Both the position numbers and the translations under genes were made by a program. From Bryobacterales bacterium (lineage in GTDB: Bacteria; Acidobacteriota; Terriglobia; Bryobacterales; UBA6623): a DNA stretch of 64,000 nucleotides. This document shows, piece after piece, positions 1-64,000 of the stretch (positions are counted from its first letter, which is position 1; every line of letters starts with the position of its first letter). The notes under the pieces are model-generated. The model was not told where the DNA came from and ran no database searches. It was given only the letters and a program-made list of their open reading frames with translations. The stretch lies in NCBI GenBank assembly GCA_965205595.1, contig CBDBHI010000020.1, positions 82,056-146,055 on the forward strand, written 5' to 3'.

Positions 1-71
1 GGCGGTAGCAGCCGATCGAGCGCCGCATCCACCCGCGCGCGGCGGGTCGCGAGATATTCGTCGAAAGTCAC
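1..71 (-). CDS. 5' end of probable polyprenyl synthetase (IspA-like), runs off the window
   Basis: Manual translation from GTG at 71 gives VTFDEYLATRRARVDAALDRLLP; it lies directly downstream of xseB, the usual xseB-ispA order. Confidence 0.6.
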   Translation of the reverse strand, partial: MTFDEYLATRRARVDAALDRLLP

Positions 72-83
72 CGCTGAAGTTAT

Positions 84-326
84 CTATTCGTCGTCCAACT
101 CAAAAGGCTCGGGCTCAACTTCTCCGCCCTTGCGAAGCAAAATCTCGACCTTTGCCTCGGCATCTTGCAACTGCTTGCGACAGCCCTCACTCAGCTTCAT
201 GCCGTTCTCAAATAGTTCCAGTGACTTCTCAAGCGGTAGATCGCCGTCTTCGAGCTGACTGACGACTTTCTCAAGCTCTTTCAGGCCGTGTTCGAACGAG
301 GGCCCTTCAGTTTTTTTCGATGCCAT
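84..326 (-). CDS. xseB: Exodeoxyribonuclease VII small subunit
   Basis: SFEHGLKELEKVVSQLEDGDLPLEKSLELFENGMKLSEGCRKQL is the XseB signature; start moved to ATG 326. Confidence 0.95.
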   Translation of the reverse strand: MASKKTEGPSFEHGLKELEKVVSQLEDGDLPLEKSLELFENGMKLSEGCRKQLQDAEAKVEILLRKGGEVEPEPFELDDE

Positions 327-357
327 AGTTTCAGCGCCTTTCATTGTAGGCCGCCTC

Positions 358-387
358 GCCCGCATTTCTCACCACCTGACGGCGAAA
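358..387 (+). repeat. Partial copy (one end) of the CTAG-flanked MITE family
   Basis: gcccgcatttctcaccacctgacggcgaaa matches the ends of the copies at 1912, 48340 and 55394. Confidence 0.75.
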
Positions 388-434
388 TCAACCGTTAGCT
401 CGCAGTTCGCGAGCAGCCTACTCTGTCAGCGGCC

Positions 435-1067
435 CTAGAGTGCGGCAAACCAGCGTCGCAATCTATCCGAAAGGCTGGGGTCGAGCGCCAATCTGTCGAG
501 ATCGCTCGGTTCATCGACGTCGTACCATTCAGCGACTTCGGCAACGCTCAAACCAACCGACTTGACAGCCTGAATCGTCTGGGCACGGGTCTCCTCATCC
601 GACCAGGTGACACCGTCGAGCATACGAGGGTCAGTCGCGCGAGCACCGATCAGATAAAACCCGCCGTCCCCTGATGGACCCAACACAACGTCGTCACTCA
701 CGAGAGCGCTGTTCGCATCGCCAATACGCTCTATCGGTAACGTCGGGCTGTCGCTGCCGATGACGATTACGCGCCGGAACCCTTCAGACAGCAGCTCTTC
801 CAAACAGTGCCGCAGCTTTTCCCCAAGGTCCCCGCCACGCTGCAGCCGAAAGCGCCCCGGCGCGATTCGCTCCAGCTCCGAGTCGTGAATATCGCAATAT
901 AGAAAGGCCTCGGCTACCGCAACGCCGCTCAGCAGATCCCACGCGTCGAGCAGACAAAGATGGTGAAACTCCGCCGCTTCTTGTGGCGAGATCCGCGCCG
1001 TCAGCCTCGTCTTGACATACCCCGCCCGCGGAGATTTGGCAAACAACGCTATGGCAGTTTCATGCAG
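435..1067 (-). CDS. TIGR04282/DUF2064-type glycosyltransferase-like protein
   Basis: IALFAKSPRAGYVKTRL, QRGGDLGEKL, VIVIGSDSPTLP, VVLGPSGDGGFYLIG, WYDVDEPSDL motifs; start codon uncertain. Confidence 0.85.
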   Translation of the reverse strand: MHETAIALFAKSPRAGYVKTRLTARISPQEAAEFHHLCLLDAWDLLSGVAVAEAFLYCDIHDSELERIAPGRFRLQRGGDLGEKLRHCLEELLSEGFRRVIVIGSDSPTLPIERIGDANSALVSDDVVLGPSGDGGFYLIGARATDPRMLDGVTWSDEETRAQTIQAVKSVGLSVAEVAEWYDVDEPSDLDRLALDPSLSDRLRRWFAAL

Positions 1068-1116
1068 AACAGGCCCGTACCTACCGATGCTACACTCAGC
1101 CGAGGATTGGGTGAGC

Positions 1117-1911
1117 ATGGCCGAAAAGGTCGCCGAAACCGATACTCTTTCAGTACTTCTTGTCGACGACGAGAAGCTTGCCCGAGAGGAACTCTGTTTC
1201 CTGCTTGACTCATTCGACGACATCGAAGTTGTGGGGCAGGCCTCGAACGGGCCGGAAGCGCTGAAACAAATCGACGCGCTTGACCCGGACATCGTCTTCA
1301 TGGACGTCCAAATGCCGGGCCTCAACGGGCTCGAAGTTGTCAGTCAACTCGTGGAACGCGGCGGCACACTTCCGTACATCATTTTTGCCACAGCTTACGA
1401 CCAGTACGCGGTGCAGGCGTTTGAAGTTAATGCCTCGGACTACTTGCTTAAGCCCATTGAGAAGCCGCGCCTCGAGAAATCGATTGAGCGCGCCCGCGCA
1501 CGGATCGAAACGCCCACTGAAGAAGTCGGACGAATGGAGCAACTGCTCTCTCACCTGCGCGATCAGGTCACGCCGCCGTCGAAGATTTTAATTAAGTCGA
1601 ATAGCCGTATGCTGCTCGTCGACGCCGCTGACGTGATTTTCGCCACCGTGAAAGACGGCGCGATTCGAGTTGCCGCTACCCGGGCGGACGGCGAGAGTAA
1701 CTACAAGACACTCGACGAGTTGCAGTCGAATCTCGGCGAACGCTCGTTTTGGAGAGCGCACCGCTCTTACCTCGTCAACATCGATCGCATCAAAGAAGTG
1801 ATTCCTTGGTTCAAGTCGACGTACCAGTTGCGAATGAGCGACCCCGACCAAACAGAAATCCCGGTGAGTCGCGGCCAAACGAAGCGTCTTAAGGAATTGT
1901 TTGGGCTGTAG
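1117..1911 (+). CDS. LytTR-family DNA-binding response regulator
   Basis: Receiver domain (VDDE, FMDVQMP, FATAY, DYLLKP) plus LytTR domain (FWRAHRSYLVN, IPVSRG). Confidence 0.95.
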   Translation: MAEKVAETDTLSVLLVDDEKLAREELCFLLDSFDDIEVVGQASNGPEALKQIDALDPDIVFMDVQMPGLNGLEVVSQLVERGGTLPYIIFATAYDQYAVQAFEVNASDYLLKPIEKPRLEKSIERARARIETPTEEVGRMEQLLSHLRDQVTPPSKILIKSNSRMLLVDAADVIFATVKDGAIRVAATRADGESNYKTLDELQSNLGERSFWRAHRSYLVNIDRIKEVIPWFKSTYQLRMSDPDQTEIPVSRGQTKRLKELFGL

Positions 1912-2050
1912 CTAGCCGGCATTTCTAGCCATCTGACGGCGAAAGCGGGCGATAGGTGCGGCACTCCTCCGCGCGCTGACCGTCGTCCGCCTCGTACTAA
2001 CGCACCTCTCAGGCACTATTGCTCGCCGAGTGGTGAGAAATGCGGGCTAG
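1912..2050. mobile_element. MITE-like repeat, 139 bp, CTAG at both ends, between convergent LytTR and recA genes
   Basis: ctagccggcatttct ... agaaatgcgggctag terminal inverted repeats; internal sequence shared with the copies at 48340 and 55394. Confidence 0.75.
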
Positions 2051-3087
2051 TCGCCGGCGGCGGCTTCGACCTCGATCGGCCCGGTTGACGCAGTAGCCGG
2101 TAACCCCAGCTCGGCTCGCAACGCTGTTTCCAGCTTTTCGAGTACGTCCGGGTGTTCCTTGAGAAAATTCTTCGTGTTCTCGCGACCCTGCCCGATTCGC
2201 TCGCCATCATAGGAGTACCAAGCGCCGCTCTTTTGCACGAGCTTGTTCGCAACTCCTAAATCGAGCAAATCACCTTCGAGCGAAATCCCCAGACCGTACA
2301 TTATGTCGAACTCAGCCTGCTTAAACGGCGGAGCCACTTTGTTCTTCACGATCTTCACGCGGGTGCGATTGCCCGTAACCACGTCACCGTCTTTAATAGC
2401 GGCGATGCGGCGGATGTCCACGCGCAACGACGAGTAAAATTTTAATGCTCGTCCGCCGGTTGTTGTTTCCGGGCTACCGAACATCACACCGATTTTTTCA
2501 CGTATCTGGTTGATAAACACGATGCAGGTATTCGACTTCGAGACATTACCAGTAAGCTTACGCAATGCCTGTGACATCAATCGTGCCTGCAACCCAACAT
2601 GGCTGTCGCCCATTTCGCCTTCAAGCTCCGCGCGGGGGACGAGCGCCGCTACGGAATCAATCACCATGATGTCGACCGCGGCGGAGCGCACTAACACGTC
2701 GACGATCTGCAAGGCCTGCTCGCCGCTATCGGGCTGAGAGACGAGTAAGTTGTCGACATCGACGCCAAGATTGGCTGCGTAGACTGGGTCCATCGCATGC
2801 TCAGCATCGATGAACGCCGCCATGCCGCCCATCTTTTGGGCCTCGGCAACCACCTGCAATGCAAGTGTCGTCTTGCCGGACGACTCCGGGCCGAAAATCT
2901 CAATCACTCGACCGCGCGGAAATCCGCCGACTCCAATCGCCAAATCGATCGAGATCGAGCCGGTCGGAATGACCTCTAGGCCGATGCCGGCATCGCGCTC
3001 TCCCATTCGCAAGATGGCGCCTTTGCCGTGGTCTTTTTCTATCTGGCCCAGGGCGGCCTCAAGGTTCTTTGCGCGGTCGTTAATCAT
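2047..3087 (-). CDS. recA: Recombinase A
   Basis: [55 protein letters not shown]. Confidence 0.99.
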
Positions 3088-3190
3088 GTCTCATCTCCTC
3101 GAATTCAGATTCTAGCACAGGGGCGAAGAAAAAACGAACAGGAGATTAGACAATCTCGGTGGCTCCCCGGACAGCGGCGGGTGCAGCGGT

Positions 3191-4141
3191 CTAGTTAATT
3201 TCGTCTGGCAGCGGCGCGTAGTACCCTCGGCGAACACGGACTATCGAGTTCTTGACCTGAGGTTTGATACGCAGTTTGTGAAACGTGCCATCGTTTACGA
3301 ACTCGCTTGGAGAGTACAGGATAAAGTACTGGTGGCGCAACTCATTGGCAATATTTGCGAAAGATTGCTCTAAATCGCGGGCTTGAAACGGGTGAAACGA
3401 AATTCCACCGGTCTCGCGAGCAAATCGGCGCAACGTGCCGTCGCCGGTCTCCGCCTTTCCACTGCGGTTCGTCGAAATGGTATAGACGACCGACTCCGCC
3501 TTGTGCGCCATTTCGAGCGCGTCTTCACGTGTGACCGTGCTGTGGTTGTCTTCACCGTCGCCGATCACGATTAGCGCGCGCCGGAACTGCTCCTTGGGCT
3601 GATCTTCCGGCAGCTTGTCGCGGCAAGCGTAGTAGATGGCGTCATAGAGCGCCGTGCCCCCGCCTGCCCGCAAGCTGCGCACACCCTCGGCTAGCGTGTC
3701 GAGATCATTCGTGTAGTCGACTATGAGTTCAGCCTGGGTGTCAAAGCTGACCAAAAAAGCGCGGTCGGCTTCTTCGCCAAGAACTCCGCGCAAAAACTCG
3801 ATTGCGGCTTCTTGTTCAAACTTGATGCGTCCGCGAATCGAGTTGCTCGTGTCCAGCACGATGCCGATACGAAGCGGCAGATCGCTTTCACGGGCGAACT
3901 CGCGGATTTCCTGCTGCCTGCCGTTGTCAAAAACCTCGAAATCTTCGCGGTTAAGGTCTGTGATGAAGCGGTTCTTCTTGTCGGTAACGGTGAAGAGTAG
4001 CGGTACGCGCGCGACGTTTACCTTGATAACGTCAGCGTCGGTGTAAATCGGAGTCAGCTCGGGCTTACTGGCCTGCTGCGCCCACAACGACGCGCCAAGC
4101 AGCGCTACCACAAACCCAACCGGAAACAACACCCGTTTCAT
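3191..4141 (-). CDS. VWA domain protein (acidobacterial VWFA type), secreted
   Basis: Signal peptide; MIDAS DTSNS; GGTALYDA; IGDGEDN; VRVRRGYYAP C-terminus. Confidence 0.9.
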   Translation of the reverse strand: MKRVLFPVGFVVALLGASLWAQQASKPELTPIYTDADVIKVNVARVPLLFTVTDKKNRFITDLNREDFEVFDNGRQQEIREFARESDLPLRIGIVLDTSNSIRGRIKFEQEAAIEFLRGVLGEEADRAFLVSFDTQAELIVDYTNDLDTLAEGVRSLRAGGGTALYDAIYYACRDKLPEDQPKEQFRRALIVIGDGEDNHSTVTREDALEMAHKAESVVYTISTNRSGKAETGDGTLRRFARETGGISFHPFQARDLEQSFANIANELRHQYFILYSPSEFVNDGTFHKLRIKPQVKNSIVRVRRGYYAPLPDEIN

Positions 4142-4148
4142 GCCCTGA

Positions 4149-5126
4149 TTATAGCTGCAGGGCCTCTAGCAGACGTTCATACTCAATTGGCAATGGTGCT
4201 TCAAACGACACTGCCTCCCCGCTCGTTGGGTGTTCAAATGCAATTAGCCTGGCGTGGAGGAAGAAGCGTTCCAGTGGCGGCGCGCCCTCGATTGCTTTGC
4301 GCGCTCCGTACAAGTGGTCGCCGACTACGGGGTGTCCGGCTGCCGACAGATGGACTCGAATCTGATGCGTGCGCCCGGTGAGGATGCTAACTTCCAGCAG
4401 TGAGTACGACCCATTTCCGCGTAGCAGCCGAACGTCGCTGACAGCTTCTCTGCCGTTCAAGGCAATTGCCATTTTTACCCGATTGCGTCTGTCGCGGCGG
4501 ATCGGCATTTCGAAACGCACCCACCAATGGCCGTCGGACATAATCGGGCGCCCATGGCGCAACACTTTCGGATCAGTGTTCGGGTCTGCCGAAACATCGC
4601 CGTGAACGATGGCCCAATATGTCTTGTGAATCTCTCTCGCTAAGAACTGCACTTGTAAGCGGCGGTGCGCGCGATCATGCTTGGCGACCACCAGTACGCC
4701 ACTTGTCAGACGGTCGAGGCGATGGACGATGCCGGGACGAAGTTCCCCCGAGACCTGCGACAGGCTCTCAAAATGGTGCAACAGCGCGTTGACCAGCGTT
4801 CCTGAAGCTGCTCCTGCCCCCGAATGCACCGTCATCCCGGCGGGTTTATTGATCACCGCGATGTCGTCGTCTTCGTAGAGAATGTCGAGCGCAATGTCTT
4901 CTGCCTCGGCACGAAGCGGTTTTAGCGGTGCAGGGTCGACATCGACGGTCTCGCCACCGTGCAATTTAGTCGAACCCCGCGGCTGAGCTTCGCCGTCGAC
5001 GAGGACGCGGCCATCGCGAATCCATTCTTGAATCCGCGCTCTGCTCACTTCAGGCAAACGGGCGCGGACAGCACGGTCTAAACGTGTACCAGCGTCGTCT
5101 TCCGTGGCTTCGAAGCACACCTGCAT
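4149..5126 (-). CDS. RluA/RluD-family RNA pseudouridine synthase
   Basis: S4-like N-terminus, INKPAGM, RPGIVHRLDRLTSG, TGRTHQIRVH, VVGDHLY. Confidence 0.95.
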   Translation of the reverse strand: MQVCFEATEDDAGTRLDRAVRARLPEVSRARIQEWIRDGRVLVDGEAQPRGSTKLHGGETVDVDPAPLKPLRAEAEDIALDILYEDDDIAVINKPAGMTVHSGAGAASGTLVNALLHHFESLSQVSGELRPGIVHRLDRLTSGVLVVAKHDRAHRRLQVQFLAREIHKTYWAIVHGDVSADPNTDPKVLRHGRPIMSDGHWWVRFEMPIRRDRRNRVKMAIALNGREAVSDVRLLRGNGSYSLLEVSILTGRTHQIRVHLSAAGHPVVGDHLYGARKAIEGAPPLERFFLHARLIAFEHPTSGEAVSFEAPLPIEYERLLEALQL

Positions 5127-5388
5127 TCAGGGTGGCATACGAGCGGCAATGGACTTCGGTGCGGGGACTGGCAGACGCGATCTCAGACGCTTCGTGGCAC
5201 TGACAAACCCCGTGCTGGCTGTCCTCCCAAGCCAAGAATCCGGTAGACGAGCCGAAACAAGCTGCGCAGACCGGCAAAACCGGCGTTTAAACGCCTCATC
5301 CCACAACTTGGATAGGGCGTTCGCCTCATTGTCGTTTGCCAAATGTGACCGGAGAATAAGGGCGAATGCGCGCCCCCTGGTGAAACCA

Positions 5389-6414
5389 ATGAATGCTCGG
5401 ACCGCCGTGCTGTCTCTTCTCGTCGCCGGAACGCTTGCGGCCAATGATGCCGTCGATCGCTGCATCGAAGCAAGCCACCTGCTTGACGAGATCATGGCCA
5501 CGCCCGAAAAATCGATCTCACACGACCTGCTCGCCAAGGCCCATTGCGTGGCCTTGATTCCTGGCGTCAAGAAAGCCGCCTTTGTCATCGGGGGCCGCTA
5601 CGGCAAGGGTGTCATCCAGTGTCGCCACGGCGAAGGCTGGACCGGTCCGTCCACCATACGTCTCGAGGGAGGCAGCTTCGGCTTTCAGATCGGCGGAAGT
5701 TCAACCGACGTCGTGCTGCTGGTGATGAATGAAGGTGGCCGCGAAAAGCTGCTCGCGAGCAAGTTCACCCTCGGCGGCGACGCAGCCGTCGCGGGTGGGC
5801 CGATAGGACGTTCCGCCCAGGCCCAAACAGACGCGCAGATGGAGGCGAAAATTCTCTCGTATTCGCGCTCGCGCGGGGTCTTTGCCGGAGTCTCGCTCGC
5901 GGGCGCGACGTTACGGCCCGATCACGACGCAAACGAACAAATCTACGGAATCAAGGTCAACCCTAAGGAAATCTTGAGCGGAAAAATCCCGCCGCCCGAA
6001 GCGACCCGCGATCTGTCGGCCACGCTCGCGAGGTACTCGTCAGGCGAGCAACTCGCCACGGTCGAGACGGCGCCCGCGCCCAAACCGAAGCCGGCCCGAG
6101 AGTCTGGACTGCTCAGCGTCACGTCCGCCCCTCCATTCGCGGAGGTCGAGATCAACAAAGCATTCAACGGTCTCACGCCAAGGAAGAAGGTGCTCGACTC
6201 CGGCGAATATGAACTCCGCATATCAAAAAAGGGGTTCGAGCCATGGACAAGAATTGTCGTCATCTCGCCGGGAGAAACCGTCGAGCTACATGCCGAACTG
6301 ACGAAACCGAACGTTGATCCCAAATCGGCGGAGGACCCCGCTGACAGCGACCGCAAAGCGCGCAAGGTCAAGCCCGCGAGCAACGCCGGCTTCAAAGTCG
6401 TCGGCTTACCCTGA
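5389..6414 (+). CDS. SYLF (Ysc84-like) lipid-binding protein with C-terminal PEGA domain
   Basis: GGSFGFQIGGSSTDVVLLVMN, ILSYSRSRGVFAGVSL, then SVTSAPPFAEVEIN...YELRISKKGFEPW (PEGA). Confidence 0.85.
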   Translation: MNARTAVLSLLVAGTLAANDAVDRCIEASHLLDEIMATPEKSISHDLLAKAHCVALIPGVKKAAFVIGGRYGKGVIQCRHGEGWTGPSTIRLEGGSFGFQIGGSSTDVVLLVMNEGGREKLLASKFTLGGDAAVAGGPIGRSAQAQTDAQMEAKILSYSRSRGVFAGVSLAGATLRPDHDANEQIYGIKVNPKEILSGKIPPPEATRDLSATLARYSSGEQLATVETAPAPKPKPARESGLLSVTSAPPFAEVEINKAFNGLTPRKKVLDSGEYELRISKKGFEPWTRIVVISPGETVELHAELTKPNVDPKSAEDPADSDRKARKVKPASNAGFKVVGLP

Positions 6415-6505
6415 ACGTCACACACCATCTGTTGCCTAGCGTCGCGTAAACTACGGGGGCGCCCGGCTCGCCCAGCGCTTTGCCACTGCGCCGAGGAAAC
6501 AAGAA

Positions 6506-8377
6506 ATGCGCCGATCGTTAGTCCAGGTTTGCACTGTCGCGACAGCCGCACTGTGCTTCGCAGCGTGCTCGCAAGACCAAGCAGCGGAAAGCGACGCGAC
6601 AACGCGAAGCAGCTCAGCAGAGCGCCCTGCCCCCAACCCGCTGCGCAACGCCTACTTCGGCGACGTCCACGTTCACACGAAATACTCCTACGACGCCTTT
6701 CTCTTCGGCACTACCTCGGGCCCCGACGACGCCTATCACTACGCCAAAGGTAACCCCATCAAGCATGCGGCCGGGTTCGAGATGCAGCTCCGCAAGCCGC
6801 TCGACTTCTATGCCGTTTCTGACCATGCCGCGTTAATGGGAAACCTCAACGTAGTCAGCGATCCGGCATTTGAGATCTCGAAACACCCGGTTGCGAAAGC
6901 CTTTCAAAACGCGACAACGCCCGAGGCTCGCGGCGCTGCTTTCTCACAGGCGCTGCCCTACGCGCGTGGCACCAAGAAGGGCCTGCTCGATATCGAAGCG
7001 ACGAAGACTGCATGGGAGCGTATCAAAGAATCCGCAAATCACAACAACGACCCGGGCCGTTTCACGGCTTTCATTGCGTACGAATATACGTCTAGCCCTG
7101 AGTCGCAAAACATGCACCGTAACGTAATCTTCCGGGGATCGGAAGGTCCCGAGCGCCCGTTCTCGCGGCTTGACTCCTATGACCCTGAAGACCTCTGGTC
7201 GTGGATGGAGAACCTGCGCGGCCAGAACATCGACACTCTTGCGATCCCGCACAACTCGAATGGGTCTAACGGGCTGATGTTCGGCCGAGTCGACTATCAA
7301 GGCAAGCAGATCGACGCCGACTACGCCGGCACACGGATGCGCAACGAGCCATTGGTCGAAGTGACGCAGGCGAAGGGCACGTCCGACACGCATCCGGCAC
7401 TTTCGCCCAATGACGAATGGGCCAACTTCGAGATCTATCCCTACCGCATTGGGGAACGCCGGCCGAGTCAGCCATCGGGCAGCTACGTGCGCGAGGCCTA
7501 TCGGTTCGGATTGGAAATGGAAGACGCCGGTGGTTTCAACCCATATCGATTTGGCTTGATTGGTTCGAGCGACACCCACAATGCCGCGACGTCCGACGAC
7601 GAAACGAACTTCTTCGGCCCCTCGGGGTTACTCGAATCAACGCCCGAGCTGCGTGGTTCGATCCCTATGAGTCAGCCAGGAACGGCCGGCGAGAAATACT
7701 CGCCATCGTCGAAGGCGCGCATCCACGAAGGTGCTTCCGGGGTGGCCGGCGTCTGGGCTGAAGAGAATACGCGCGAATCGATCTTTGATGCGTTTCGGCG
7801 GAAAGAGACATTTGCGACCACCGGTCCCCGCATGCGCATTCGCTTTTTCGCCGGCTACGGCCGCGATGAAAATCTCGACGACGACGCGGACATGGTCAGC
7901 AAGGCATACAACTCAGCAACCCCAATGGGTGGCGATCTGAAATCCAGCTCGGGTGAGGCACCGAGTTTTCTTGTCTGGGCAGTTCGAGATCCCGACAGTG
8001 CCGCGTTACAGCGAGCACAGATCATCAAGGCCTGGATCGCGGATGGCGCGTCGCACGAAAAGGTTTTTGACGTTGCTTGTTCTGACGGTGGCGCTGTAGA
8101 CCCGGCGACCAATCGTTGCCCGGACAACGGCGCCACGGTTGATCTCTCAGACTGTAGTTTCAGTGCCGACAAAGGTGACGCGGAATTGCACACGGTGTGG
8201 ACCGACCCTGAGTTCGACGCTACACAGCGCGCGCTTTACTACGTTCGCGTCCTAGAGAATCCAACTTGCCGCTGGTCGACGTGGGACGCGATTCGCAACA
8301 ACGTCGAGCCGCGCGCGGACAAAGCGAAAACTATCCAAGAGCGAGCTTGGTCTTCGCCCATCTGGTACGTACCTTAG
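6506..8377 (+). CDS. DUF3604 domain lipoprotein (PHP-like)
   Basis: YFGDVHVHTKYSYDA, AVSDH, HNSNGSNG, YYVRVLENPTCRWS, IQERAWSSPIWY; lipobox FAAC. Confidence 0.9.
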   Translation: MRRSLVQVCTVATAALCFAACSQDQAAESDATTRSSSAERPAPNPLRNAYFGDVHVHTKYSYDAFLFGTTSGPDDAYHYAKGNPIKHAAGFEMQLRKPLDFYAVSDHAALMGNLNVVSDPAFEISKHPVAKAFQNATTPEARGAAFSQALPYARGTKKGLLDIEATKTAWERIKESANHNNDPGRFTAFIAYEYTSSPESQNMHRNVIFRGSEGPERPFSRLDSYDPEDLWSWMENLRGQNIDTLAIPHNSNGSNGLMFGRVDYQGKQIDADYAGTRMRNEPLVEVTQAKGTSDTHPALSPNDEWANFEIYPYRIGERRPSQPSGSYVREAYRFGLEMEDAGGFNPYRFGLIGSSDTHNAATSDDETNFFGPSGLLESTPELRGSIPMSQPGTAGEKYSPSSKARIHEGASGVAGVWAEENTRESIFDAFRRKETFATTGPRMRIRFFAGYGRDENLDDDADMVSKAYNSATPMGGDLKSSSGEAPSFLVWAVRDPDSAALQRAQIIKAWIADGASHEKVFDVACSDGGAVDPATNRCPDNGATVDLSDCSFSADKGDAELHTVWTDPEFDATQRALYYVRVLENPTCRWSTWDAIRNNVEPRADKAKTIQERAWSSPIWYVP

Positions 8378-8424
8378 GGATCGCCCAGCCGCGGCCGGGT
8401 TCGAGCGCTTGACCGAAAGCGTCG

Positions 8425-8462
8425 AATGTGTAATCATTCATTGAGATGAATAAACATTCATC
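8425..8462. promoter_or_regulatory. Tandem ARG boxes (ArgR operator) upstream of the arg operon
   Basis: TGTGT-AATC-ATTCA (8427-8440) and a perfect TGAAT-AAAC-ATTCA (8447-8460), 20-bp period; TTGACC at 8409-8414; argR is in the same operon. Confidence 0.8.
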
Positions 8463-8472
8463 GCCTACTACC

Positions 8473-9408
8473 GTGTACCCGCAGCTCGCAACCAAGCACT
8501 TTCTCGACGACACCGATATATCGGTCGACGAGCTGAAGACTCTGTTGAATCTCGCAATCGCGGTCAAGAAATCACCGGGCGACTATCGCCAAGCTCTCGC
8601 TGGAAAAGCTGTCACGCTGCTTTTCGAAAAACCCTCTTTGCGAACCCGTATGACCTTCGAGCTCGGCGCATTGCAACTCGGAGCTCAGTCGATCTTCCAA
8701 GACCACCGCGACGGCCGTATCGGCGCGCGCGAACCGGCGCGCGACATGGCCCGCAATCTCGACCGCTGGTTCGACGCGATCGTCGCCCGCACGTTTGCCC
8801 ACAAGACGCTCGAGGAGCTGGCGCGCTGGTCGTCCGTCCCAGTCATCAACGCGCTGAGTGAAGCATCTCACCCCTGTCAAGCGCTCGCTGATTTCCAAAC
8901 GATACTCGAACACTTCGGCAATTTCGACGGTCTGAAGATCACCTACGTCGGCGACGGCAACAACGTCGCGTACTCGCTCATGCTGTGCGCCGCCCGCCTG
9001 GGTGTTTCGTTCACATGCAGCAGCGCGAAGGGGTTCGAGCCAAACAGCAAAGGGGTCGAACTTGCGAAAACGTTCGCTAGGGATAGCGGAGCAACAATTG
9101 AAATCGAGAGCGATGTCAAATCGGCCTTGCAAGACGCGGCTGTAATCTACACCGACGTATGGACCAGCATGGGTTGGGAACAAGAAACCCAGCAGCGCCG
9201 CATCGCATTCGCCGACTACCAGATTACAGACGAGCTGATGGCGGCAGCCCGCCCTGACGCCGTTTTCATGCACTGCCTGCCTGCCCTGCGCGGCGAAGAA
9301 GTTAGCGATTCGGTCATTGAGTCGAAGCAATCACTAGTCTTCGACCAAGCCGAGAACCGCCTGCACGCCCAAAAGGCGCTGCTACTACTGCTGCTCGGAG
9401 ATAAATAG
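8473..9408 (+). CDS. argF: Ornithine carbamoyltransferase
   Basis: FEKPSLRTR, HPCQ, YTDVWTSMG, MHCLP, FDQAENRLH; GTG 8473 preferred because ATG 8446 lies inside an ARG box. Confidence 0.95.
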   Translation: MYPQLATKHFLDDTDISVDELKTLLNLAIAVKKSPGDYRQALAGKAVTLLFEKPSLRTRMTFELGALQLGAQSIFQDHRDGRIGAREPARDMARNLDRWFDAIVARTFAHKTLEELARWSSVPVINALSEASHPCQALADFQTILEHFGNFDGLKITYVGDGNNVAYSLMLCAARLGVSFTCSSAKGFEPNSKGVELAKTFARDSGATIEIESDVKSALQDAAVIYTDVWTSMGWEQETQQRRIAFADYQITDELMAAARPDAVFMHCLPALRGEEVSDSVIESKQSLVFDQAENRLHAQKALLLLLLGDK

Positions 9409-9433
9409 CAGCACGCGCGGCGACGAATACACG

Positions 9434-10666
9434 ATGAAACCCAAACCAACGAAAATCGCACTTGCCTATTCCGGTGGCCTCGATACTTCGATCATCATCC
9501 CCTGGCTGCGAGAGAACTACGGCTCTGAAGTCGTCGCCATCTGCGGCGACATTGGTCAAGGCGGCGACGAGCTCGAAGGCCTCCGTGAAAAAGCACTCGC
9601 CAGCGGAGCCGCCGAAGTCTACGTCGAAGACATGCGCGAGGAATTCGTCCGAGACTACGTCTGGCCGATGGTCCGCGCCGGAGCGGTCTACGAACACAAG
9701 TACCTCCTCGGGACTTCAATAGCGCGTCCATTGCTGGCCAAGCGCCAAGTTGAGATCGCGCTAAAGACCAATTGCGACGCGCTCTCCCACGGAGCCACCG
9801 GCAAGGGCAACGACCAGGTCCGCTTCGAGCTGACTTTCAAAGCCCTCGCCCCGCACCTGCCCGTGATTGCGCCGTGGCGTGAGTGGGACATCGTCTCACG
9901 CGAGGACGCCATTGACTACGCCGAAAAGCACAACGTACCGATTCAACAGAGTAAGGAAAAGATCTACAGCCGCGACGCCAATCTGTGGCACATTTCCCAC
10001 GAAGGGGCCGAGCTCGAAGACCCAGCCAACTCCCCGGCCGACAAGGTCTGGATGCTGTCAGTCGACCCCGAAGACGCCCCCGCGGCCGGCATCGAGGTCA
10101 CACTCGATTACCAGGCGGGCGACCTAACGGCGATCGATGGCGAGCGTCCATCGCCTGCCACGCTTGTCGCCAAGCTCAACGAGCTAGGCGGAGCCCACGG
10201 CGTGGGTCGCGTTGACCTTGTCGAGAACCGCTTTGTCGGGATGAAATCCCGCGGTTGTTACGAAACTCCCGGCGGGTCCATCATCATGGCCGGCCAGCGC
10301 GAGATCGAGGCCCTCACGCTCGATCGCGCCACCCAACACTACAAGCAGAAAGTCGCTCTCGACTACGCCGAGTTGGTCTATGACGGCAAGTGGTTCACGC
10401 CGCTGCGCGAGGCGCTCGATGGCTTCGTTAGCCAAACCCAACGCTTCGTTACCGGACAAGTCAAGCTGCTGCTGCGGCAAGGACGCATCGAAGTCCTCAG
10501 CCGCACATCGCCTTACTCGCTCTACTCGATGGACATCGCCAGCTTCACGATGGGGGCCGAGTATGACCAGAAAGATGCCGAAGGGTTCATCAACCTGACC
10601 GGACTGCCGATGCGCGTCCACGGCGCCGTTCAGAGGCGAGTGGCCGCGGAGAAATCACAGACATGA
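9434..10666 (+). CDS. argG: Argininosuccinate synthase
   Basis: LAYSGGLDTS, YLLGTSIARP, HGATGKGNDQVRFE, SRGCYETPG. Confidence 0.98.
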   Translation: MKPKPTKIALAYSGGLDTSIIIPWLRENYGSEVVAICGDIGQGGDELEGLREKALASGAAEVYVEDMREEFVRDYVWPMVRAGAVYEHKYLLGTSIARPLLAKRQVEIALKTNCDALSHGATGKGNDQVRFELTFKALAPHLPVIAPWREWDIVSREDAIDYAEKHNVPIQQSKEKIYSRDANLWHISHEGAELEDPANSPADKVWMLSVDPEDAPAAGIEVTLDYQAGDLTAIDGERPSPATLVAKLNELGGAHGVGRVDLVENRFVGMKSRGCYETPGGSIIMAGQREIEALTLDRATQHYKQKVALDYAELVYDGKWFTPLREALDGFVSQTQRFVTGQVKLLLRQGRIEVLSRTSPYSLYSMDIASFTMGAEYDQKDAEGFINLTGLPMRVHGAVQRRVAAEKSQT

Positions 10667-12060
10667 AACTTTGGGGCGGACGCTTCGAAGCAGGGCCCGC
10701 CGAGCTGTTCGAGCAATTCTCTGGCTCGTTGCATTTCGACAAGCGCCTGTTCGAGGCTGACATCGAAGGCTCGCGGGCGTTCGCCAATGCGCTCGTCCAA
10801 GTCGGCATCATGACCGACGATGAGCGCGACCAGATCCACGCGGCGTACGACGAGATTCTGAGGCAATCTGAAACGGAAGGTTTCTTCGACGCCGACGATG
10901 AAGACATCCACACTTTCGTCATTCGCAGACTGGGCGAAGTTGCCGGCGCCGTAGCCGACAAGATCCATACCGGGCGCAGCCGCAACGAGCAAGTGACGAC
11001 CGACTTTCGGCTATGGATGAAACGCGAAATCCGCGCCGATCAAGTTCGCCTCGAAGCCGTGATGGCCTCGTTGCTCGACTTCGCGCGGCGCGAGCCCACC
11101 GCCCTACTGCCTGGCTACACCCACCTGCGGCGCGCCCAGGGTATTTTGTTTTCACACTACCTGCTGGCGTACTTCGAAATGTTCTCGCGTGACTGGCAAC
11201 GCTTGCAGCAAGCCTACGAACGGACCGACGTGTTGCCGCTTGGGAGCGGCGCGCTGGCTGGCAGCGGATTCCCGTTCGACCGGGGCAAGATCGCCAACGA
11301 CCTTGGCTTCTCGGCGATCTCCGCCAACAGTCTCGACGTCGTCTCCGACCGCGATTTCGCGATGGACTTTCTCTATGCCGCGTCCGTCACGATGCTGCAC
11401 ATCAGCCGGCTGGCGGAAGACTGGATCCTCTATACCAGTGAGGAATTTGGCTTTCTCGAACCCGGCGACGAAGTCACTAGCGGATCGAGCCTGATGCCCC
11501 AAAAGCGCAACCCTGACGCGCTCGAACTTCTGCGCGGAAAAACCGGCCGCATCTGCGGTCATCTGCAAGCGCTGATGCTCACCGTCAAGGGTCTGCCGCT
11601 GACGTATAACCGTGACCTACAAGAAGACAAAGAGGGCGTTTTTGACGCCGCCGACCAGTTCGCCGGCTCACTCGAAATCCTCAAACTCTGCGTCGACACG
11701 ACCAAGATTCGCCCACAAGCGATGGAGCAGGCCGCCGAAGACGGTTGGGTCTGCGCCACGGCGCTTGCCGAAGTTTTGGCCCGCAAGGGCGTGCCGTTCC
11801 ATCACGCCCACCAGATCGTCGGCAGTATCGTGCTCGAAAGCGTCAAGCAAGGCAAGCGCGCCGAAGACTGGACCGCGCAAGAGCTGCAAGCGTTCGTACC
11901 GGAATTCGACGCCGACGCCCAAGCCGTCCTACGGCCGCGCGCGGCTTTAGAGAGTCACGCCATCCCCGGCGGGACGGCGCCGGCGTTTGTAGCCCAAGCA
12001 CTCGAAGCCGCGACTGCTCGTCTGGACGAAATGAAAGTGCAGACCTCGGACACAAAATAA
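10663..12060 (+). CDS. argH: Argininosuccinate lyase
   Basis: KLWGGRF, IHTGRSRNEQV, LPGYTHL, SGSSLMPQKRNPD, YNRDLQEDKE. Confidence 0.98.
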   Translation: MKLWGGRFEAGPAELFEQFSGSLHFDKRLFEADIEGSRAFANALVQVGIMTDDERDQIHAAYDEILRQSETEGFFDADDEDIHTFVIRRLGEVAGAVADKIHTGRSRNEQVTTDFRLWMKREIRADQVRLEAVMASLLDFARREPTALLPGYTHLRRAQGILFSHYLLAYFEMFSRDWQRLQQAYERTDVLPLGSGALAGSGFPFDRGKIANDLGFSAISANSLDVVSDRDFAMDFLYAASVTMLHISRLAEDWILYTSEEFGFLEPGDEVTSGSSLMPQKRNPDALELLRGKTGRICGHLQALMLTVKGLPLTYNRDLQEDKEGVFDAADQFAGSLEILKLCVDTTKIRPQAMEQAAEDGWVCATALAEVLARKGVPFHHAHQIVGSIVLESVKQGKRAEDWTAQELQAFVPEFDADAQAVLRPRAALESHAIPGGTAPAFVAQALEAATARLDEMKVQTSDTK

Positions 12061-12061
12061 C

Positions 12062-12517
12062 GTGGCCTCGAAGGACGAACGCCGGCAACTCGTCTTGCGG
12101 CTGATCCGCTCGCGGCCGGTCCACACTCAAGACGACCTGGCGGCTCAACTCGCCGAACACGGCATCGGAACCAGCCAAGTAACGCTTTCGCGCGACCTGC
12201 GCGAACTCGCCATCGTAAAAACCATAGGCGGTTACGAAGAAGCCCGGCGGCTCGGCGCAGACCCAGCGGTCGCGGCCGACGCTGACGAGAATCTCAAACG
12301 CGTCCTAGCCGACTTTCTCACCGGGGTGGACGTCGCCGGCAATCTAGTCGTCATCAAAACCAACCCCGGCGGCGCTGGAGCGGTAGCGCTGGCGCTTGAC
12401 GCGGCACAATGGCCCGACATTGTCGGGACACTGGCCGGAGACGACACGATATTCGCGGCAACCGCGACTCCAGCCAGCGCCGAAAGAGTGCGGCGGCGGC
12501 TGCGAAAAATAGACTGA
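12062..12517 (+). CDS. argR: Arginine repressor
   Basis: TQDDL, SQVTLSRDLREL, LVVIKTNPGGA, VGTLAGDDTIF. Confidence 0.95.
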   Translation: MASKDERRQLVLRLIRSRPVHTQDDLAAQLAEHGIGTSQVTLSRDLRELAIVKTIGGYEEARRLGADPAVAADADENLKRVLADFLTGVDVAGNLVVIKTNPGGAGAVALALDAAQWPDIVGTLAGDDTIFAATATPASAERVRRRLRKID

Positions 12518-13165
12518 TTTCGCACGGTTTCGCCCAAATTCGCTTCGGTTGGCGAGAACACAGTTAAGTCTCATAGCGCGATCCCGTCGGTTCGAGGGCC
12601 GATGTTGAGACGGATTGTGGTAACTGCGTCACCCACTGATTTGATTGTGCAACTCGGGTGTACCGAATTTGCAGGTCGAATATTTGAAGTCGTTTGGAAT
12701 CAATGAGATAAATATTTTTGCCGTGATGGGATTTTTGAGTCTGCTGCGAGGGGTTGAAGTCGCAGCTTTCGATGCCTTCAGTAGGGGTGCATGCCAATCT
12801 CGACAGTCATTGTCCTGGCTCGAGCCGACACCGGATACGGATTTTGAAGGCGGCACCCCAATAGTTATCTTCGAGATCGACATAGGCGCCTTTTCGTCGA
12901 CGTCTGATTCGAACTACCGCCGAAGAAAGGGTTGGGCCTAAAGTCGTCCGCGCACGGCAGACATGTTACCCATGCACACTGAAATAACGCTTCGCCGTTT
13001 ATCAGGATCTAGGCGGGACGATGTCGAAGATCGTATGTCCGTGGCGGGAACCTCAAGCGAACGGGATTTGAACGAAGCCTTCGGCAGACGCTTCGCGTGT
13101 GCATAGTCGGGGAAGACGGTGGTTAGTCGGGCGTAAGGTCGTGGACACCAACAAGGAGGTGTCCG

Positions 13166-14051
13166 ATGACACAACTACGCCGACAGATGCTCGAGGAGTT
13201 CGAGCGTCGCAACTATTCCGCGAACACGGTTCGCACCTACATCCGCACAGTCGAAGAGTTGGCGCGCTATTTCAAGCGGCGGCCCGACCAGCTAGGGCCG
13301 GAGCACATCCGCCAGTATCAAGCGCACCTGTTTCGCGACCGCAAGCTCGCCGCCAACAGCGTGGCGCAACGCGTGGCGGCGCTGCGCTTCTTCTTGCATC
13401 AAGACGCTGGGGCAAGAGTGGAACCTGGATCGAGTGCCCTATCCGAAGAGACCGCGCCAACTGCCCAACATCCTCTCTCCCCACGAGGTCGCTCGTCTGA
13501 TCGATGCCGCCCACACTCCTTTCTATCGCGTCATCGTGATGACGCTGTACGCCACCGGAGTACGCCGCTCGGAGTTGACGCATCTGCGCATCCACGACAT
13601 CGATTCCGCGCGCATGGTCGTGCACGTTCGCGGCGGCAAGGGCCGCAAAGACCGTGACGTGATGCTCTCCCAACAGTTGCTGGTCAACCTACGCGAGCAC
13701 GTTCGCCGCCTGCGGCGCAGACCCGAGCAGTGGCTGTTTCCCGGCGGCAAGTGGCACACCAGCGATGACCCCATCACGAGCAACGTGCCGTGGCTCGCTT
13801 GCAGCCATGCCGCCAAGCGGGCCGGCATCACCAAACCCGCCCACCCTCACATTCTGCGTCATTGCTTCGCGACGCACTTGCTCGAAGCCGGCTCAGACTT
13901 GCGCAGCATCCAGATGCTGCTCGGTCATCGCGATCTCGAAGAGACGGCCAGGTATCTGCATCTGTCGGTAATGCGTCTGAGCGAGGTCGCCAGCCCTTTG
14001 GATTCCTTGGAGCTGACTGCAACGAAGAACGACGATCCCGAGACAAGCTAG
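13166..14051 (+). pseudogene. Phage-integrase-family tyrosine recombinase, frameshifted
   Basis: MTQLRRQMLEE..RRNYS N-terminus, YATGVRRSEL, HPHILRHCFATHLLEAG, TARYLHLS; removing one extra base (G13396, ttcttcttGcatc) joins the two ORFs as LRFFFIKTLGQEW. Confidence 0.85.
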
Positions 14052-15242
14052 ATGCAGGGGCCGCCGCTGGAGGTGGCCGATCTGGTTCGCGCCGCCGGGC
14101 AAGGCTTCCTTGTCCACAGCCGCAAGTGGCTTCGCTCACAGCATGTGAAGGTGTTGTCGGCGATCGCCCGTTGCCGTACAGCCGCGCTCGGCGGTCATCG
14201 CCTGCGCTGCGACGACTGCGACCATTCGCCGCCCCTCGTCTACAACTCGTGCTTGGATCGGCATTGTCCCAAGTGTCAGGCCGGCACCCGCAAGCGCCGG
14301 CTCGAAGCTCGCCGCAAAGAGCTGCTGCCGGTGCGCTATCTGCACGTCGTCTTCACATTGCCGCGAGTGCTCTCACAGTTGGCCTTGCAGAACAAAAAGC
14401 TGCTCTACTCGCTGCTGATGCGAGCGAGCGCCCAGACGCTGCTCGAAGTCGCTCGCGATCCTCGCCGGCTCGGCGCCGAGATCGGCTTCCTCTCGATCCT
14501 GCATACCTGGAATCAACGCTTGCAGGAACACGCGCATACCCACCTTGTCGTTCCCGCCGGCGGCCTCGCGCTCGACCGCAGCCGCTGGATCGACGCGCCG
14601 CGCAAGAACTTCTTCCTGCCCCAGTGGGTCTTGGCGGAAGTCTTTCGCGGCAAGTTCGTCGACGGCTTACGGAAGGCCTTTGCCAAAGGCGAGCTGCATT
14701 GCCATGGGCGCTTCGCGCCGCTCAACCGAGAGCGCAACTTCAAGGCCTTTGTGCGGAGCTTGTATCGCACCAACTGGGTGGTCGAAGTGCGGCCGCCCTT
14801 CGGCGGTGCCGGCAAGGCGCTGGAGTACTTGAGTCGTTACACCCACCGGGTCGCGATCTCGAACCAACGCCTGGTCTCGTTCAAAGAAGGCCAAGTTAAG
14901 TTTCGCTGGCGCGATTCAGCTCACGGTAACCAGCAACGGCTGCTGACGCTCGATCTCGACGAGTTCCTGCGCCGCTTCTTGTTGCATGTGCTGCCCTCGG
15001 GCTTCCACCGCATTCGCTACTGGGGCTTTCTGACCAACTCAAAACGCGGCAAGCTGTTGCCGTTGTGCCGTCGACTGATCGCTCGCGTCAACCCTTCGCG
15101 CACGATCTCCTACTCCGCTGACGAACCCGCTCACGGCAACGACCGGCGCTGTCCTCGCTGCGGCGGCCGCCTGCGCGTCGTCGAACGTTTCACTGCCGCT
15201 CAACTGCTCGCTCGCGCTCCGCCCGCTCTCGTTGCCGCATGA
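14052..15242 (+). CDS. IS91-family (Y2) transposase with N-terminal Zn-binding domain
   Basis: CRTAALGGH, YNSCLDRHCPKCQ, HVVFTLP, LHTWNQRLQEHAHTH (HUH), YLSRYTHRVAISN, FHRIRYWGFL. Confidence 0.92.
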   Translation: MQGPPLEVADLVRAAGQGFLVHSRKWLRSQHVKVLSAIARCRTAALGGHRLRCDDCDHSPPLVYNSCLDRHCPKCQAGTRKRRLEARRKELLPVRYLHVVFTLPRVLSQLALQNKKLLYSLLMRASAQTLLEVARDPRRLGAEIGFLSILHTWNQRLQEHAHTHLVVPAGGLALDRSRWIDAPRKNFFLPQWVLAEVFRGKFVDGLRKAFAKGELHCHGRFAPLNRERNFKAFVRSLYRTNWVVEVRPPFGGAGKALEYLSRYTHRVAISNQRLVSFKEGQVKFRWRDSAHGNQQRLLTLDLDEFLRRFLLHVLPSGFHRIRYWGFLTNSKRGKLLPLCRRLIARVNPSRTISYSADEPAHGNDRRCPRCGGRLRVVERFTAAQLLARAPPALVAA

Positions 15243-15682
15243 TGCTACGACGCATCCCAGCTCGAACCGCTGCCGCGCTCCGGCGTGCGCCGGCCCCGTG
15301 CGACTGGGCTCGGCTTTCCAGGCGCTCCGGCACGCTTCAGTCGCCTCTCGGACCGCCCAATCTTGCCTTATCCCTTCCCATCAGCGCTCGCAAACACTCC
15401 TCGCCGACGTTCTCCCCGCGCCGAAGCCTTCTCGTTGTCGCCTTGCCCCTGCCCGCTCGCCAAATACAAAACGCATAGACTGCCAAGGCGCGTTGCAGGC
15501 TCCCTTCAAATCGTTGTACCGCAAGCGCCTAAATCTGTCGCCCGGCGAGGCTCCTTCGGTCCGGTCGCCTGCTGTACAACACTCAGATTTAGTTTCCGAG
15601 GCGGATGGCCCCTAAGTCGTTGCTGTGCCTCGGCGTTCTCTTCGAAACCACTGTGCCCACAGATGGGCTGGCCAGTCATCAT

Positions 15683-17914
15683 TCAATCAGCCAGGTTCAT
15701 CCGTCGCAAAACGGCCCGAAACCTCGGGTCGTCGCGAACGCTGTCAAACTCGGGAAAATTCTTGATCCAAAAAAGCTGCGAGCTGCGAAGATCGCAGGCT
15801 TGACTCAGGCGCTCCAGGGCTTCATCTTTCTCTCCCAAACCGAGCCAAATCACCGCGAGGTGGTAGGGCGCGAGATACTCCGGTTGGGAACCTGCCTGGA
15901 TCGCCTCGATCAATTCCCTAGCCTTCTCCGTCTCGCCGGAAACCGCATAGGCATACCCGAGGTGCCCGTCCGCCCATGAAGCCATATTCCCTTGCTTGAA
16001 CGCAGCGATCGCCTTTCCGTAGTCGCCCGTATGCAAGTACGCCTGTCCTAGAAAGAAGTGAGTCACGAAGTGGTTCGGGTCGAACTCCAAGGTCTTCTGA
16101 AGTTCTTCGATGGCCCGGTCATATTTCCGTTGATACAAAAGTGCAAGGCCGGGGACTACATTGACGATCGGCGTGACGGGATCTAGTTCCGCGGCACGGC
16201 TGCTCTCTGAAAAAGCTTCATCCAGACGATTCAACGGCATCAACACAAAGATCGCGTACCACACATGGCCCAGCGGGTAAAAGGGGTCCAACTCGATTGC
16301 CCGCCGGAACGCGCGTTCTCCCGTCGCCCAATTCCAATGGTACTGAGCTTCAACCGCTCCGATCGAAACGTGAGCCGCCGCTAGATCGGCGTCGATCTCA
16401 AGAGCTTTCGACGCAGCCGCCTCGGCCCTTGGCCCGGCCTCCTCCGGCGGTAGCACGCCATACAGCCCGAGACTGGTGTAGCAGTCGGCCATACCGGAGT
16501 AGGCCAGGGCATACTCGGGATCTTCGGCAAGGGCCCGCTCGTAACACCCAACTGCCTTGTGAAGCGTCTCGGCAGTGCGCCTGTGCCAGTAGTAGCGCCC
16601 CTGGAGACACATGTTGTAGGCCCGAACGTTTTCTGTGTAGCGGTTGGCAAGCGCCTCTTTCTTTGAGCCTACGAGCTTGACGCGTAGCTGCTCGGCGATC
16701 GACTGCGAGATGTCATCTTGGATCTCAAAGATGTCGTCCATCACGCGGTCGTAGCGTTCGGACCAAAGCTGATACTGACCATCAATCGCGATAAGCTCTA
16801 CGTTGATCCGCACACGATCTCCCGATCGCCGCACGGTACCTTCCAGGACGTGCTTCACCTTGAGCGTCCGTCCGACCTCTTCGGGTAGAGGTCGTTTGCC
16901 TTTGAACTGAAAAGCCAGACTGCGCGGGGTCACTTGAAGCCCTTCGACTTTTCCTAGAGCGCTCGTGATGTCCTCGCTGATGCCGTCGCTGAAATACTCG
17001 TCCTCGTCGCCGTGGCTGCGGTTCTCAAACGGCAGCACAGCGATAGAGGGGAACTCATCTTTTGTCTCGGCCGAGGGGTGAGCCGCATCCCCCGATTCTT
17101 GGCGCCGCTTCAATGCCTTCAGATCGGCAATCAGATCCGCCGCCGTCTGATAACGTTCGTCGGCCTTCTTCGCCAGACACTTGGTGACGATACGTTCGAG
17201 CTCGGGGGGCACTCCGCTGCGTAGCGCCGTGATCGGCTCAGGCGGTTCGTTGAGAATCGAGTAGAGCACCGCTTGCTCGTAGTGGCCTAGGAACGGCAGC
17301 CGCCCTGTCGCCATCTCGTACAGCACGACGCCCAGCGCCCAGATGTCCGTGCGTTGATCGAGCGTTGCACCGGCGGTCTGCTCGGGCGACATGTAGGACG
17401 AGGTGCCCAGAGTCGTGCCGTCTTTCGTGAGCTTGGACTCCGCCGCGCCGAGCTGCGCCAGCCCGAAGTCCATCAGCACGGCCTGGCCGGACTTCGTTTC
17501 CATGATGTTGGCCGGCTTGATGTCGCGGTGGACAACGCCCTTGCCGTGCGCCTCCTGCAAACCAGTCGCGATCTGGATACCTATGTCGAGCAAGCCGTCG
17601 ATGCTCACCGGGCCGACTTCGATCCGCTTGGTCAGCTCCGCGCCATCGACGTACGCCATGGCGATGAAGGTTTGGCCCTCTGCGTCGTCGATTTCGTAAA
17701 CCGTACAGATGTTCGGGTGTTGGAGAGCGGCCGCCGCCCGAGCTTCACGCAAGAAACGGGCTTTGGTGCCTTCGGTTCCAAGCAGGTTTGAGGGAAGGAA
17801 CTTCAGCGCGACGAGGCGGCGGAGTTTGGTGTCTTCGGCCTTGTACACCACACCCATGCCGCCCTCGCCGAGCTTGCCGAGGATCTTGTAGTGACTGATG
17901 GTCTGCCCAATCAA
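15683..17914 (-). CDS. Ser/Thr protein kinase with TolB-like domain and TPR repeats
   Basis: LGEGGMGVVYKA, VHRDIKPAN, DFGLA, YMSPEQ; SIAVLPFEN; TPR helices. Confidence 0.95.
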   Translation of the reverse strand: MIGQTISHYKILGKLGEGGMGVVYKAEDTKLRRLVALKFLPSNLLGTEGTKARFLREARAAAALQHPNICTVYEIDDAEGQTFIAMAYVDGAELTKRIEVGPVSIDGLLDIGIQIATGLQEAHGKGVVHRDIKPANIMETKSGQAVLMDFGLAQLGAAESKLTKDGTTLGTSSYMSPEQTAGATLDQRTDIWALGVVLYEMATGRLPFLGHYEQAVLYSILNEPPEPITALRSGVPPELERIVTKCLAKKADERYQTAADLIADLKALKRRQESGDAAHPSAETKDEFPSIAVLPFENRSHGDEDEYFSDGISEDITSALGKVEGLQVTPRSLAFQFKGKRPLPEEVGRTLKVKHVLEGTVRRSGDRVRINVELIAIDGQYQLWSERYDRVMDDIFEIQDDISQSIAEQLRVKLVGSKKEALANRYTENVRAYNMCLQGRYYWHRRTAETLHKAVGCYERALAEDPEYALAYSGMADCYTSLGLYGVLPPEEAGPRAEAAASKALEIDADLAAAHVSIGAVEAQYHWNWATGERAFRRAIELDPFYPLGHVWYAIFVLMPLNRLDEAFSESSRAAELDPVTPIVNVVPGLALLYQRKYDRAIEELQKTLEFDPNHFVTHFFLGQAYLHTGDYGKAIAAFKQGNMASWADGHLGYAYAVSGETEKARELIEAIQAGSQPEYLAPYHLAVIWLGLGEKDEALERLSQACDLRSSQLFWIKNFPEFDSVRDDPRFRAVLRRMNLAD

Positions 17915-17963
17915 GATGTGTCGATTCTAGCGCTCAGGACCTTCACTGGGTTTTCCTGGTGAA

Positions 17964-17982
17964 AACAAACGATGCCACAAAC
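17964..17982 (+). repeat. 19-bp direct repeat, left copy (partner 24004-24022)
   Basis: aacaaacgatgccacaaac vs aacaaacgatgtcacaaac, one mismatch. Confidence 0.7.
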
Positions 17983-18038
17983 TCTCGATCAAAAGGACAC
18001 CAGAATCTCCGCCAAACGGCTCTAACGCCCTGTTTAAC

Positions 18039-18526
18039 CCTAAAAGCGGCAGTTAGGTGAGGTAATCGGCGAGTTGGAGGTTCGTTCCGACGACTCGGCC
18101 GTGGAGGAAATCGCGGAAGATCCAGCTGAGGATCAGTCGCCAGTGAGTGATCGAGCCCAACTGCTCCGCAGTTGCCGCCACGCGTTTGAGGAATTTACTC
18201 GCCGCCTCCAACGAGCGCCGGACTTGGCGCGTTTTCGCATGCGAACTCGTGATCGTCAGCGTCGTCTGCCGCGCATGCCGCGTGCGCCGCGCGATGCCGT
18301 GCAGCAGCAACGGCCGTGTCGTGATCGCTTCGCCCTTGCGCCCCGCCGCCAAGCGCGTGAACAGCCCCCACCAGTTGTAGACCAACGCGATCACTCCCGC
18401 CATCTCTCGGCTGCGCTTCAAATCCTGCGTCGTAAATCCCGTCCAGCCCCACTGATTCTTCAGCTCGTCAAAGTTGTTCTCCGCGTTCCCGCGGTCGCGG
18501 TACAACTGCGCGACCCCCTGCAGTTC
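18039..18526 (-). pseudogene. C-terminal fragment of a transposase (probably IS1380-like), truncated by IS903-group element
   Basis: AENNFDELKNQWGWTGFTTQDL...ALVYNWW...EAITTRPLLL; the N-terminal part is absent. Confidence 0.65.
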
Positions 18527-19632
18527 AGCCTTGTTGCACGGATAGGGATGGAAACGGAATTCCCCCTTTCCCCAAGCGGTAGTGTCAGGCGATGCGTTCG
18601 AACACAGGCCGTCCGAGCGCGGTCATTGTGTTCAGGACTTTGCGGCCGAGTTGGATCTCCGTGATCTGCCTGGAGAAGCTGCGGAATTTGAGTTTGGGGC
18701 CGATGACGCTCTTCCAACGGCCCATCTGCGTTTCTATTCGGCTGCGCTGGTTGTACCCTGTTGCCGTCTGCCAGGCCATGCACCCGTTGCTGCGGATTTG
18801 GGCAATATGGCGATCCCGAACGGTCGCATCACGCGCCGATTGCAGGCGGATCACTGCGTCCTTTGGCGGCGGTATGACCACATCCAGGGTCTCCCCATAC
18901 CGCTGCCTCAGCAGATTTCGTGTGGACGCTCCATCGTAGGCGCCGTCAGCCAGAAAGCCCGTGACCGGGGCATCCAGCTGATCCAGGAGGCTGGGTAAGG
19001 CTGTGCTGTCTCCAACGTTATCGTGAGTCAGAGCGGCGCAAACAATCGCCCCGCTGGCGAGGTCCAGTCCGAGGTGGAGCTTGCGCCAGCGGCGGCGTAT
19101 TCCCTTGGTGTTATGCTTCTGCGCTAGCCATTCGCCCTCGCCGAAGATCTTGAGGCCAGTACTGTCGACCACCAGATGGATAGGCACAGATCCTGCTTGC
19201 CTCATCACCTGAGCGATGCTCACCCCGTTTGCGCGACGCGACAGCGTGGAGTAATCCGGTACCCGTATATCCAACCCCATGAGCGTGCCGATGGAACCCA
19301 TAAGCCCCTGTGTCTGACGCAGTCCAAGATGGTATGCCGTGCGCAGCATCAGGCATGTCTCGATCGCCAAATCCGAGTATCTGCGCTGACCACCCCGTGA
19401 CGTGCGGCGCGGCGCGCTCCACACACTTTGAGCCTCCTCACTGACCCAAATCGTCAGGTCACCCCGTTGGCGCAAGCTCTCGTTATATTCCGCCCAGTTG
19501 ATCACCCGGTACTGCACCTTATCAAACTTGTGCCGGCGCGCTGCGGTGAACTTATGTGGCATTTAGACTACCCCCAGCGTTGAAAAAACCAATGATAAGA
19601 CATCCTTCGGGATGATTCCATGCAACAAGGTC
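18527..19632 (-). mobile_element. IS5-family (IS903 group) insertion sequence, 1106 bp
   Basis: Terminal IRs AGCCTTGTTGCACGGAT / GACCTTGTTGCATGGAA resemble IS903 ends; no matching flanking duplication. Confidence 0.85.
18585..19562 (-). CDS. IS903-group transposase
   Basis: INWAEYNESLRQRGDLTIW, YSDLAIETCL, LVVDSTGLK, WRKLHL, ADGAYD, YNQRSRIET. Confidence 0.95.
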   Translation of the reverse strand: MPHKFTAARRHKFDKVQYRVINWAEYNESLRQRGDLTIWVSEEAQSVWSAPRRTSRGGQRRYSDLAIETCLMLRTAYHLGLRQTQGLMGSIGTLMGLDIRVPDYSTLSRRANGVSIAQVMRQAGSVPIHLVVDSTGLKIFGEGEWLAQKHNTKGIRRRWRKLHLGLDLASGAIVCAALTHDNVGDSTALPSLLDQLDAPVTGFLADGAYDGASTRNLLRQRYGETLDVVIPPPKDAVIRLQSARDATVRDRHIAQIRSNGCMAWQTATGYNQRSRIETQMGRWKSVIGPKLKFRSFSRQITEIQLGRKVLNTMTALGRPVFERIA

Positions 19633-20690
19633 GAACACCAGGACACGGGCCCCGGCTTCGGACGGCAAGAAATGGGGCCAGATAATTTCCCCCGTCGGCC
19701 ATCCCGGCGACCCCTCGGGCTCCTCCGGCGAGATCAGCAGCTTGGGAGTCCCCCGCGGACGGGAACTTCGTAGAGCACCCATGGGGGGCCGAAGCTGAAG
19801 ACGATCACCTCACCGTCCGGGCTCCAGGTTCCCCCCGCAAGTCGGGTCGCTCTCCGCTGCCCGAGCCCTAGACCCCTGCCGGGCAGCTCGCAAACCCGGA
19901 TGGCCAAGCCGCCCTGAACCGAGACCTTCTTGAGTTCCCCACCGGCTGCAAACCCGATGAAATCACTGCCGGGCGACCAGAACGGTTTGCGCGCTCCTTC
20001 GGTACCGTCGATCGCCCGCGGCTGCTGCTGATCGAGATCCTGCACCCACAGCTTTCTCTCCTCGGCTCCGGCGATGAAGGCGATGTGCTTGCCGTTGGGT
20101 GAGATAGCGACAAGGGCTTGGACAAAGGAGGGGGCAGCCGCGACAGCTTCCGGCGGCGTAAAGGCAAATCGGCGCAAGGGCGCTTCGGGCGGCGTCTGGC
20201 GGAAATGGACGAACGAGACGGCCAGCAAAGCAATAGCGGTGACAGCGAGTAGGGCCTGCTGGACTCGTAGTTTTCGCCTCAGCGCTGAGTAATCGGCAGC
20301 CTTCCCGCCCACTCGTGGGGCCGCAGCGTCGACCGCTGACCTTTCTTGGAATATCCCCTCAACGGGCGCAATGAACCGGTACCCCCGCCGGTGCAAGGTC
20401 TGCACGAAGCGCGGATTCTCGGCTGAGTCACCCAGGGCCTCGCGGAGCTTGTTGACCGTGGTGTTGAGGCTCTTGTCGAAATCGACGTAGGTATCCGCCG
20501 ACCAGAGCTTCTCGCGCAGCTCGTCCCTTGTGACCACCTCACCCGGTTGCTTCAGGAGCAAAGCCAAGACCCGAAACGGCTGCTCCTGGAGCCGGACTTT
20601 CAGGCCGTCCTTGCGCAGCTCGCCCGCCCGGAGATCCGCCTCGAAGACGCCGAAACGAACAACCTCCGGAGATTGTTTAGAGCTTGCCAT
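19633..20690 (-). pseudogene. wHTH (OmpR-type DNA-binding) + TM + PD40 beta-propeller protein, frameshifted and truncated
   Basis: Same N-terminus as the 20800 gene; 5-G run at about 19750 needs 6 G to continue into TPKLLISPEE; cut by the IS at 19632. Confidence 0.85.
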
Positions 20691-20799
20691 CTGAGGTGTT
20701 TCGACCTTCCCGTGCTCTTTAATTCAACCGTGCCTCACTGAAGCCGTGGGCTATCCTATTTCGTCCCTCACCGGCGCTGGGTCGGCTGCGCCTAATCTC

Positions 20800-22977
20800 C
20801 TATCTTCCCCCTTTGTCGTTGCGGAACTCTTCGTACCAGTTCTCGACAACCCGGATCGTTGGCGGATCGGGTTCTTTGATCGTTTCGACGACCACGAATC
20901 GCTGCCCATCGGCGGACACATCGAAACCTTGGCGAAGACCTGTGTCCTCAAAGAGCGGCTTCTCACCACGCGTTGAAAAGACCGGACTGCGAGTCACCGC
21001 CACCGCCATCAGGGTACTGTCCTTCAGGTAGAAGAGTTCATTGCCGTCGCCGCGCCAACGGGGTCGACGCCCGCCCTCGGTTGACACCTGCCATTTGCCG
21101 GCGCCCTCGGGAAACGACTGAACCCACACCTCATATCTCCCGGACGCATTCGACTCGTAGGCGAGGAAGCGGGCGTCCGGCGAGAGCGCGGCTTGTTGTT
21201 CATCCGCGGGAGTCTCCAAGAATGGAAATGCTTCATATTCGGCCTTGCCCTCTTCGCGTTGTAGATACCAAATGTCGCTCCGGGTCCCAGTCGCTGCTCT
21301 GTGGAAGACCAGGTATTCCCCATCCGAGGACCATCCGTACCCATACTCCGGCGGCTGCCGCTGCTGCTCATCCAGCAGTTGTTTCGCTTCCCCAGCGCCG
21401 TCCGCCGCTTTGATCAAAATAGACCGGCGACCCTTGCGCCAGGACACGAAGGTAATCATGTCTCCATGGGGTGACCAAATGGGTTGGCCGTCCGCCGCGG
21501 GATCGAACGTCAGTTGAGTCTTGAGACCGCTGCCGATATCATGAAGCCAGACATCCACGTTGTCGTTCTCCCAGGCGGTCACAGCTACGCGCCCACCATC
21601 CGGAGATAGCGCGAGTCTTGAAATCTCCGCCTGCGGTTGTCCGATCACCCCAAGCTTTCGGCCACTCCGGTCTCGCCAAGTCAACTGCTGTAAGCCTGTC
21701 CCGCTGGCGTCCAGGTAAACCAGGGTTCCGTCGTCCGCAACGCTAGGAGATGAGCCCGTTTCGTTGATTGGAAAGGGCTCACCGGTAGCCCTCAACGTCT
21801 TAGGGGAAAACGGTAGAGCCCAAAGGGCCACAACGTCCTGCGCCTGTTCGTAGACGATGTGCCCAGTCGGGGAATAGAAAGGCCGTCTTCCGCTCGCCAA
21901 CACTTCGCGGCGGCCCGTCTCTAGGTTTTGCACCTGGATCTGGGGTGGCGGACTCGTGCCAAAGACTAGGCTACGGCTGCTTTCTTCGTGCGGCAGCAAA
22001 TGAGGGAATGACGGGCCAAACGGGCCGCTTACCGACAGTGTCAAGACGCGCTTTTGGCTTCCACCCTGGGCGCCGACCTCGTACAGCACTCGCTGAATGC
22101 GGTTGTGAATAAAGATGGAAGAACCATCGGGACTCCAGACGCTTGCTACACTGCTGCCGTGGCGGTCGAGCAGCTTGATGGCTGGGCCGCCATGGACAGC
22201 AACTTTTCTCAACTCGTCCCCCACAAAGAAGGCGATAGACTCACTGTCCGGCGACCAAGATGGCCGGCCGCGAATGCCGTCGGCCCCTTCGATTTCGCGG
22301 GGCTCGTTCCGGTCGAGATCCTGAACCCAAAGTTTTCCCGCCGCGAGATAAGCGATGTGCCGCCCGTTGGGTGAGATGACCGGTTCCGACACATCAGTTC
22401 CCGGCGTAAAGGAGAATCGCCGCAGGGGCGCTTCGATAGCGGGCTCGGTGGAGTGAAGCGCCTGCCAAGCGACGATCCCGACAACCGCTCCCAGCAGCGA
22501 CCCCACCGCTAGTAGCGTGATTTGGTGGAAGCGCTGCGAACGCCCAATATGACTTTCGGCCGCAGGTTTGGTTCCCGGTGCGCCTGCCCCCTCCGGGCGA
22601 AGTGCTGCCCGCTGATCGACCGCTGACCTTTCTCGCACTAACTCCTCGACCGGCGCAATAAACCGGTACCCGCGCCGGTGCAACGTCTGCACGAAGCGCG
22701 GATTCTCCGCCGAGTCGCTCAGTGCTTCTCGCAGTTTGTTGACCGTAGTGTTGAGGCTCTTGTCGAAATCGACGTAGGTGTCGGCGGACCAGAGCTTCTC
22801 GCGTAGCTCCTCGCGTGTGACCACCTCACCCGGTTTCTTGAGTAGCAGCGCCAAGACTCGAAACGGCTGCTCCTGGAGCCGGACTTTCAGGCCGTCCTTG
22901 CGCAGCTCACCCGCTCGGAGTTCCACCTCGAACACTCCGAAGCGGAGCATACCCGCGGATTTGGGGGGCGTTGCCAT
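20800..22977 (-). CDS. wHTH (Trans_reg_C) + TM + TolB-like PD40 beta-propeller protein
   Basis: RFGVFEVELRAGELRKDG..RLQEQPF..FVQTLHRRGYRFIAPV, TM helix, repeated WSPD/ISPNG motifs. Confidence 0.9.
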   Translation of the reverse strand: MATPPKSAGMLRFGVFEVELRAGELRKDGLKVRLQEQPFRVLALLLKKPGEVVTREELREKLWSADTYVDFDKSLNTTVNKLREALSDSAENPRFVQTLHRRGYRFIAPVEELVRERSAVDQRAALRPEGAGAPGTKPAAESHIGRSQRFHQITLLAVGSLLGAVVGIVAWQALHSTEPAIEAPLRRFSFTPGTDVSEPVISPNGRHIAYLAAGKLWVQDLDRNEPREIEGADGIRGRPSWSPDSESIAFFVGDELRKVAVHGGPAIKLLDRHGSSVASVWSPDGSSIFIHNRIQRVLYEVGAQGGSQKRVLTLSVSGPFGPSFPHLLPHEESSRSLVFGTSPPPQIQVQNLETGRREVLASGRRPFYSPTGHIVYEQAQDVVALWALPFSPKTLRATGEPFPINETGSSPSVADDGTLVYLDASGTGLQQLTWRDRSGRKLGVIGQPQAEISRLALSPDGGRVAVTAWENDNVDVWLHDIGSGLKTQLTFDPAADGQPIWSPHGDMITFVSWRKGRRSILIKAADGAGEAKQLLDEQQRQPPEYGYGWSSDGEYLVFHRAATGTRSDIWYLQREEGKAEYEAFPFLETPADEQQAALSPDARFLAYESNASGRYEVWVQSFPEGAGKWQVSTEGGRRPRWRGDGNELFYLKDSTLMAVAVTRSPVFSTRGEKPLFEDTGLRQGFDVSADGQRFVVVETIKEPDPPTIRVVENWYEEFRNDKGGR

Positions 22978-23229
22978 GGAAGTAAACGGGATCACCCCGT
23001 CTCCCAATCATAACTTTCCGTAATCTGTGCGGATTATATCACCCGGCTCGGCTCCTTCCAACCCCGGCCGCGCAGATGACTGAACTCCGCAAGTCACTCA
23101 ATCAAACGGAGATAAATCGAAATTCTTAGATGACAAAACTGCGCTCAAAGATGAGCCGCAGATGGATTGAACGGTTTGCTCACCTGACGAAAACTTGGCC
23201 TCACCACGCAACCGGCGGAGGGGATGGCC

Positions 23230-23934
23230 ATGAAAAAGTACTTCACACAATGCACCGTTTGGAGTTTTTCTCTGTTTCTCGCAGCCCCGGGTTTCAGCTG
23301 GGCGGCAACGCACGAGCGGGCCGGAAGAAGCCTGCAAATGACTGTGCGGGTCTACAACTATGTCGCTGGTTCCGAGCCGCGGCTGGCACGGGCTCAGGGA
23401 CACGCGGCAACGCTGTTCGCGAAAGCGGGCCTGGAGGCGAGCTGGTTGGATTGTCGGCTCTCGTCGGCCGACCCAATCAAGGACGCGGCCTGCGAGGATC
23501 CCCTGCGGCCTACCGAGGTGGTGCTGCGAATCATTCCTACGAAGATGGCCGCCCGCTTGGGCCTCAAGCACTCCATCTGCGGCTTTGCCCTGCCCGCCAA
23601 GAACCTAGGCTTCGGCATTGCCACGATCTTCTATCAGCGGGTAGACGAGTTGGTCTCGCAGCGGAGTTTCCCGGTCGATGGCGACAACACCCGAGCGCTG
23701 GTCCTAGGGCTCATCATCGCTCATGAGATCGGGCACCTGTTACTGGGTAAAGGGAGTCATACTTCGCGCGGCCTGATGAGCTTTCTGTGGAATCAGAAGG
23801 AGCTTAGAGACGCCGCCTCGGGTGGGCTAGTTTTCACTCGAGGGCAGAGGCGACGGATTCAAGAAGCCTTCCTCCGGCGAACAGTTTCACCCCAAGAGTT
23901 TCGCCAAGGGTTGTCGCCCCGCGCTTCTCGCTGA
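23230..23934 (+). CDS. Hypothetical secreted protein with HEXXH motif
   Basis: Signal peptide, VRVYNY, IAHEIGHLLLG..HT..GLM. Confidence 0.7.
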   Translation: MKKYFTQCTVWSFSLFLAAPGFSWAATHERAGRSLQMTVRVYNYVAGSEPRLARAQGHAATLFAKAGLEASWLDCRLSSADPIKDAACEDPLRPTEVVLRIIPTKMAARLGLKHSICGFALPAKNLGFGIATIFYQRVDELVSQRSFPVDGDNTRALVLGLIIAHEIGHLLLGKGSHTSRGLMSFLWNQKELRDAASGGLVFTRGQRRRIQEAFLRRTVSPQEFRQGLSPRASR

Positions 23935-24003
23935 TCTTGTCGTGGCCGACCGTTTGGCCGACCAAGACGGGTCAATTCCACAGTCTCACGAATACCTGTC
24001 GGT

Positions 24004-24026
24004 AACAAACGATGTCACAAACGATG
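24004..24026 (+). repeat. 19-bp direct repeat, right copy, with an extra acaaacgatg unit
   Basis: aacaaacgatgtcacaaacgatg. Confidence 0.7.
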
Positions 24027-24318
24027 CTGCGAGGGCCTGCCAAATCCCCCGCGAAATGCCTCGAACGCCTTATTTATAGGGCTTTAAGCGATTTTTGGGG
24101 GCTGTCAGGTGGGTGTGAAAACAATTTTTAGTGTCTATGAAAATTCGCTCCCGATGACCGCGTTCGGGCGATCGCGAGACATTTCGCATGACATCGCGAT
24201 ATCGGATGGCCATAACATCGAGCCGTGCCGACCGCCACCAGGTGAAGCCACGCGTGCTGAGCTTCGGTGATTCGTTGCGGCTGTCAGACGGTATCATTGG
24301 GCTATCGGTAACGGACTC

Positions 24319-24357
24319 TCAGTGACGGCTATCAGTGACAGGCTATCAGTGACAGGC
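24319..24357 (+). repeat. Short tandem repeat, about 3 x tcagtgac(a)ggcta
   Basis: tcagtgacggcta / tcagtgacaggcta / tcagtgacaggc. Confidence 0.7.
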
Positions 24358-25174
24358 ACGGAATTCGAAATATTCCGAGAAAGCGACCCTGCAGCCATCG
24401 ACATCATCCGAAATACATACCTTTGCGACCCGCCGGTGTGATATTCGGTTTTCTGCTTGCATCCCTCGAGTGTTTAAGTCTTCGTGAGTATTTTCGCGTC
24501 GGGGATCCGGGAGATCCAGGTTCGAGCGATCCGCGACAAAGCCTTTATGAATCAGCAGCTTCCAGCAATCTCAATGTTCAAAAGACAAGACAATTGCGTC
24601 TCACAACGGCCAGGACCGAACCCGCCCAAACGCCCGTCCCGCGATTTTGAAATTTCTTTTGTCTTTAAAATCAGCAACCTAGCGATACGGTCGGCCGAAA
24701 ACCGGACACACGGGCCTTACACTGTATGTGGAGGATACCGACAGCGCTGCAAGGAGGCTCGGAAATTTACAGAAAACCCTGCCAAATCCGGCCACAGGGC
24801 GCCGTTCATGATGCCGCCCGGGGACCGAATTGGATGAGCACGCGAGGGGTTCGATGTTCTGTATTATGGAGTTTGACGAAATACAGAACGTATGTATGAC
24901 AGATCTCGCCCGCCAGCGATTTTTTAGAGAAACCCTGCCAAATCTGGCCAAATCCGGGCATTTCGATTCGAGCAGGAGTTGTAGGCGATCCGTCTCGGGG
25001 GACAAGAATCGCACTTTTCGGTATGCGCGCAGAGCCCCCGGTACCATCAGAAAGGCGGACTAGCGGGAGAATGTCGTTGTGTAGACCATCAATTCCCAGG
25101 GTTGCACCCGGGACCAAATTTCATGGCGCCCCATCCGATTCTCGAAAAATCGCCAAATCGGACAGCTAATCACC

Positions 25175-26689
25175 ATGGGATTGCCACGGTTCGCGATTCG
25201 GCGGGCACTGATCTACACGCACCGTTGGCTCGGAATAGCGGGCTCGGTCTTATTTCTTGTATGGTTCGTTTCCGGCATGGTGATGATGTATCACCGCATG
25301 CCCACGCTTGATCCCCATGAACGTTATTCTCGGCTCACCGATCTTGACCTCTTAACTCTCACGGTTTCGCCGGCCGAAGCCGCCGCCGCTGTTGGCTTTC
25401 GCCCCGAACGGTTACGGATTGCGATGTTTGCGTCCCGGCCAGTCTATCGGCTGGTTAGCGAATCAGAGTGGCATACGGTTTTTGCCGACGACGGCAGCTT
25501 GCTTAGGCCGCTCGATGATGTCGCTGCAACCGGCGTTGTCAAACGATTTGTGCCGGAACACCAGTCGACGGTCCGGCACGACGCTCGCTTGACCGAGCCC
25601 GACCAGTGGACTTTCTCAAACCGCCGCCAATTTCCGCTTCATCGAGTCGCACTCGACGACGCCGAGGAAAGCTTTCTGTATGTTTCCGAGCGAACCGGCG
25701 AAGTCGTCATGCGAACCACGGCCTACGGCAGGCGCTGGGCATATATGGGAGCCGTGCTGCATTGGCTCTATTTCACACCGTTTCGCAGCCACAGCGCCAT
25801 TTGGATCGATTCTGTAATTTGGCTCTCGATTGCCGGTTGCGTGCTGACTCTGTCGGGAATCATCTGGGGGCTCTGGCGGTTCTCCAGGCAAGCGCGATAT
25901 CGAGTGAAGGGCGAGACTTTTCGTTCCCCTTACGTCGGGCTGATGCGCTGGCACCACTATGCCGGCTTGTTCTTTGGACTGACCACTTTCACCTGGGTGC
26001 TGAGTGGCTGCCTATCACTCGACCCCTGGGAGTGGCATCCAAGCACCGTGCCGACCCACCGACAGCGCACTGCCTTTTCGGGAGGGCCATTGCGGATCGA
26101 CCTGATAACGCCAGAGCGAATACGCGCGGCCCTCGAAGCGATGCAAACATCGTCTGCTCCCAAGGAACTTGAAGTCACGCAGTTCCAGAATGCGCCGTAC
26201 TTGGTCGCCGGTCGGCCCTCGTGCACAGCTGGCGAGCAACTAGTCGTCAAATTGACCGAAACCAGCGATGGGACGGTGGAGCTATTTCCGTCCAGCGAAC
26301 TGTTGGCCGCCGCCCGTTCGGCGATGCCTGACAACTCCGTAGCGTCGTCCGACTGGCTCCAAGACTATGACGACTACTACTACAGCCGAGACGGCTCAAG
26401 ACCTCTGCCAGTGCTGCGGGTTAAATATGATGACCCGCAGGAGACTTGGCTCTACATCGACGCCGGACGGGCCGAGATTATACGAAAAGAAGAGCGATTG
26501 ACTCGGCTCAATCGCTGGTTGTACCACGGTCTACACAATCTGGACTTCCGATTTCTCTACTACCGCCGACCGCTTTGGGACATCGTCGTGATCCTGCTCA
26601 GCCTTGGCGGCATTTTCTTGAGCATCAGTTCAGCAGTTCAGGGCTGGCAGCGGCTGCGGCGGCACGCGCGGCGGTTGAGCGGCTCTTGA
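25175..26689 (+). CDS. PepSY-associated TM-helix domain protein
   Basis: HRWLGIAG..FLVWFVSGMVMMY, GAVLHWLYFT, RWHHYAGLFFG, RLNRWLYHGLHNLDF. Confidence 0.9.
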   Translation: MGLPRFAIRRALIYTHRWLGIAGSVLFLVWFVSGMVMMYHRMPTLDPHERYSRLTDLDLLTLTVSPAEAAAAVGFRPERLRIAMFASRPVYRLVSESEWHTVFADDGSLLRPLDDVAATGVVKRFVPEHQSTVRHDARLTEPDQWTFSNRRQFPLHRVALDDAEESFLYVSERTGEVVMRTTAYGRRWAYMGAVLHWLYFTPFRSHSAIWIDSVIWLSIAGCVLTLSGIIWGLWRFSRQARYRVKGETFRSPYVGLMRWHHYAGLFFGLTTFTWVLSGCLSLDPWEWHPSTVPTHRQRTAFSGGPLRIDLITPERIRAALEAMQTSSAPKELEVTQFQNAPYLVAGRPSCTAGEQLVVKLTETSDGTVELFPSSELLAAARSAMPDNSVASSDWLQDYDDYYYSRDGSRPLPVLRVKYDDPQETWLYIDAGRAEIIRKEERLTRLNRWLYHGLHNLDFRFLYYRRPLWDIVVILLSLGGIFLSISSAVQGWQRLRRHARRLSGS

Positions 26690-26698
26690 TTGAGCCTT

Positions 26699-27601
26699 TT
26701 ATCGATCGTCCCGCGCCAGAGATTTTCTAAGATTGTCGCCAAACTCAGCGAGACGCTTTTCGGCTGTTGCGCGGTCTAACTGTAGCTTTTTCATCAAGAT
26801 GGCCAGTCTGACCTGTCCGCCGGATGCTTCAATCGCCTCGGCCGCCTCGGCCCCGCTACAGCCGGTCGTAGCCTCGACAATCCGCCTAGCGCGGCCGGCC
26901 AATTTGGCGTTCTTGATCTGCAGGTTCACCATTAAGTTGCCCAAAACATAGCCCATGCGAATCATCAATCCGGTTGAAAGCATGTTCAGGACAAGCTTCT
27001 GCGCCGTCCCGCTCTTCATCCGCGTCGAGCCCGTTACGACTTCGGGTCCGACAGCCGGCGTTATCGGAAACTCAACGTGCCGCTCGAGCGGAGAACCCGG
27101 ATTGCAGCTCAGGCCAACCGTCAGAGCACCCAACTGGTTGGCGAACTTCACGGCCCCTAATACGTATGGCGTAGTGCCACTGGCAGCAATTCCGACCAGC
27201 GAATCGTTGACCGAGAAATCTCTGGCCTCAAGGTCTCGCACACCATCCTCTGGATTGTCTTCGGCTCCTTCGATCGAGCGGACAAGCGCCTCGGCGCCAC
27301 CCGCAATCACGCCCTGCACGCGGTCAGCGGCAACACCGTAAGTTGGAGGACACTCTGATGCATCCAGCACGCCTAGCCGGCCGCTGGTGCCGGCACCGAT
27401 ATAGAACAGACGGCCTCCGCGCTCAAATCGCTCAACGATGGCGTCAAGTGCGACGGAGATTCGGGGTATCTCAGCCTCGATAGCCTTTGCCACCGAGGAG
27501 TCTTCACGGTTAATTATTCGCAGCAGATCTTGCGTCGATGCCTGGTCAATCGATGCCGAGGCCGGATTTCTCTGCTCGGTTATCCGTGGTTGAGTGTCCA
27601 T
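26699..27601 (-). CDS. murQ: N-acetylmuramic acid 6-phosphate etherase
   Basis: TEQRNP, GAGTSGRLGVLDASECPPTYG, EGAED, GPEVVTGSTRMKSGTAQKLVLNMLST. Confidence 0.97.
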   Translation of the reverse strand: MDTQPRITEQRNPASASIDQASTQDLLRIINREDSSVAKAIEAEIPRISVALDAIVERFERGGRLFYIGAGTSGRLGVLDASECPPTYGVAADRVQGVIAGGAEALVRSIEGAEDNPEDGVRDLEARDFSVNDSLVGIAASGTTPYVLGAVKFANQLGALTVGLSCNPGSPLERHVEFPITPAVGPEVVTGSTRMKSGTAQKLVLNMLSTGLMIRMGYVLGNLMVNLQIKNAKLAGRARRIVEATTGCSGAEAAEAIEASGGQVRLAILMKKLQLDRATAEKRLAEFGDNLRKSLARDDR

Positions 27602-27867
27602 ATTCGAGTCATAGGTATCATGGCAATTATTCGGGGAACTCGTCGCGACACGACTGCGCCGCGGCTCGAATTTCGTCAATCGGCACGATCGATCCTTGCC
27701 CGATCCCGGGGCAGTATTGCGCAGTTCTCTTCCAATTCCGTTTGCGGTCGACGAGTTCCGGCCAGTAGGGAAAAGTCCGGCACTGAAGCGGCTTAGCGGC
27801 GTGGATGGCGCAGCCATCGCCATCCAGAAAATGGCAGTCATGGTCTGCTGGTTTCGACAACCGCAGC

Positions 27868-29315
27868 GAGCTAGTCCCAGTCGTAGTTGAGGGTTGAGGA
27901 GCGGCGGTGTAGAGGGGCATTGTACTAGGCGACTTTCGGTTCGGCGGAGTCGGTTGGATTGAGGACGGCTTCGAGCATCCAGAGATCCTTATAGCCCATG
28001 ATCTTGCGGAAGTTTTTCTCGGTATCCAGGAATGCCGCCGCCGCCCAACGGCGCACCATCGAAGCATCCTTCCAGCGCGTCACGCGACGTGTCCTCCGCC
28101 GCACGCCGGCGTTCGGACTCTCGACGATGTTGGTCGTCGCCAGACAACGATGCAACGACGGCGGCAATCCCAGGCGATTGATCGTGAAACACTCCTCGAG
28201 ACCCTCGCGCAAACTCGCCGCCGCCTCGGGCCAGTCGCCCGCGTACCATTCGGCCAGCTTCTTGAGCCGCGCTTGACCGTCCTTGGCTTCGAGCCGCCAG
28301 GCCGCGCGGATTGCCGCTTTGGCCTGATCCTGTTCGGCCTTCGGCAGCCTGTCGAGAACGTTGCGCAGCTTGTGGGCGCGACAACGCTGCACCGGGGCGT
28401 CACCAAAGATTTTGTGCACTGCCGCGCGTAAAGCCTTCGATCCATCGAGTACAAAAAGCCTCTTTTTCGCGGGCGAGACTCCACGCTCGACCAAGCCTGT
28501 CAACAGGTCCTCGGCCGCCGCCGCGTTCTCCGTCGCCGCGTGTTGCAAGCCCAGTACGTGCTTGTTCCCTTCCGCGTCCACCCCCACGGCCGCTAAAACC
28601 GTGTGTCCCGAGAAAATCAGGCCGTCCACGTAGATCACCAGCAAGTCCACGTCATCGAAACGGCGCGCGAATAGTTCGTCGATTTTCTTTTCCGCAGCCT
28701 CGATGGTGTCGCGACTTATCGCCGATTTAGACACGCCGACGGTGTCGGCCATTTCGCCGATTACTCCCGCATACTGACGCGTCGAGACGCCTTTCATCAA
28801 GATATCCAGCATGCGCGAGCCTAGCCGCTCGTCGTCTTGCAGGGATTCGTAGGCGGGCACTTTGACCTCGCCGCCGGAGCGTTTGCGCAAGCGCGGCTTG
28901 GCCACCCGCAGCTTGCGATCGCTTAGATTCACGCGGCCCGATTGCCGTCCCCAGCGCAGCACGTCGCCGTCGCGCTTCTTGCCGGGTTGGGCGAGTTCGC
29001 CTCCGGTGACCTGCTGGGCAGAGAGTTCGAGCACGGCTTGGATGGCGGCGCGGCCGGTGACGTCGATGACCTCGTCGACGGCTCCCTGGCATTGTTCGAT
29101 GAGTTCGACGAGGGGCAGCATGAGCTGCGCGTTTTGGCTGAGCAGACGCGTGAGCTCCTCGGGCCTCAGCCGCTGCTGCTTGGCGGAATCAAGAATGTGA
29201 TACGGTTTCTTCACGGCGGTTCTCCTTTGTGGTTAAAGATTTGCTCGATTCTCCCAGAGAACCAAGCTTGAGAACCGCCGGCCCTTTATCCCCCAACTGA
29301 GCTCGGGACAATTTC
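27868..29315 (-). mobile_element. IS256-family element, copy 1, 1448 bp
   Basis: IRs GAAATTGTCCC.../GAGCTAGTCCC...; 8-bp target duplication ACCGCAGC at 27860-27867 and 29316-29323. Confidence 0.95.
27925..29214 (-). CDS. IS256-family (mutator) transposase
   Basis: GVSTRQY, VIYVDG, LVERG, VQRCRAHKLRNV, TTNIVESPN. Confidence 0.95.
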   Translation of the reverse strand: MKKPYHILDSAKQQRLRPEELTRLLSQNAQLMLPLVELIEQCQGAVDEVIDVTGRAAIQAVLELSAQQVTGGELAQPGKKRDGDVLRWGRQSGRVNLSDRKLRVAKPRLRKRSGGEVKVPAYESLQDDERLGSRMLDILMKGVSTRQYAGVIGEMADTVGVSKSAISRDTIEAAEKKIDELFARRFDDVDLLVIYVDGLIFSGHTVLAAVGVDAEGNKHVLGLQHAATENAAAAEDLLTGLVERGVSPAKKRLFVLDGSKALRAAVHKIFGDAPVQRCRAHKLRNVLDRLPKAEQDQAKAAIRAAWRLEAKDGQARLKKLAEWYAGDWPEAAASLREGLEECFTINRLGLPPSLHRCLATTNIVESPNAGVRRRTRRVTRWKDASMVRRWAAAAFLDTEKNFRKIMGYKDLWMLEAVLNPTDSAEPKVA

Positions 29316-29784
29316 ACCGCAGCTCGCCATCGACCCTTTCGCAGTAGCTCTGATTGAACTCTAACTTGCTTATGTTCAGATATTTAGACGCTGTCTCGAT
29401 ATCGTTTGCGGTTACATAAACATAGCCGCTCTTGGTGCAACACTCGGTACAGCCGCTGACGCACTCGAAACGAAAATCGAAGCCCCCTACCTCCACAGGT
29501 TTCGCCATCCTGTTGTTTAGTTTGTGCCAGGCGGCCCCAAAACGGCAACGCCGACTAGGAGTCCGCTAGGGCGCTTGGTCCCAACGGGTGGGACGGAAAC
29601 CTTAGGGGGGCTTAAGTAACGTTTGCCCCTAAACCGCAGTCTTCGATCAATTCCCCATACAGACCCAGTGGCCTATCAATGGAGTGTCGGGCATCATACG
29701 CCCTTCGCGGTAACCGGCTTGTGGGGTTGAGTTAAGGGCAACATTGCCCGAAAGATCCTCAAACCGAATGCCGAGGTATGACAT

Positions 29785-30296
29785 ATGACTTGGTGGCTCT
29801 TAAGCTTCAGTTTGGCTCTGGCGATCGTCGCAACCGGCGAAGATCTCTGGCGTCGCCGCGTTTCAAATGTCATCACCGGTCCTGCGTTTCTAATCGGGCT
29901 CGCCGCAAATGTAATCTTGGCGGGTTCGAGTGATCTCGGGTATCTGTCGGTCTCGGGAACTCACTGTTAGGCGGCCTTATCGGTTTCGTCGCGTTCCTGC
30001 CGTTCTTCCTAAAGGGTGGAATGGGCGGAGGTGACATCAAGCTCATGGCCGCGTTCGGTGCGATTCTCGGACGCGAGCAAATTGTTCTTGCGGCAATCTT
30101 GGCCGCTATTTCGGGCGGTCTGATGGCCGTTCTCTATTTGATCGGTCGAAGGGTCTGGCGCGCCGTCAAGGGCGAATCCCTTGAGAGCGCGGCGACGCCT
30201 GACCTCAAAGCCTATATCCCCTACGCCCCAGCTATCAGCCTAGGCGTATTCCTGTCGTTTTTGAGTGAGGACGAGATATGGACAAACGTCTCTTAA
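29785..30296 (+). pseudogene. cpaA: A24 prepilin peptidase (CpaA/TadV), frameshifted
   Basis: EDLWRRRVSN and GGMGGGDIKLMAAFG motifs in different frames; removing 17 nt (one tctcggg repeat plus tatctgtcgg) restores the frame. Confidence 0.85.
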
Positions 30297-31123
30297 CCGT
30301 AGTTATGGTGGCCGTTCTGGTCGCCCTGGTGGTCACAGGAATCTTTTACCAGATCACCGTTGGCCGTAGTACGCCGGTTGGTGAAACCGCGACCAAAGAT
30401 TTGGTGATCGCGAGATCCGACCTGCCGATGGGCGCCGTGATCACTGCCGAAGATATTCAACTGATCGAATATCCCGAAAACCACTACCCCGAAGGTGCAT
30501 TCGTTGACATCGAAACGGCCTTGGACCGAACGGTTGTCCAACCAATTCTCGCCAATGAACCGATACTCAACGGTCGGGTTACCGAAAAGGGAGCTGGCTT
30601 CGGTCTCGCTCCTCTCATTCCTGAAGGAAAGCGTGCGGTCGCGATTTCGATCAACCAAGTGAGCGGCGTATCCGGATTCATCCTGCCCGGCTCGACGGTT
30701 GACATCATCTGGACCGGCACTCGACCCGGCAGCGGTACTCGAGTTACCAAAATCATCCTTGAAGCCGTGACCGTGCTCTCCACGGCTCACCGTCTTCAGC
30801 CAAACGCCGATGGCCAGCCCGAAAACGTTCCTGTCGTCAACATGCTTCTTACGCCGGAAGAGAGCGAACTGCTAACCCTCGCCACTCGCGAAGGTCAGAT
30901 CCAACTCGTACTCAGAAATCCCAATGACCTTGACGAGCTCGCGACGGATCGTGGCTTTACCAGCGCCAGCGACCTTTTTGGCACCCCGAAGCCGGCGCCT
31001 CGACCGCGCGTTTATCGTGCGCCTGTGGCCGCTCCCCCGCCAACCCCAGCGCCCGTAATTCATCAGATCGAAATGATTCGCGGCAACTTGCGGACAGTCG
31101 AACGTATGGAAGAAAGGTACTAA
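30278..31123 (+). CDS. cpaB: Flp pilus assembly protein CpaB/RcpC
   Basis: SAF-like domain, GKRAVAISINQVSGVSGFILPGSTVDI, IQLVLRNPND. Confidence 0.95.
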   Translation: MDKRLLTVVMVAVLVALVVTGIFYQITVGRSTPVGETATKDLVIARSDLPMGAVITAEDIQLIEYPENHYPEGAFVDIETALDRTVVQPILANEPILNGRVTEKGAGFGLAPLIPEGKRAVAISINQVSGVSGFILPGSTVDIIWTGTRPGSGTRVTKIILEAVTVLSTAHRLQPNADGQPENVPVVNMLLTPEESELLTLATREGQIQLVLRNPNDLDELATDRGFTSASDLFGTPKPAPRPRVYRAPVAAPPPTPAPVIHQIEMIRGNLRTVERMEERY

Positions 31124-31150
31124 ACCCGACTAAGAGAGTCTGACCCCCAA

Positions 31151-32507
31151 ATGATCCCCATGAAACTCACCAAACGAATTCAAAGATTGATTGCAAGCAC
31201 TTCCCTGGTGCTCAGCTTCATCTCAGCGACGGCGGCATTGGCGTCACCGACGCAAGCGCCACCGATGGGCGACGAGATACCTTTGGCGGTCGGGCGCTCG
31301 GTGGTGCTCGACCACCCCGATGAAATCGAAAGAGTCGCGATCAACGACGACAGTGTCGCCGACGCAATCGCGATCTCGACTCGTGAAGTCCTGATTCACG
31401 GCAAGAAGGCGGGTATTACGACACTCGTCATCTGGTCGGCCTCCGGCGACCGAAATTTCTTTACGATTTCGGTCGGCGCAAACACGGCGCAGCTACAGGA
31501 GCACATCAACGCCGCGTTTCCTGGAGAAAAATTCGAGTAATGGTGACGAATGGCGTCGCCACGGTAAACGGGATGTTTCAAGCATCGCCATCGCCGAACG
31601 AGTGGTCGCAATGGTTGCCGGTGGAGCAGCAGCAACCGTAATCAGCAATCTTGAGGTTCCTCCGCCTGACGCCGAGCGGCAAATCATGATCAAAGTTCGC
31701 TTTGCTGAAGTGCAGCGCAACGCCTTGCGCGATTTTGGCGCCGCCATCTTCAGCACGGGCGCCGGAAACACGCCCGCTAGCCTTGGCACAAAGCAGTTTG
31801 GGAACCCCAGTCTCACCTCGGTAGGCGGAGTAATCGGTCAATCAGCATCCGGATTCGCGACGAACTTCAACCTAACCGACACACTGAACGTTTTCGCGTT
31901 TCGCCCCGACTTGAACATCGGTGCGGTACTTAAAGCTCTTGAAACACGTGGCCTCAGCGAGTTGCTCGCAGAGCCAAATCTCATCACAACTTCAGGTAAG
32001 CAAGCGAAACTTCTGGTCGGTGGTGAGTTCCCAGTGCCTATCATTCAGGGCTCGTCGTCGGGCGGAGTAACGATTCAATTTAAGGAATTCGGAATTCGGA
32101 TTGACTTTACCCCCGAATTCACAGGCCGGGGTTCAATCAAGATGCATGTTGCGCCAGAAGTTAGCGCATTGGATTTTGCCAATGCCGTGACGCTTCAGGG
32201 CTTCTTGATCCCCGCCCTCTCTACGCGCCGTGTTTCCACCGATGTCGAACTCATGCCGGGACAGAGCTTCGTTATTGGCGGCCTAATTGACCAGCGAATC
32301 GTCGAGTCGGAATCGAAAGTTCCGATTCTTTCGAGTATTCCACTGCTCGGCGAGATCTTTAAGAGTCGTTCGAGATCGAAAAACAACACGGAACTACTGG
32401 TTATCGTTAGCCCAGAGTTTCCGCGTGTGTATGAATCTGGAGAAGCGAAACCCAATTTTGAGTTTCCAAATCCTGATTTTATGGAAACACTTGAGCAGAC
32501 TAATTGA
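31151..32507 (+). pseudogene. cpaC: Flp pilus secretin CpaC/RcpA with two 1-nt frameshifts
   Basis: N-terminal VGRSVVLD..ERVAI..A..ISTREVLIHGK and C-terminal LLAEPNL..SGKQAKLLVGGEFPVP..EFGI; A5 run at 31527-31531 and G3 run at 31570-31572 are each one base short. Confidence 0.85.
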
Positions 32508-33722
32508 TTAGTGACGAAATCTGCAACCCAGTGAAGGATAAAGGTTATCGCAGCCGATGAAGCAAACCGCCCTAGACGCTGTTCTTGTGTGCCCCAATCG
32601 GGCGCTAGCGCAGGAGTTCAGCAGCAAGGTGTTGGAGACCGACGGGTTCAGTGTGCTCGCGGATCTTAAGACTTACCCGACTCCGCAGCAAATCGACGCG
32701 AGACTCCGTCAGCTACGTCCAGATGTCGTTCTTTTGGACCTTGGCACCGACACCGACGCCGCCGTCGCTCTTGTCTCTGCCGTGAGTTCCCTCACCCCGC
32801 CGATTTATGTGATCGGAATCGATTCTCGCAACGATGCGAACGTGATTATTCGATCGCTGCGAGCCGGTGCCACCGAATTTCTGTGTTCACCATTTGAGAG
32901 TGAGGCGCAAAGCACGGTAACAACGCGTGTTCGCCGACTTCAGGAGAACGAACAGAAGCAGGCTCCCACCAAAGGGAAAGTCATTGCGTTCGTGGGAGCA
33001 AAGGCGGGTCAGGGAGTCACAACAATTGCGTCAAACGTAGCAGCCGGTATAGCAAACGGGGGAGAGCGAAAAGTGTTTCTCGCCGACTTCGATATCGAAG
33101 GCGGCACGGTTTCATTCATCTGGCGCCTGAACCATTCCTATAGCGTGCTCGATGCCCTGCGAAATTCGGAGAAGCTCGATAGCGCGCTCTGGAAAGCTCT
33201 CGTCACCTCCCGTCATGGTGTCGACGTGCTTCTCGCGCCCGAATTGCCTGAAGGTGTCCCGCTCGAAGCTCATCGCTTCAACGAAGTCATCGAGTTCGCC
33301 CGCTCGGCCTACGAATACATCGTGGTCGACCTGCCATCTGTCTGGAGCAAGCAAGCGAAAGCAACATTGGGAGATGTCGACTTTGTTTACCTCGTCTCCA
33401 ATCCGGAGTTGCCTTCGTTGCATTTGACTCGGAAATGCATCACCTATCTCGAACAATTGGGATTTGCCTCCGACAAATTCGGCTTACTCGTGAACCGCAT
33501 GAGCCGCAAACAAGAACTGGGTCCGGCCGACATGGAACGGGTCTTCAACTTTCCGATTGCCAAAGTATTTAGCGAGGACGGAACCGCCGTGCATCGCGCC
33601 TTGACGGCGGGTAAGCCCATCGGTAACGGATGTGAATTGGGGCGCTCGATCAACCAATTCGGAAATAGCGCTTTTGGAATTCAAGTCGAGGAAAAGAAGC
33701 GAAGCGTTACAGGTCTCAAACT

Positions 33723-35170
33723 GAAATTGTCCCGAGCTCAGTTGGGGGATAAAGGGCCGGCGGTTCTCAAGCTTGGTTCTCTGGGAGAATCGAGCAAATC
33801 TTTAACCACAAAGGAGAACCGCCGTGAAGAAACCGTATCACATTCTTGATTCCGCCAAGCAGCAGCGGCTGAGGCCCGAGGAGCTCACGCGTCTGCTCAG
33901 CCAAAACGCGCAGCTCATGCTGCCCCTCGTCGAACTCATCGAACAATGCCAGGGAGCCGTCGACGAGGTCATCGACGTCACCGGCCGCGCCGCCATCCAA
34001 GCCGTGCTCGAACTCTCTGCCCAGCAGGTCACCGGAGGCGAACTCGCCCAACCCGGCAAGAAGCGCGACGGCGACGTGCTGCGCTGGGGACGGCAATCGG
34101 GCCGCGTGAATCTAAGCGATCGCAAGCTGCGGGTGGCCAAGCCGCGCTTGCGCAAACGCTCCGGCGGCGAGGTCAAAGTGCCCGCCTACGAATCCCTGCA
34201 AGACGACGAGCGGCTAGGCTCGCGCATGCTGGATATCTTGATGAAAGGCGTCTCGACGCGTCAGTATGCGGGAGTAATCGGCGAAATGGCCGACACCGTC
34301 GGCGTGTCTAAATCGGCGATAAGTCGCGACACCATCGAGGCTGCGGAAAAGAAAATCGACGAACTATTCGCGCGCCGTTTCGATGACGTGGACTTGCTGG
34401 TGATCTACGTGGACGGCCTGATTTTCTCGGGACACACGGTTTTAGCGGCCGTGGGGGTGGACGCGGAAGGGAACAAGCACGTACTGGGCTTGCAACACGC
34501 GGCGACGGAGAACGCGGCGGCGGCCGAGGACCTGTTGACAGGCTTGGTCGAGCGTGGAGTCTCGCCCGCGAAAAAGAGGCTTTTTGTACTCGATGGATCG
34601 AAGGCTTTACGCGCGGCAGTGCACAAAATCTTTGGTGACGCCCCGGTGCAGCGTTGTCGCGCCCACAAGCTGCGCAACGTTCTCGACAGGCTGCCGAAGG
34701 CCGAACAGGATCAGGCCAAAGCGGCAATCCGCGCGGCCTGGCGGCTCGAAGCCAAGGACGGTCAAGCGCGGCTCAAGAAGCTGGCCGAATGGTACGCGGG
34801 CGACTGGCCCGAGGCGGCGGCGAGTTTGCGCGAGGGTCTCGAGGAGTGTTTCACGATCAATCGCCTGGGATTGCCGCCGTCGTTGCATCGTTGTCTGGCG
34901 ACGACCAACATCGTCGAGAGTCCGAACGCCGGCGTGCGGCGGAGGACACGTCGCGTGACGCGCTGGAAGGATGCTTCGATGGTGCGCCGTTGGGCGGCGG
35001 CGGCATTCCTGGATACCGAGAAAAACTTCCGCAAGATCATGGGCTATAAGGATCTCTGGATGCTCGAAGCCGTCCTCAATCCAACCGACTCCGCCGAACC
35101 GAAAGTCGCCTAGTACAATGCCCCTCTACACCGCCGCTCCTCAACCCTCAACTACGACTGGGACTAGCTC
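33723..35170 (+). mobile_element. IS256-family element, copy 2, 1448 bp
   Basis: Same transposase as copy 1; 8-bp target duplication CTCAAACT at 33715-33722 and 35171-35178. Confidence 0.95.
33824..35113 (+). CDS. IS256-family transposase (same protein as 27925-29214)
   Basis: Identical 429-aa translation. Confidence 0.95.
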   Translation: MKKPYHILDSAKQQRLRPEELTRLLSQNAQLMLPLVELIEQCQGAVDEVIDVTGRAAIQAVLELSAQQVTGGELAQPGKKRDGDVLRWGRQSGRVNLSDRKLRVAKPRLRKRSGGEVKVPAYESLQDDERLGSRMLDILMKGVSTRQYAGVIGEMADTVGVSKSAISRDTIEAAEKKIDELFARRFDDVDLLVIYVDGLIFSGHTVLAAVGVDAEGNKHVLGLQHAATENAAAAEDLLTGLVERGVSPAKKRLFVLDGSKALRAAVHKIFGDAPVQRCRAHKLRNVLDRLPKAEQDQAKAAIRAAWRLEAKDGQARLKKLAEWYAGDWPEAAASLREGLEECFTINRLGLPPSLHRCLATTNIVESPNAGVRRRTRRVTRWKDASMVRRWAAAAFLDTEKNFRKIMGYKDLWMLEAVLNPTDSAEPKVA

Positions 35171-36093
35171 CTCAAACTGTCAGCGCTACTTTCGCACAGC
35201 TAGTCGTATGTACGGAAGGAATTTAACTAAAGATGGCAGTCACAGCTAACGCACCTCAGGCAAGCGGCAACGTTACTTGGGAAGACCGACTGCGTCGAGG
35301 CGGAGGGCGCAGCCGTCTGGCCCTTAATCCGGAGTATCAGGAGCTGAAGTTCAAGCTCCATCGCCGGCTGCTAGACAAGATCAACCTCGAAGCCCTAGCG
35401 ACGATCGAAAATCAAAAAGTTCGGGTCGAAGTCCGCAACGCCCTGATGGTGTTGATGGACGAAGAATCAACCCTGCTGAGCTCGCTCGAACGCCAACAGA
35501 TCTGTGACGAGGTCCTCGACGAAGTATTCGGACTCGGCCCGCTCGAACCGCTGTTGCAAGACCCAACGATCAGCGACATTCTCGTCAACACTCACAGGCA
35601 AGTCTACGTTGAACGCAGGGGCACGCTGGAACTGACCAATGTCACGTTCAAGGATGGGAATCATCTGCTGCGAATTATCGACAAGATCGTATCGCAGGTC
35701 GGTCGACGAGTCGCAACCGATGGTCGATGCGCGACTAACGGATGGCTCTCGTGTCAATGCGATCATTCCACCCCTGGCCGTGGACGGCGCGATCATGTCG
35801 ATCCGCCGTTTTTCACAAGACAAGTTGCTGCCGGAAGATCTCGTCGAAAAGAAATCGATGACAGCGGGTATCGCCGAAATCCTCAAGGCGGCGGTTCAGA
35901 CACGGCTAAATATCGTGGTCTCCGGAGGTACCGGCTCAGGAAAAACGACGATGCTCAACGCGTTGTCGGCTCTGATTTCACCTAAGGAACGCGTCGTCAC
36001 AATTGAGGACGCCGCCGAACTTCAACTCAAACAGCCCCACGTAGTACGCCTCGAAACCCGCCCGCCGAACATCGAAGGCGACGGGGCGATCCG

Positions 36094-37704
36094 TCTTGTC
36101 CAATACAAGATGAGCCTGAAGGGGAGGGCGATTCCAATACAAGATGAGCCTGACGGGGATCCGTTGGGTGGTCAGGAACAGAGCAGCTGCGGGCGATGGG
36201 AGTCGCCGTGCAGCAAGCCGAATCGCTGAGTCTGGAGCAGATCGAGTGTTTTCTCGACGGGTGCCAATCCGTCGCCTTCGAGGGCGGCAATCGAAGCGAC
36301 AAATATGCGCTCGTCGAAAGCGTCTTGAAGCGGCATCACTATGCCGACCAGAAGCGCTCCGTCAAGGGTCTCCTGCGGCGTTATCTCGCTAAGCTCACGG
36401 GCTTAAGCCGCGCGCAACTCACCCGCCTGATCGGACAGTTCTTGCACACGCGTTGCGTCCGTCCGAGGGCCTATCGGCGGCGCCGTTTTCCCAGCAAGTA
36501 CACACGCGCCGACAGCGTCTTACTGGCGCACGTCGATCGAGTTCATCAGCGCCTCTCGGGGCCGGCCACCCGCCGCATTCTCCAACGCGAGTTCCAGATC
36601 TACGGCCGCAAAGAGTTTCGACGCCTGGCCGAATTGTCCGTGGGCCAGCTGTACAACTTGCGAAAAAGAGCCGTCTACCAACGTCACAGTTTGCATCTCG
36701 ACAAGACCCGTCCCACGCCCGTTGCGATCGGCGAACGCCGCCAACCCGAGCCGCGAGGACGTCCGGGCTACCTGCGCATCGACACCGTGCACTCGCCCGA
36801 ACAGGAAGGTGAAAAAGGCGCCTACAGCATCAATGTGGTCGACGAAGTGACGCAGTGGCAGGCCGTCGGCTGCGTCCAACGCATCAACGAAAACCACCTC
36901 ATTCCCTTGCTGGAAGGCCTTTTGGAACAATTTCCATTTATCGTTCGCGGCTTTCACTCCGACAATGGCAGCGAATTCGTCAACCATCAAACCGCTAAAC
37001 TGCTCGAGAAGTTGCGAATTGAATTTACGAAGTCTCGCGCGCGCCGTTCGAACGACAATGCCTTGGTCGAAACCAAGAACGGCGCGGTGGTGCGCAAGTG
37101 GATGGGCTACCAGTTTTTGCCCTCGGAAGCGACGCAGGCGATCGACACCTTCTACCGCCAGTGGCTCAACCCGTACTTGAATTTTCATCGCCCATGCGCT
37201 TTCGCCAGCGAGCGCCGAGACCGCCGCGGCAAGTTGCGCAAGGTGTACGCCGAGTGGAGCACGCCGTGGGAAAAGCTGCTCAGCCTGCCCGCCGAGCAGC
37301 GCGGCCTGCGCGCGGATCGCTCGCTCAAGAAGCTCCAAGCGCGAGCGGACACTTGTTCCGACACCGAGTTTGCCGAGCAACTCGACGCTCAGCGCAACGA
37401 ACTGCAACGCGTCTGCAAAGACCTCGCGATCTGCTGGCGCACGCGCTAGACAACGCCCCGACCCGAGGCGTTGTCGGCTCCTCCGGCCCACGTCCGAAGA
37501 CGGCCGTGGGGTCTCGCCTGGGATGGCTGCAAAGGGGGATTGGGGCTGCCGCCCCTTCCCCCTTATGCAATCCCCCTCACCCCGCCCTACGGGCCCCACA
37601 ACGGGCTTCAACCTCAAGCCCCAATCCGAGCTATAATCCCTCCTGCCCACAGCTACCTTCGCCTGCCTCCTTCAGGCTCATCTTTCGATTGGAAAAGAGG
37701 GATC
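36094..37704 (+). mobile_element. 1611-bp DDE (integrase-core) IS, copy 1; family uncertain (IS481/ISNCY-like)
   Basis: Ends TCTTGTCCAATACAAGATGAGCC / rc TCTTTTCCAATCGAAAGATGAGCC; flanked by CG; interrupts DGAIR|QRE of CpaF. Confidence 0.85.
36196..37449 (+). CDS. DDE integrase-core transposase
   Basis: [39 protein letters not shown]. Confidence 0.9.
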
Positions 37705-38217
37705 CGCCAGCGCGAACTACTCATCAATGCTCTGCGTATGCGTCCCGACCGAATCGTCGTTGGTGAGTGTCGTGGCGAAGAAGCGCTAGACATGTTGCAG
37801 GCAATGAATACGGGTCACGACGGCTCAATGACGACGATTCACGCCAACACTCCACGCGACGTGATCTCGCGCCTTGAGGTCATGGTCACGCTGGGTGGAG
37901 CCAATATGCCTACCGTTTCGATCCGCCAGCAGATCGCATCGGCCATCGACCTCATCGTTCAGATCGGACGCTTTAGCGACGGTTCACGCCGCGTCACTTC
38001 CGTCACGGAAGTCACCACGATGGAAGGCGACATGGTGATGCTGCAAGACTTATTCGTCTTTGAAAAGCTCGGCATATCCAGCGAAGGCAAGGTCCTTGGA
38101 AGATTCGCCGCCACCGGAATACGGCCACGTTTCTACGAGAAATTGGTCGCGGCCGGTATTCGTGTTCCCGCCGAAACCTTTGAAGAAGTTGTAGAGATTG
38201 GGGAGTAAGGAAGTCTC

Positions 38218-39192
38218 ATGAACCTCGCGTTTATATTTTTCGGATTCCTGGCCGTCGTGCTTGTCGGTTGCGTCGTCGTTGCGGATCGCATGATGCGCAA
38301 GCGCGACGTCGATCAGATGAAAGATCTCGTTGCCGGTAAGTCCCCTGTTGGCGGCACCGCCGGCTAACCGGATCAGGGCGCGTTGATGAAAAACGAGGAC
38401 GAAGATGGCAGGCAGCGCCTTGCCAGAGTCTTTCTCGGAAAGAATCTCAACGAGCGGCTGCGTGACTATCTTGAGCAGGCTGGCCTGGAATGGGACCCCG
38501 CTCGTACCTTATACCTTTCACTAATCTTCGGCGTCGCTGGATTCAATATCTTTTGGTACATCGTTCCACGTGGTCGCCCGATCTCGATCGTCGGCGCGCT
38601 GGTTGGAATCGCACTTCCTTTCTTTATCGCTTACCGCAAGCGATCGGCCCGGATGGCGAAGTTTGAAGAACAGTTTCCGGATGCGCTGGAGTTCGTCGCG
38701 CGCGCCATGCGTACCGGCCACGCATTCTCCGTATCGCTCGAGATGCTGCACAAGGAGTATGCCGCGCCTCTCTCCGACGAGTTTCGCCGCGTTTTCGAAG
38801 AACAGAATCTTGGTCTGCCTCTTGAAGTGGCGCTCGAACGCTTGGGGACCAGGGTTCCTCTCCTGGACGTAAAGTTCTTCGTCTCGTCGGTCTTGCTCCA
38901 GAAGCGAACCGGAGGAAACCTTGCGGCGCTGCTCGAGAATCTCTCCTATCTCATCCGAGAAAGATTCAAGCTTCGCGGAAGGATTAGATCCATCAGTGCG
39001 CACGGCCGAATTTCCGGATTGGTGCTCTCTATGATTCCTCTTGGCGTCTCCGTAATGATGTTCTGGACAAACCCAAAATACGTCTTATTTTTCTTTGACG
39101 ACCCAGACGGAAAAATGTTGATGGTCATAACAATCATTCTTCAATTTCTCGGATTTGTTTCGATCAAGAAGCTTACGGACATCGAGGTTTAA
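38218..39192 (+). pseudogene. tadB: TadB (T2SS F-family) with premature in-frame stop
   Basis: ATG 38218 TM segment, TAA at 38365-38367, same frame continues into FEEQFPDALEFVARAMRTGH...QKRTGGNLA. Confidence 0.85.
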
Positions 39193-39198
39193 ACGATC

Positions 39199-40119
39199 AT
39201 GACAGCAATGATTGCATCAATATTCGTATTCGACTTGATCACCGTCGCTCTGTCGACGCTCGGCTTCAAGTTCTGGGCACAGCCCAAGGCTGTCGTCGAT
39301 CGCGTGATGGGTGAAGTAGAGCTGGGTCGGAGCCAAGTTCGGCATCCCAGTTTGAGCTTCCGCGATGTGATCTCGAAAATCGGTCACATGGTTCCGTCGA
39401 ATCCGGCGGATGTCAGCATCCTGCAGAAGCGTCTGCTGACCGCTGGATTTCGTAATCACAGTGCTCTGCGCGTGGTCTACGGTGTCAAGGGTGTCGGCGC
39501 GTTATCGCTGATAATCATCACGGCCATAGGCGTCTTCAGTCTGAATCTTCAAAATCCCATGACGCTCTTCCAGCTCGTGGCGGTAGGTGCCCTGGGTTGG
39601 TCGCTTCCGAACTTTGTTTTGGGACGCCTGGCGTCGAAGCGTCAGCACAAGATTCGTAGGGCGTTACCGAACGCACTCGACATGTTGGTGATCTGCGTAG
39701 AGTCCGGGCTCGGTCTCGACCAAGCGCTGATGCAGGTTGCCAAAGAGCTGCAATACGCTCACCCGGAGATCAGCGACGAACTTGCCGTACTGAACCTCGA
39801 AATTCGCGCCGGCAAAACACGCTCCGACGCGCTTCGGAATCTCGGCGACAGGACCGCGGTTGAGGAGCTGCAGAAGCTCGTTAGTGTGTTGATTCAGGCC
39901 GATAAATTCGGCACCAGTATTTCGCAAACACTTCGGAATTTTTCCGACTACATGCGGACCCAAGCTAGGCAAATAGCAGAAGAGAAAGCGGCGAAGATTG
40001 GCGTCAAGCTAGTATTTCCCATCTTCTTCTTCATCTTGCCGGCGTTATTCGTTGTGACCGTCGGTCCCATGATCGTGCGTGTCGTACGAGATTTTTTGCC
40101 CGCCATAACGGGCGTATAA
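39199..40119 (+). CDS. tadC: TadC (T2SS F-family)
   Basis: LPNALDMLVICVESGLGLDQA, GKTRSDALR, AEEKAAKIGVKLVFPIFFFILP. Confidence 0.93.
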   Translation: MTAMIASIFVFDLITVALSTLGFKFWAQPKAVVDRVMGEVELGRSQVRHPSLSFRDVISKIGHMVPSNPADVSILQKRLLTAGFRNHSALRVVYGVKGVGALSLIIITAIGVFSLNLQNPMTLFQLVAVGALGWSLPNFVLGRLASKRQHKIRRALPNALDMLVICVESGLGLDQALMQVAKELQYAHPEISDELAVLNLEIRAGKTRSDALRNLGDRTAVEELQKLVSVLIQADKFGTSISQTLRNFSDYMRTQARQIAEEKAAKIGVKLVFPIFFFILPALFVVTVGPMIVRVVRDFLPAITGV

Positions 40120-40140
40120 ACACGGAGGAGGAAACACAAT

Positions 40141-40236
40141 ATGGACCCGCTACTAGTTCGGATTCTTTGCGGCATCATAGGCGTCGCCCTTTTGATGCTA
40201 ATCGTCAAGCGGCGCCGCGCGCGTCAGCAACAGTAA
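40141..40236 (+). CDS. Putative 31-aa single-pass membrane protein (absent from ORF track)
   Basis: MDPLLVRILCGIIGVALLMLIVKRRRARQQQ*, strong SD ggaggagg just upstream, directly after tadC. Confidence 0.65.
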   Translation: MDPLLVRILCGIIGVALLMLIVKRRRARQQQ

Positions 40237-40874
40237 CTTGAAGCCGTTAAATGAAGCGACAGTCACGACTGCTTTGTCGAACTGACTGTCGCTTTCAATG
40301 GCAGTGAACAAATTTAGCGAATGAGGTCGACGACTAGATCGGCCGTGAAAGAGCCTTGGCCCCTTCCCAATTAACCGGGGGCTAAGGCGATGAATGAGTT
40401 GGATAGATTTTGGAGCATACGAAATGAAGAAGCCATCCCTGGTTCGGACTAAGACCATAATTCAGACCGTCTGTCTGTGTCTGGCTTTGTCAACTTCCAC
40501 TTGGGGACAAAACAACTTTATCGGTGGAGGCTCGGCATCCGCGGCCGCAACGTTCGGAGAGGTGATCCCCCTCCCCGGCGAGATTAACGAGCTATTCGTC
40601 GACGAGGCCCGCAGGCTGATTTATGCCTGCAACTTCACTGGCGGACGCGTCGAGGTCATATCGATGGACACACATCAGTCCATCAGCCGGATCACCACGA
40701 CTCCCACTCCCGCCGGTTCTTCAGGAATGACAGTGACGAAGGACGGGCGCTATTTGATCGTGACGAACGTCCCCGTGACTTCTTCTGTTACCCAGAGTTC
40801 GGGCGTGACGGTGGTCAATCTGAATGATCCAAGCGACCGGCGCTTTTTCACGTCGCTTGAAGAGCCTTTGGGCG

Positions 40875-42485
40875 CATCCCTCTTTTCCAATCGAAAGATG
40901 AGCCTGAAGGAGGCAGGCGAAGGTAGCTGTGGGCAGGAGGGATTATAGCTCGGATTGGGGCTTGAGGTTGAAGCCCGTTGTGGGGCCCGTAGGGCGGGGT
41001 GAGGGGGATTGCATAAGGGGGAAGGGGCGGCAGCCCCAGTCCCCCTTTGCAGCCATCCCAGGCGAGACCCCACGGCCGTCTTCGGACGTGGGCCGGAGGA
41101 GCCGACAACGCCTCGGGTCGGGGCGTTGTCTAGCGCGTGCGCCAGCAGATCGCGAGGTCTTTGCAGACGCGTTGCAGTTCGTTGCGCTGAGCGTCGAGTT
41201 GCTCGGCAAACTCGGTGTCGGAACAAGTGTCCGCTCGCGCTTGGAGCTTCTTGAGCGAGCGATCCGCGCGCAGGCCGCGCTGCTCGGCGGGCAGGCTGAG
41301 CAGCTTTTCCCACGGCGTGCTCCACTCGGCGTACACCTTGCGCAACTTGCCGCGGCGGTCTCGGCGCTCGCTGGCGAAAGCGCATGGGCGATGAAAATTC
41401 AAGTACGGGTTGAGCCACTGGCGGTAGAAGGTGTCGATCGCCTGCGTCGCTTCCGAGGGCAAAAACTGGTAGCCCATCCACTTGCGCACCACCGCGCCGT
41501 TCTTGGTTTCGACCAAGGCATTGTCGTTCGAACGGCGCGCGCGAGACTTCGTAAATTCAATTCGCAACTTCTCGAGCAGTTTAGCGGTTTGATGGTTGAC
41601 GAATTCGCTGCCATTGTCGGAGTGAAAGCCGCGAACGATAAATGGAAATTGTTCCAAAAGCCCTTCCAGCAAGGGAATGAGGTGGTTTTCGTTGATGCGT
41701 TGGACGCAGCCGACGGCCTGCCACTGCGTCACTTCGTCGACCACATTGATGCTGTAGGCGCCTTTTTCGCCTTCCTGTTCGGGCGAGTGCACGGTGTCGA
41801 TGCGCAGGTAGCCCGGACGTCCTCGCGGCTCGGGTTGGCGGCGTTCGCCGATCGCAACGGGTGTCGGTCGGGTCTTGTCGAGATGCAAACTGTGACGTTG
41901 GTAGACGGCTCTTTTTCGCAAGTTGTACAGCTGGCCCACGGACAATTCGGCCAGGCGTCGAAACTCTTTGCGGCCGTAGATCTGGAACTCGCGTTGGAGA
42001 ATGCGGCGGGTGGCCGGCCCCGAGAGGCGCTGATGAACTCGATCGACGTGCGCCAGTAAGACGCTGTCGGCGCGTGTGTACTTGCTGGGAAAACGGCGCC
42101 GCCGATAGGCCCTCGGACGGACGCAACGCGTGTGCAAGAACTGTCCGATCAGGCGGGTGAGTTGCGCGCGGCTTAAGCCCGTGAGCTTAGCGAGATAACG
42201 CCGCAGGAGACCCTTGACGGAGCGCTTCTGGTCGGCATAGTGATGCCGCTTCAAGACGCTTTCGACGAGCGCATATTTGTCGCTTCGATTGCCGCCCTCG
42301 AAGGCGACGGATTGGCACCCGTCGAGAAAACACTCGATCTGCTCCAGACTCAGCGATTCGGCTTGCTGCACGGCGACTCCCATCGCCCGCAGCTGCTCTG
42401 TTCCTGACCACCCAACGGATCCCCGTCAGGCTCATCTTGTATTGGAATCGCCCTCCCCTTCAGGCTCATCTTGTATTGGACAAGA
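40875..42485 (-). mobile_element. 1611-bp DDE IS, copy 2 (inverted relative to copy 1)
   Basis: Same ends and length; flanked by CG at 40873-40874 and 42486-42487; a few SNPs versus copy 1. Confidence 0.85.
41130..42383 (-). CDS. DDE integrase-core transposase (same protein as 36196-37449)
   Basis: Identical 417-aa translation. Confidence 0.9.
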   Translation of the reverse strand: MGVAVQQAESLSLEQIECFLDGCQSVAFEGGNRSDKYALVESVLKRHHYADQKRSVKGLLRRYLAKLTGLSRAQLTRLIGQFLHTRCVRPRAYRRRRFPSKYTRADSVLLAHVDRVHQRLSGPATRRILQREFQIYGRKEFRRLAELSVGQLYNLRKRAVYQRHSLHLDKTRPTPVAIGERRQPEPRGRPGYLRIDTVHSPEQEGEKGAYSINVVDEVTQWQAVGCVQRINENHLIPLLEGLLEQFPFIVRGFHSDNGSEFVNHQTAKLLEKLRIEFTKSRARRSNDNALVETKNGAVVRKWMGYQFLPSEATQAIDTFYRQWLNPYLNFHRPCAFASERRDRRGKLRKVYAEWSTPWEKLLSLPAEQRGLRADRSLKKLQARADTCSDTEFAEQLDAQRNELQRVCKDLAICWRTR

Positions 42486-45234
42486 CGTTGCCGCCGGCAG
42501 TGACGGCCTAGCGCTCGTGCTGACCAAGAATAGCCTCCAGCTATTCGATCCCATTGACGGTTCATTTCAGGCCCTCTTTGACTTAACCGACGCGGGCGCA
42601 TCCGCACCGTCGGTCACTCTACCGTTGGGCCCCATGACAGAGCTGGACGAGATCGTGAAAGTCAATCTTTCAACATCTCGCGATGGCCGCTGGATCTTCG
42701 GGGTTGCCGATGCGCAGGGCGGCGGGGGGTTCGTTTTCTCCTACCGTGTCGCCAAGCCAGTCGGCTTGCTTACGATCCGGCCGGGCAGTTCGTTTGTCAA
42801 TTCGCCCGTATTCAATCAGGTCAGCGGCTCACAGGACGGAGCCTATTTCATGGTAGGCAACCTATTGATGTCCAACGACTTACGGGTTATCGCCGACACA
42901 CCTGAAGGAGCTGGCGCCGTTAGCGCCGCGGGTTTCTTCGGTGGCCATGGCATCGACTCAAACATCGACACTGTTTACGGATCGTTCGGTGAGTTGACCA
43001 ACAACTCCGATTCGGTCGTACGTACCGGTGTGTTGCAGATCATGGATGACGACAATCTACACGTCCGCCAGCGGATTCGCCTGCCGAACCGCGTCACCGG
43101 CCAGATTCTGTCCACCGACAACGGGCAAAGCCTTTACGCGATCGCAGAATCCGGCATCATGCATCTGCCGATGAGTAAACTGTCGGAGCTTCCGATCCTC
43201 GAATCGAATGTCGAAGATCGCGCCTTATTGTTCCCGTTCGATTTCTGCAACCGCGTCCCAGTCACTAAGACGTTGCGGCTCGAAAGTCCCAACGGTCAGC
43301 CCGCGAACTTCAGCTTGTCAACAGAACACTTCCGCAGTTCCAATCGTCCCGCGGTCGTGTTTGAGCCGCACCAGGGCACGACGCCGGCGGATATTCAAGT
43401 AACTATCGATCCCGGCTCGCTGGGGCCGGTTCAGGGCACCAACACAATAGTGGTTCAGATCGACACCAACGCCGTAAACGTTCCTCTGGAGACAACTGTT
43501 GTCTCGAACGTGCGCGATGTCGACCAGAAGGGCAGCTTTGTACAGTCGGACGGTCACCTCATCGGCGCAGTCGCGGATCCTTCCCGCGATCGCTTCTACG
43601 TGCTCGACCGCAATGGCTTCCAAGTCAAGGCCTACGACAGCAAGAGTCTCAGGCAGATCGGATCATTCCGCACCGGCAACACGCCGACCTGGATGGCCGC
43701 ATCGAAGGACGGTAGATTTCTCGTCGTCGCAAACTCGCGAGCCGAGCATGTCACGCTAATCGATCTCAACAGTCTGCGGGTTATGGGCAACGTGTTCGTT
43801 CCCTGGCAACTACTGCAGGGTGGCCACTATCCGCACTCTGTTACCGCCGCAAATTCCGAGATGGTGCTGGGCGTAAATACTGCTGGCGGCGGATGGCGAC
43901 TGGACTTCCTGACCTTGCCCAATAGGGCAATCTCTAGCCCAGAAACTTTGGGTGTCTTCGCCAACTCGTTCGGGTCACCGCTCGCCGTTGCCGCTCATCC
44001 TGACGGTAATGAAGTGTTTGTCGCTGACAGCTCCGGAGGTACCTACCTATTTGAGTTCGCGACTCGACGCCTGATTATTACGCGCAGTGACTTCAGCGGC
44101 GTAGGCGGCGCAATCGGAGCGGCCAGGGACTACTACACGGTCGACAACTTTGTACTGAACCGATCGTTGGTTCCTCTGGGCGAGTTTCCAGATAGCGTTG
44201 CGAACCAACAATCATCCGGATTCGCGCTTCTCCCCAACGGCACCGGCGTTCGCTCGATTCGTCCTACTTCACAGGTCGACACGGGCACTCTCCAGAAGCT
44301 CAATTCAAACAATCCGGCTCAAATCCAGTTCCCGACCCGCATGGCCGAGCCACCTCCGGCGCGAGCGCAAGACTACCGCTTCACAAGCACTCTTGCGGCA
44401 TTGCGAGACGGCGGCTTGATTTCGACCACCAGCGCGGGAATCTTATTCTTCCCAAGTGACTATGCTGATGGCGGAAACCTTCCCGTTGTTCCCGTTGTTG
44501 ATGCTGTAACAAACGCGGCCGACTTCACTCGCACCACGGGTACCGGCGGGCTGATCTCGATCTTCGGCTCAAACTTCTCCAAGCAAGATGGCGGCGCCGT
44601 CGACTCTCCGCTGCCACAGCGCATCGGCGACACCTGCGTGAGCGCCAACGGCTCACCGTTACCGCTGCTGTTTGTCTCGAACAACCAGATCAACGCTCAA
44701 CTGCTCTTCAGTTCGGTTGGTCCGACTGACGTGCAGGTTCACTCTTCCGCCGGCCTAAGCGACGTTTTCGTCCAGCAGGTCGACGCAACGGCACCCGCGA
44801 TCTTCACGGTTCCAGGGCCGGAAGGTAACCGCTTCGCCGCTGTTTTCCGCGCGGAGAACAATAAGCCCGCGACGTTGTCGAACCCGCTGAGACCGAATGA
44901 GATCGCGATCATCTACGCCACCGGCCTAGGCCCGGTTGCTCCGATCAGTTTGGCAGGCACGTCGGCCTCGATGACCATTCTTAGCCGCGCCGCGGTCGAG
45001 CCAACCATCGATATAGGCGGAGTCAAGGGCATCGTCGAGTTCGCCGGCCTCACGCCGGGCTTTATTGGGCTCTATCAGATCAACGTCCGTCTACCGGGAT
45101 TCGTGCCCACAGGGCTCGAAGTCCCGCTGAAAATCACTCAGGGCGGCAACGAGACAGTCGTCAGCGTCCGGATTATCGAATAACGACAGGACCTCGGCGC
45201 CCACCCCCGGGGCCGGGTCCACTGATTCAAACAA

Positions 45235-45906
45235 ATGAGGTTAATGATGAAACACATGCAATGGAAAGCCACTTTACTCGGCTCGGCTCTGGCATGCCTA
45301 TCCCTGGTGCCACAAGCTCAGGCGCAAAGAGGTCTTGAGATCGGTGCTCTAGGCCTGATCTCCGACTACCGCTCGGTCAAGGTATCGAACGCTTCTACGA
45401 CAGGCAACGTCGGTCCCGGTCTAGGCTTCTCGGGCGGATTCGTAATCGGCCAGTCGATGAACAACCGCTGGGGCGGTGAGTTCCGCTACGTCTACTTCAA
45501 GAATGATCTTGAATTGCTCGGTGGCGGACGCTCAGCGGACTTCGGTGCACAGTCGCACGCGATTCACTACGACGTTCTCTACTACTTCAATGACCCCGAC
45601 TCGCGTATCCGGCCCTACGCCGCCGCGGGTGTTGGGTTGAAGCATTTCCAGGGAACGGGCACCGAAAGCGCGTTCCAGCCGCTGTCTGATCTTGCACTGC
45701 TAACCAAGGCCGGCGAGTCGAAACCGATGGCAGACTTTGGCGTGGGCGTCAAGTTCCTTGTCGGCAATCGCATGATGTTCCGCATCGAGTTCCGTGACTA
45801 CGTCACCGCGGTCCCGGGCAAGGTCATCACCGCTGCGCCAGGCGCCAAGATTGACGGCATCTTGCACCAGTGGGCGCCTATGTTCGGCTTCAGCTATATG
45901 TTCTAG
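45235..45906 (+). CDS. Outer-membrane beta-barrel protein
   Basis: Signal peptide, alternating beta-strands, RIRPYAAAGVG, terminal Phe (FGFSYMF). Confidence 0.85.
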   Translation: MRLMMKHMQWKATLLGSALACLSLVPQAQAQRGLEIGALGLISDYRSVKVSNASTTGNVGPGLGFSGGFVIGQSMNNRWGGEFRYVYFKNDLELLGGGRSADFGAQSHAIHYDVLYYFNDPDSRIRPYAAAGVGLKHFQGTGTESAFQPLSDLALLTKAGESKPMADFGVGVKFLVGNRMMFRIEFRDYVTAVPGKVITAAPGAKIDGILHQWAPMFGFSYMF

Positions 45907-45933
45907 CCGCTCGAAATTCAGCCTTCAAACAAT

Positions 45934-45973
45934 CGGCCCCAGCGAGGATTCTCGTTGGGGCCGTTCTTGTTTT
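45934..45973 (+). terminator. Rho-independent terminator
   Basis: cggccccagcgag-gatt-ctcgttggggccg hairpin followed by ttcttgtttt, between convergent genes. Confidence 0.75.
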
Positions 45974-45990
45974 ACCGTCGGCCCGGGTGC

Positions 45991-47916
45991 TCACTCCTCG
46001 TCTTGCTGCGCTGACAACCGGTTGATCACAGACAGGTCCTCGAGTGTCGTAATATCGCCGCTCACCTTTTGGGTCGTCACGATCTCGCGCAACAGCCGCC
46101 GCATAATCTTCCCCGAGCGCGTCTTGGGCAGAGCATCGCTGAAGCGAATCTGCTTCGGCCGCGCAAACTTGCCGATCTCTTTTGCCACCCACTCGCGCAG
46201 CTCCGCCGCCAGCGCGTCATCGGCGTCAATCCCTTGTATCGGTGTCACGAACGCCACTACAGCTTGACCCGTAAGCTCGTCCGGCATTCCGATCACAGCC
46301 GCCTCCGCGACGGATGGATGGCGCACCAGGGATGACTCCAACTCCGCCGTCGAGAGCCGGTGGCCGCTCACGTTCATCACGTCGTCAACGCGGCCTAAAA
46401 CCCAGATATATCCGTCCTCGTCCTTGCGGGCCGCATCGCCGACGAAATAGACCGCGGGAACTTGGCTCCAGTAGGTCTTCTCAAATCTTTCGGGATCGCC
46501 CCACAGCGTGCGAAACATCGAAGGCCAGGGCTTGCGTACCACCAGATAGCCCTCGCTACCCGGTTCCACCGACTTGCCCTCGTTATCGACGACATCCGCC
46601 AGGATTCCCGGCAGCGGGAAAGTCCCCGATCCCGGCTTCAACGGCGTCGCTCCCGGCAGCGGCGAAATCATAATCGAGCCCGTCTCGGTCTGCCACCAGG
46701 TGTCAACAATCGGGCAGCGCCCGCAGCCGATCACGCTGTGATACCACTCCCAAGCCGACGGGTTGATCGGTTCGCCGACCGACCCCATCAGCCGCAAGCT
46801 AGACAAGTCATGCCTACCGGGGAAGCCATCACCAAACTTGATAAATGCTCGGATCGCCGTCGGCGATGTGTAAAAAACGTTGACCTTGTATTTATCGACG
46901 ATGCGCCAAAAGCGATCCGGTTCGGGGAAGTCCGGCGCGCCTTCGTACATCACCGTCGTCGTGCCCACCAGTAACGGTCCGTAGACGATATAGCTGTGGC
47001 CGGTAACCCAGCCAATGTCGGCGGCGCACCAGTAGGTGTCTTCGTCTTTGATGTCAAACACCCAGCGCATCGTCATCGAGACCTGCAACTGATAGCCGGC
47101 CGTCGTGTGAACGATTCCTTTGGGCTTCCCCGTTGTGCCGGACGTATAGAGCACATAGAGTGGGTGTTCTGAATCGAGTTCTGCGGCCGGGCACTCGTCG
47201 CTGGCGCCCTCATCGAGATCGTGCCACCAGTGGTCGCGTCCCGCGCTGAACTCTACTTCATTCGCGGTTCGCTTATATACGACAACGTTGCTTACTCCCG
47301 GGCAGTCCTTCAGCGCTTCATCAACCGCCGGCTTGAGCGGGACAATCTTACCTCGCCGCCAGCCACCGTCCGCGGTGATCACTACTCCCGCGTCGAGGTC
47401 TAAGATTCGAGTCTTCAGCGCTTCCGCCGAAAATCCTCCGAATACGACGCTGTGAATGATTCCCAGCCGAGCGCAAGCCAGCATGGCAATCGGCAGCTCG
47501 GGAACCATCGGCATGTAGATAATCGCTCGGTCGCCCGATTTGTAGCCCAGCCCTTTTAAGACGTTGGCGAATCGCTGCACTTGCCGCGACAGTTCCTGAT
47601 ACGTCAGTGTGCGCTGCTCGCCCGGTTCACCTTCCCAAACGATCGCCGCCTTGTTCTTCCGCCAGGTCTTGCAGTGACGGTCGAGGCAATTGTGCGACAT
47701 ATTGGTTCGCCCACCGACAAACCATTTGTAGAACGGCGCCTCTGAGGCGTCGAGCACCTGATCCCATTTCTTGAACCAGTCGAGTTGCTCGTCGGCAAGT
47801 TCCGCCCAAAAGCCCTCGGGGTCGGCGGCGGCGCGATCGTATAGTGCCCGATAAGCGTCCATTCCGGACACATTGGCGCGTGAAGCGAATTCTTCGGATG
47901 GATGATATAGCGACAT
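45991..47916 (-). CDS. acs: Acetate--CoA ligase
   Basis: [60 protein letters not shown]. Confidence 0.98.
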
Positions 47917-47995
47917 GTTGTACTCCCCCGATACCCCACCTACACAAGGTGGAACGCGAAGTTCCAAGGATATTACAACAGCGAGATCTCTTGTC

Positions 47996-48259
47996 TTACT
48001 GCCAGGCGCGTGTCGATTCTTCAGACGTCACAAGCGAGTCAAATATCGCCAGGACGCGTTTCCGGTACTGGTACATACGCTTAAGCTGCTCGCGGAAGTT
48101 CGTGTCGTACTCGCGGGCACGCATCCACTTGTTGAATACTTTCGGTGAAATGTCAATTTCGCGCCGAATTGAATCGGCGGAGTGTCCACGCAGAAACATT
48201 CCATAGAACATCGCCGCTTCGGTTTGCGGCGAATGGAATTCTGTTTCCTGCGGCTGCAT
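47996..48259 (-). CDS. Small hypothetical protein
   Basis: [54 protein letters not shown]; helical, plausible coding bias. Confidence 0.65.
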
Positions 48260-48339
48260 CGCGATGGTCTGCGTCTGACCGGGTCGATCCCGGAGAACCT
48301 CAGTATAATCGCGCTTTCCCGACCATGCAATAGTACTGC

Positions 48340-48523
48340 CTAGCCCGCACTTCCCACCACGTGGCGAGCGAAAGCGCGTGAGAGGTGCGTCAATACGAGG
48401 CGGGCGACGGTCGGCGCGCGGAGGCGTACTTAACAGTCCGTCGAGCACGGCGATCTAGCGCAACGAAGTAATGGCGCACCGATCGCGTGCTTTCGCCGTC
48501 AGGTGGTGAGAAATGTGGGCTAA
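48340..48523. mobile_element. MITE-like repeat, about 184 bp
   Basis: ctagcccgcacttcccaccac ... gtggtgagaaatgtgggctaa; internal match to 55394-55556. Confidence 0.75.
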
Positions 48524-48540
48524 ACGATAGAATCATCGCT

Positions 48541-49230
48541 ATGTGGCCACTGCTAGCCGCGGGGGCCGTGGCGGCCTACGGAGCCTACGCGGCCGCTTGG
48601 CCCTCGGCCTCGCGCTGGGGCAGAAGTATTGACCGCCTGCCAACTCGCGCCCGCCGTATCGCACTAACCTTCGACGACGGTCCGAGCAACGAAACTCCTC
48701 GATTCCTCGACCTGCTGAGCGAGCTTGACGTGCGCGCCACGTTTTTCGTCTGCGGACAGAACGTCGAGAGACTCCCCGACGTCGCTCGCGCTATCGTTGA
48801 CGCCGATCACGAAATTGCCAACCACTCTTATTCGCATCCAATATTGCTAGTTCAACCCGCGCGGCGTGTCCGTAGCGAGCTGACCCGAACCCAACTCGTG
48901 ATCGAGGATGCTACCGGAGTTAGTCCATCACTTTTTCGAGCGCCCTATGGGCTTCGGTCGCCGTCACTGTCGGCCGTTCAGCGAGATCTAAATCTGCTCG
49001 CAATCCATTGGACGGTTATCGGGAACGACTGGAAATGGACATCTCCCAGAATTGTCCAGCGCGTTCTCGCAGCCGCCGGCCCCGGGGGCATCGTTTGCTT
49101 GCACGACGGACACGAAACGCGCGAAACCGCCGACCGCACAGAGACGCTAACGGCTGTCCGCGAAATCGTAACCGAGCTTAAGCGAACAGGTTACGAATTC
49201 GTCACAGTGGGCGAAACTCTTAATCGATAG
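48541..49230 (+). CDS. Polysaccharide deacetylase (NodB/CE4)
   Basis: IALTFDDGP, HEIANHSYSH, FRAPYG, IVCLHDG. Confidence 0.95.
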   Translation: MWPLLAAGAVAAYGAYAAAWPSASRWGRSIDRLPTRARRIALTFDDGPSNETPRFLDLLSELDVRATFFVCGQNVERLPDVARAIVDADHEIANHSYSHPILLVQPARRVRSELTRTQLVIEDATGVSPSLFRAPYGLRSPSLSAVQRDLNLLAIHWTVIGNDWKWTSPRIVQRVLAAAGPGGIVCLHDGHETRETADRTETLTAVREIVTELKRTGYEFVTVGETLNR

Positions 49231-50182
49231 GTCCCTTTTTCGCCTGCCAAGGCAAGAAAGCAGCTCCGATCAAACCCGTTTCGGGGGTCAGCTTTGCGAG
49301 CTCGATTCGAGCACCACTGAGTCGAAACGTGAGGCACCGTCGCTCGACTTCCGCCAGCATAGACGGCGCAAAAAGCTCCCAGGCCGGAGCGACGCCTCCT
49401 GCAATTAAATAAAGTGGGAAGTTAAACACCGAGATCATGTTGCCCACGGCAACGCCCAGCACACGCCCGACGCTCTCGTAGATAGCGATGGCGTCAGCAT
49501 CACCGCTCGCAGCTAACTCAGCAATCGTCGCCGCGCTCAATCGACCGCTCGAATCCAGCACGGCAAATGCCGCCGATTCGCCGACAGCCGAGCGCGCCTG
49601 CCGAACAATCGCGGTTGCCGAAGCCACGGTCTCGACGCATCCAAAGTTCCCGCAGCTACAGCGCACCTCGCTCGTCGGGTCGAGGGTCGTGTGGCCGATC
49701 TCCCCGGCCATGCCGGCATGTCCCCGCACGATCCGGCCGCTAGACACGATTCCGCCGCCAACACCGGTTCCGAGCGTCATCAGAATCAAGTCGTCAACGT
49801 CTTTTCCCGCCCCCAGCCAGTACTCACCGAGAGCCGCGGCGTTGGCATCGTTTTCAAACTCGACTCGTGTCCCGAGCCGATCTTCCATGCCCGACTTTGC
49901 AGCCACATCAAGATCGGCCCACACGTTTGGAGCCGCTGAAACGATGCCCGCGGGCAGTTGAATCAATCCCGGCACGCCCATCCCGATACCGGCAATTTGA
50001 CCGTCCGTCACATCGGACTCGATCGCCCTCACGAGTTCGGCGACACGGTCAAGAACCGCCTCCGCCCCATCAGCGCCATTCGTAGGAACGCGGCACTCGG
50101 CGAGCCTCTCGCCCTTTTTGGTGAGCGCGATAGCCCGCAGGTTCGTGCCCCCAAGATCAACACCGATCGTGAACTCGCGCAT
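49220..50182 (-). CDS. ROK-family sugar kinase (glucokinase-like)
   Basis: IGVDLGGT, ENDANAAALGE, TLGTGVGGG, GEIGH, CSCGNFGCVET. Confidence 0.95.
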   Translation of the reverse strand: MREFTIGVDLGGTNLRAIALTKKGERLAECRVPTNGADGAEAVLDRVAELVRAIESDVTDGQIAGIGMGVPGLIQLPAGIVSAAPNVWADLDVAAKSGMEDRLGTRVEFENDANAAALGEYWLGAGKDVDDLILMTLGTGVGGGIVSSGRIVRGHAGMAGEIGHTTLDPTSEVRCSCGNFGCVETVASATAIVRQARSAVGESAAFAVLDSSGRLSAATIAELAASGDADAIAIYESVGRVLGVAVGNMISVFNFPLYLIAGGVAPAWELFAPSMLAEVERRCLTFRLSGARIELAKLTPETGLIGAAFLPWQAKKGPID

Positions 50183-50917
50183 CAGCTAGAACGCCCAGCG
50201 TAACAGGTGCCCTAGCTCACCAAGCCGAACTTCGGTGGCACGCGCGTAAGCAAGTGCGTAGGCGAAGCGCGTGCGCTGATGGGAAGGTACATGATCCTGC
50301 TGAAAATCCCGCAAATCGACCAAAGTCTGCCGACGTAGCCGATCACGATGGGGCGCTTCACGGCTTCGTCGCGCCTCTGGCGGGCCGCGTCGACCCCTAG
50401 CTCAACGTTCTTTCCGAACCAGCACTCGCTGTCGGCGTGTCCAATTGCCGGTCTACGCTTTCGGTGAAAAATCCGGCCTAGAGCAATTTCGCTGATGCCA
50501 TAGATCGTTCTTGAATAAAAAGCGGTGAAGCCGGCAATTTCTGGAGACTAGATTCCGCTGTCCAAAATCGGAGGCAGTAGAGTAGGGGAGGGTCCCGCAA
50601 GCGGGCTTGACCTCCCCCCTCGTCGAACCGGACTTGCGGATTTCCCGCATCCGGCTCTCCAACAAGCTCTCGCCTTGGGCATGCGCGGGTCGAGACTAGT
50701 GCGAGCGGTTCAGCTCCAGCAGCCCCTGGCGTTGGAAAAAGGAATACCAAGGCTCGTCCTTCGGCGGTCGAAACCGGTGCTGTCCCCGCCGTCGCAGATG
50801 TCGCATGAAACGCCACCGCAGGTACCAGTCCAGCTCCCAGTAGGCACCCCGCGGATAGCCCCTCGAAAAGTAGTTCGCCCAACCTCTCATCTGTCGGTTT
50901 AGCCGCCCGATCACCAA

Positions 50918-51066
50918 GGGGCTGTGAAAAAACCTCCCCTAACTCGAGAATCGGGCGTAGCAAGCTACGCCCCTACAAATAACTTGCGTGTTATCAGCGC
51001 TGTAGGGGTGCGACATGTCGCACCCTCGGGCGACCGCAGAGCTATTCGAGGTTTTTTCACAGCCCC
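50918..51066. mobile_element. 149-bp MITE with 19-bp perfect TIRs containing two GTAG-footed REP-like hairpins
   Basis: ggggctgtgaaaaaacctc ... gaggttttttcacagcccc; hairpins at 50953-50976 and 51002-51025; interrupts PLA|LVIGRLN of the RT. Confidence 0.85.
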
Positions 51067-51533
51067 TAACGCCAACGGCACATGCGATTGCGACACACTC
51101 GTCATCTTTCGCAGCCGTTCCCGCTCACGCCCGACCGATTTCGCCGACGGGCTCCTGTTCCAATACCCCCACTCCCTGGCTAGCAGGTCGCGGTCCCATC
51201 GAAACAGGTAGCCCAAAAACTCAAGGCTCGCTCCTGCTTCCCTCAGTTCCACCACGCGGGTCTTCTCCCGGTTCAGCTTCAATCCCATCCAGACTTCCAA
51301 CTTCTCTTCGATAAACGCTTCCAGCGCTACGTCCCGCCCCTTCATCATCACAACGAAGTCGGCGGCGTATCGCACCAGTTTCGCGCTCCCTCCCCGCGCC
51401 GGACTCGCCCGATGTCTGAGAAACACCTTGTCGAACCCGTGCAGATATGAGTTCGCCAACAGCGGAGTGATGACGCCGCGAACGCAAAAGGTAACTTTGT
51501 GTTTGATCGGGAATTGCGGTATCGATAATGCGC

Positions 51534-51572
51534 TTGAGATGTGTCATGTACAGTTGTATTCTTATGACATAT
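51534..51572 (+). promoter_or_regulatory. Putative sigma70 promoter overlapped by an inverted repeat
   Basis: TTGAGA (51534-39), 17 bp, TATTCT (51557-62); TGTCAT...ATGACA inverted repeat at 51542-47 and 51564-69; ATG at 51571. Confidence 0.6.
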
Positions 51573-51900
51573 GGGTCGTGCCGGCGACGCCCAAAAAGCC
51601 GAGCGTCTCAATCGCGCTCGCCGCTTGCTGCAACAGTTCGACCATCTGCCCGACGCCGTCGAAGAGATGGTGCGAGACTGCCGCATCTCTCCCCGCCAGG
51701 CATATCGTTACCTCGAACAAGCGCAGCGTCTGAAGCAGCCCCTTGCTGTTGGCGATGCCAAGGTCGCCTTTACGGTGAAGGTGTCGCGGAGTTTGGTCGA
51801 ACGCGTGCGTTCCCACGCCGCCGCTACCGGGACGTCTCTCAGCGAGGTCGTCTCGCGAGCTTTGCTTGCGCTGCTCGATCGGAGACGGGGGCGTGGCTGA
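51571..51900 (+). CDS. Small DNA-binding protein (HTH-like + ribbon-helix-helix-like)
   Basis: ISPRQAYRYLEQA (HTH-like) and FTVKVSRSLVERVRSHAAATGTSLSEVVSRAL (RHH-like). Confidence 0.75.
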   Translation: MGRAGDAQKAERLNRARRLLQQFDHLPDAVEEMVRDCRISPRQAYRYLEQAQRLKQPLAVGDAKVAFTVKVSRSLVERVRSHAAATGTSLSEVVSRALLALLDRRRGRG

Positions 51901-52171
51901 GCAGCAGGCCGGCCAGGAACTCGCGCTTCGATTCGAATATCGGTTTGATCGTTTACTGCCCGCTAAGCCGGCCCAGGTTTACCAGTTGCCGGCGCCCGAG
52001 CAGCGATGGCCAATCGGCCAATCGCATCCCCAGGAGAAGATCCATGAACAAAGCTGCCGCCATCTACGCTCGCGTCTCTTCGAATCGTCAGAAGGACAAT
52101 CACACGATCGCCTCTCAGACAGCCGCACTGAGGCAGTATGCCCAGACGAACGGGTACGCAGTGCCGGCTGA
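51893..52171 (+). CDS. Small hypothetical protein overlapping the recombinase start
   Basis: GTG start overlapping the upstream stop; LRFEYRFDRLLP..AQVYQL; overlaps the recombinase by 128 nt in another frame. Confidence 0.5.
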   Translation: MAEQQAGQELALRFEYRFDRLLPAKPAQVYQLPAPEQRWPIGQSHPQEKIHEQSCRHLRSRLFESSEGQSHDRLSDSRTEAVCPDERVRSAG

Positions 52172-53858
52172 GTGGGTGTTCGAGGACGAAGGCTACAGTG
52201 GAGCCAACTTGGCGCGACCCGGCTTGGAAGCCCTGCGCGATCTGGCGGCGGAAGGGCGGATTGAAGCGGCGCTGGCTTACTCGCCGGACCGGCTTAGTCG
52301 CAAATATGCGTATCAAGTCCTGTTAACCGAAGAACTCTCGCGCTGTGGGGTGGAGTTGATTTTCTTGAAGTCGGCGGCGGGGAGCACGCCTGAAGATCAG
52401 TTGCTGGTGCAGTTTCAAGGCATGATCGCCGAGTACGAGCGGGCGCGGATCGCTGAGCGCTCGCGGCGGGGCAAACGGCACAAGGCCCAGCAGGGAGTGG
52501 CGAACGGACTCTCGGGTGCGCCTTACGGGTATCGCTATGTGAAGAGGAGCGAGCGTTCAGAGGCTTACTATGAGGTGCTCGACGCGGAAGCGCGGGTGGT
52601 GCGAGAAGTGTTTGAGCTGTACAGCGAGCAACGCTTGAGCATCAACGCCATCGCTCGTCTACTGAACGAGCGGCAGATTCCCACGCGAACCGGGAAGACA
52701 CGCTGGGAGCGCTCGACGGTTTGGGGGATGCTGCGGAATCCGGCTTATCACGGCGTGGCTTGCTACGGCAAGACCCGGCTGCGGCCTCGTCAACGCATCA
52801 CTCGGCCGCTGCGTCTGCGCCAGGGAGCGCCGAGTCGAGACAGCGCCACTCAGCAGCGGCCGCGGCAAGAATGGATCGAGATTCGGGTACCGGCGCTGGT
52901 CGCCGAAGAGACCTTTGCGCTCGCTCAGGAGCAGTTAGAGAGCAACAAAAAGCACTCGCCACGGCGCACCGTCGAGCCGACGCTGCTGCAGGGGATGTTG
53001 GTGTGCCGGCAGTGTGGTTACGCTCTGTACCGAGTTTCGACACGGACATCGAAACGAAGGCTGTCCTATTACCGTTGCCTCGGCTCGGACGCCTATCGGC
53101 ACCTGCAGGGAGCGTTGTGCACCAACCGACCCATCCGGCAAGATTCGTTGGATGAGGTTGTCTGGAGGGCGATCATCGAGTTACTCGACGATCCGTCGCT
53201 GATCCGTTCGGAGATCGAGCGTCGCATGGAGGTCGCCCAGAACGCCGATCCACGGCGCAGACGAGAGGCCGACTTGCGACGGGAGCGGGTGCGCTTGGAG
53301 AACGGTGCCGAGCGGTTGGTGATCGCTTACCAAGAAGGACTGCTGACGCTGGCCGAGCTGCGCCAACGAATGCCTCCTCTGCGCAAGCAGCAGCAGGCGA
53401 TCGAATCTGAGTTACACTCCCTCGAGATGGCGGCTGAGGATCAGTCTAAATACCTAAGGCTGACGGAAACGCTGGGGGAGTTTCGCGCCAACTTGCAAGC
53501 GCGGGCTGACTCCCTCGATGTGAGAGAACGCCAGAAGATTCTCCGGTTACTCGTAAAGGAAGTCCTTGTCGACCGCGAGACGGTCACGATCCGGCATTCG
53601 ATTCCGATCCCTCCATCCGCTCCGCTTTCCGGCGGTTCGCCATCCCCAAACTCCGGCCCGGGGGACTCGATCGTCCCAAGTTACCTTTTTCGTTCGCGGA
53701 GTCTTCACTCCACCTTGCGGCGTTCCCTTCCTGCTGCGTTCTCCTCGGTCCTTCCCTTCTCCGCGCTCGCCCTCTTCCACCACCGGCGCTTCCAGCCACA
53801 GCCGTATCCGCTTCACGACGGATCGATCCGCGATCCGGTGCCGCACGCACGCCAGTAG
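52044..53858 (+). CDS. Large serine recombinase (resolvase + recombinase + Zn-ribbon + coiled coil)
   Basis: AAIYARVSS catalytic motif, [39 protein letters not shown]; SD caggag; the ORF reads through attR. Confidence 0.97.
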
Positions 53859-54422
53859 TTTCTCGTGAGGTATCGAGTCGAAATAGCCTTCTAAATCCGC
53901 GTCATATACCGCTTGATATCCAGCTTGAATATGTCCACGAATCTCCTCCAGCGCTTGCTGCGCCGAGCGGCCCGGCCGAAATCCGTACGAACAATCTTCA
54001 AAGTCTGCTTCAAAGATCGGCTCCAGGATCAACAATGCGGCCATTTGCACCACCCGGTCCCGTACGGTCGGAATGCCCAGCGGGCGCTTCTTCCCGTTCG
54101 CTTGCGGTATCCAGACACGGCGTACCGCTTGCGGTCGGTAGCTCTTGGTACGCAGTTCGTATCTGCAGATGCGATACGTGGAGTTCATCCACCAAGCGCC
54201 GCGCGCCGCCCTCTTGCGCTTCGATCGCTGTGATCGTTACTTGTCGATCGTTACGGAGCCGAGCCCGGGACCGCCCGCTTTCGCGCGCACCCGTCGCCAT
54301 GCCGCTTCCAACACATCGCGCCGATAGATCCGGTCGTACAAAGCGTAGAACCGAAACTCCGGCTGCTGCTTGGCCTTTTGGCCCAGCTTCTGTCTCAAAC
54401 GAGAGAGTTTCTCCGGCATCGC

Positions 54423-54827
54423 CGGGCTAGCAAGTGGAATCTTTTGAACATAAACGGCTCTCCCTTCTGTCGCAATTAGCATGCTTGTCTGACTCCGTCA
54501 GCATGAAAGCGCCAGGGCCCCTTCGCTCCACTCGCATTACCGAGCTTCGTCGCTACTATGCGCCCCTCCGACTCCCGCACCAGCCCCTGCACTGGTTATG
54601 CTTTCCCTGCGCCGCGTGGCGAGAAATGCGGGCTAGCAAGTGGAATCTTTTGAACATAAACGGCTCTCCCTTCTGTCGCAATCAGCATGCTTGTCTGACT
54701 CCGTCAGCATGAAAGCGCCAGGGGCCCTTCGCTCCACTCGCATTACCGAGCTTCGTCGCGACTATGCGCCCCTCCGACTCCCGCACCGGCCCCAGCGCTG
54801 GTTATGCTTTCCCTGCGCCGCGTGGCG
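54423..54827. repeat. 199-bp tandem duplication inside the intron RNA with 7-nt spacer
   Basis: 54423-54621 and 54629-54827, about 6 substitutions, spacer agaaatg. Confidence 0.9.
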
Positions 54828-55194
54828 GACCGTTCGTTTCCGAACGGCTCACTTGCCCCTGCGGGCCTCCGTATCTCTCTCAGCACAAGGTTCCTCGATG
54901 GATCTTTCGACGCGCGCTGTCCGCATCTACCCCGGAGAGTCCAACGGCTGCAGATGTTCGCTGCTTCACCGCTGGTTGCAGGCTTCCCCCTAGTCGGCGG
55001 CTTGGCCACTCTCAACTTCCTTAACGAGGCCTATCTGCGATTCACTTTCGTTACGGCTCACGTCTTCGCCTTCCCCGGATTCGTCCGCGGCGGTTACCCC
55101 CCACGAACGCCGGGTCGGCTACACGGGTGAACGAACCATTCCCATGGTCAACTCCTTTCATTCAACTAGATCCACCAGGCTTGTCCTGGCGCAC

Positions 55195-55337
55195 CGACTG
55201 TGAAGGGAGTGCGGTGGCGAAGGGTGAACTGGGAAAGTTGAGTCGGGCCCTGTTGAGGAATGATCAGCAGGTCCCAACTCGGCGTATTCCAGAAAGCTGC
55301 TTCGCCACCGCACTCCCTTACAGTCGCGCCTCCGATT
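55195..55337. repeat. REP-like inverted repeat pair (intron target); left arm continues at 50566-50576
   Basis: aatcggaggca|cgactgtgaagggagtgcggtggcgaag vs rc of 55300-55337: 1 mismatch, 1 gap over 39 nt. Confidence 0.85.
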
Positions 55338-55393
55338 ATCACGGGCGTGGTGCTGGGGCAAGCAGTCTATGCCATTCCTGAAAATGCTGTTGA

Positions 55394-55556
55394 CCGCATT
55401 TCTCACCACGTGGCAAGCGGCAGTGCGTGAGAGGTGCGTCAATACGAGGCGCGCGGAGGCGTACTTGACAGTCCGCCGAGCACTCGCGATCGAGCGCAAT
55501 GAAGTAGTGGCGCACCTGTCGCCTGCTTTCGCCGTCAGGTGGTGAAAATTGCGGGC
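55394..55556. mobile_element. MITE-like repeat, about 165 bp
   Basis: ccgcatttctcaccacgtgg ... tttcgccgtcaggtggtgaaaattgcggg. Confidence 0.75.
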
Positions 55557-55583
55557 CTTCCCAATTTCGATAGAATCTGTGCG

Positions 55584-56177
55584 GTGCCGGCAATAACGAG
55601 CAGGCTTATCGAATTCGCGGCGAAATGGCTTCCCGGCCTATTGCTCTGCGCGGTCGTAACGAACCACGCTTACCGCGTTCAGGTGGACGGACTCAATCCC
55701 CGAACCGGGGGCGGATTTGGCATGTTCGCGGTTGTCGATCGCACCGGTTCTCGCGCATTCTACGCCGACGGTGTGGACGACGAGGGCAATCGTCGCCGCA
55801 TCTTTATTGATTTCGACGGTGCTGGCAGCCTCGACGAGCTGAGCGAACGAACTGACCGCCGGGTGCGCACAATGCCTGACGACGCTAGTGTCGAACGCCT
55901 TGCTGAGATGATTTTTCGGGCGCGCTATCAAGTCGAAGATCCACGTGTATTCGCCAACTTAAAGGGCGTTCGGGAAACCCTCGATCGCCTGCCGGCCGGC
56001 GTCCTCGACCAACCCTATTTTCGAAGCTTCACGCCCAGAGAGGAAGAATTGAGCGCGCGCGGCGGCATTCGTCTGAAAGGCATGCGCTTCCAATTGCGGA
56101 GCGTTGTTTTTGATTCCGACACCACCAGTTATTTCACTGAACCGTTGACGCCTTGGATCGTCAAGGGAGAGTGGTAA
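55584..56177 (+). CDS. Hypothetical membrane-anchored protein (GGGFGMF motif)
   Basis: N-terminal hydrophobic helix then LNPRTGGGFGMFAVVD; abuts the next gene. Confidence 0.7.
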   Translation: MPAITSRLIEFAAKWLPGLLLCAVVTNHAYRVQVDGLNPRTGGGFGMFAVVDRTGSRAFYADGVDDEGNRRRIFIDFDGAGSLDELSERTDRRVRTMPDDASVERLAEMIFRARYQVEDPRVFANLKGVRETLDRLPAGVLDQPYFRSFTPREEELSARGGIRLKGMRFQLRSVVFDSDTTSYFTEPLTPWIVKGEW

Positions 56178-57071
56178 GTGACGGCTGAGCACCCAAAAGT
56201 GCGCTTCAGCGACTTGTGGAACTCGCTACTCGAGTACCCCCGTCATGAGCTTGTCCTGAAGCTGACGATCCTGCTGTTGATGCTGCATGGTGCCGGGACC
56301 GGTCCGCTGGCGTTCCCGATGCGGATCGTGGCCGGCCTGATGTTGATCGGCCCGGGCTGGCACCGATTGCCACATTTTTGGCCGCTGCTTTTCGTGCTCA
56401 CGTTAGTCTCCAATCTCGGCGACTGGTTCACGATGGACAACCATCGGTTCCTGATTCTCTATTGGGCGCTGGCCTGCACCCTTGCGGTCGTATCGAAAGA
56501 CACCGACCGCGTTCTTGCTTGGAACGGCCGGGTCTTGCTCGCGCTTACGTTTCTCTTTGCAAGCGGCTGGAAGCTGTTTGGCGGCGATTACATTGACGGC
56601 GATTTTTTCTATTTCGCATTTCTGACCGACTCGAGACTAGTTACGATCGCCGGTGCTGCCACCGGCCTCAGCGACTTGCAGCTCGCGCAGAATGTAGAGC
56701 TGTTTTCGCTCGCACGCTTTTTTCCTCTCGAAGACCTCAACATTTCGTTGAACACATCTGAGTTGGCGCGGCAGTCTGGATTCGCGATGAGCTGGATGAC
56801 CCTGCTCTTCGAAGCCTCGGTTGCCTTTGCCTTTTTGTACGCGCTGATTCGAAGGACGGGACCCTGGGTAGATTGGCTGTTGATTTTTTTCTGTTGGTCG
56901 ACCTATACCCTGGTGCCCATTCGGGGATTCGGCCTGATTCTAACCATCATGGGCCTGGCGCAGGCGCCGAAGGAGCACAGCGACGCGCGCTGGGGCTATT
57001 TGCTCACGTTTATCCTGGTACAACTTTCGCTGGCGTATGTAGTTGGCCAGGTTGTCCGCATGGCGGGCTGA
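56178..57071 (+). CDS. Polytopic membrane protein, HTTM/SdpB-like (tentative)
   Basis: About 8 TM segments, DNHRFLILYW, FASGWKLFGGDYIDG. Confidence 0.7.
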   Translation: MTAEHPKVRFSDLWNSLLEYPRHELVLKLTILLLMLHGAGTGPLAFPMRIVAGLMLIGPGWHRLPHFWPLLFVLTLVSNLGDWFTMDNHRFLILYWALACTLAVVSKDTDRVLAWNGRVLLALTFLFASGWKLFGGDYIDGDFFYFAFLTDSRLVTIAGAATGLSDLQLAQNVELFSLARFFPLEDLNISLNTSELARQSGFAMSWMTLLFEASVAFAFLYALIRRTGPWVDWLLIFFCWSTYTLVPIRGFGLILTIMGLAQAPKEHSDARWGYLLTFILVQLSLAYVVGQVVRMAG

Positions 57072-57072
57072 G

Positions 57073-58657
57073 CTACTCCTCAGGTTTGGCGTGGCCGACG
57101 GCATGCTTGCCTCGCTCGCGAGCAATAGCGCGCTCTTCGTCTGACAATGTGACGTTGTACGTGGCTCCGAAGCCATCGATTTGGCGATAGGGGTAGGCCT
57201 GCCAAGGGTCTTCGCCACGGAGACGTGGGTCGCCGGTTTCGGTGAGGTACGCCTCGAGGCGCGCCCACAGTTGAGCCTTTGTTTCGGCATGCTCGGGGCT
57301 GTCGGCTAGGTTGGTGATCTGGTGCGGGTCGGCTTGGCAGCCGTAGAGTTCTTCGAGCGGACGCTTGCCGAAGCCCATTTGGAACTCACGCGGAAAGTCG
57401 AGCCGCGTGCCCTCGCGCAGCATGAAGTCCTTGAACGGTCCGTCGTCGATGTCGCCGTGGGGAGCTTTGTTCGATGAAATAAACTCAGGGCCGCCGGTGG
57501 GCCAGCGGTCCGGCTCGAAGTTGCGAATGTACAAGAAGTCATGGGTGCGGATAGCGCGGATCGGGTAGGTTGCGCCATCCTCGCGGCAGTAGGTGTGACG
57601 CTCGAGGCCGGTGACGATGTGGTCTCGAGTCTCGATGACGCGGCCGGAATTGGTCGCTTCGAGTACTGGTAGCAGACTGCTGCCCGTATGGTTGGCGACT
57701 GGCTCGACGTCGGCGATATCAAGGAATGTCGGCGCGAAATCAATGTGGCCGATGAAGTCATTGACCACACGTCCGCCGGGGGCTTCGGTCGCCCCAGCGC
57801 ATCGCCGTCGGCATACGGACGCCGCTGTCGTACAGGGTCGTCTTGGTCCGCGAGAATGGCATGCCGTTATCAGACGTGACGACGATGAGAGTGTTGTCGA
57901 GCTCGCCGATTTCTTCGAGCTTTGCGACCATCCGGCCGAGGTGTTTGTCGAAGTGCTCGATCTCGTAGTAGTAGTCGAGGATTTCCGAGCGCACCTCAGG
58001 GGCGTCGGGTAGGTAGGGCGGGACTACGACGTCATCCATGCTCAGACCGCTGCGTTCACCGATGCCGACGTCGTAGTCGCGGTGGGGCTCTGTGCACCCG
58101 AACCAGAAGAAGAACGGCGCGTCGTCGGATTTTTCGGATAGGAAGTCATCGAAGTTCGCAGCGTAGTCACGGACATCGATGCCGTGCGGTGGGTCCGGCT
58201 CGGGTTGGGCGTCGTACTCTTTACCGATGGGGTGGCGGTCAAGTCCGCCGACTCGCCAATCGCCCGGCGCCCACGGTTTGCCGACGAAGCCGACATGGTA
58301 CCCGGAGTCCTCAAGGTGGTGAGTGAATAGCGGGTTTTCTGGGTGGAGGGTTCCGTAAAGAATCCCAGACTCGCCGATCTCCCAGATTTGGCGTCCGGTG
58401 AGTACGGCCGAGCGCGAGGGCGTGCACGAGGGGCAAGCCGAATATGACTGCGTGAACAGTATCCCCTCGCGGGCGATGCGCTCAAACGTAGGCGTTTTCA
58501 CAACCGGATCGCCGTAGATGCTGGTGTGCATATACGACTGGTCGTCGGAGATTGCGAAGAGGATGTTGGGGCGCTTAGGGCCGGCGGGTTGATCGTCAGA
58601 GCCGCAGCCTATCGCCGTGGCGGCCAAGCTGCTGAAAAGGAGTTCGCGTCTTGTCAT
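57073..58657 (-). pseudogene. Tat-exported sulfatase, +1 frameshift
   Basis: MTRRELL, RPNILFAISDD, CTPSRS (FGly motif), SDNGMPF; G5 run at 57778-57782 should be G4 to read SPGGRVVNDFI. Confidence 0.85.
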
Positions 58658-58872
58658 TTGAATTGTTTGGCGGTCGAATCGTAGGCGTTGCTGTTAGGGA
58701 GTTGGGCGCTACGCTCGCTCAAGCCAACGTGGGGATTGTTTTCGGCCGTTGGTGGCTTGCCCGTACGTTGCCGACCCTAACTGCGTGCCGAAGTATACCG
58801 TATCGCCGTCGGTTTCGATTCGTGGGCGTCGGCGGCTATTCCCGGGCTGAGTAGGCGGTAGAATTGGGTTCC

Positions 58873-59481
58873 ATGAGCAGTACTGGGAGCAACTGGCTCT
58901 ACCGCTGGACAAGAGAACTCCATCTCTACTTTGGCCTGTTCATTTGCCCGTTTGTGCTGCTGTTTGCAGTCACCACGATCTTGCTGAATCACGGCTGGAG
59001 ATCAGGTACCGACGTGGACGAGTCGAGTGTTTCCGTCAGGGTCGAGGGTGGCGACGAGATGGCGCAGGCATCGAACATTCTTCGCCAGCTTGATCTCTCA
59101 GGTGAGGTTCACGCGCGCCGGTTGCCTGAGCGCAATCGCCTTCAAGTCAGGGTCGAGAAACCTAGCGAGAGGGTCGTCATCATGGTGGACCTCGCCAGCG
59201 GCGTCGCGAACGTCGCGCGCCATGGCCGCAGCTTCGTCGAGACGCTCAACTACTTGCACTTCAATCCCGGTCCTCACAAGGTTCGCGGGATCAATTGGTT
59301 CTTCAGCAAGCTTTGGGACTGGTCGGTCGATGCCGTGGTTTGCTTGCTGCTATTCATTTCGATCAGCGGCATCTACATGTGGTTCGTGATCAAGGCCGAG
59401 AGGAAGATGGGCCTGATCATGCTGGGTACGGGTAGCGTTTCGTTTGTCGTCATCGTGGCGGGCTTTTTCATCGGCGGATAG
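58873..59481 (+). CDS. PepSY-associated TM-helix protein
   Basis: RELHLYFGLFICPFVLLFAVTTILLNH, LNYLHF, SGIYMW. Confidence 0.85.
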   Translation: MSSTGSNWLYRWTRELHLYFGLFICPFVLLFAVTTILLNHGWRSGTDVDESSVSVRVEGGDEMAQASNILRQLDLSGEVHARRLPERNRLQVRVEKPSERVVIMVDLASGVANVARHGRSFVETLNYLHFNPGPHKVRGINWFFSKLWDWSVDAVVCLLLFISISGIYMWFVIKAERKMGLIMLGTGSVSFVVIVAGFFIGG

Positions 59482-59506
59482 GCGTCGTCATTCCAAGAGC
59501 AATTAC

Positions 59507-60130
59507 GTGGACTCACGAAACTTAGCGCGCTTCGTCAATCGCTGGAATACCAAACTGCACATTTACGTGGGGCTTTTCTCGCTGTTGTTCTTGTGGCTGT
59601 TTGCGATTTCAGGTTTCGTGATGAACCACCCGCTGTGGTTCAGCGGTCAGCCGGTGCGATCGAATGTCGAGCAGGCAGTCGAGGTGCCGGCGGGCGTTGA
59701 CGATCAGACTGCCGCCGAGGCGCTCGTCGCTCAGCTGGGGCTATCCGGGGAGGTGATGTTGATGGTCCCCAAGAAGGACCATCTCACCTTCCGGGTGCTG
59801 CGGCCGACTCGAAGGATCGTCGTGGACGTCGATCTGACGAGCAGCACAGCCGCTGTGCGGACAGCGATTCCGCCGACCGCGGGTGTGTTGACGTCGCTGC
59901 ACACGTCAACCGGCATCCGCGAGATATGGAGGGAGCCCAACCCGAAACGAGATTGGCTTATGACAACGATTTGGAGCTTTTGCCTGGACGCTGTTTGCGT
60001 GAGTCTGATCTTCATGGTGTGTAGTTCGCTGTGGATGTGGGTTCAGATCAAAGGTAAGCGCGTATGGGGTGGACTGGCGCTCGGACTGGGAACGGTGACG
60101 TGCGCGTTCTTTATTTGGGGGCTTTCGTAG
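59507..60130 (+). CDS. PepSY-associated TM-helix protein (paralog of preceding gene)
   Basis: KLHIYVGLFSLLFLWLFAISGFVMNH, LTSLH, SSLWMW. Confidence 0.85.
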   Translation: MDSRNLARFVNRWNTKLHIYVGLFSLLFLWLFAISGFVMNHPLWFSGQPVRSNVEQAVEVPAGVDDQTAAEALVAQLGLSGEVMLMVPKKDHLTFRVLRPTRRIVVDVDLTSSTAAVRTAIPPTAGVLTSLHTSTGIREIWREPNPKRDWLMTTIWSFCLDAVCVSLIFMVCSSLWMWVQIKGKRVWGGLALGLGTVTCAFFIWGLS

Positions 60131-60194
60131 GTTCGCCGCGCGGGACCACGACTAGCTTCGCTCACGGCATGTATCAATATTGGTACATTCAAAT

Positions 60195-60544
60195 TTGGGC
60201 GCTCCACTGAAACGGCTTCCTACGTACTTCTATCGAAGTGACAGCGGACGCGAGCCTGTTCGTGAGTGGCTAAGGCGTCTCGGTGCTACAGACCGTAAGA
60301 TCATCGACGAGGACATCAAGGATGTCGAGTTTTCTTGGCCGATTGGAATGCCGTTGGTTCGCTCGATGGGTCGGGATCTGTGGGAGATTCGCAGTAACCT
60401 ACCCGGCAGCAGGGTCGCGAGAGTATTTTCTGCGTCGCCGAGAGTCGGATGGTTCTGCTCCACGGGTTCATCAAGAAAACTCGGAAGACACCGCATAGCG
60501 ATCTCGAATTGGCGCTAAGACGAATGAAGGGAAATACTCAATGA
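60195..60544 (+). pseudogene. RelE/ParE-superfamily (Gp49/HigB-like) toxin, -1 frameshift
   Basis: FYRSDSGREPVREWL..WPIGMPLVRSM..LWEIRSNL; T4 at 60426-60429 needs T5 to give VLLHGFIKKTRKTP with a TGA overlapping the antitoxin ATG. Confidence 0.85.
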
Positions 60545-60822
60545 ACCAAAAGAACATCGGCAGCTCATTCGATGACTGGCTGCGCGAGGAAGGCATTCAG
60601 GACGAAGTCACCTCAGGCGCAATCAAACGCGTACTGGCGCGCCAAGTGCAAGCCGCAATGTCTCAAGACGGTCTTTCGAAATCTGAAATGGCCCGCCGGA
60701 TGCAGACCAGCCGTAGCGCCTTGGATCGCTTGCTCGACCCTGAGAACGAGTCGGTCACCTTGGCGACGCTACAAAAGGCCGCAGCGGCAATCGGCCGCGA
60801 AGTGCGCCTTGAGTTGGTGTAG
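60541..60822 (+). CDS. XRE/HTH antitoxin
   Basis: IGSSFDDWL..AIKRVLARQ..LSKSEMARRMQTSRSALDRLLDP..VTLATL. Confidence 0.9.
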   Translation: MNQKNIGSSFDDWLREEGIQDEVTSGAIKRVLARQVQAAMSQDGLSKSEMARRMQTSRSALDRLLDPENESVTLATLQKAAAAIGREVRLELV

Positions 60823-60935
60823 AAGATGCGTTTGGCTGTTGCTTCTTTAACCCCAGCGAGAGGACACTATTTCTCAATTTGGCTATGCCCGTTGAACTGT
60901 GACTTCGCGGTTGTCGCTCTTAGAAAGAGACGGTC

Positions 60936-61322
60936 TCACCATATCGTCGCCAGCGAGGCCGATTTCCTCAAGCGCATGTCCTTGGTAACCAACGCCGCTC
61001 GGTGAATCGACGCGGTAGCCGCGATGATTCGATCGGCCGGATCTCCCGGGAGTTCGGTTGCCAGTTCCGAGCTGGTGACCGCGATTTCGGGCGTTAGGTT
61101 CAGCAATCGAACCTTCGGTTGTGCGAGCGCCTGCTTGATCCAAGTGAGGGGATCGCGGTCCAGTTCGATTCTCCCTTTCTGCACCAGCGTCGCGATCTCC
61201 CAACAACTGATCGAAGCCACGCCAATCTCTGGACTCGCCCCAAAAGCTTCGGTGGCTTTCTTGCTCAGAAGGCGAGGCACGGAAGTCCACCACACCCACG
61301 CATGGGTGTCGGCAATAATCAC
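60936..61322 (-). CDS. PIN-domain (VapC) toxin
   Basis: IADTHAWVWW, SISCWEIA, PGDPADRIIAATA, LVTKD; GTG overlaps the antitoxin stop. Confidence 0.92.
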   Translation of the reverse strand: MIIADTHAWVWWTSVPRLLSKKATEAFGASPEIGVASISCWEIATLVQKGRIELDRDPLTWIKQALAQPKVRLLNLTPEIAVTSSELATELPGDPADRIIAATASIHRAALVTKDMRLRKSASLATIW

Positions 61323-61555
61323 GAATTCGATTCCCACTCGTCGCCAGTTGGCGAGACGATGTCGCCCTGCCAGACGACGCTTCCGATGAGGGATTTTGGG
61401 CCTTCATCGTCGATTGATGTGATCCTGGCGACAGGTTTTCCGCGCTTCGTCACGATGAGGCTTTTGCCAGTCAGGGCAACCTCGTCGAGCAAGGCGAGGC
61501 ATTTCGCCTTGAATTCACCAGCGGGAACCTCGATGGAATCAGTGACCATAGTCAT
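61319..61555 (-). CDS. Phd/YefM antitoxin
   Basis: VPAGEFKAKCLALLDEV..IVTKRGKPVARI. Confidence 0.92.
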   Translation of the reverse strand: MTMVTDSIEVPAGEFKAKCLALLDEVALTGKSLIVTKRGKPVARITSIDDEGPKSLIGSVVWQGDIVSPTGDEWESNS

Positions 61556-61590
61556 CAGTCTATAGTCACATCGGGGTTTTGTCTAGACGC

Positions 61591-63387
61591 CTACTTCCGG
61601 AAACTCGCCGACAACACCTTCTTCCGCAGCCTGATCGCCGTTGGCGTCACCTCAACCCATTCATCGTCTTGCACGAACTCGATTGCTTGGTCGAGATTCA
61701 TCAGCCTCGGTGGCACCAGTCGAATGCCTTCCTCGGAATTTGCCGAGCGCATGTTGGTTAGCTTCTTTTCGCGAACGATGTTCACGTTCAGGTCGGCGTT
61801 GCGGGCGTTCTCACCCACGATCATGCCTTCATAGACTTGCGTTGCGGGGCGGACGAACATCTCTCCGCGCTCTTGTAGGTTGAATATCGCAAAGCCAGTC
61901 GTCTTGCCCGCGCGGTCGGAAATCAGCGAGCCCGTAGGCCGCAATGGGATGTCGCCCTGCCAGGCGATGTAGCCGGCAAATAGCGAATTCATGATCGCCG
62001 TACCCTTCGTGTCGGTGAGGACCTGGCTGCGTAGTCCGATCAGCCCGCGCGAGGGTATTTCAAACTCGATGCGCACGCGGCCCGAGCCGTGGTTGACCAT
62101 CTTCGTGGTCTTGCCCTTGCGCGTGCCCATTGTTTCCATCACGACGCCCACGAATTCTTCGGGGCAATCGACCGTAAGGTGCTCCAACGGTTCGTGCAGC
62201 TTGCCATCGACCTTTCTGGTCAAGATCTCGGGCTTGCCCACCATCAACTCGAACCCCTCGCGGCGCATGGTCTCGACCAAGATTGCTAGTTGCAACTCAC
62301 CGCGGCCTGATATGCGAAACGATTCCGGCCCATCGCCGGCTTCGACCTGGATCGAAACGTTCGTCAGTAACTCGCGTTCGAGCCGATCGCGAATATTTCG
62401 AGAGGTTACATACTTGCCTTCGCGCCCCGCGAATGGCGATGTGTTCACCGCGAAGGTCATCGCGATGGTGGGCTCGTCGATCTGAATCTGCGCGCGTGGC
62501 ATCGGACCATCGGCCGCGCTAACGGTCTCACCGATCGTGATGCCCTCGACACCCGCGATGGCCAAGATGTCCCCCGGCCGCGCTTCAGTTTCTTCGACCC
62601 GCTTCAGCCCCTCGAACGAATACATCTTCGTGATGCGGGTCTTTTCGATCGAACCGTCGAGCTTGCAGATCGAGACGTCGTCGCCCTGGTTTAGGGTGCC
62701 GGCAAATACGCGTCCGATCGCCATGCGGCCGAGATACTCGTTGTAGTCGAGGTTCGCGACTAGCAGTTGCAGTACCGCCGTGGGATCGCCGGTGGGTGGG
62801 GGTACGGTGTGGATGATTGTTTCGAAGAGAGGGCGGAGACTGTCGGAATCATCGTCGGGGTCGAGCTTGGCGATACCGTCGCGCGCCACCGCGTAGAGCA
62901 CCGGGAAGTCGAGCTGGTCTTCAGCGGCGTCTAAGTCAATGAAAAGGTCGTAGACCTCGTTGACGACGTCTTGAATGCGAGCGTCCTGGCGGTCGATCTT
63001 GTTGATGACGACGATCGGCGTCAAGTGCGCCTCTAGCGCCTTCATGAGGACGTAGCGCGTCTGCGGCAGAGGGCCTTCGCTCGCGTCGACCAGCAGCATC
63101 ACGCCGTCGACGATTTTCAACGCGCGCTCGACCTCCCCACCAAAGTCCGCGTGGCCCGGCGTGTCGACGATGTTGATCTTATGCTCGCCGTAGCGAACAC
63201 CGGTGGTCTTGGCAAGAATGGTGATGCCGCGCTCGCGTTCGAGCTCGCCCGAATCAAGCGCGCGATCTTCGATATTTTCGCGTTCACCGAAAATGCCGCT
63301 TTGCTTGAACATGGCGTCGACGAGTGTGGTTTTGCCGTGGTCGACGTGGGCGATGATGGCGATGTTGCGGGTAGACGTGGACTGCAT
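61591..63387 (-). CDS. typA: Translational GTPase TypA/BipA
   Basis: [66 protein letters not shown]. Confidence 0.99.
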
Positions 63388-63505
63388 GGGGATACAGAAA
63401 TCCTCAGTTTCGGATGGGAACAAGGGAGGCCGGGAGGGTCAACCGTCCGCGGCGCGGGCGGCAACTCTTAGCTTAGCGGTTGGCGGTGGAACCCTGTTAG
63501 TGGCG

Positions 63506-64000
63506 TCTTGTCCAATACAAGATGAGCCTGAAGGGAGGGGTGATTCCAACACAAGATGAGCCTGAAGGTAATTTGGGCAAGGTCGATTAGGAACAGGCAA
63601 ACTGCGGGCGATGGGAGTCGCCGTGCAGCAAGCCGAATCAGTGAGTCTCGATGAGATCGAGAGTTTTCTCGACGGGTGTGGGTCCGTCGAGTTCCAGGCC
63701 GGAAGTCGAGCGGATAAATACGCGCTCGTCGAAGGCGTCCTGAAGAGGCATCATTATGCCGACCAGAAGCGCTCGGTTAAAGGATTGTTGAGACGCTTCC
63801 TGAGCAAGCTAACCGGCTTAAGCCGCGCCCAATTGACTCGCCTCATCGGGCAGTTTTTGCGCGAAAAGTGCGTTCGGCCGACAGCCTATCGAAGGCGCCG
63901 CTTCCCCACCAAGTACAGCCGCGCCGACATCGTTCTCCTGGCGCATGTCGACCAAGTACAGCAACGTCTCTCCGGGCCGGCGACGCGTCGCATTCTCCAG
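63506..64000 (+). mobile_element. Diverged third member of the 1.6-kb DDE IS family, truncated by window end; transposase starts at 63611
   Basis: Same left end TCTTGTCCAATACAAGATGAGCC preceded by CG; [28 protein letters not shown]... Confidence 0.9.

What the first reader, a model, noticed from the sequence alone, without database searches (positions are those of the whole stretch)
51534..52171. Two small accessory genes and a self-contained control region in the recombinase element
Seen: a TTGAGA-17-TATTCT promoter is overlapped by a TGTCAT/ATGACA inverted repeat and would start transcription almost at ATG 51571 (leaderless). ORF1 (109 aa) combines an HTH-like and an RHH-like segment. ORF2 (92 aa) is coupled to ORF1 and overlaps the recombinase start by 128 nt. 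Inference: ORF1 is an autorepressor binding the inverted repeat, and ORF1 or ORF2 is an unrecognised recombination directionality factor or translational control.
Basis: partly seen in the sequence, partly recalled or inferred. Interest (0 to 1): 0.62.

Follow-up and report, generated by a model that had tools for sequence, protein, structure and literature searches.

The report
Recombinase element's repressor and hidden gene
The left 640 bases of a 2.2-kb serine-recombinase mobile element hold a conserved promoter with a palindromic operator, a two-domain DNA-binding protein that very probably represses it, and a real, unnamed small gene overlapping the recombinase gene; the same module recurs in many soil bacteria, but what the small gene does is still unknown.

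Summary
The TTGAGA-17-TATTCT promoter, the inverted repeat bracketing the -10 box and the ATG 8 nt after the -10 box align without gaps in 53 distinct copies. The repeat arms co-vary. ORF1 is a confident three-helix HTH plus a CopG-type ribbon-helix-helix domain.

ORF2 is a real gene. Its frame is open in 65 of 65 loci. Its start sits 7 nt before the end of the ORF1 stop in 56 of 62 and switches between GTG and ATG. Its dN/dS is about 0.36. It carries a conserved 25-residue motif with no match in any family or structure library.

The 128-nt overlap with the recombinase gene carries no ORF2-specific constraint, and its length is what chance gives.

Best reading: a leaderless, ORF1-autorepressed operon ORF1-ORF2-recombinase. 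ORF2 is an accessory factor of unknown role; a recombination directionality factor is possible but untested. The window's own copy looks decayed, with two Leu-to-Pro changes in the ORF2 motif and changes at invariant recombinase residues.

The parts
51468..51526 (+). Left end of the element. It holds the attP-derived arm (ACGCAAAAGGTAACTT) and, in the recombinase frame as read across the excised junction, a conserved tail NAKGNFVFDRELRYR ending at TAA 51524-51526, 7 nt before the -35 box.
   Evidence: Empty sites in intact intron copies. Arm and tail conserved in about 50 loci, with a codon-like variation pattern at F-(E/D)-R.
51534..51539 (+). -35 box TTGAGA (family consensus cTTGAc).
   Evidence: Conserved at -37..-32 from the ATG in 53 distinct copies.
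51557..51562 (+). -10 box TATTCT (family consensus TATnnn), 17 nt after the -35 box and 8 nt before the ATG.
51539..51547 (.). Left arm of the operator dyad (ATGTGTCAT; core GWC).
   Evidence: On average 5.3 of 7 positions are complementary to the right arm across 53 copies, against at most 2.9 for slid registers.
51564..51572 (.). Right arm of the operator dyad (ATGACATAT). It covers the predicted transcription start and the first bases of the ORF1 start codon.
51553..51558 (.). Dyad centre (GTTGTA). Its two central bases (51555-51556, TG) co-vary with ORF1 residue 66.
   Evidence: A with TG 19, S with CG 13, P/T with AA 14, of 54.
51571..51900 (+). ORF1, 109 aa: N-terminal three-helix HTH domain, a 12-residue linker and a C-terminal CopG-type ribbon-helix-helix. 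Putative autorepressor, translated from a leaderless or near-leaderless mRNA.
   Evidence: More than 1451 homologues, nearly all exactly 109 aa.
51893..52171 (+). ORF2, 92 aa, GTG start overlapping the ORF1 stop (GTGGCTGA). The conserved domain is aa 1-45, with the motif hxLEYxFDRLLxxKLxQAYxLLVPD. The tail (aa 51-92) is the recombinase gene read in another frame.
52032..52036 (+). Shine-Dalgarno sequence AGGAG of the recombinase gene, inside the ORF2 coding sequence.
   Evidence: (c)AGGAG or GGAG lies 7-10 nt before the start in all loci.
52044..53858 (+). Large serine recombinase (Resolvase, Recombinase and Zn_ribbon_recom domains). The element ends at 53704, and the frame reads on into the flank.

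Best explanation
Window 51534-52171 is the control and accessory module of a 2237-bp mobile element (51468-53704). The element's only other gene is a large serine recombinase, and this copy sits in the reverse-transcriptase gene of a group II intron.

A sigma-70-type promoter starts transcription at or within 2 nt of the ORF1 ATG, so the mRNA is leaderless. It drives one operon, ORF1-ORF2-recombinase.

ORF1 dimerises through its C-terminal ribbon-helix-helix domain. The beta-ribbon probably reads the centre of a 28-bp dyad. The two N-terminal HTH domains read the outer GWCAT half-sites, which lie 11 bp to either side on the same face of the helix. The bound dimer covers the -10 box and the start site, so ORF1 represses its own operon and keeps recombinase expression low.

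ORF2 is a real protein, translated by coupling to ORF1 through the RTGGCTGA overlap. Only its first ~45 residues are under selection: a short beta-strand followed by an amphipathic helix. Its tail is an unconstrained read-through into the recombinase gene. Its most likely role is a recombinase accessory factor that controls direction or activity.

My own odds: ORF2 is a functional protein, about 0.9. ORF1 is an autorepressor at this operator, about 0.75. The mRNA is leaderless, about 0.7. ORF2 acts on the recombinase (directionality-factor-like), about 0.35.

Shown by computation here: conservation, coding signature, folds, operator covariation. Inferred only: DNA binding, repression, the transcription start and any effect on recombination.
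For: Promoter and operator. An ungapped alignment of 53 distinct upstream regions keeps TTGAnn at -37..-32, a 17-nt spacer, TATnnn at -14..-9 and the ATG exactly 8 nt later, with no Shine-Dalgarno sequence. Every recombinase gene does have one. The arms are complementary at 5.3 of 7 positions, against at most 2.9 in slid registers. The pair at -27/-4 flips together (A:T 21, T:A 16). Half-sites are found only at the promoter. The layout is kept in a relative whose recombinase is only 46% identical.

ORF1. RHH_1 scores above the gathering threshold. AlphaFold2 pLDDT is 87, with an HTH bundle plus RHH. Foldseek matches CopG, Arc, CdbA and StnY at probability 0.96-0.99 for the RHH part. A profile search finds PDB CopG-family chains. 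R42, Q43, R46 and Y47 of the recognition helix are invariant, as are T68 and K70 of the beta-strand. Residue 66 has the highest mutual information of any ORF1 column with the central operator bases (1.38 bits).

ORF2. Its frame is open across the whole ORF1-recombinase gap in 65 of 65 distinct loci, while the other frames carry stops. A start codon lies at -7 from the end of the ORF1 stop in 56 of 62, GTG in the acidobacterial type and ATG in the proteobacterial type. Codon-position differences in the non-overlapping part are 0.40/0.35/0.63. Synonymous changes make up 40% of differing codons, against 8-9% in the other frames. dN/dS is 0.36, compared with 0.27-0.32 for ORF1. M1, D19, R20, L21 and K25 are invariant. 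There are 507 cluster representatives at E<=0.001, and 127 of the best 150 match from residue 1-5. All credible whole-genome six-frame hits lie next to ORF1 and the recombinase.
Against: There is no experimental evidence.

The loci are related. The operator and residue-66 covariation rest on about three clades and few independent changes.

ORF2 gives no confident fold (pLDDT 54, with a shallow alignment). It has no hit in Pfam, NCBIfam, PHROGs or PDB, so its role is inferred from context only.

From my own knowledge, the large-serine-recombinase transposons Tn4451 (TnpX) and Tn5397 (TndX) excise and insert without a separate directionality factor. An accessory factor is therefore not required by precedent.

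Tight coupling of ORF2 to ORF1, while the recombinase has its own ribosome-binding site, would fit an ORF1 partner at least as well as a recombinase partner.

ORF2-recombinase and ORF1-ORF2 fusions in the databases are singletons, so they give no domain-fusion support.
Confidence: 0.6

Rival explanations
1. ORF2 works with ORF1, not with the recombinase. It would be a co-repressor or an anti-repressor that binds the ORF1 dimer and tunes operator occupancy. The pair would then form a two-component switch for the operon.
For: ORF2 is translationally coupled to ORF1 by an overlapping stop and start in 56 of 62 loci. In the proteobacterial type it has no Shine-Dalgarno sequence of its own. This gives fixed stoichiometry with ORF1, whereas the recombinase initiates independently. 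ORF2's conserved part is a strand plus one helix that seems not to fold alone, as expected of a peptide that folds on a partner.
Against: A profile-profile comparison of ORF2 with ORF1 shows no relationship (probability 1.2%). No partner could be tested. Overlapping genes are common in compact mobile elements whatever their function.
Confidence: 0.2
2. ORF1 itself is the directionality or architectural factor as well as the repressor, and ORF2 is secondary. ORF1 would also bind near the att sites or bind the recombinase.
For: ORF1 has two separate DNA-binding domains. From my own knowledge, several excisionases double as transcriptional regulators.
Against: Copies of each element's own operator half-sites were found only at the promoter, with none clustered near either end in 55 elements. 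The att arms carry a different conserved sequence.
Confidence: 0.12
3. ORF1-ORF2 is a toxin-antitoxin-like addiction pair that stabilises the element. ORF1 would be the RHH antitoxin and autorepressor, and ORF2 the toxin.
For: The operon layout resembles type II toxin-antitoxin systems: a palindromic operator over the -10 box, an RHH protein encoded first, and a second gene overlapping its stop.
Against: Only about 45 residues of ORF2 are constrained, and they show no confident fold. No toxin or defence family matches in Pfam, NCBIfam or PHROGs. In ORF1 the RHH domain is C-terminal, with no extra toxin-binding segment after it. ORF2 was never seen apart from the recombinase.
Confidence: 0.05
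4. ORF2's product is irrelevant. Only the act of translating through the recombinase ribosome-binding site matters, as translational interference or coupling. Alternatively, a +1 frameshift makes an ORF2-recombinase fusion.
For: ORF2 ribosomes must cross the recombinase Shine-Dalgarno sequence and ATG, and they stop 70-196 nt inside that gene in every locus. Frame-shifted ORF2-recombinase fusion proteins exist in the databases.
Against: The N-terminal 45 residues are under purifying selection, with invariant residues. The overlap length fits the background stop density of that frame (first stop at a median 143 nt, mean spacing 115 nt, per-locus P about 0.35). There is no conserved slippery site or RNA structure. 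The fusions are clusters of 1-2 members joined at different points.
Confidence: 0.05

Closest known systems
CopG / Arc / Mnt-type ribbon-helix-helix autorepressors (Pfam RHH_1)
   Same: The C-terminal 40 residues match RHH_1 above threshold and superpose on CopG, Arc, CdbA and StnY. A dyad operator overlaps the repressor's own promoter.
   Different: ORF1 carries an additional N-terminal three-helix HTH domain. The operator half-sites are 22 bp apart centre to centre, rather than the compact 13-21-bp operators of CopG and Arc. Binding is not shown.
MatP (helical bundle plus RHH, binds the palindromic matS site)
   Same: Same order of parts: a helical DNA-binding bundle followed by an RHH dimerisation and DNA-binding domain. 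MatP is the top whole-chain Foldseek hit (7nyw_I).
   Different: The match is weak (E 0.41, TM 0.33). There is no C-terminal coiled coil, the role is unrelated, and membership is not claimed.
Small recombination directionality factors of large serine recombinases (TP901-1 Orf7, SPbeta SprB, phiRv1 Xis, A118 Gp44; named from my own knowledge)
   Same: ORF2 is a small protein encoded next to the recombinase in the same element, with no enzymatic domain.
   Different: No sequence or fold similarity was found. ORF2 overlaps the recombinase gene and is coupled to a repressor gene. No effect on recombination has been tested.
Tn4451 / Tn5397 (TnpX, TndX): transposons moved by a large serine recombinase through a circular form
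   Same: A large serine recombinase acts as the sole recombination enzyme of a multi-copy element that moves between sites.
   Different: Those elements are larger, carry cargo genes and need no accessory protein (my own knowledge). This one is 2.2 kb, carries no cargo and always carries ORF1 and ORF2.
IS1 / IS3-type insertion sequences with a small upstream regulator gene (InsA / OrfA) overlapping the transposase frame
   Same: A compact element in which a small DNA-binding protein encoded upstream represses the element's own promoter, and successive genes lie in different overlapping frames.
   Different: The enzyme is a serine recombinase, not a DDE transposase. No programmed frameshift signal is present. 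The repressor site is not at the element ends.

Membership tests
Ribbon-helix-helix (CopG/Arc/MetJ) superfamily - ORF1 C-terminal domain | Sequence match to the family profile above the curated threshold | tested here: met
   PF01402 RHH_1, aa 67-104, 25.6 bits against a gathering score of 20.5. Profile hits to PDB CopG-family chains: 9kkd E 1.2e-4, 2cpg E 0.024.
Ribbon-helix-helix (CopG/Arc/MetJ) superfamily - ORF1 C-terminal domain | Beta-strand, helix, helix fold | tested here: met
   The AlphaFold2 model has helices 73-86 and 90-105 after an extended segment 64-71, with pLDDT 90-95 there. Foldseek gives local TM 0.7-0.86 and probability 0.96-0.99 to CopG, Arc, CdbA and StnY. The strand is not assigned as a strand in the monomer, as expected for a strand that pairs only in the dimer.
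Ribbon-helix-helix (CopG/Arc/MetJ) superfamily - ORF1 C-terminal domain | Dimer whose paired beta-strands read bases in the major groove | not testable with these tools
   Only indirect evidence: the outward-facing strand residues K64, T68 and K70 are conserved, and residue 66 co-varies with the central operator bases.
Transcriptional autorepressor | Its binding site overlaps its own promoter | tested here: inconclusive
   A conserved, co-varying dyad brackets the -10 box and start site in 53 copies. Binding and repression were not measured.
Leaderless gene | Transcript 5' end at or within a few nt of the start codon | not testable with these tools
   Inferred from the invariant 8-nt distance from the -10 box to the ATG, an ATG start in all copies aligned (selected for having ATG at that position) and the absence of a Shine-Dalgarno sequence.
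Recombination directionality factors of large serine recombinases - ORF2 | Encoded in the same element as the recombinase | tested here: met
   ORF2 lies between ORF1 and the recombinase in all 65 loci and in every credible whole-genome hit.
Recombination directionality factors of large serine recombinases - ORF2 | Similarity to a described directionality-factor family | tested here: not met
   No hit in Pfam, NCBIfam, PHROGs or PDB, with single sequences or with profiles. From my own knowledge, known factors are themselves unrelated to one another, so this does not exclude the function.
Recombination directionality factors of large serine recombinases - ORF2 | Binds the recombinase, stimulates attL x attR and inhibits attP x attB | not testable with these tools
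   No multi-chain structure prediction and no assay were available.
Type II toxin-antitoxin pair - ORF1/ORF2 | The second gene encodes a folded toxin of a known family | tested here: not met
   Only about 45 residues are constrained, pLDDT is 54 and there are no family hits. PADLOC was not searched.
Protein-coding gene - ORF2 | Open frame, conserved start codon and purifying selection on amino acids | tested here: met

The most novel reading that the evidence does not exclude
ORF2 founds a new family of about 45-residue partners of large serine recombinases. The family would have gone unnamed because the gene overlaps the recombinase gene by more than gene callers usually allow. It would set the direction of recombination, or gate it. 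With the ORF1 HTH-RHH autorepressor it would make this 2.2-kb unit a complete, self-regulating, insertion-sequence-like transposon built on a serine integrase. Hundreds of natural recombinase/partner/att-site sets would already be present in soil metagenomes.
Probability: 0.3. Interest if true: 0.75.

Novelty: new variant of a known kind. Interest (0 to 1): 0.55.

Why it matters
Large serine recombinases are used as genome-engineering tools. Their usefulness depends on knowing the small partner proteins that reverse or gate the reaction. Few such partners are known, and they cannot be found by similarity to one another.

This finding supplies a very compact natural system of 2.2 kb with three genes and defined att sites. 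It occurs as many diverged copies in Acidobacteriota, Proteobacteria, Gemmatimonadota, Nitrospirota and other phyla. Its two accessory genes are always present, and one of them belongs to no named family.

The comparative data already give testable details. These include an operator with co-varying half-sites, a candidate base-reading residue in the repressor, invariant ORF2 residues, and a natural ORF2 double Leu-to-Pro variant in the window copy.

If ORF2 proves to be only a regulator of ORF1, the result is an ordinary, if neat, autoregulated mobile-element operon.

Tried and rejected
1. A conserved RNA structure around the recombinase start that ORF2 translation could open. RNAalifold on 13 diverse loci predicted no pairs, and Rfam found nothing in 51400-53800.

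2. Selection for the long ORF2-recombinase overlap. The first stop in that frame falls at a median of 143 nt, against a background spacing of 115 nt. The variation pattern there is that of the recombinase frame alone (0.53/0.22/0.18).

3. Domain-fusion evidence. ORF2-recombinase and ORF1-ORF2 fusions exist among predicted proteins. They are clusters of 1-2 members with different junctions, consistent with sporadic frameshifts or assembly errors.

4. Extra ORF1 sites near the element ends: none.

5. ORF2 as a truncated relative of ORF1's RHH domain: hhalign probability 1.2%.

6. Metagenome contigs of about the element's length (2237 and 2243 bp) as evidence of excised circles. They are bounded at the element ends and their ends do not overlap, so they are repeat-collapsed contigs.

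No reads could be laid to map the transcript start or to look for circle junctions.

9. The word-indexed protein search found only 4 called ORF2 proteins. I first read this as 'never annotated'. The exhaustive HMM search found 507 cluster representatives. The correct statement is that ORF2 is called sporadically, mostly on short contigs, and is in no named family.

10. One whole-genome ORF2 hit (L087, E 6.6e-4) lies inside a peroxidase gene in another frame and is spurious.

11. Five literature searches found no description of this element or of its accessory genes.
Full report
CONTEXT. The finding lies at the left end of a 2237-bp element, window 51468-53704. The element interrupts the reverse-transcriptase gene of a group II intron on the minus strand. 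The N-terminal part of that gene is at 53547-54188 and the C-terminal part at 50965-51459. Intact intron copies elsewhere in the genome give the empty site ...CAACAGCGGAGAAATCACTCCACC.... The element ends are imperfect inverted repeats (AAGTTACCTTTTTCGT... and ...ACGCAAAAGGTAACTT), as expected of the two halves of a serine-integrase attP. A second identical copy lies on the same contig inside a 99.8%-identical 4.7-kb copy of the intron. The host is a close relative of a Bryobacterales (Acidobacteriota) genome, with acetyl-CoA synthetase 98% identical.

The hexamers TTGAGA (51534-51539) and TATTCT (51557-51562), 17 nt apart, are the only promoter-like site in 51300-54000 on either strand. TGTCAT (51542-51547) and ATGACA (51564-51569) form an inverted repeat that extends to 9 nt at 89% complementarity. 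The pattern is unique in the window, with 0.01 expected. The ORF1 ATG at 51571 is 8 nt after the -10 box. ORF1 is 109 aa. ORF2 starts at GTG 51893, inside the last codons of ORF1 (GTGGCTGA), and ends at 52171, 128 nt into the recombinase gene, whose ATG is at 52044.

THE MODULE IS WIDESPREAD AND SYNTENIC. ORF1 has more than 1451 homologues, nearly all exactly 109 aa, and many sit on contigs of about the element's length. A scan of species-representative genomes found more than 598 recombinase matches, often several per genome. They come from Acidobacteriota, Alpha-, Gamma- and Deltaproteobacteria, Gemmatimonadota, Nitrospirota, Planctomycetota and Binatia. In the 80 loci fetched, every locus with enough upstream sequence has ORF1, then ORF2, then the recombinase, in the same order and the same relative frames. 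A six-frame profile search for the ORF2 N-terminal domain in 301 genomes of the host phylum hit 5 genomes. All credible hits lie between an ORF1 and a recombinase, including one whose recombinase is only 46% identical. The one weak hit was spurious.

THE CONTROL REGION IS CONSERVED BASE FOR BASE IN ITS GEOMETRY. When 53 distinct upstream regions are anchored on the ORF1 ATG they align without gaps. They show cTTGAc at -37..-32, a 17-nt spacer, TATnnn at -14..-9, then 8 nt and the ATG. No copy has a Shine-Dalgarno sequence before ORF1, while every recombinase gene has (c)AGGAG or GGAG 7-10 nt before its start. With the usual 7-nt distance from the -10 box, transcription would start 0-2 nt before the ATG. 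The out-of-frame ATG inside the right repeat arm would not be in the transcript. This is inference, because no transcript data could be obtained.

The inverted repeat sits at fixed positions, -29..-23 and -8..-2. On average 5.3 of 7 positions are complementary, against at most 2.9 for any slid register. The pair at -27/-4 changes on both sides together (A:T in 21 copies, T:A in 16). Each element's own half-site sequence occurs nowhere else in the element beyond chance. The dyad brackets the -10 box and covers the start site, which is the classical position for a repressor.

ORF1 IS A TWO-DOMAIN DNA-BINDING PROTEIN. Pfam RHH_1 matches aa 67-104 above the curated threshold. AlphaFold2 with a 50-sequence alignment gives pLDDT 87. 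It predicts a three-helix bundle (6-22, 26-37, 41-53) whose last two helices form an HTH. A 12-residue linker, an extended segment and two helices (73-86, 90-105) follow. The C-terminal part superposes on CopG, Arc, CdbA and StnY with probability 0.96-0.99. A profile search also finds CopG-family chains in the PDB. The best whole-chain match is MatP, which has the same order of a helical bundle followed by an RHH, but the score is weak.

In the alignment the HTH recognition helix (R42, Q43, R46, Y47) is invariant, as are the outer operator bases G-28, C-26 and A-23. In the RHH strand K64-x-A66-x-T68-x-K70, residue 66 varies. It tracks the two bases at the exact centre of the dyad: A with TG in 19 copies, S with CG in 13, P or T with AA in 14, out of 54. 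This is the highest mutual information of any ORF1 column.

The evidence suggests a model. The RHH dimer's ribbon sits in the major groove at the dyad centre. The two HTH domains sit one helical turn away on either side. The covariation follows three clades, so it counts only a few independent events and is suggestive, not proof.

ORF2 IS A REAL GENE. Five lines of evidence agree.
- Its frame is open across the entire 122-161-nt gap between ORF1 and the recombinase in 65 of 65 distinct loci, while the other two frames usually carry stops.
- A start codon lies 7 nt before the end of the ORF1 stop in 56 of 62 loci. It is GTG in the acidobacterial type and ATG in the proteobacterial type, which costs ORF1 an Arg-to-His change. 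The GTG type usually has a G-rich Shine-Dalgarno-like run just upstream. The ATG type has none, so it would depend on coupling to ORF1.
- In the part that overlaps no other gene, pairwise differences by codon position are 0.40/0.35/0.63. Synonymous changes make up 40% of differing codons, against 8-9% in the other frames.
- dN/dS is about 0.36. The figure is 0.27-0.32 for ORF1 and 0.11-0.12 for the recombinase.
- The first ~45 residues carry a conserved motif, hxLEYxFDRLLxxKLxQAYxLLVPD. M1, D19, R20, L21 and K25 are invariant, and F18, L26, Y30 and L33 are kept in at least 90% of copies. The pattern is an alternating strand (12-18) followed by an amphipathic helix (25-34).

An exhaustive HMM search of 1.84 billion cluster representatives finds 507 proteins at E<=0.001. 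Of the best 150, 127 match from their residue 1-5, so independent gene calls choose the same start. Most are fragments from short contigs. No Pfam, NCBIfam, PHROG or PDB family matches. The structure model is not confident (pLDDT 54), which may reflect disorder without a partner or simply the shallow alignment.

THE OVERLAP WITH THE RECOMBINASE GENE IS NOT ITSELF A SELECTED FEATURE. In the overlapping part the variation pattern (0.53/0.22/0.18 in the ORF2 frame) is exactly that of the recombinase frame. The ORF2 stop wanders from +70 to +196. That length is what the stop density of this frame predicts. There is no conserved RNA structure or slippery site. ORF2 ribosomes must still pass over the recombinase ribosome-binding site, which could dampen initiation there, but nothing shows that this is selected. 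Fusion proteins that join the ORF2 domain to the recombinase exist in the databases. They are one- or two-member clusters with different junctions. Both frames are open in the overlap, so any 1-nt indel there would make such a fusion.

WHAT ORF2 DOES IS OPEN. The element must both integrate and excise to multiply, and it carries only three genes. That makes ORF1 or ORF2 a natural candidate for a directionality factor. ORF2 resembles known small factors in size and position only. Two points weigh against it. From my own knowledge, the Tn4451 and Tn5397 recombinases need no such factor. And ORF2's tight coupling to ORF1 would suit an ORF1 partner equally well. I put a recombinase-directed role at about 0.35, an ORF1-directed role at about 0.2, and other roles below that.

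I checked this in part. The stretch 51468-51526 encodes NAKGNFVFDRELRYR followed by a stop in that frame. The peptide is conserved in about 50 loci, with a codon-like variation pattern beyond the palindromic arm. The stop falls 14-68 nt before the ORF1 ATG. In the proteobacterial type this tail frame runs through the -35 box and the left operator arm. The promoter studied here therefore directly abuts, or overlaps, the end of the recombinase gene in the circular form. The circle would then be one wrap-around operon with almost no non-coding DNA.

THE WINDOW'S OWN COPY LOOKS DECAYED. It differs at 45 positions from the two copies in the sister genome (L003, L004). The promoter and operator (51514-51582) are identical. 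The only two differences in the ORF2-only stretch turn L26 and L33 into proline (51969 and 51990). The window copy is the only one of 54 sequences with proline at either position. The recombinase carries Q135R (Q in 54 of 54 others), V155G (V in 52 of 54), E271Q (E in 49 of 54) and L549F (L in 53 of 54). The attL and attR cores also do not match each other or the empty site. The element was duplicated only as a passenger of the intron. Together these points suggest a copy that is no longer mobile. Experiments should use an intact relative.

NOVELTY AND LIMITS. An RHH autorepressor on a dyad operator is a familiar device. The added HTH domain, the leaderless layout and the conserved, family-less ORF2 are the new parts. 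Five literature searches found no description of them or of the element. All functional statements are inferences from sequence comparison. The loci are related, so counts overstate the number of independent observations. Multi-chain structure prediction and sequencing reads were not available.

Noticed in passing
window 51969, 51990 and 52447, 52507, 52854, 53690: The window copy has proline at two ORF2 positions where at least 90% of relatives have leucine (L26P, L33P). It also has changes at recombinase residues that are invariant or nearly so in 54 relatives (Q135R, V155G, E271Q, L549F). All three reading frames are intact, but the copy is probably inactive.
   Followed up: yes
L003-L082 flanks; window 51455-51475 and 53695-53715: Most relatives are inserted at one spot of reverse-transcriptase genes, between the codons for PQGG and (V/I)SPLLAN. 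They occur in both orientations (20 sense, at least 8 antisense). The reconstructed attP is a near-perfect palindrome, TTCGnGGAGT-4 nt-ACTCCnCGAA.
   Followed up: partly
L006, L060, L071 and L055, L076: These loci have chimeric flanks. Both sides carry the PQGG half of the target in opposite orientations, or both carry the SPLLAN half. This is the signature of inversions between two oppositely oriented copies.
   Followed up: no
L033, L035-L039, L042, L043: A subfamily with the same three genes has different att cores (...TTCACACAGTCAACACGCC...). It is inserted in a different, non-RT target, so target specificity has shifted within the family.
   Followed up: no
window 51468-51475 versus 53697-53710: attL and attR of the window copy do not share the expected central dinucleotide (GGAGTGATGAC versus GGAGTCTTCAC). 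Neither matches the empty-site sequence GGAGAAATCAC of the other intron copies.
   Followed up: partly
window 51468-51526 and the left ends of about 50 loci: In the recombinase frame read across the excised junction, the left end encodes a conserved tail NAK(G/D)NFxF(E/D)RxhxYR. In proteobacterial copies this frame continues through the -35 box and left operator arm (...LDLRRKR, then a stop in the -10 region).
   Followed up: partly
window 48340-48522, 55195-55388, 55394-55556, 50918-51066: Several short repeat families of 150-200 bp occur at dozens of copies across the genome's contigs, at 80-99% identity.
   Followed up: no
P0239, P0255, P0178, P0132 (metagenome proteins): Sporadic in-frame fusions join the ORF2 N-terminal domain to an otherwise normal recombinase N-terminus (AIYARVSS...). 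Each is in a cluster of 1-2 members.
   Followed up: yes

Follow-up and report, generated by a model that had tools for sequence, protein, structure and literature searches.

A large serine recombinase gene that runs through its own attachment site, with a C-terminus predicted to change on integration

A ~2.2-kb element within the window, the whole stretch of 64,000 nucleotides that was analysed, encodes a large serine recombinase (LSR) whose open reading frame contains the predicted attP site, composed of the right repeat, 2 nt and the left repeat. The proposal of an earlier note on this DNA, that integration would swap the enzyme's own C-terminus, is confirmed at the level of the sequence. 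We favor, with a probability of about 60%, the interpretation that the recombinase gene is built across attP, that the complete protein can be made only from joined ends, and that the resulting isoforms differ in function.

The element and its target in a group II intron

The element (2,232 bp, 51472-53703) is bounded by a 34-nt inverted repeat (91%) at 51464-51497 and 53678-53711, which sets its right end and whose 21-nt core has exactly two occurrences in the window where none is expected (expected 0). It interrupts a reverse transcriptase (RT) gene, and the features of the left end, the right end and the target are as follows.

50577-50659, minus strand: group II intron domain V-VI RNA (Rfam RF00029, Intron_gpII, 51.8 bits)
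50696-51471, minus strand: C-terminal RT half, starting (I)TPLLANSYLH..., limits approximate (RVT_1 profile positions 145-203)
51470-51471, no strand: dinucleotide AT at the left junction, where the serine recombinase presumably makes its 2-bp crossover
51472-51497, plus strand: left terminal inverted repeat, P' arm of attP, GACGCCGCGAACGCAAAAGGTAACTT (inverted-repeat search; core unique to both ends)
51534-51562, plus strand: promoter-like TTGAGA-17-TATTCT ahead of the RHH gene, the sole sigma-70-like match in 51300-54100
51571-51900, plus strand: small ribbon-helix-helix (RHH, CopG-type) protein, 109 aa (Pfam RHH_1, E = 1.1e-5)
53678-53703, plus strand: right terminal inverted repeat, P arm of attP, translating as (S)YLFRSRS in the recombinase ORF
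53704-53705, no strand: right junction dinucleotide TT, unlike the AT at the left
53704-54482, minus strand: N-terminal RT half, ending ...GTPQGGV, in several ORF pieces (RVT_1 profile positions 1-127)

RVT_1 matches on both flanks and the Intron_gpII match on the same strand identify the target as a group II intron, which in the window is decayed, with fragmented ORFs and an inserted inverted repeat. The latter is an additional insertion of 151 bp carried by the C-terminal RT half. Rejoining the flanks gives ...GTPQGGV-I-TPLLANSYLH..., and the RT frame is restored when the element and one copy of the dinucleotide are removed; in a cultured carrier of the family the intact RT motif expected upon precise removal is GTPQGGVISPLLAN. 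Among 76 related copies, most have an identical dinucleotide next to each of the two repeats (AT/AT in 25, and also AA, GT, TA, GC and AC), and the pattern is consistent with a conservative 2-bp crossover whose arms are the 24-26-bp inverted repeats, with no target duplication past the shared dinucleotide. The element would integrate by conservative site-specific recombination into a conserved motif of group II intron RT genes, between its GTPQGG(V)(I) and SPLLAN parts.

The copy in the window departs from its relatives at the right end. Its right repeat has T where the left repeats have the equivalent G (61/61 distinct aligned left ends), and in the listed right repeats of relatives the equivalent position is nearly always G. 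Because of this T and the mismatch between the AT and TT dinucleotides, the circle is no more than a prediction for the window copy, which may be immobile, with excision perhaps lost. The left repeat is conserved as GACTCCxCGAACGCAAAAGRTAAC across 60+ loci.

Inward of the left repeat, a TGTCAT...ATGACA inverted repeat overlaps the promoter-like site and is likely an operator; CTTGAC and TGTCAT/ATGACA are conserved among the aligned left ends. The equivalent of the RHH gene in Bradyrhizobium elkanii is annotated in RefSeq as a CopG family RHH protein, and we regard its product as a candidate regulator or directionality factor. The whole makes a compact element of predicted promoter/operator, small RHH protein, LSR and two terminal inverted repeats of 24-26 bp.

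The recombinase reading frame and its two predicted C-termini

The recombinase ORF and its alternative ends comprise the following segments.

52044-53858, plus strand: LSR ORF in the integrated state, 604 aa (ATG at 52044, stop at 53856-53858)
53604-53681, plus strand: Pro/Ser/Gly-rich linker, residues 521-546, from the folded core to the repeat-encoded heptapeptide (pLDDT < 50)
53703-53858, plus strand: integrated-state tail, antisense of the RT gene, consisting of junction codon L554, 50 residues (HSTLRR...PHARQ) and a stop
51472-51528, plus strand: segment coding for the circle-form C-terminus, DAANAKGNFVFDRELRYR, in frame only with the right end joined to the left

The protein has Pfam matches to Resolvase, Recombinase and Zn_ribbon_recom. 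The catalytic domain (PF00239) occupies residues 5-152 (E = 1.3e-34) and its YARVSS motif, which holds the active-site serine, is invariant in alignments; the recombinase domain (PF07508) and the zinc ribbon (PF13408) expected of an LSR are both matched. Structure alignment pairs residues 57-523 with SPbeta integrase (9dxh), and alignment to the SPbeta and A118 integrase structures extends to residue ~520; in the AF2 model the long helices of an embedded coiled coil span 366-487 and the folded core ends with a strand at 514-518. Searches of NCBIfam gave only sub-threshold matches to XisF, Ccr and IS607 models, and the recombinase is therefore without a named family.

As the earlier note had it, the ORF meets no in-frame stop up to the element's right end, and leaves through the right repeat into the antisense RT strand. 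Codon 554 (53703-53705, CTT, L) straddles the end of the repeat and the junction dinucleotide, and the minus-strand ORF at 53547-54188, antisense to the integrated tail, is an RVT_1 fragment. Joining the right end to the left in silico yields a protein of 572 aa ending in ...NAKGNFVFDRELRYR and a stop; the join reads L/H-DAANAKGNFVFDRELRYR, with the stop TAA at 51526-51528. ORF calls and the in-silico join reproduce all of the lengths given earlier (604, 572, 50 and 18 aa). AF2 predicts residues 521-572 of the circle form to be disordered, which is weak evidence because the alignment rows were database homologues with junk tails and included no true circle tails.

A pattern scan of 241 million records recovered head-to-tail junctions (right end, 2 nt, left end) in three metagenome contigs, in one of which (L084) a 611-aa recombinase ORF crosses the junction and ends in ...SYLLRSGRRDAPYAKGNFCFDRVIRGWRGSPMLDVRRKQ and a stop. 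Such contigs are indistinguishable from tandem copies; in one case two different elements clearly lie in tandem, so that this contig is not a circle. A match of the same scan in L082 is an AT-rich palindrome and was discarded as chance. A simple sigma-70 consensus scan found no promoter spanning the natural junctions in L084 and L083, the sole match being inside the left end.

The 34-nt inverted repeats that flank the serine recombinase gene could also be read as invertase sites at which the enzyme flips its own segment, with no circle formed, and six related loci with rearranged (N-N or C-C) flanks are compatible with inversions between copies. Against this, the element is present in hundreds of copies in soil bacteria, at different genomic places and in both orientations with the same 2.2-kb content, and every copy precisely interrupts an RT motif that is restored on removal of the element. 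Head-to-tail junction contigs exist, and the protein is an LSR of the integrase type. On these grounds we rejected an invertible DNA switch, which we consider extremely improbable.

Read-through and a coding signal across the family

We compared the 120 closest database protein homologues (69-99% identical) and 76 genomic copies, the latter from Acidobacteriota, Alpha-, Gamma- and Deltaproteobacteria, Gemmatimonadota, Nitrospirota and others. All 120 homologues carry the repeat-encoded heptapeptide [YC]LLR[ST]G[SR] followed by unrelated tails of 2-153 aa, and 75/76 genomic copies have a frame that stays open onwards from IRHS, the final motif of the core, and enters the repeat. The linker between these points is hypervariable, with 60 distinct sequences in 13 different lengths (20-33 aa), all of them in frame; the 60 linkers contain no stop in the recombinase frame, versus 13 and 22 in the other two frames. 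The check proposed in the earlier note, whether homologues too are without a stop ahead of att and have a short open frame following attP, gave a clearly positive result, with predicted circle tails that are short and conserved at 19, 25 or 31 aa. Evidence from the family, read-through included, indicates a conserved design and not an accident.

Tails of the integrated genomic copies are derived from the target and range from 1 to 618 aa. Insertion in one orientation gives a tail read antisense to GTPQGG (H-x-x-x-L-R...); insertion in the opposite one gives a tail in the +1 frame of SPLLAN (HQPSAGQ...), which becomes xFAAAQ and a stop where the RT has LLSN. Because the RT target, read antisense or in the +1 frame, explains these tails fully, they are not selected sequences; and since copies bearing such tails keep intact recombinase genes, whatever tail is attached is evidently tolerated by the enzyme to a degree that lets the family persist. 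The suggestion that the integrated tail would be semi-predictable holds for the first 6-15 residues, depending on orientation, but not beyond them. The frequent homologues of 559 aa (ending ...SGSNFAAAQ and a stop) were considered as circle forms and rejected; at the DNA level they are insertions in ISPLLSN RTs, with a +1 frame that reads ..FAAAQ-TAA.

The approximately ten codons past the left repeat are conserved as F-x-F-[ED]-R-x-[ILV]-x-[YW]-R, within a fuller tail peptide of N-A-K-[DG]-N-F-x-F-[ED]-R-x-[ILV]-x-[YW]-R. The tail frame has no start codon inside the element end, so these codons are reachable only across joined ends. Over the 30 nt past the left repeat, a basis of only 10 codons from a set of 61 sequences that are not independent (the repeat DNA dictates residues 1-8 of the tail), pN/pS is 0.47 in the tail frame versus 0.65-1.5 in the five others, the tail frame contains stops in 3/52 sequences as against 6-43/52 for those other frames, and entropy by codon position is 1.01/0.76/1.52 (periodicity permutation p = 0.008). 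Phenylalanine codons are TTY in 58/61 and 61/61 sequences and tyrosine is TAY in 40/61, with a wobble base that is Y throughout; in the CGN (R) and GAN (E/D) codons all four wobble bases occur, and the [ILV] position is maintained despite first-base changes. Stops in the 19-aa group (TAA, TAG and TGA in 4, 11 and 4 sequences) fall at one shared position, directly past which conservation and alignability collapse.

It could be argued that the conserved 30 nt are a DNA signal, such as an attP arm extended asymmetrically, a site bound by the RHH protein or an upstream promoter element, and that the open frame is incidental. The segment does sit between the recombination arm and the promoter/operator, the sample is short, and tails of the 31-aa lineage extend at their distal part over the promoter (-35 and -10 regions). 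We nonetheless consider a DNA signal very unlikely, since the wobble bases vary as the genetic code predicts, a hydrophobic position survives changes of the first base, three different stop codons share one position after which conservation is lost, and the right end has no counterpart.

A neutral by-product of compaction, with the right arm overlapping the 3' end of the gene, the stop being simply the next available and both tails functionless, seems to us somewhat unlikely. It would account for arbitrary, target-derived integrated tails of 1-618 aa in otherwise intact copies, and the LSR fold does not include the last 50 residues, for which disorder is predicted; moreover, some IS transposases take variable C-termini from flanking DNA under relaxed selection (IS1239, PMC13630536). 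What it leaves unexplained is a hypervariable, length-changing linker that is free of stops and frameshifts in 75/76 copies, together with the code-specific conservation and the fixed stop position of the left-end codons.

We also searched a profile of the junction peptide against 5.8 billion proteins and saw no full-length recombinase with a circle tail among the returns, probably because clustering at 90% masks differences in the tail. The 'hypothetical proteins' of 34-94 aa that the profile did match begin in flanking sequence and enter the left end in the same frame, and were set aside as gene-caller artefacts. No LAA-like or ssrA-like motif or other recognisable degron was found at the extreme C-terminus of the circle tails, where nothing is conserved; the final residues vary and are mostly basic (RYR, RKR, GAY, RQE...).

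A recombinase gene built across attP, and comparison with known systems

In our preferred interpretation, of a gene built across attP, sequence comparison shows a coding sequence that runs from the folded LSR core through the flexible linker to seven residues encoded by the right repeat, with no stop codon, and whose last 19-31 codons, including those for the conserved peptide, sit at the element's left end. Only joined ends, in the excised circle or a head-to-tail tandem, therefore encode the full native protein, and integration severs the left-end codons and puts target-supplied sequence in their place. We infer a functional difference between the integrated and circle isoforms. Most likely, a non-replicating circle would produce a fully competent or stable integrase and re-integrate rapidly, and an integrated copy would produce an impaired, unstable or differently directed enzyme. 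A more specific possibility, which we think quite unlikely, is an RDF-free directionality switch set by the DNA topology, in which the conserved peptide of the circle isoform, tethered by the flexible linker, licenses attP x attB and/or forbids attL x attR, and integration deletes the peptide to leave an isoform able to excise, perhaps with the RHH protein; if so, each state would encode the enzyme form needed to leave, or be locked in, that state.

To our knowledge, LSR directionality has so far required separate RDF proteins, and it is a central open problem, including for genome-writing tools. If our interpretation is correct, a recombinase C-terminus rewritten by the enzyme's own reaction would represent a new minimal coupling of enzyme properties to integration state, and a conserved peptide made only in the excised state could offer a design principle for self-limiting integrases. 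In the literature searched, which included few subscription journals, we found neither an LSR element that targets group II intron RTs nor an LSR ORF that crosses attP, and the family appears to be undescribed. It is an abundant, IS-like LSR element, spread over several phyla, and a parasite of group II introns at the RT's most conserved motif; its current annotation is only 'recombinase family protein' plus RT fragments. The family also breaks metagenome assemblies, and gene callers assign a different spurious recombinase C-terminus at each site. Because it is present in cultured rhizobia, for example on plasmid pUSDA76 of Bradyrhizobium elkanii USDA 76 (NZ_CP066357.1, at about 212.2-214.5 kb) and in B. 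erythrophlei GAS478, the finding is directly testable.

In mycobacteriophage BPs and its relatives, attP is inside the repressor gene near its 3' end, and which protein isoform is encoded depends on whether the DNA is excised or integrated (PMC4557955). Here too attP is inside an ORF, and the excised and integrated states are predicted to encode different C-termini; in BPs, however, the gene is that of a repressor and the integrase is a tyrosine recombinase, whereas here it is the serine recombinase gene itself. The viral form in BPs is the longer one and carries an ssrA-like degradation tag, whereas the excised form here ends in a conserved 19-31-aa peptide with no recognisable degron, and it is the integrated form that, unlike in BPs, is arbitrary in sequence and length. 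The analogy with these phages, drawn in the earlier note, is therefore sound for the architecture but does not extend to an ssrA-like tag, which is not seen in the circle tails.

The transposase ORF of IS1239 in Streptococcus pyogenes runs into the flank through a lineage-specific 1-bp deletion, which is interpreted as relaxed selection, and IS870 is also mentioned (PMC13630536). Like IS1239, the element has no stop of its own and acquires variable C-termini from the insertion site, but IS1239 and IS870 encode DDE transposases and have no conserved alternative tail at the other end. In engineered serine integrase-RDF fusions, a C-terminally tethered polypeptide on a flexible linker works inside its own subunit and sets which pair of sites recombines (PMC5737554). 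A linker and tail beyond the canonical LSR fold resemble these fusions in geometry, although an RDF is an entire protein, tens to hundreds of residues long, and such fusions are artificial, whereas here a 19-31-aa peptide of conjectural role would be toggled by recombination.

Archaeal integrases of the SSV1 type are tyrosine recombinases with attP inside int, and the gene is split on integration. The recombinase's own gene likewise contains attP here and is physically partitioned by integration; the SSV-type split is within the gene body and inactivating, whereas here the exchange is limited to the tail after the core and spares the catalytic and DNA-binding domains. In IS911, IS2 and IS30, one end contributes the -35 and the other the -10 of a junction promoter, and in Tn4451 and Tn4453 the circle forms a promoter for the LSR TnpX. 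As in these elements, joined ends would create a signal present only in the excised state and make recombinase supply state-dependent, and Tn4451 also uses an LSR. The promoter here is wholly inside the left end, unlike those of junction-promoter elements, and whereas IS911, IS30 and Tn4451 assemble a promoter 5' of the gene, the junction here would complete the 3' end of the coding sequence.

Element, target and recombinase reading frame

The element lies within a minus-strand group II intron whose reverse transcriptase (RT) gives RVT_1 matches on both flanks. The features of the locus are as follows.

50577-50659, minus strand: Rfam Intron_gpII match
50917-51067: 151-bp inverted-repeat insertion in the C-terminal half of the RT
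51472-53703: mobile element, 2,232 bp, bounded by 26-nt terminal inverted repeats
51534-51562: promoter-like site TTGAGA-17-TATTCT (sigma-70-like scan)
51571-51900: ribbon-helix-helix (RHH) protein, 109 aa (RHH_1 domain match)
52044-53858: large serine recombinase (LSR) with Resolvase, Recombinase and Zn_ribbon_recom domains, 604 aa in the integrated state, no stop inside the element
54423-54621 and 54629-54827: 206-bp tandem duplication, 97% identical

The 26-nt repeats are part of a longer 34-nt, 91% inverted repeat identified by inverted-repeat search, and their conserved 21-nt core occurs twice in the window, at the two element ends, with 0 occurrences expected by chance. From left to right the element carries the left repeat, the promoter-like site, the RHH gene and the LSR gene. 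When it is taken out with one flanking dinucleotide, the flanks rejoin in frame as ...GTPQGGV-I-TPLLANSYLH...; the insertion is precise and conservative and hits the RT motif that is most conserved. The RT target codons there form a palindrome, GGAGTGATCACTCC, similar to the element's own joined ends (GGAGTC-NN-GACGCC).

Recombinase residues 57-523 align with the SPbeta integrase; in the AF2 structure model the last folded strand is TIRHS (residues 514-518), after which the chain runs into a linker rich in Pro, Ser and Gly. Within the same ORF the right repeat reads (S)YLFRSRS, codon 554 straddles the end of the repeat and the junction dinucleotide, and fifty more codons are RT gene sequence read in antisense (the integrated tail). 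With the right end joined in silico to the left end, the product is a 572-aa protein ending (L/H)DAANAKGNFVFDRELRYR, with its stop at 51526-51528 (the circle tail, read across attP). The earlier note had described this exchange of C-termini, and its figures for the recombinase ORF and both tails were all reproduced by the ORF calls and the in-silico join.

The element in the window is probably an ageing one. Its host RT has broken up into several ORF pieces, at least three of them from the N-terminal half, so the intron is a decayed pseudogene. The junction dinucleotides are unequal, AT (51470-51471) and TT (53704-53705), and the right repeat (53678-53703) has T where the left repeat has the equivalent G in 61/61 aligned left ends; this G is present in nearly all listed right repeats of related loci, and the T changes YLLR to YLFR. 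Since mismatched crossover dinucleotides block productive recombination by serine integrases, excision of this copy is doubtful, and it may no longer be able to excise, although its recombinase ORF is intact. The 151-bp insertion, of which the window has no second copy, resembles a MITE and carries a 29-nt terminal inverted repeat (both arms read GGGGCTGTGAAAAAACCTC...); the 206-bp duplication covers the RT ORF start and the 5' part of the intron.

Related elements and their integrated tails

The recombinase family is very large. All of the best 120 database matches (69-99% identity, 555-707 aa) share the repeat-encoded heptapeptide [YC]LLR[ST]G[SR], beyond which their tails, 2-153 residues long, are unrelated. 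Scanning one genome per species gave at least 598 pattern matches, 561 of them encoding a relative, from which the best 80 loci were kept; these derive from Acidobacteriota (Terriglobia, Bryobacterales), Alpha-, Gamma- and Deltaproteobacteria, Gemmatimonadota, Nitrospirota, Planctomycetota and others. Several copies per genome are frequent, and one Pseudomonadales chromosome contributes 5 of the 80. The right repeat is recognisable in 76 loci, which were used for frame and flank counts. Their elements measure 2.22-2.30 kb with repeats GACTCCxCGAACGCAAAAGRTAAC, and the dinucleotides adjoining the two repeats are mostly identical (AT/AT in 25 loci; also AA, GT, TA, GC and AC), which is what the 2-bp crossover of serine recombinases predicts. 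The family (RHH gene, LSR and 24-26-bp terminal inverted repeats in 2.2-2.3 kb, IS-like) is abundant and apparently undescribed.

The elements enter group II intron RT genes at the GTPQGG(V)(I)/SPLLAN motif, facing either way, which makes them parasites of a retroelement. This motif accounts for most flanks of the 76 loci, 25 in the same orientation as the RT and 12 in the opposite one, as in the window; three are N-N, three C-C, and the remainder are unclassified or other targets. The N-N (L004, L058, L069) and C-C (L009, L053, L074) loci have the same RT half on both flanks in inverted orientation, with 173 nt of inverted flank in L058, a long-read MAG, which suggests that recombination of copies facing opposite ways has inverted parts of the chromosome, or else that the assemblies are wrong. 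Copies outside RT genes exist among L012, L038 and L031-L041. The L012 copy lies within a large permease-like ORF and has an in-frame tail of 618 aa, that in L038 is inserted in the 3' end of another element copy, and a sub-lineage with an AA or TA crossover occupies other flanks; those of L035 rejoin to GNIVPGV-F-TPVLAKH within a small ORF of unknown function.

A stop before att, which the earlier note had proposed looking for in homologues, is absent from 120/120 best protein matches and from 75/76 genomic loci, where the frame runs unbroken out of the last core motif and across the linker into the repeat. This linker comes in 60 distinct versions of 13 lengths (20-33 aa), with in-frame stops in none of them and stops in 13 and 22 in the other two frames. 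It is thus hypervariable yet its frame is never lost, which argues that the downstream segment must be translated.

The recurrent database tail types are all accounted for by the target, and the integrated tail is therefore target-derived sequence: the H-x-x-x-L-R... type is GTPQGG antisense, the HQPSAGQ.VHEP..EVLAD and F[TA]AARERVPALR... types are ISPLLANxYLH... in the +1 frame, and the common 559-aa class (xFAAAQ, then stop) comes from RTs with ISPLLSN (..CTC AGT AAT read as ..GCT CAG TAA). The earlier expectation that this tail is semi-predictable holds for the first few residues when the orientation is known and fails for the rest, with lengths of 1-618 aa and medians of 26 (right flank on the SPLLAN side) and 50 (GTPQGG side).

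Circle tails and naturally joined ends

Unlike the integrated tails, the predicted circle tails are short and conserved, and a short open frame after attP, the earlier note's other point about homologues, is found at 19, 25 or 31 aa. The 19-aa form, x-D-S-x-N-A-K-D-N-F-x-F-E-R-x-L-R-Y-R before the stop, occurs in many Acidobacteriota including the window, the 25-aa form in other copies and the 31-aa form in proteobacterial lineages. The left repeat dictates residues 1-8; the ten codons after them lie outside it, and nothing at the right end corresponds to them. When 61 distinct left ends are aligned, Phe codons (TTY) fill two positions, in 58/61 and 61/61, and a Tyr codon (TAY) a further one, in 40/61, their wobble base being T or C only; Arg (CGN, 58/61) and Glu/Asp (GAN, 55/61) codons occur with all four wobble bases. 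A hydrophobic position is I, L or V in 57/61 despite first- and third-base changes, and in the 19-aa group TAA, TAG and TGA (4/11/4) occupy one position, beyond which alignability is lost. Nei-Gojobori pN/pS is 0.47 in the circle-tail frame versus 0.65-1.5 in the other five, stops occur in 3/52 sequences versus 6-43/52, and column entropy by codon position is 1.01/0.76/1.52 (position-3 excess, permutation p = 0.008). These measures agree with the codon pattern, which is specific to the genetic code. It is improbable that the conserved segment is instead a non-coding DNA signal, an alternative favoured by the restriction of the coding evidence to ten codons and opposed by wobble that follows the code and by three stop codons sharing one position.

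The circle-tail frame contains no start codon within the element's end, which leaves translation across joined ends as the only evident route to this peptide. A set of 180 short 'hypothetical proteins' (34-94 aa; P0121-P0240), for one of which the source gives the name chorismate mutase, enter the left end in this frame from starts in unrelated flanking sequence; they are annotation artefacts created by the element family. The symmetry of the repeats also has a by-product, a minus-strand 108-aa ORF (51221-51547) that begins within the left end and leaves the element across the left repeat; it encodes the mirror peptide SYLLRSRR, followed by RT sequence in a different frame. The wobble pattern lends no support to that frame.

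Joined ends occur in nature and are rare in assemblies, as expected of a transient intermediate. Three genuine matches to right repeat/4 nt/left repeat were found in 241 million metagenome records; a fourth was rejected as a chance palindrome. The match in L084 (Ga0208077_1001564) joins two related, non-identical elements in a head-to-tail tandem; the upstream recombinase ORF, 611 aa, crosses the junction and ends in the downstream element's left end as ...SYLLRSGRRDAPYAKGNFCFDRVIRGWRGSPMLDVRRKQ, a natural example of a junction-spanning protein. In L081 and L083 the junction is at a contig end beside a complete element, which fits either circle reads or tandem copies. Were the repeats instead sites of an invertible DNA segment, removal would not be expected to restore the RT frame nor head-to-tail junctions to exist in metagenomes, and we consider such a switch highly improbable.

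Functional interpretation and comparison with known systems

Our best explanation combines an architecture with a functional difference, and we give the two jointly a probability of about 0.6. The architecture is very probable, and sequence comparison shows it: the recombinase gene spans attP, with its native C-terminus encoded at the element's far end and present only in the excised or tandem state. That the two isoforms truly differ in function is a more tentative proposal, a little short of even odds. A non-replicating circle would have to re-integrate fast, and the best enzyme would be made only then; the junction promoters of IS911/IS30 and Tn4451 follow a parallel logic, tying recombinase supply to the circle. 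Several observations speak against any strong claim of function: coding evidence is confined to ten codons, integrated copies keep intact genes whatever the tail, no degron-like C-terminus is conserved among circle tails, AF2 gave no docking of the tail (the alignment being uninformative there), and no promoter spanning the junction was found at the natural junctions of L083 and L084. The persistence of intact genes would also fit a neutral by-product in which neither tail is functional, which we regard as unlikely given the linker frame kept in nearly all loci and the code-specific conservation of the left-end codons.

In the literature searched we found neither an account of this family of elements nor one of an LSR ORF that crosses attP, and NCBIfam has no model for the recombinase family. 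A copy of 2,234 bp on Bradyrhizobium elkanii USDA 76 plasmid pUSDA76 shares these ends and has a predicted circle tail of 31 aa; its RefSeq annotation goes no further than RT fragments, a CopG protein and a 'recombinase family protein'. Archaeal SSV-type integrases likewise have attP in their own gene; they differ in being tyrosine recombinases split within the gene body. The IS1239 and IS870 transposases take C-termini from flanking DNA (PMC13630536), without the conserved alternative tail at the other end that is present here. In engineered integrase-RDF (recombination directionality factor) fusions a C-terminal tether sets directionality within the subunit (PMC5737554), and the natural peptide on a flexible linker has the same geometry, so that the circle tail itself could possibly be a directionality element. 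The closest architectural precedent is mycobacteriophage BPs, where attP is also inside an ORF, that of the repressor, giving integration-dependent immunity and a viral form with an ssrA-like tag (PMC4557955); in the present element the recombinase's own gene holds attP, and the protein's tails carry no such tag.
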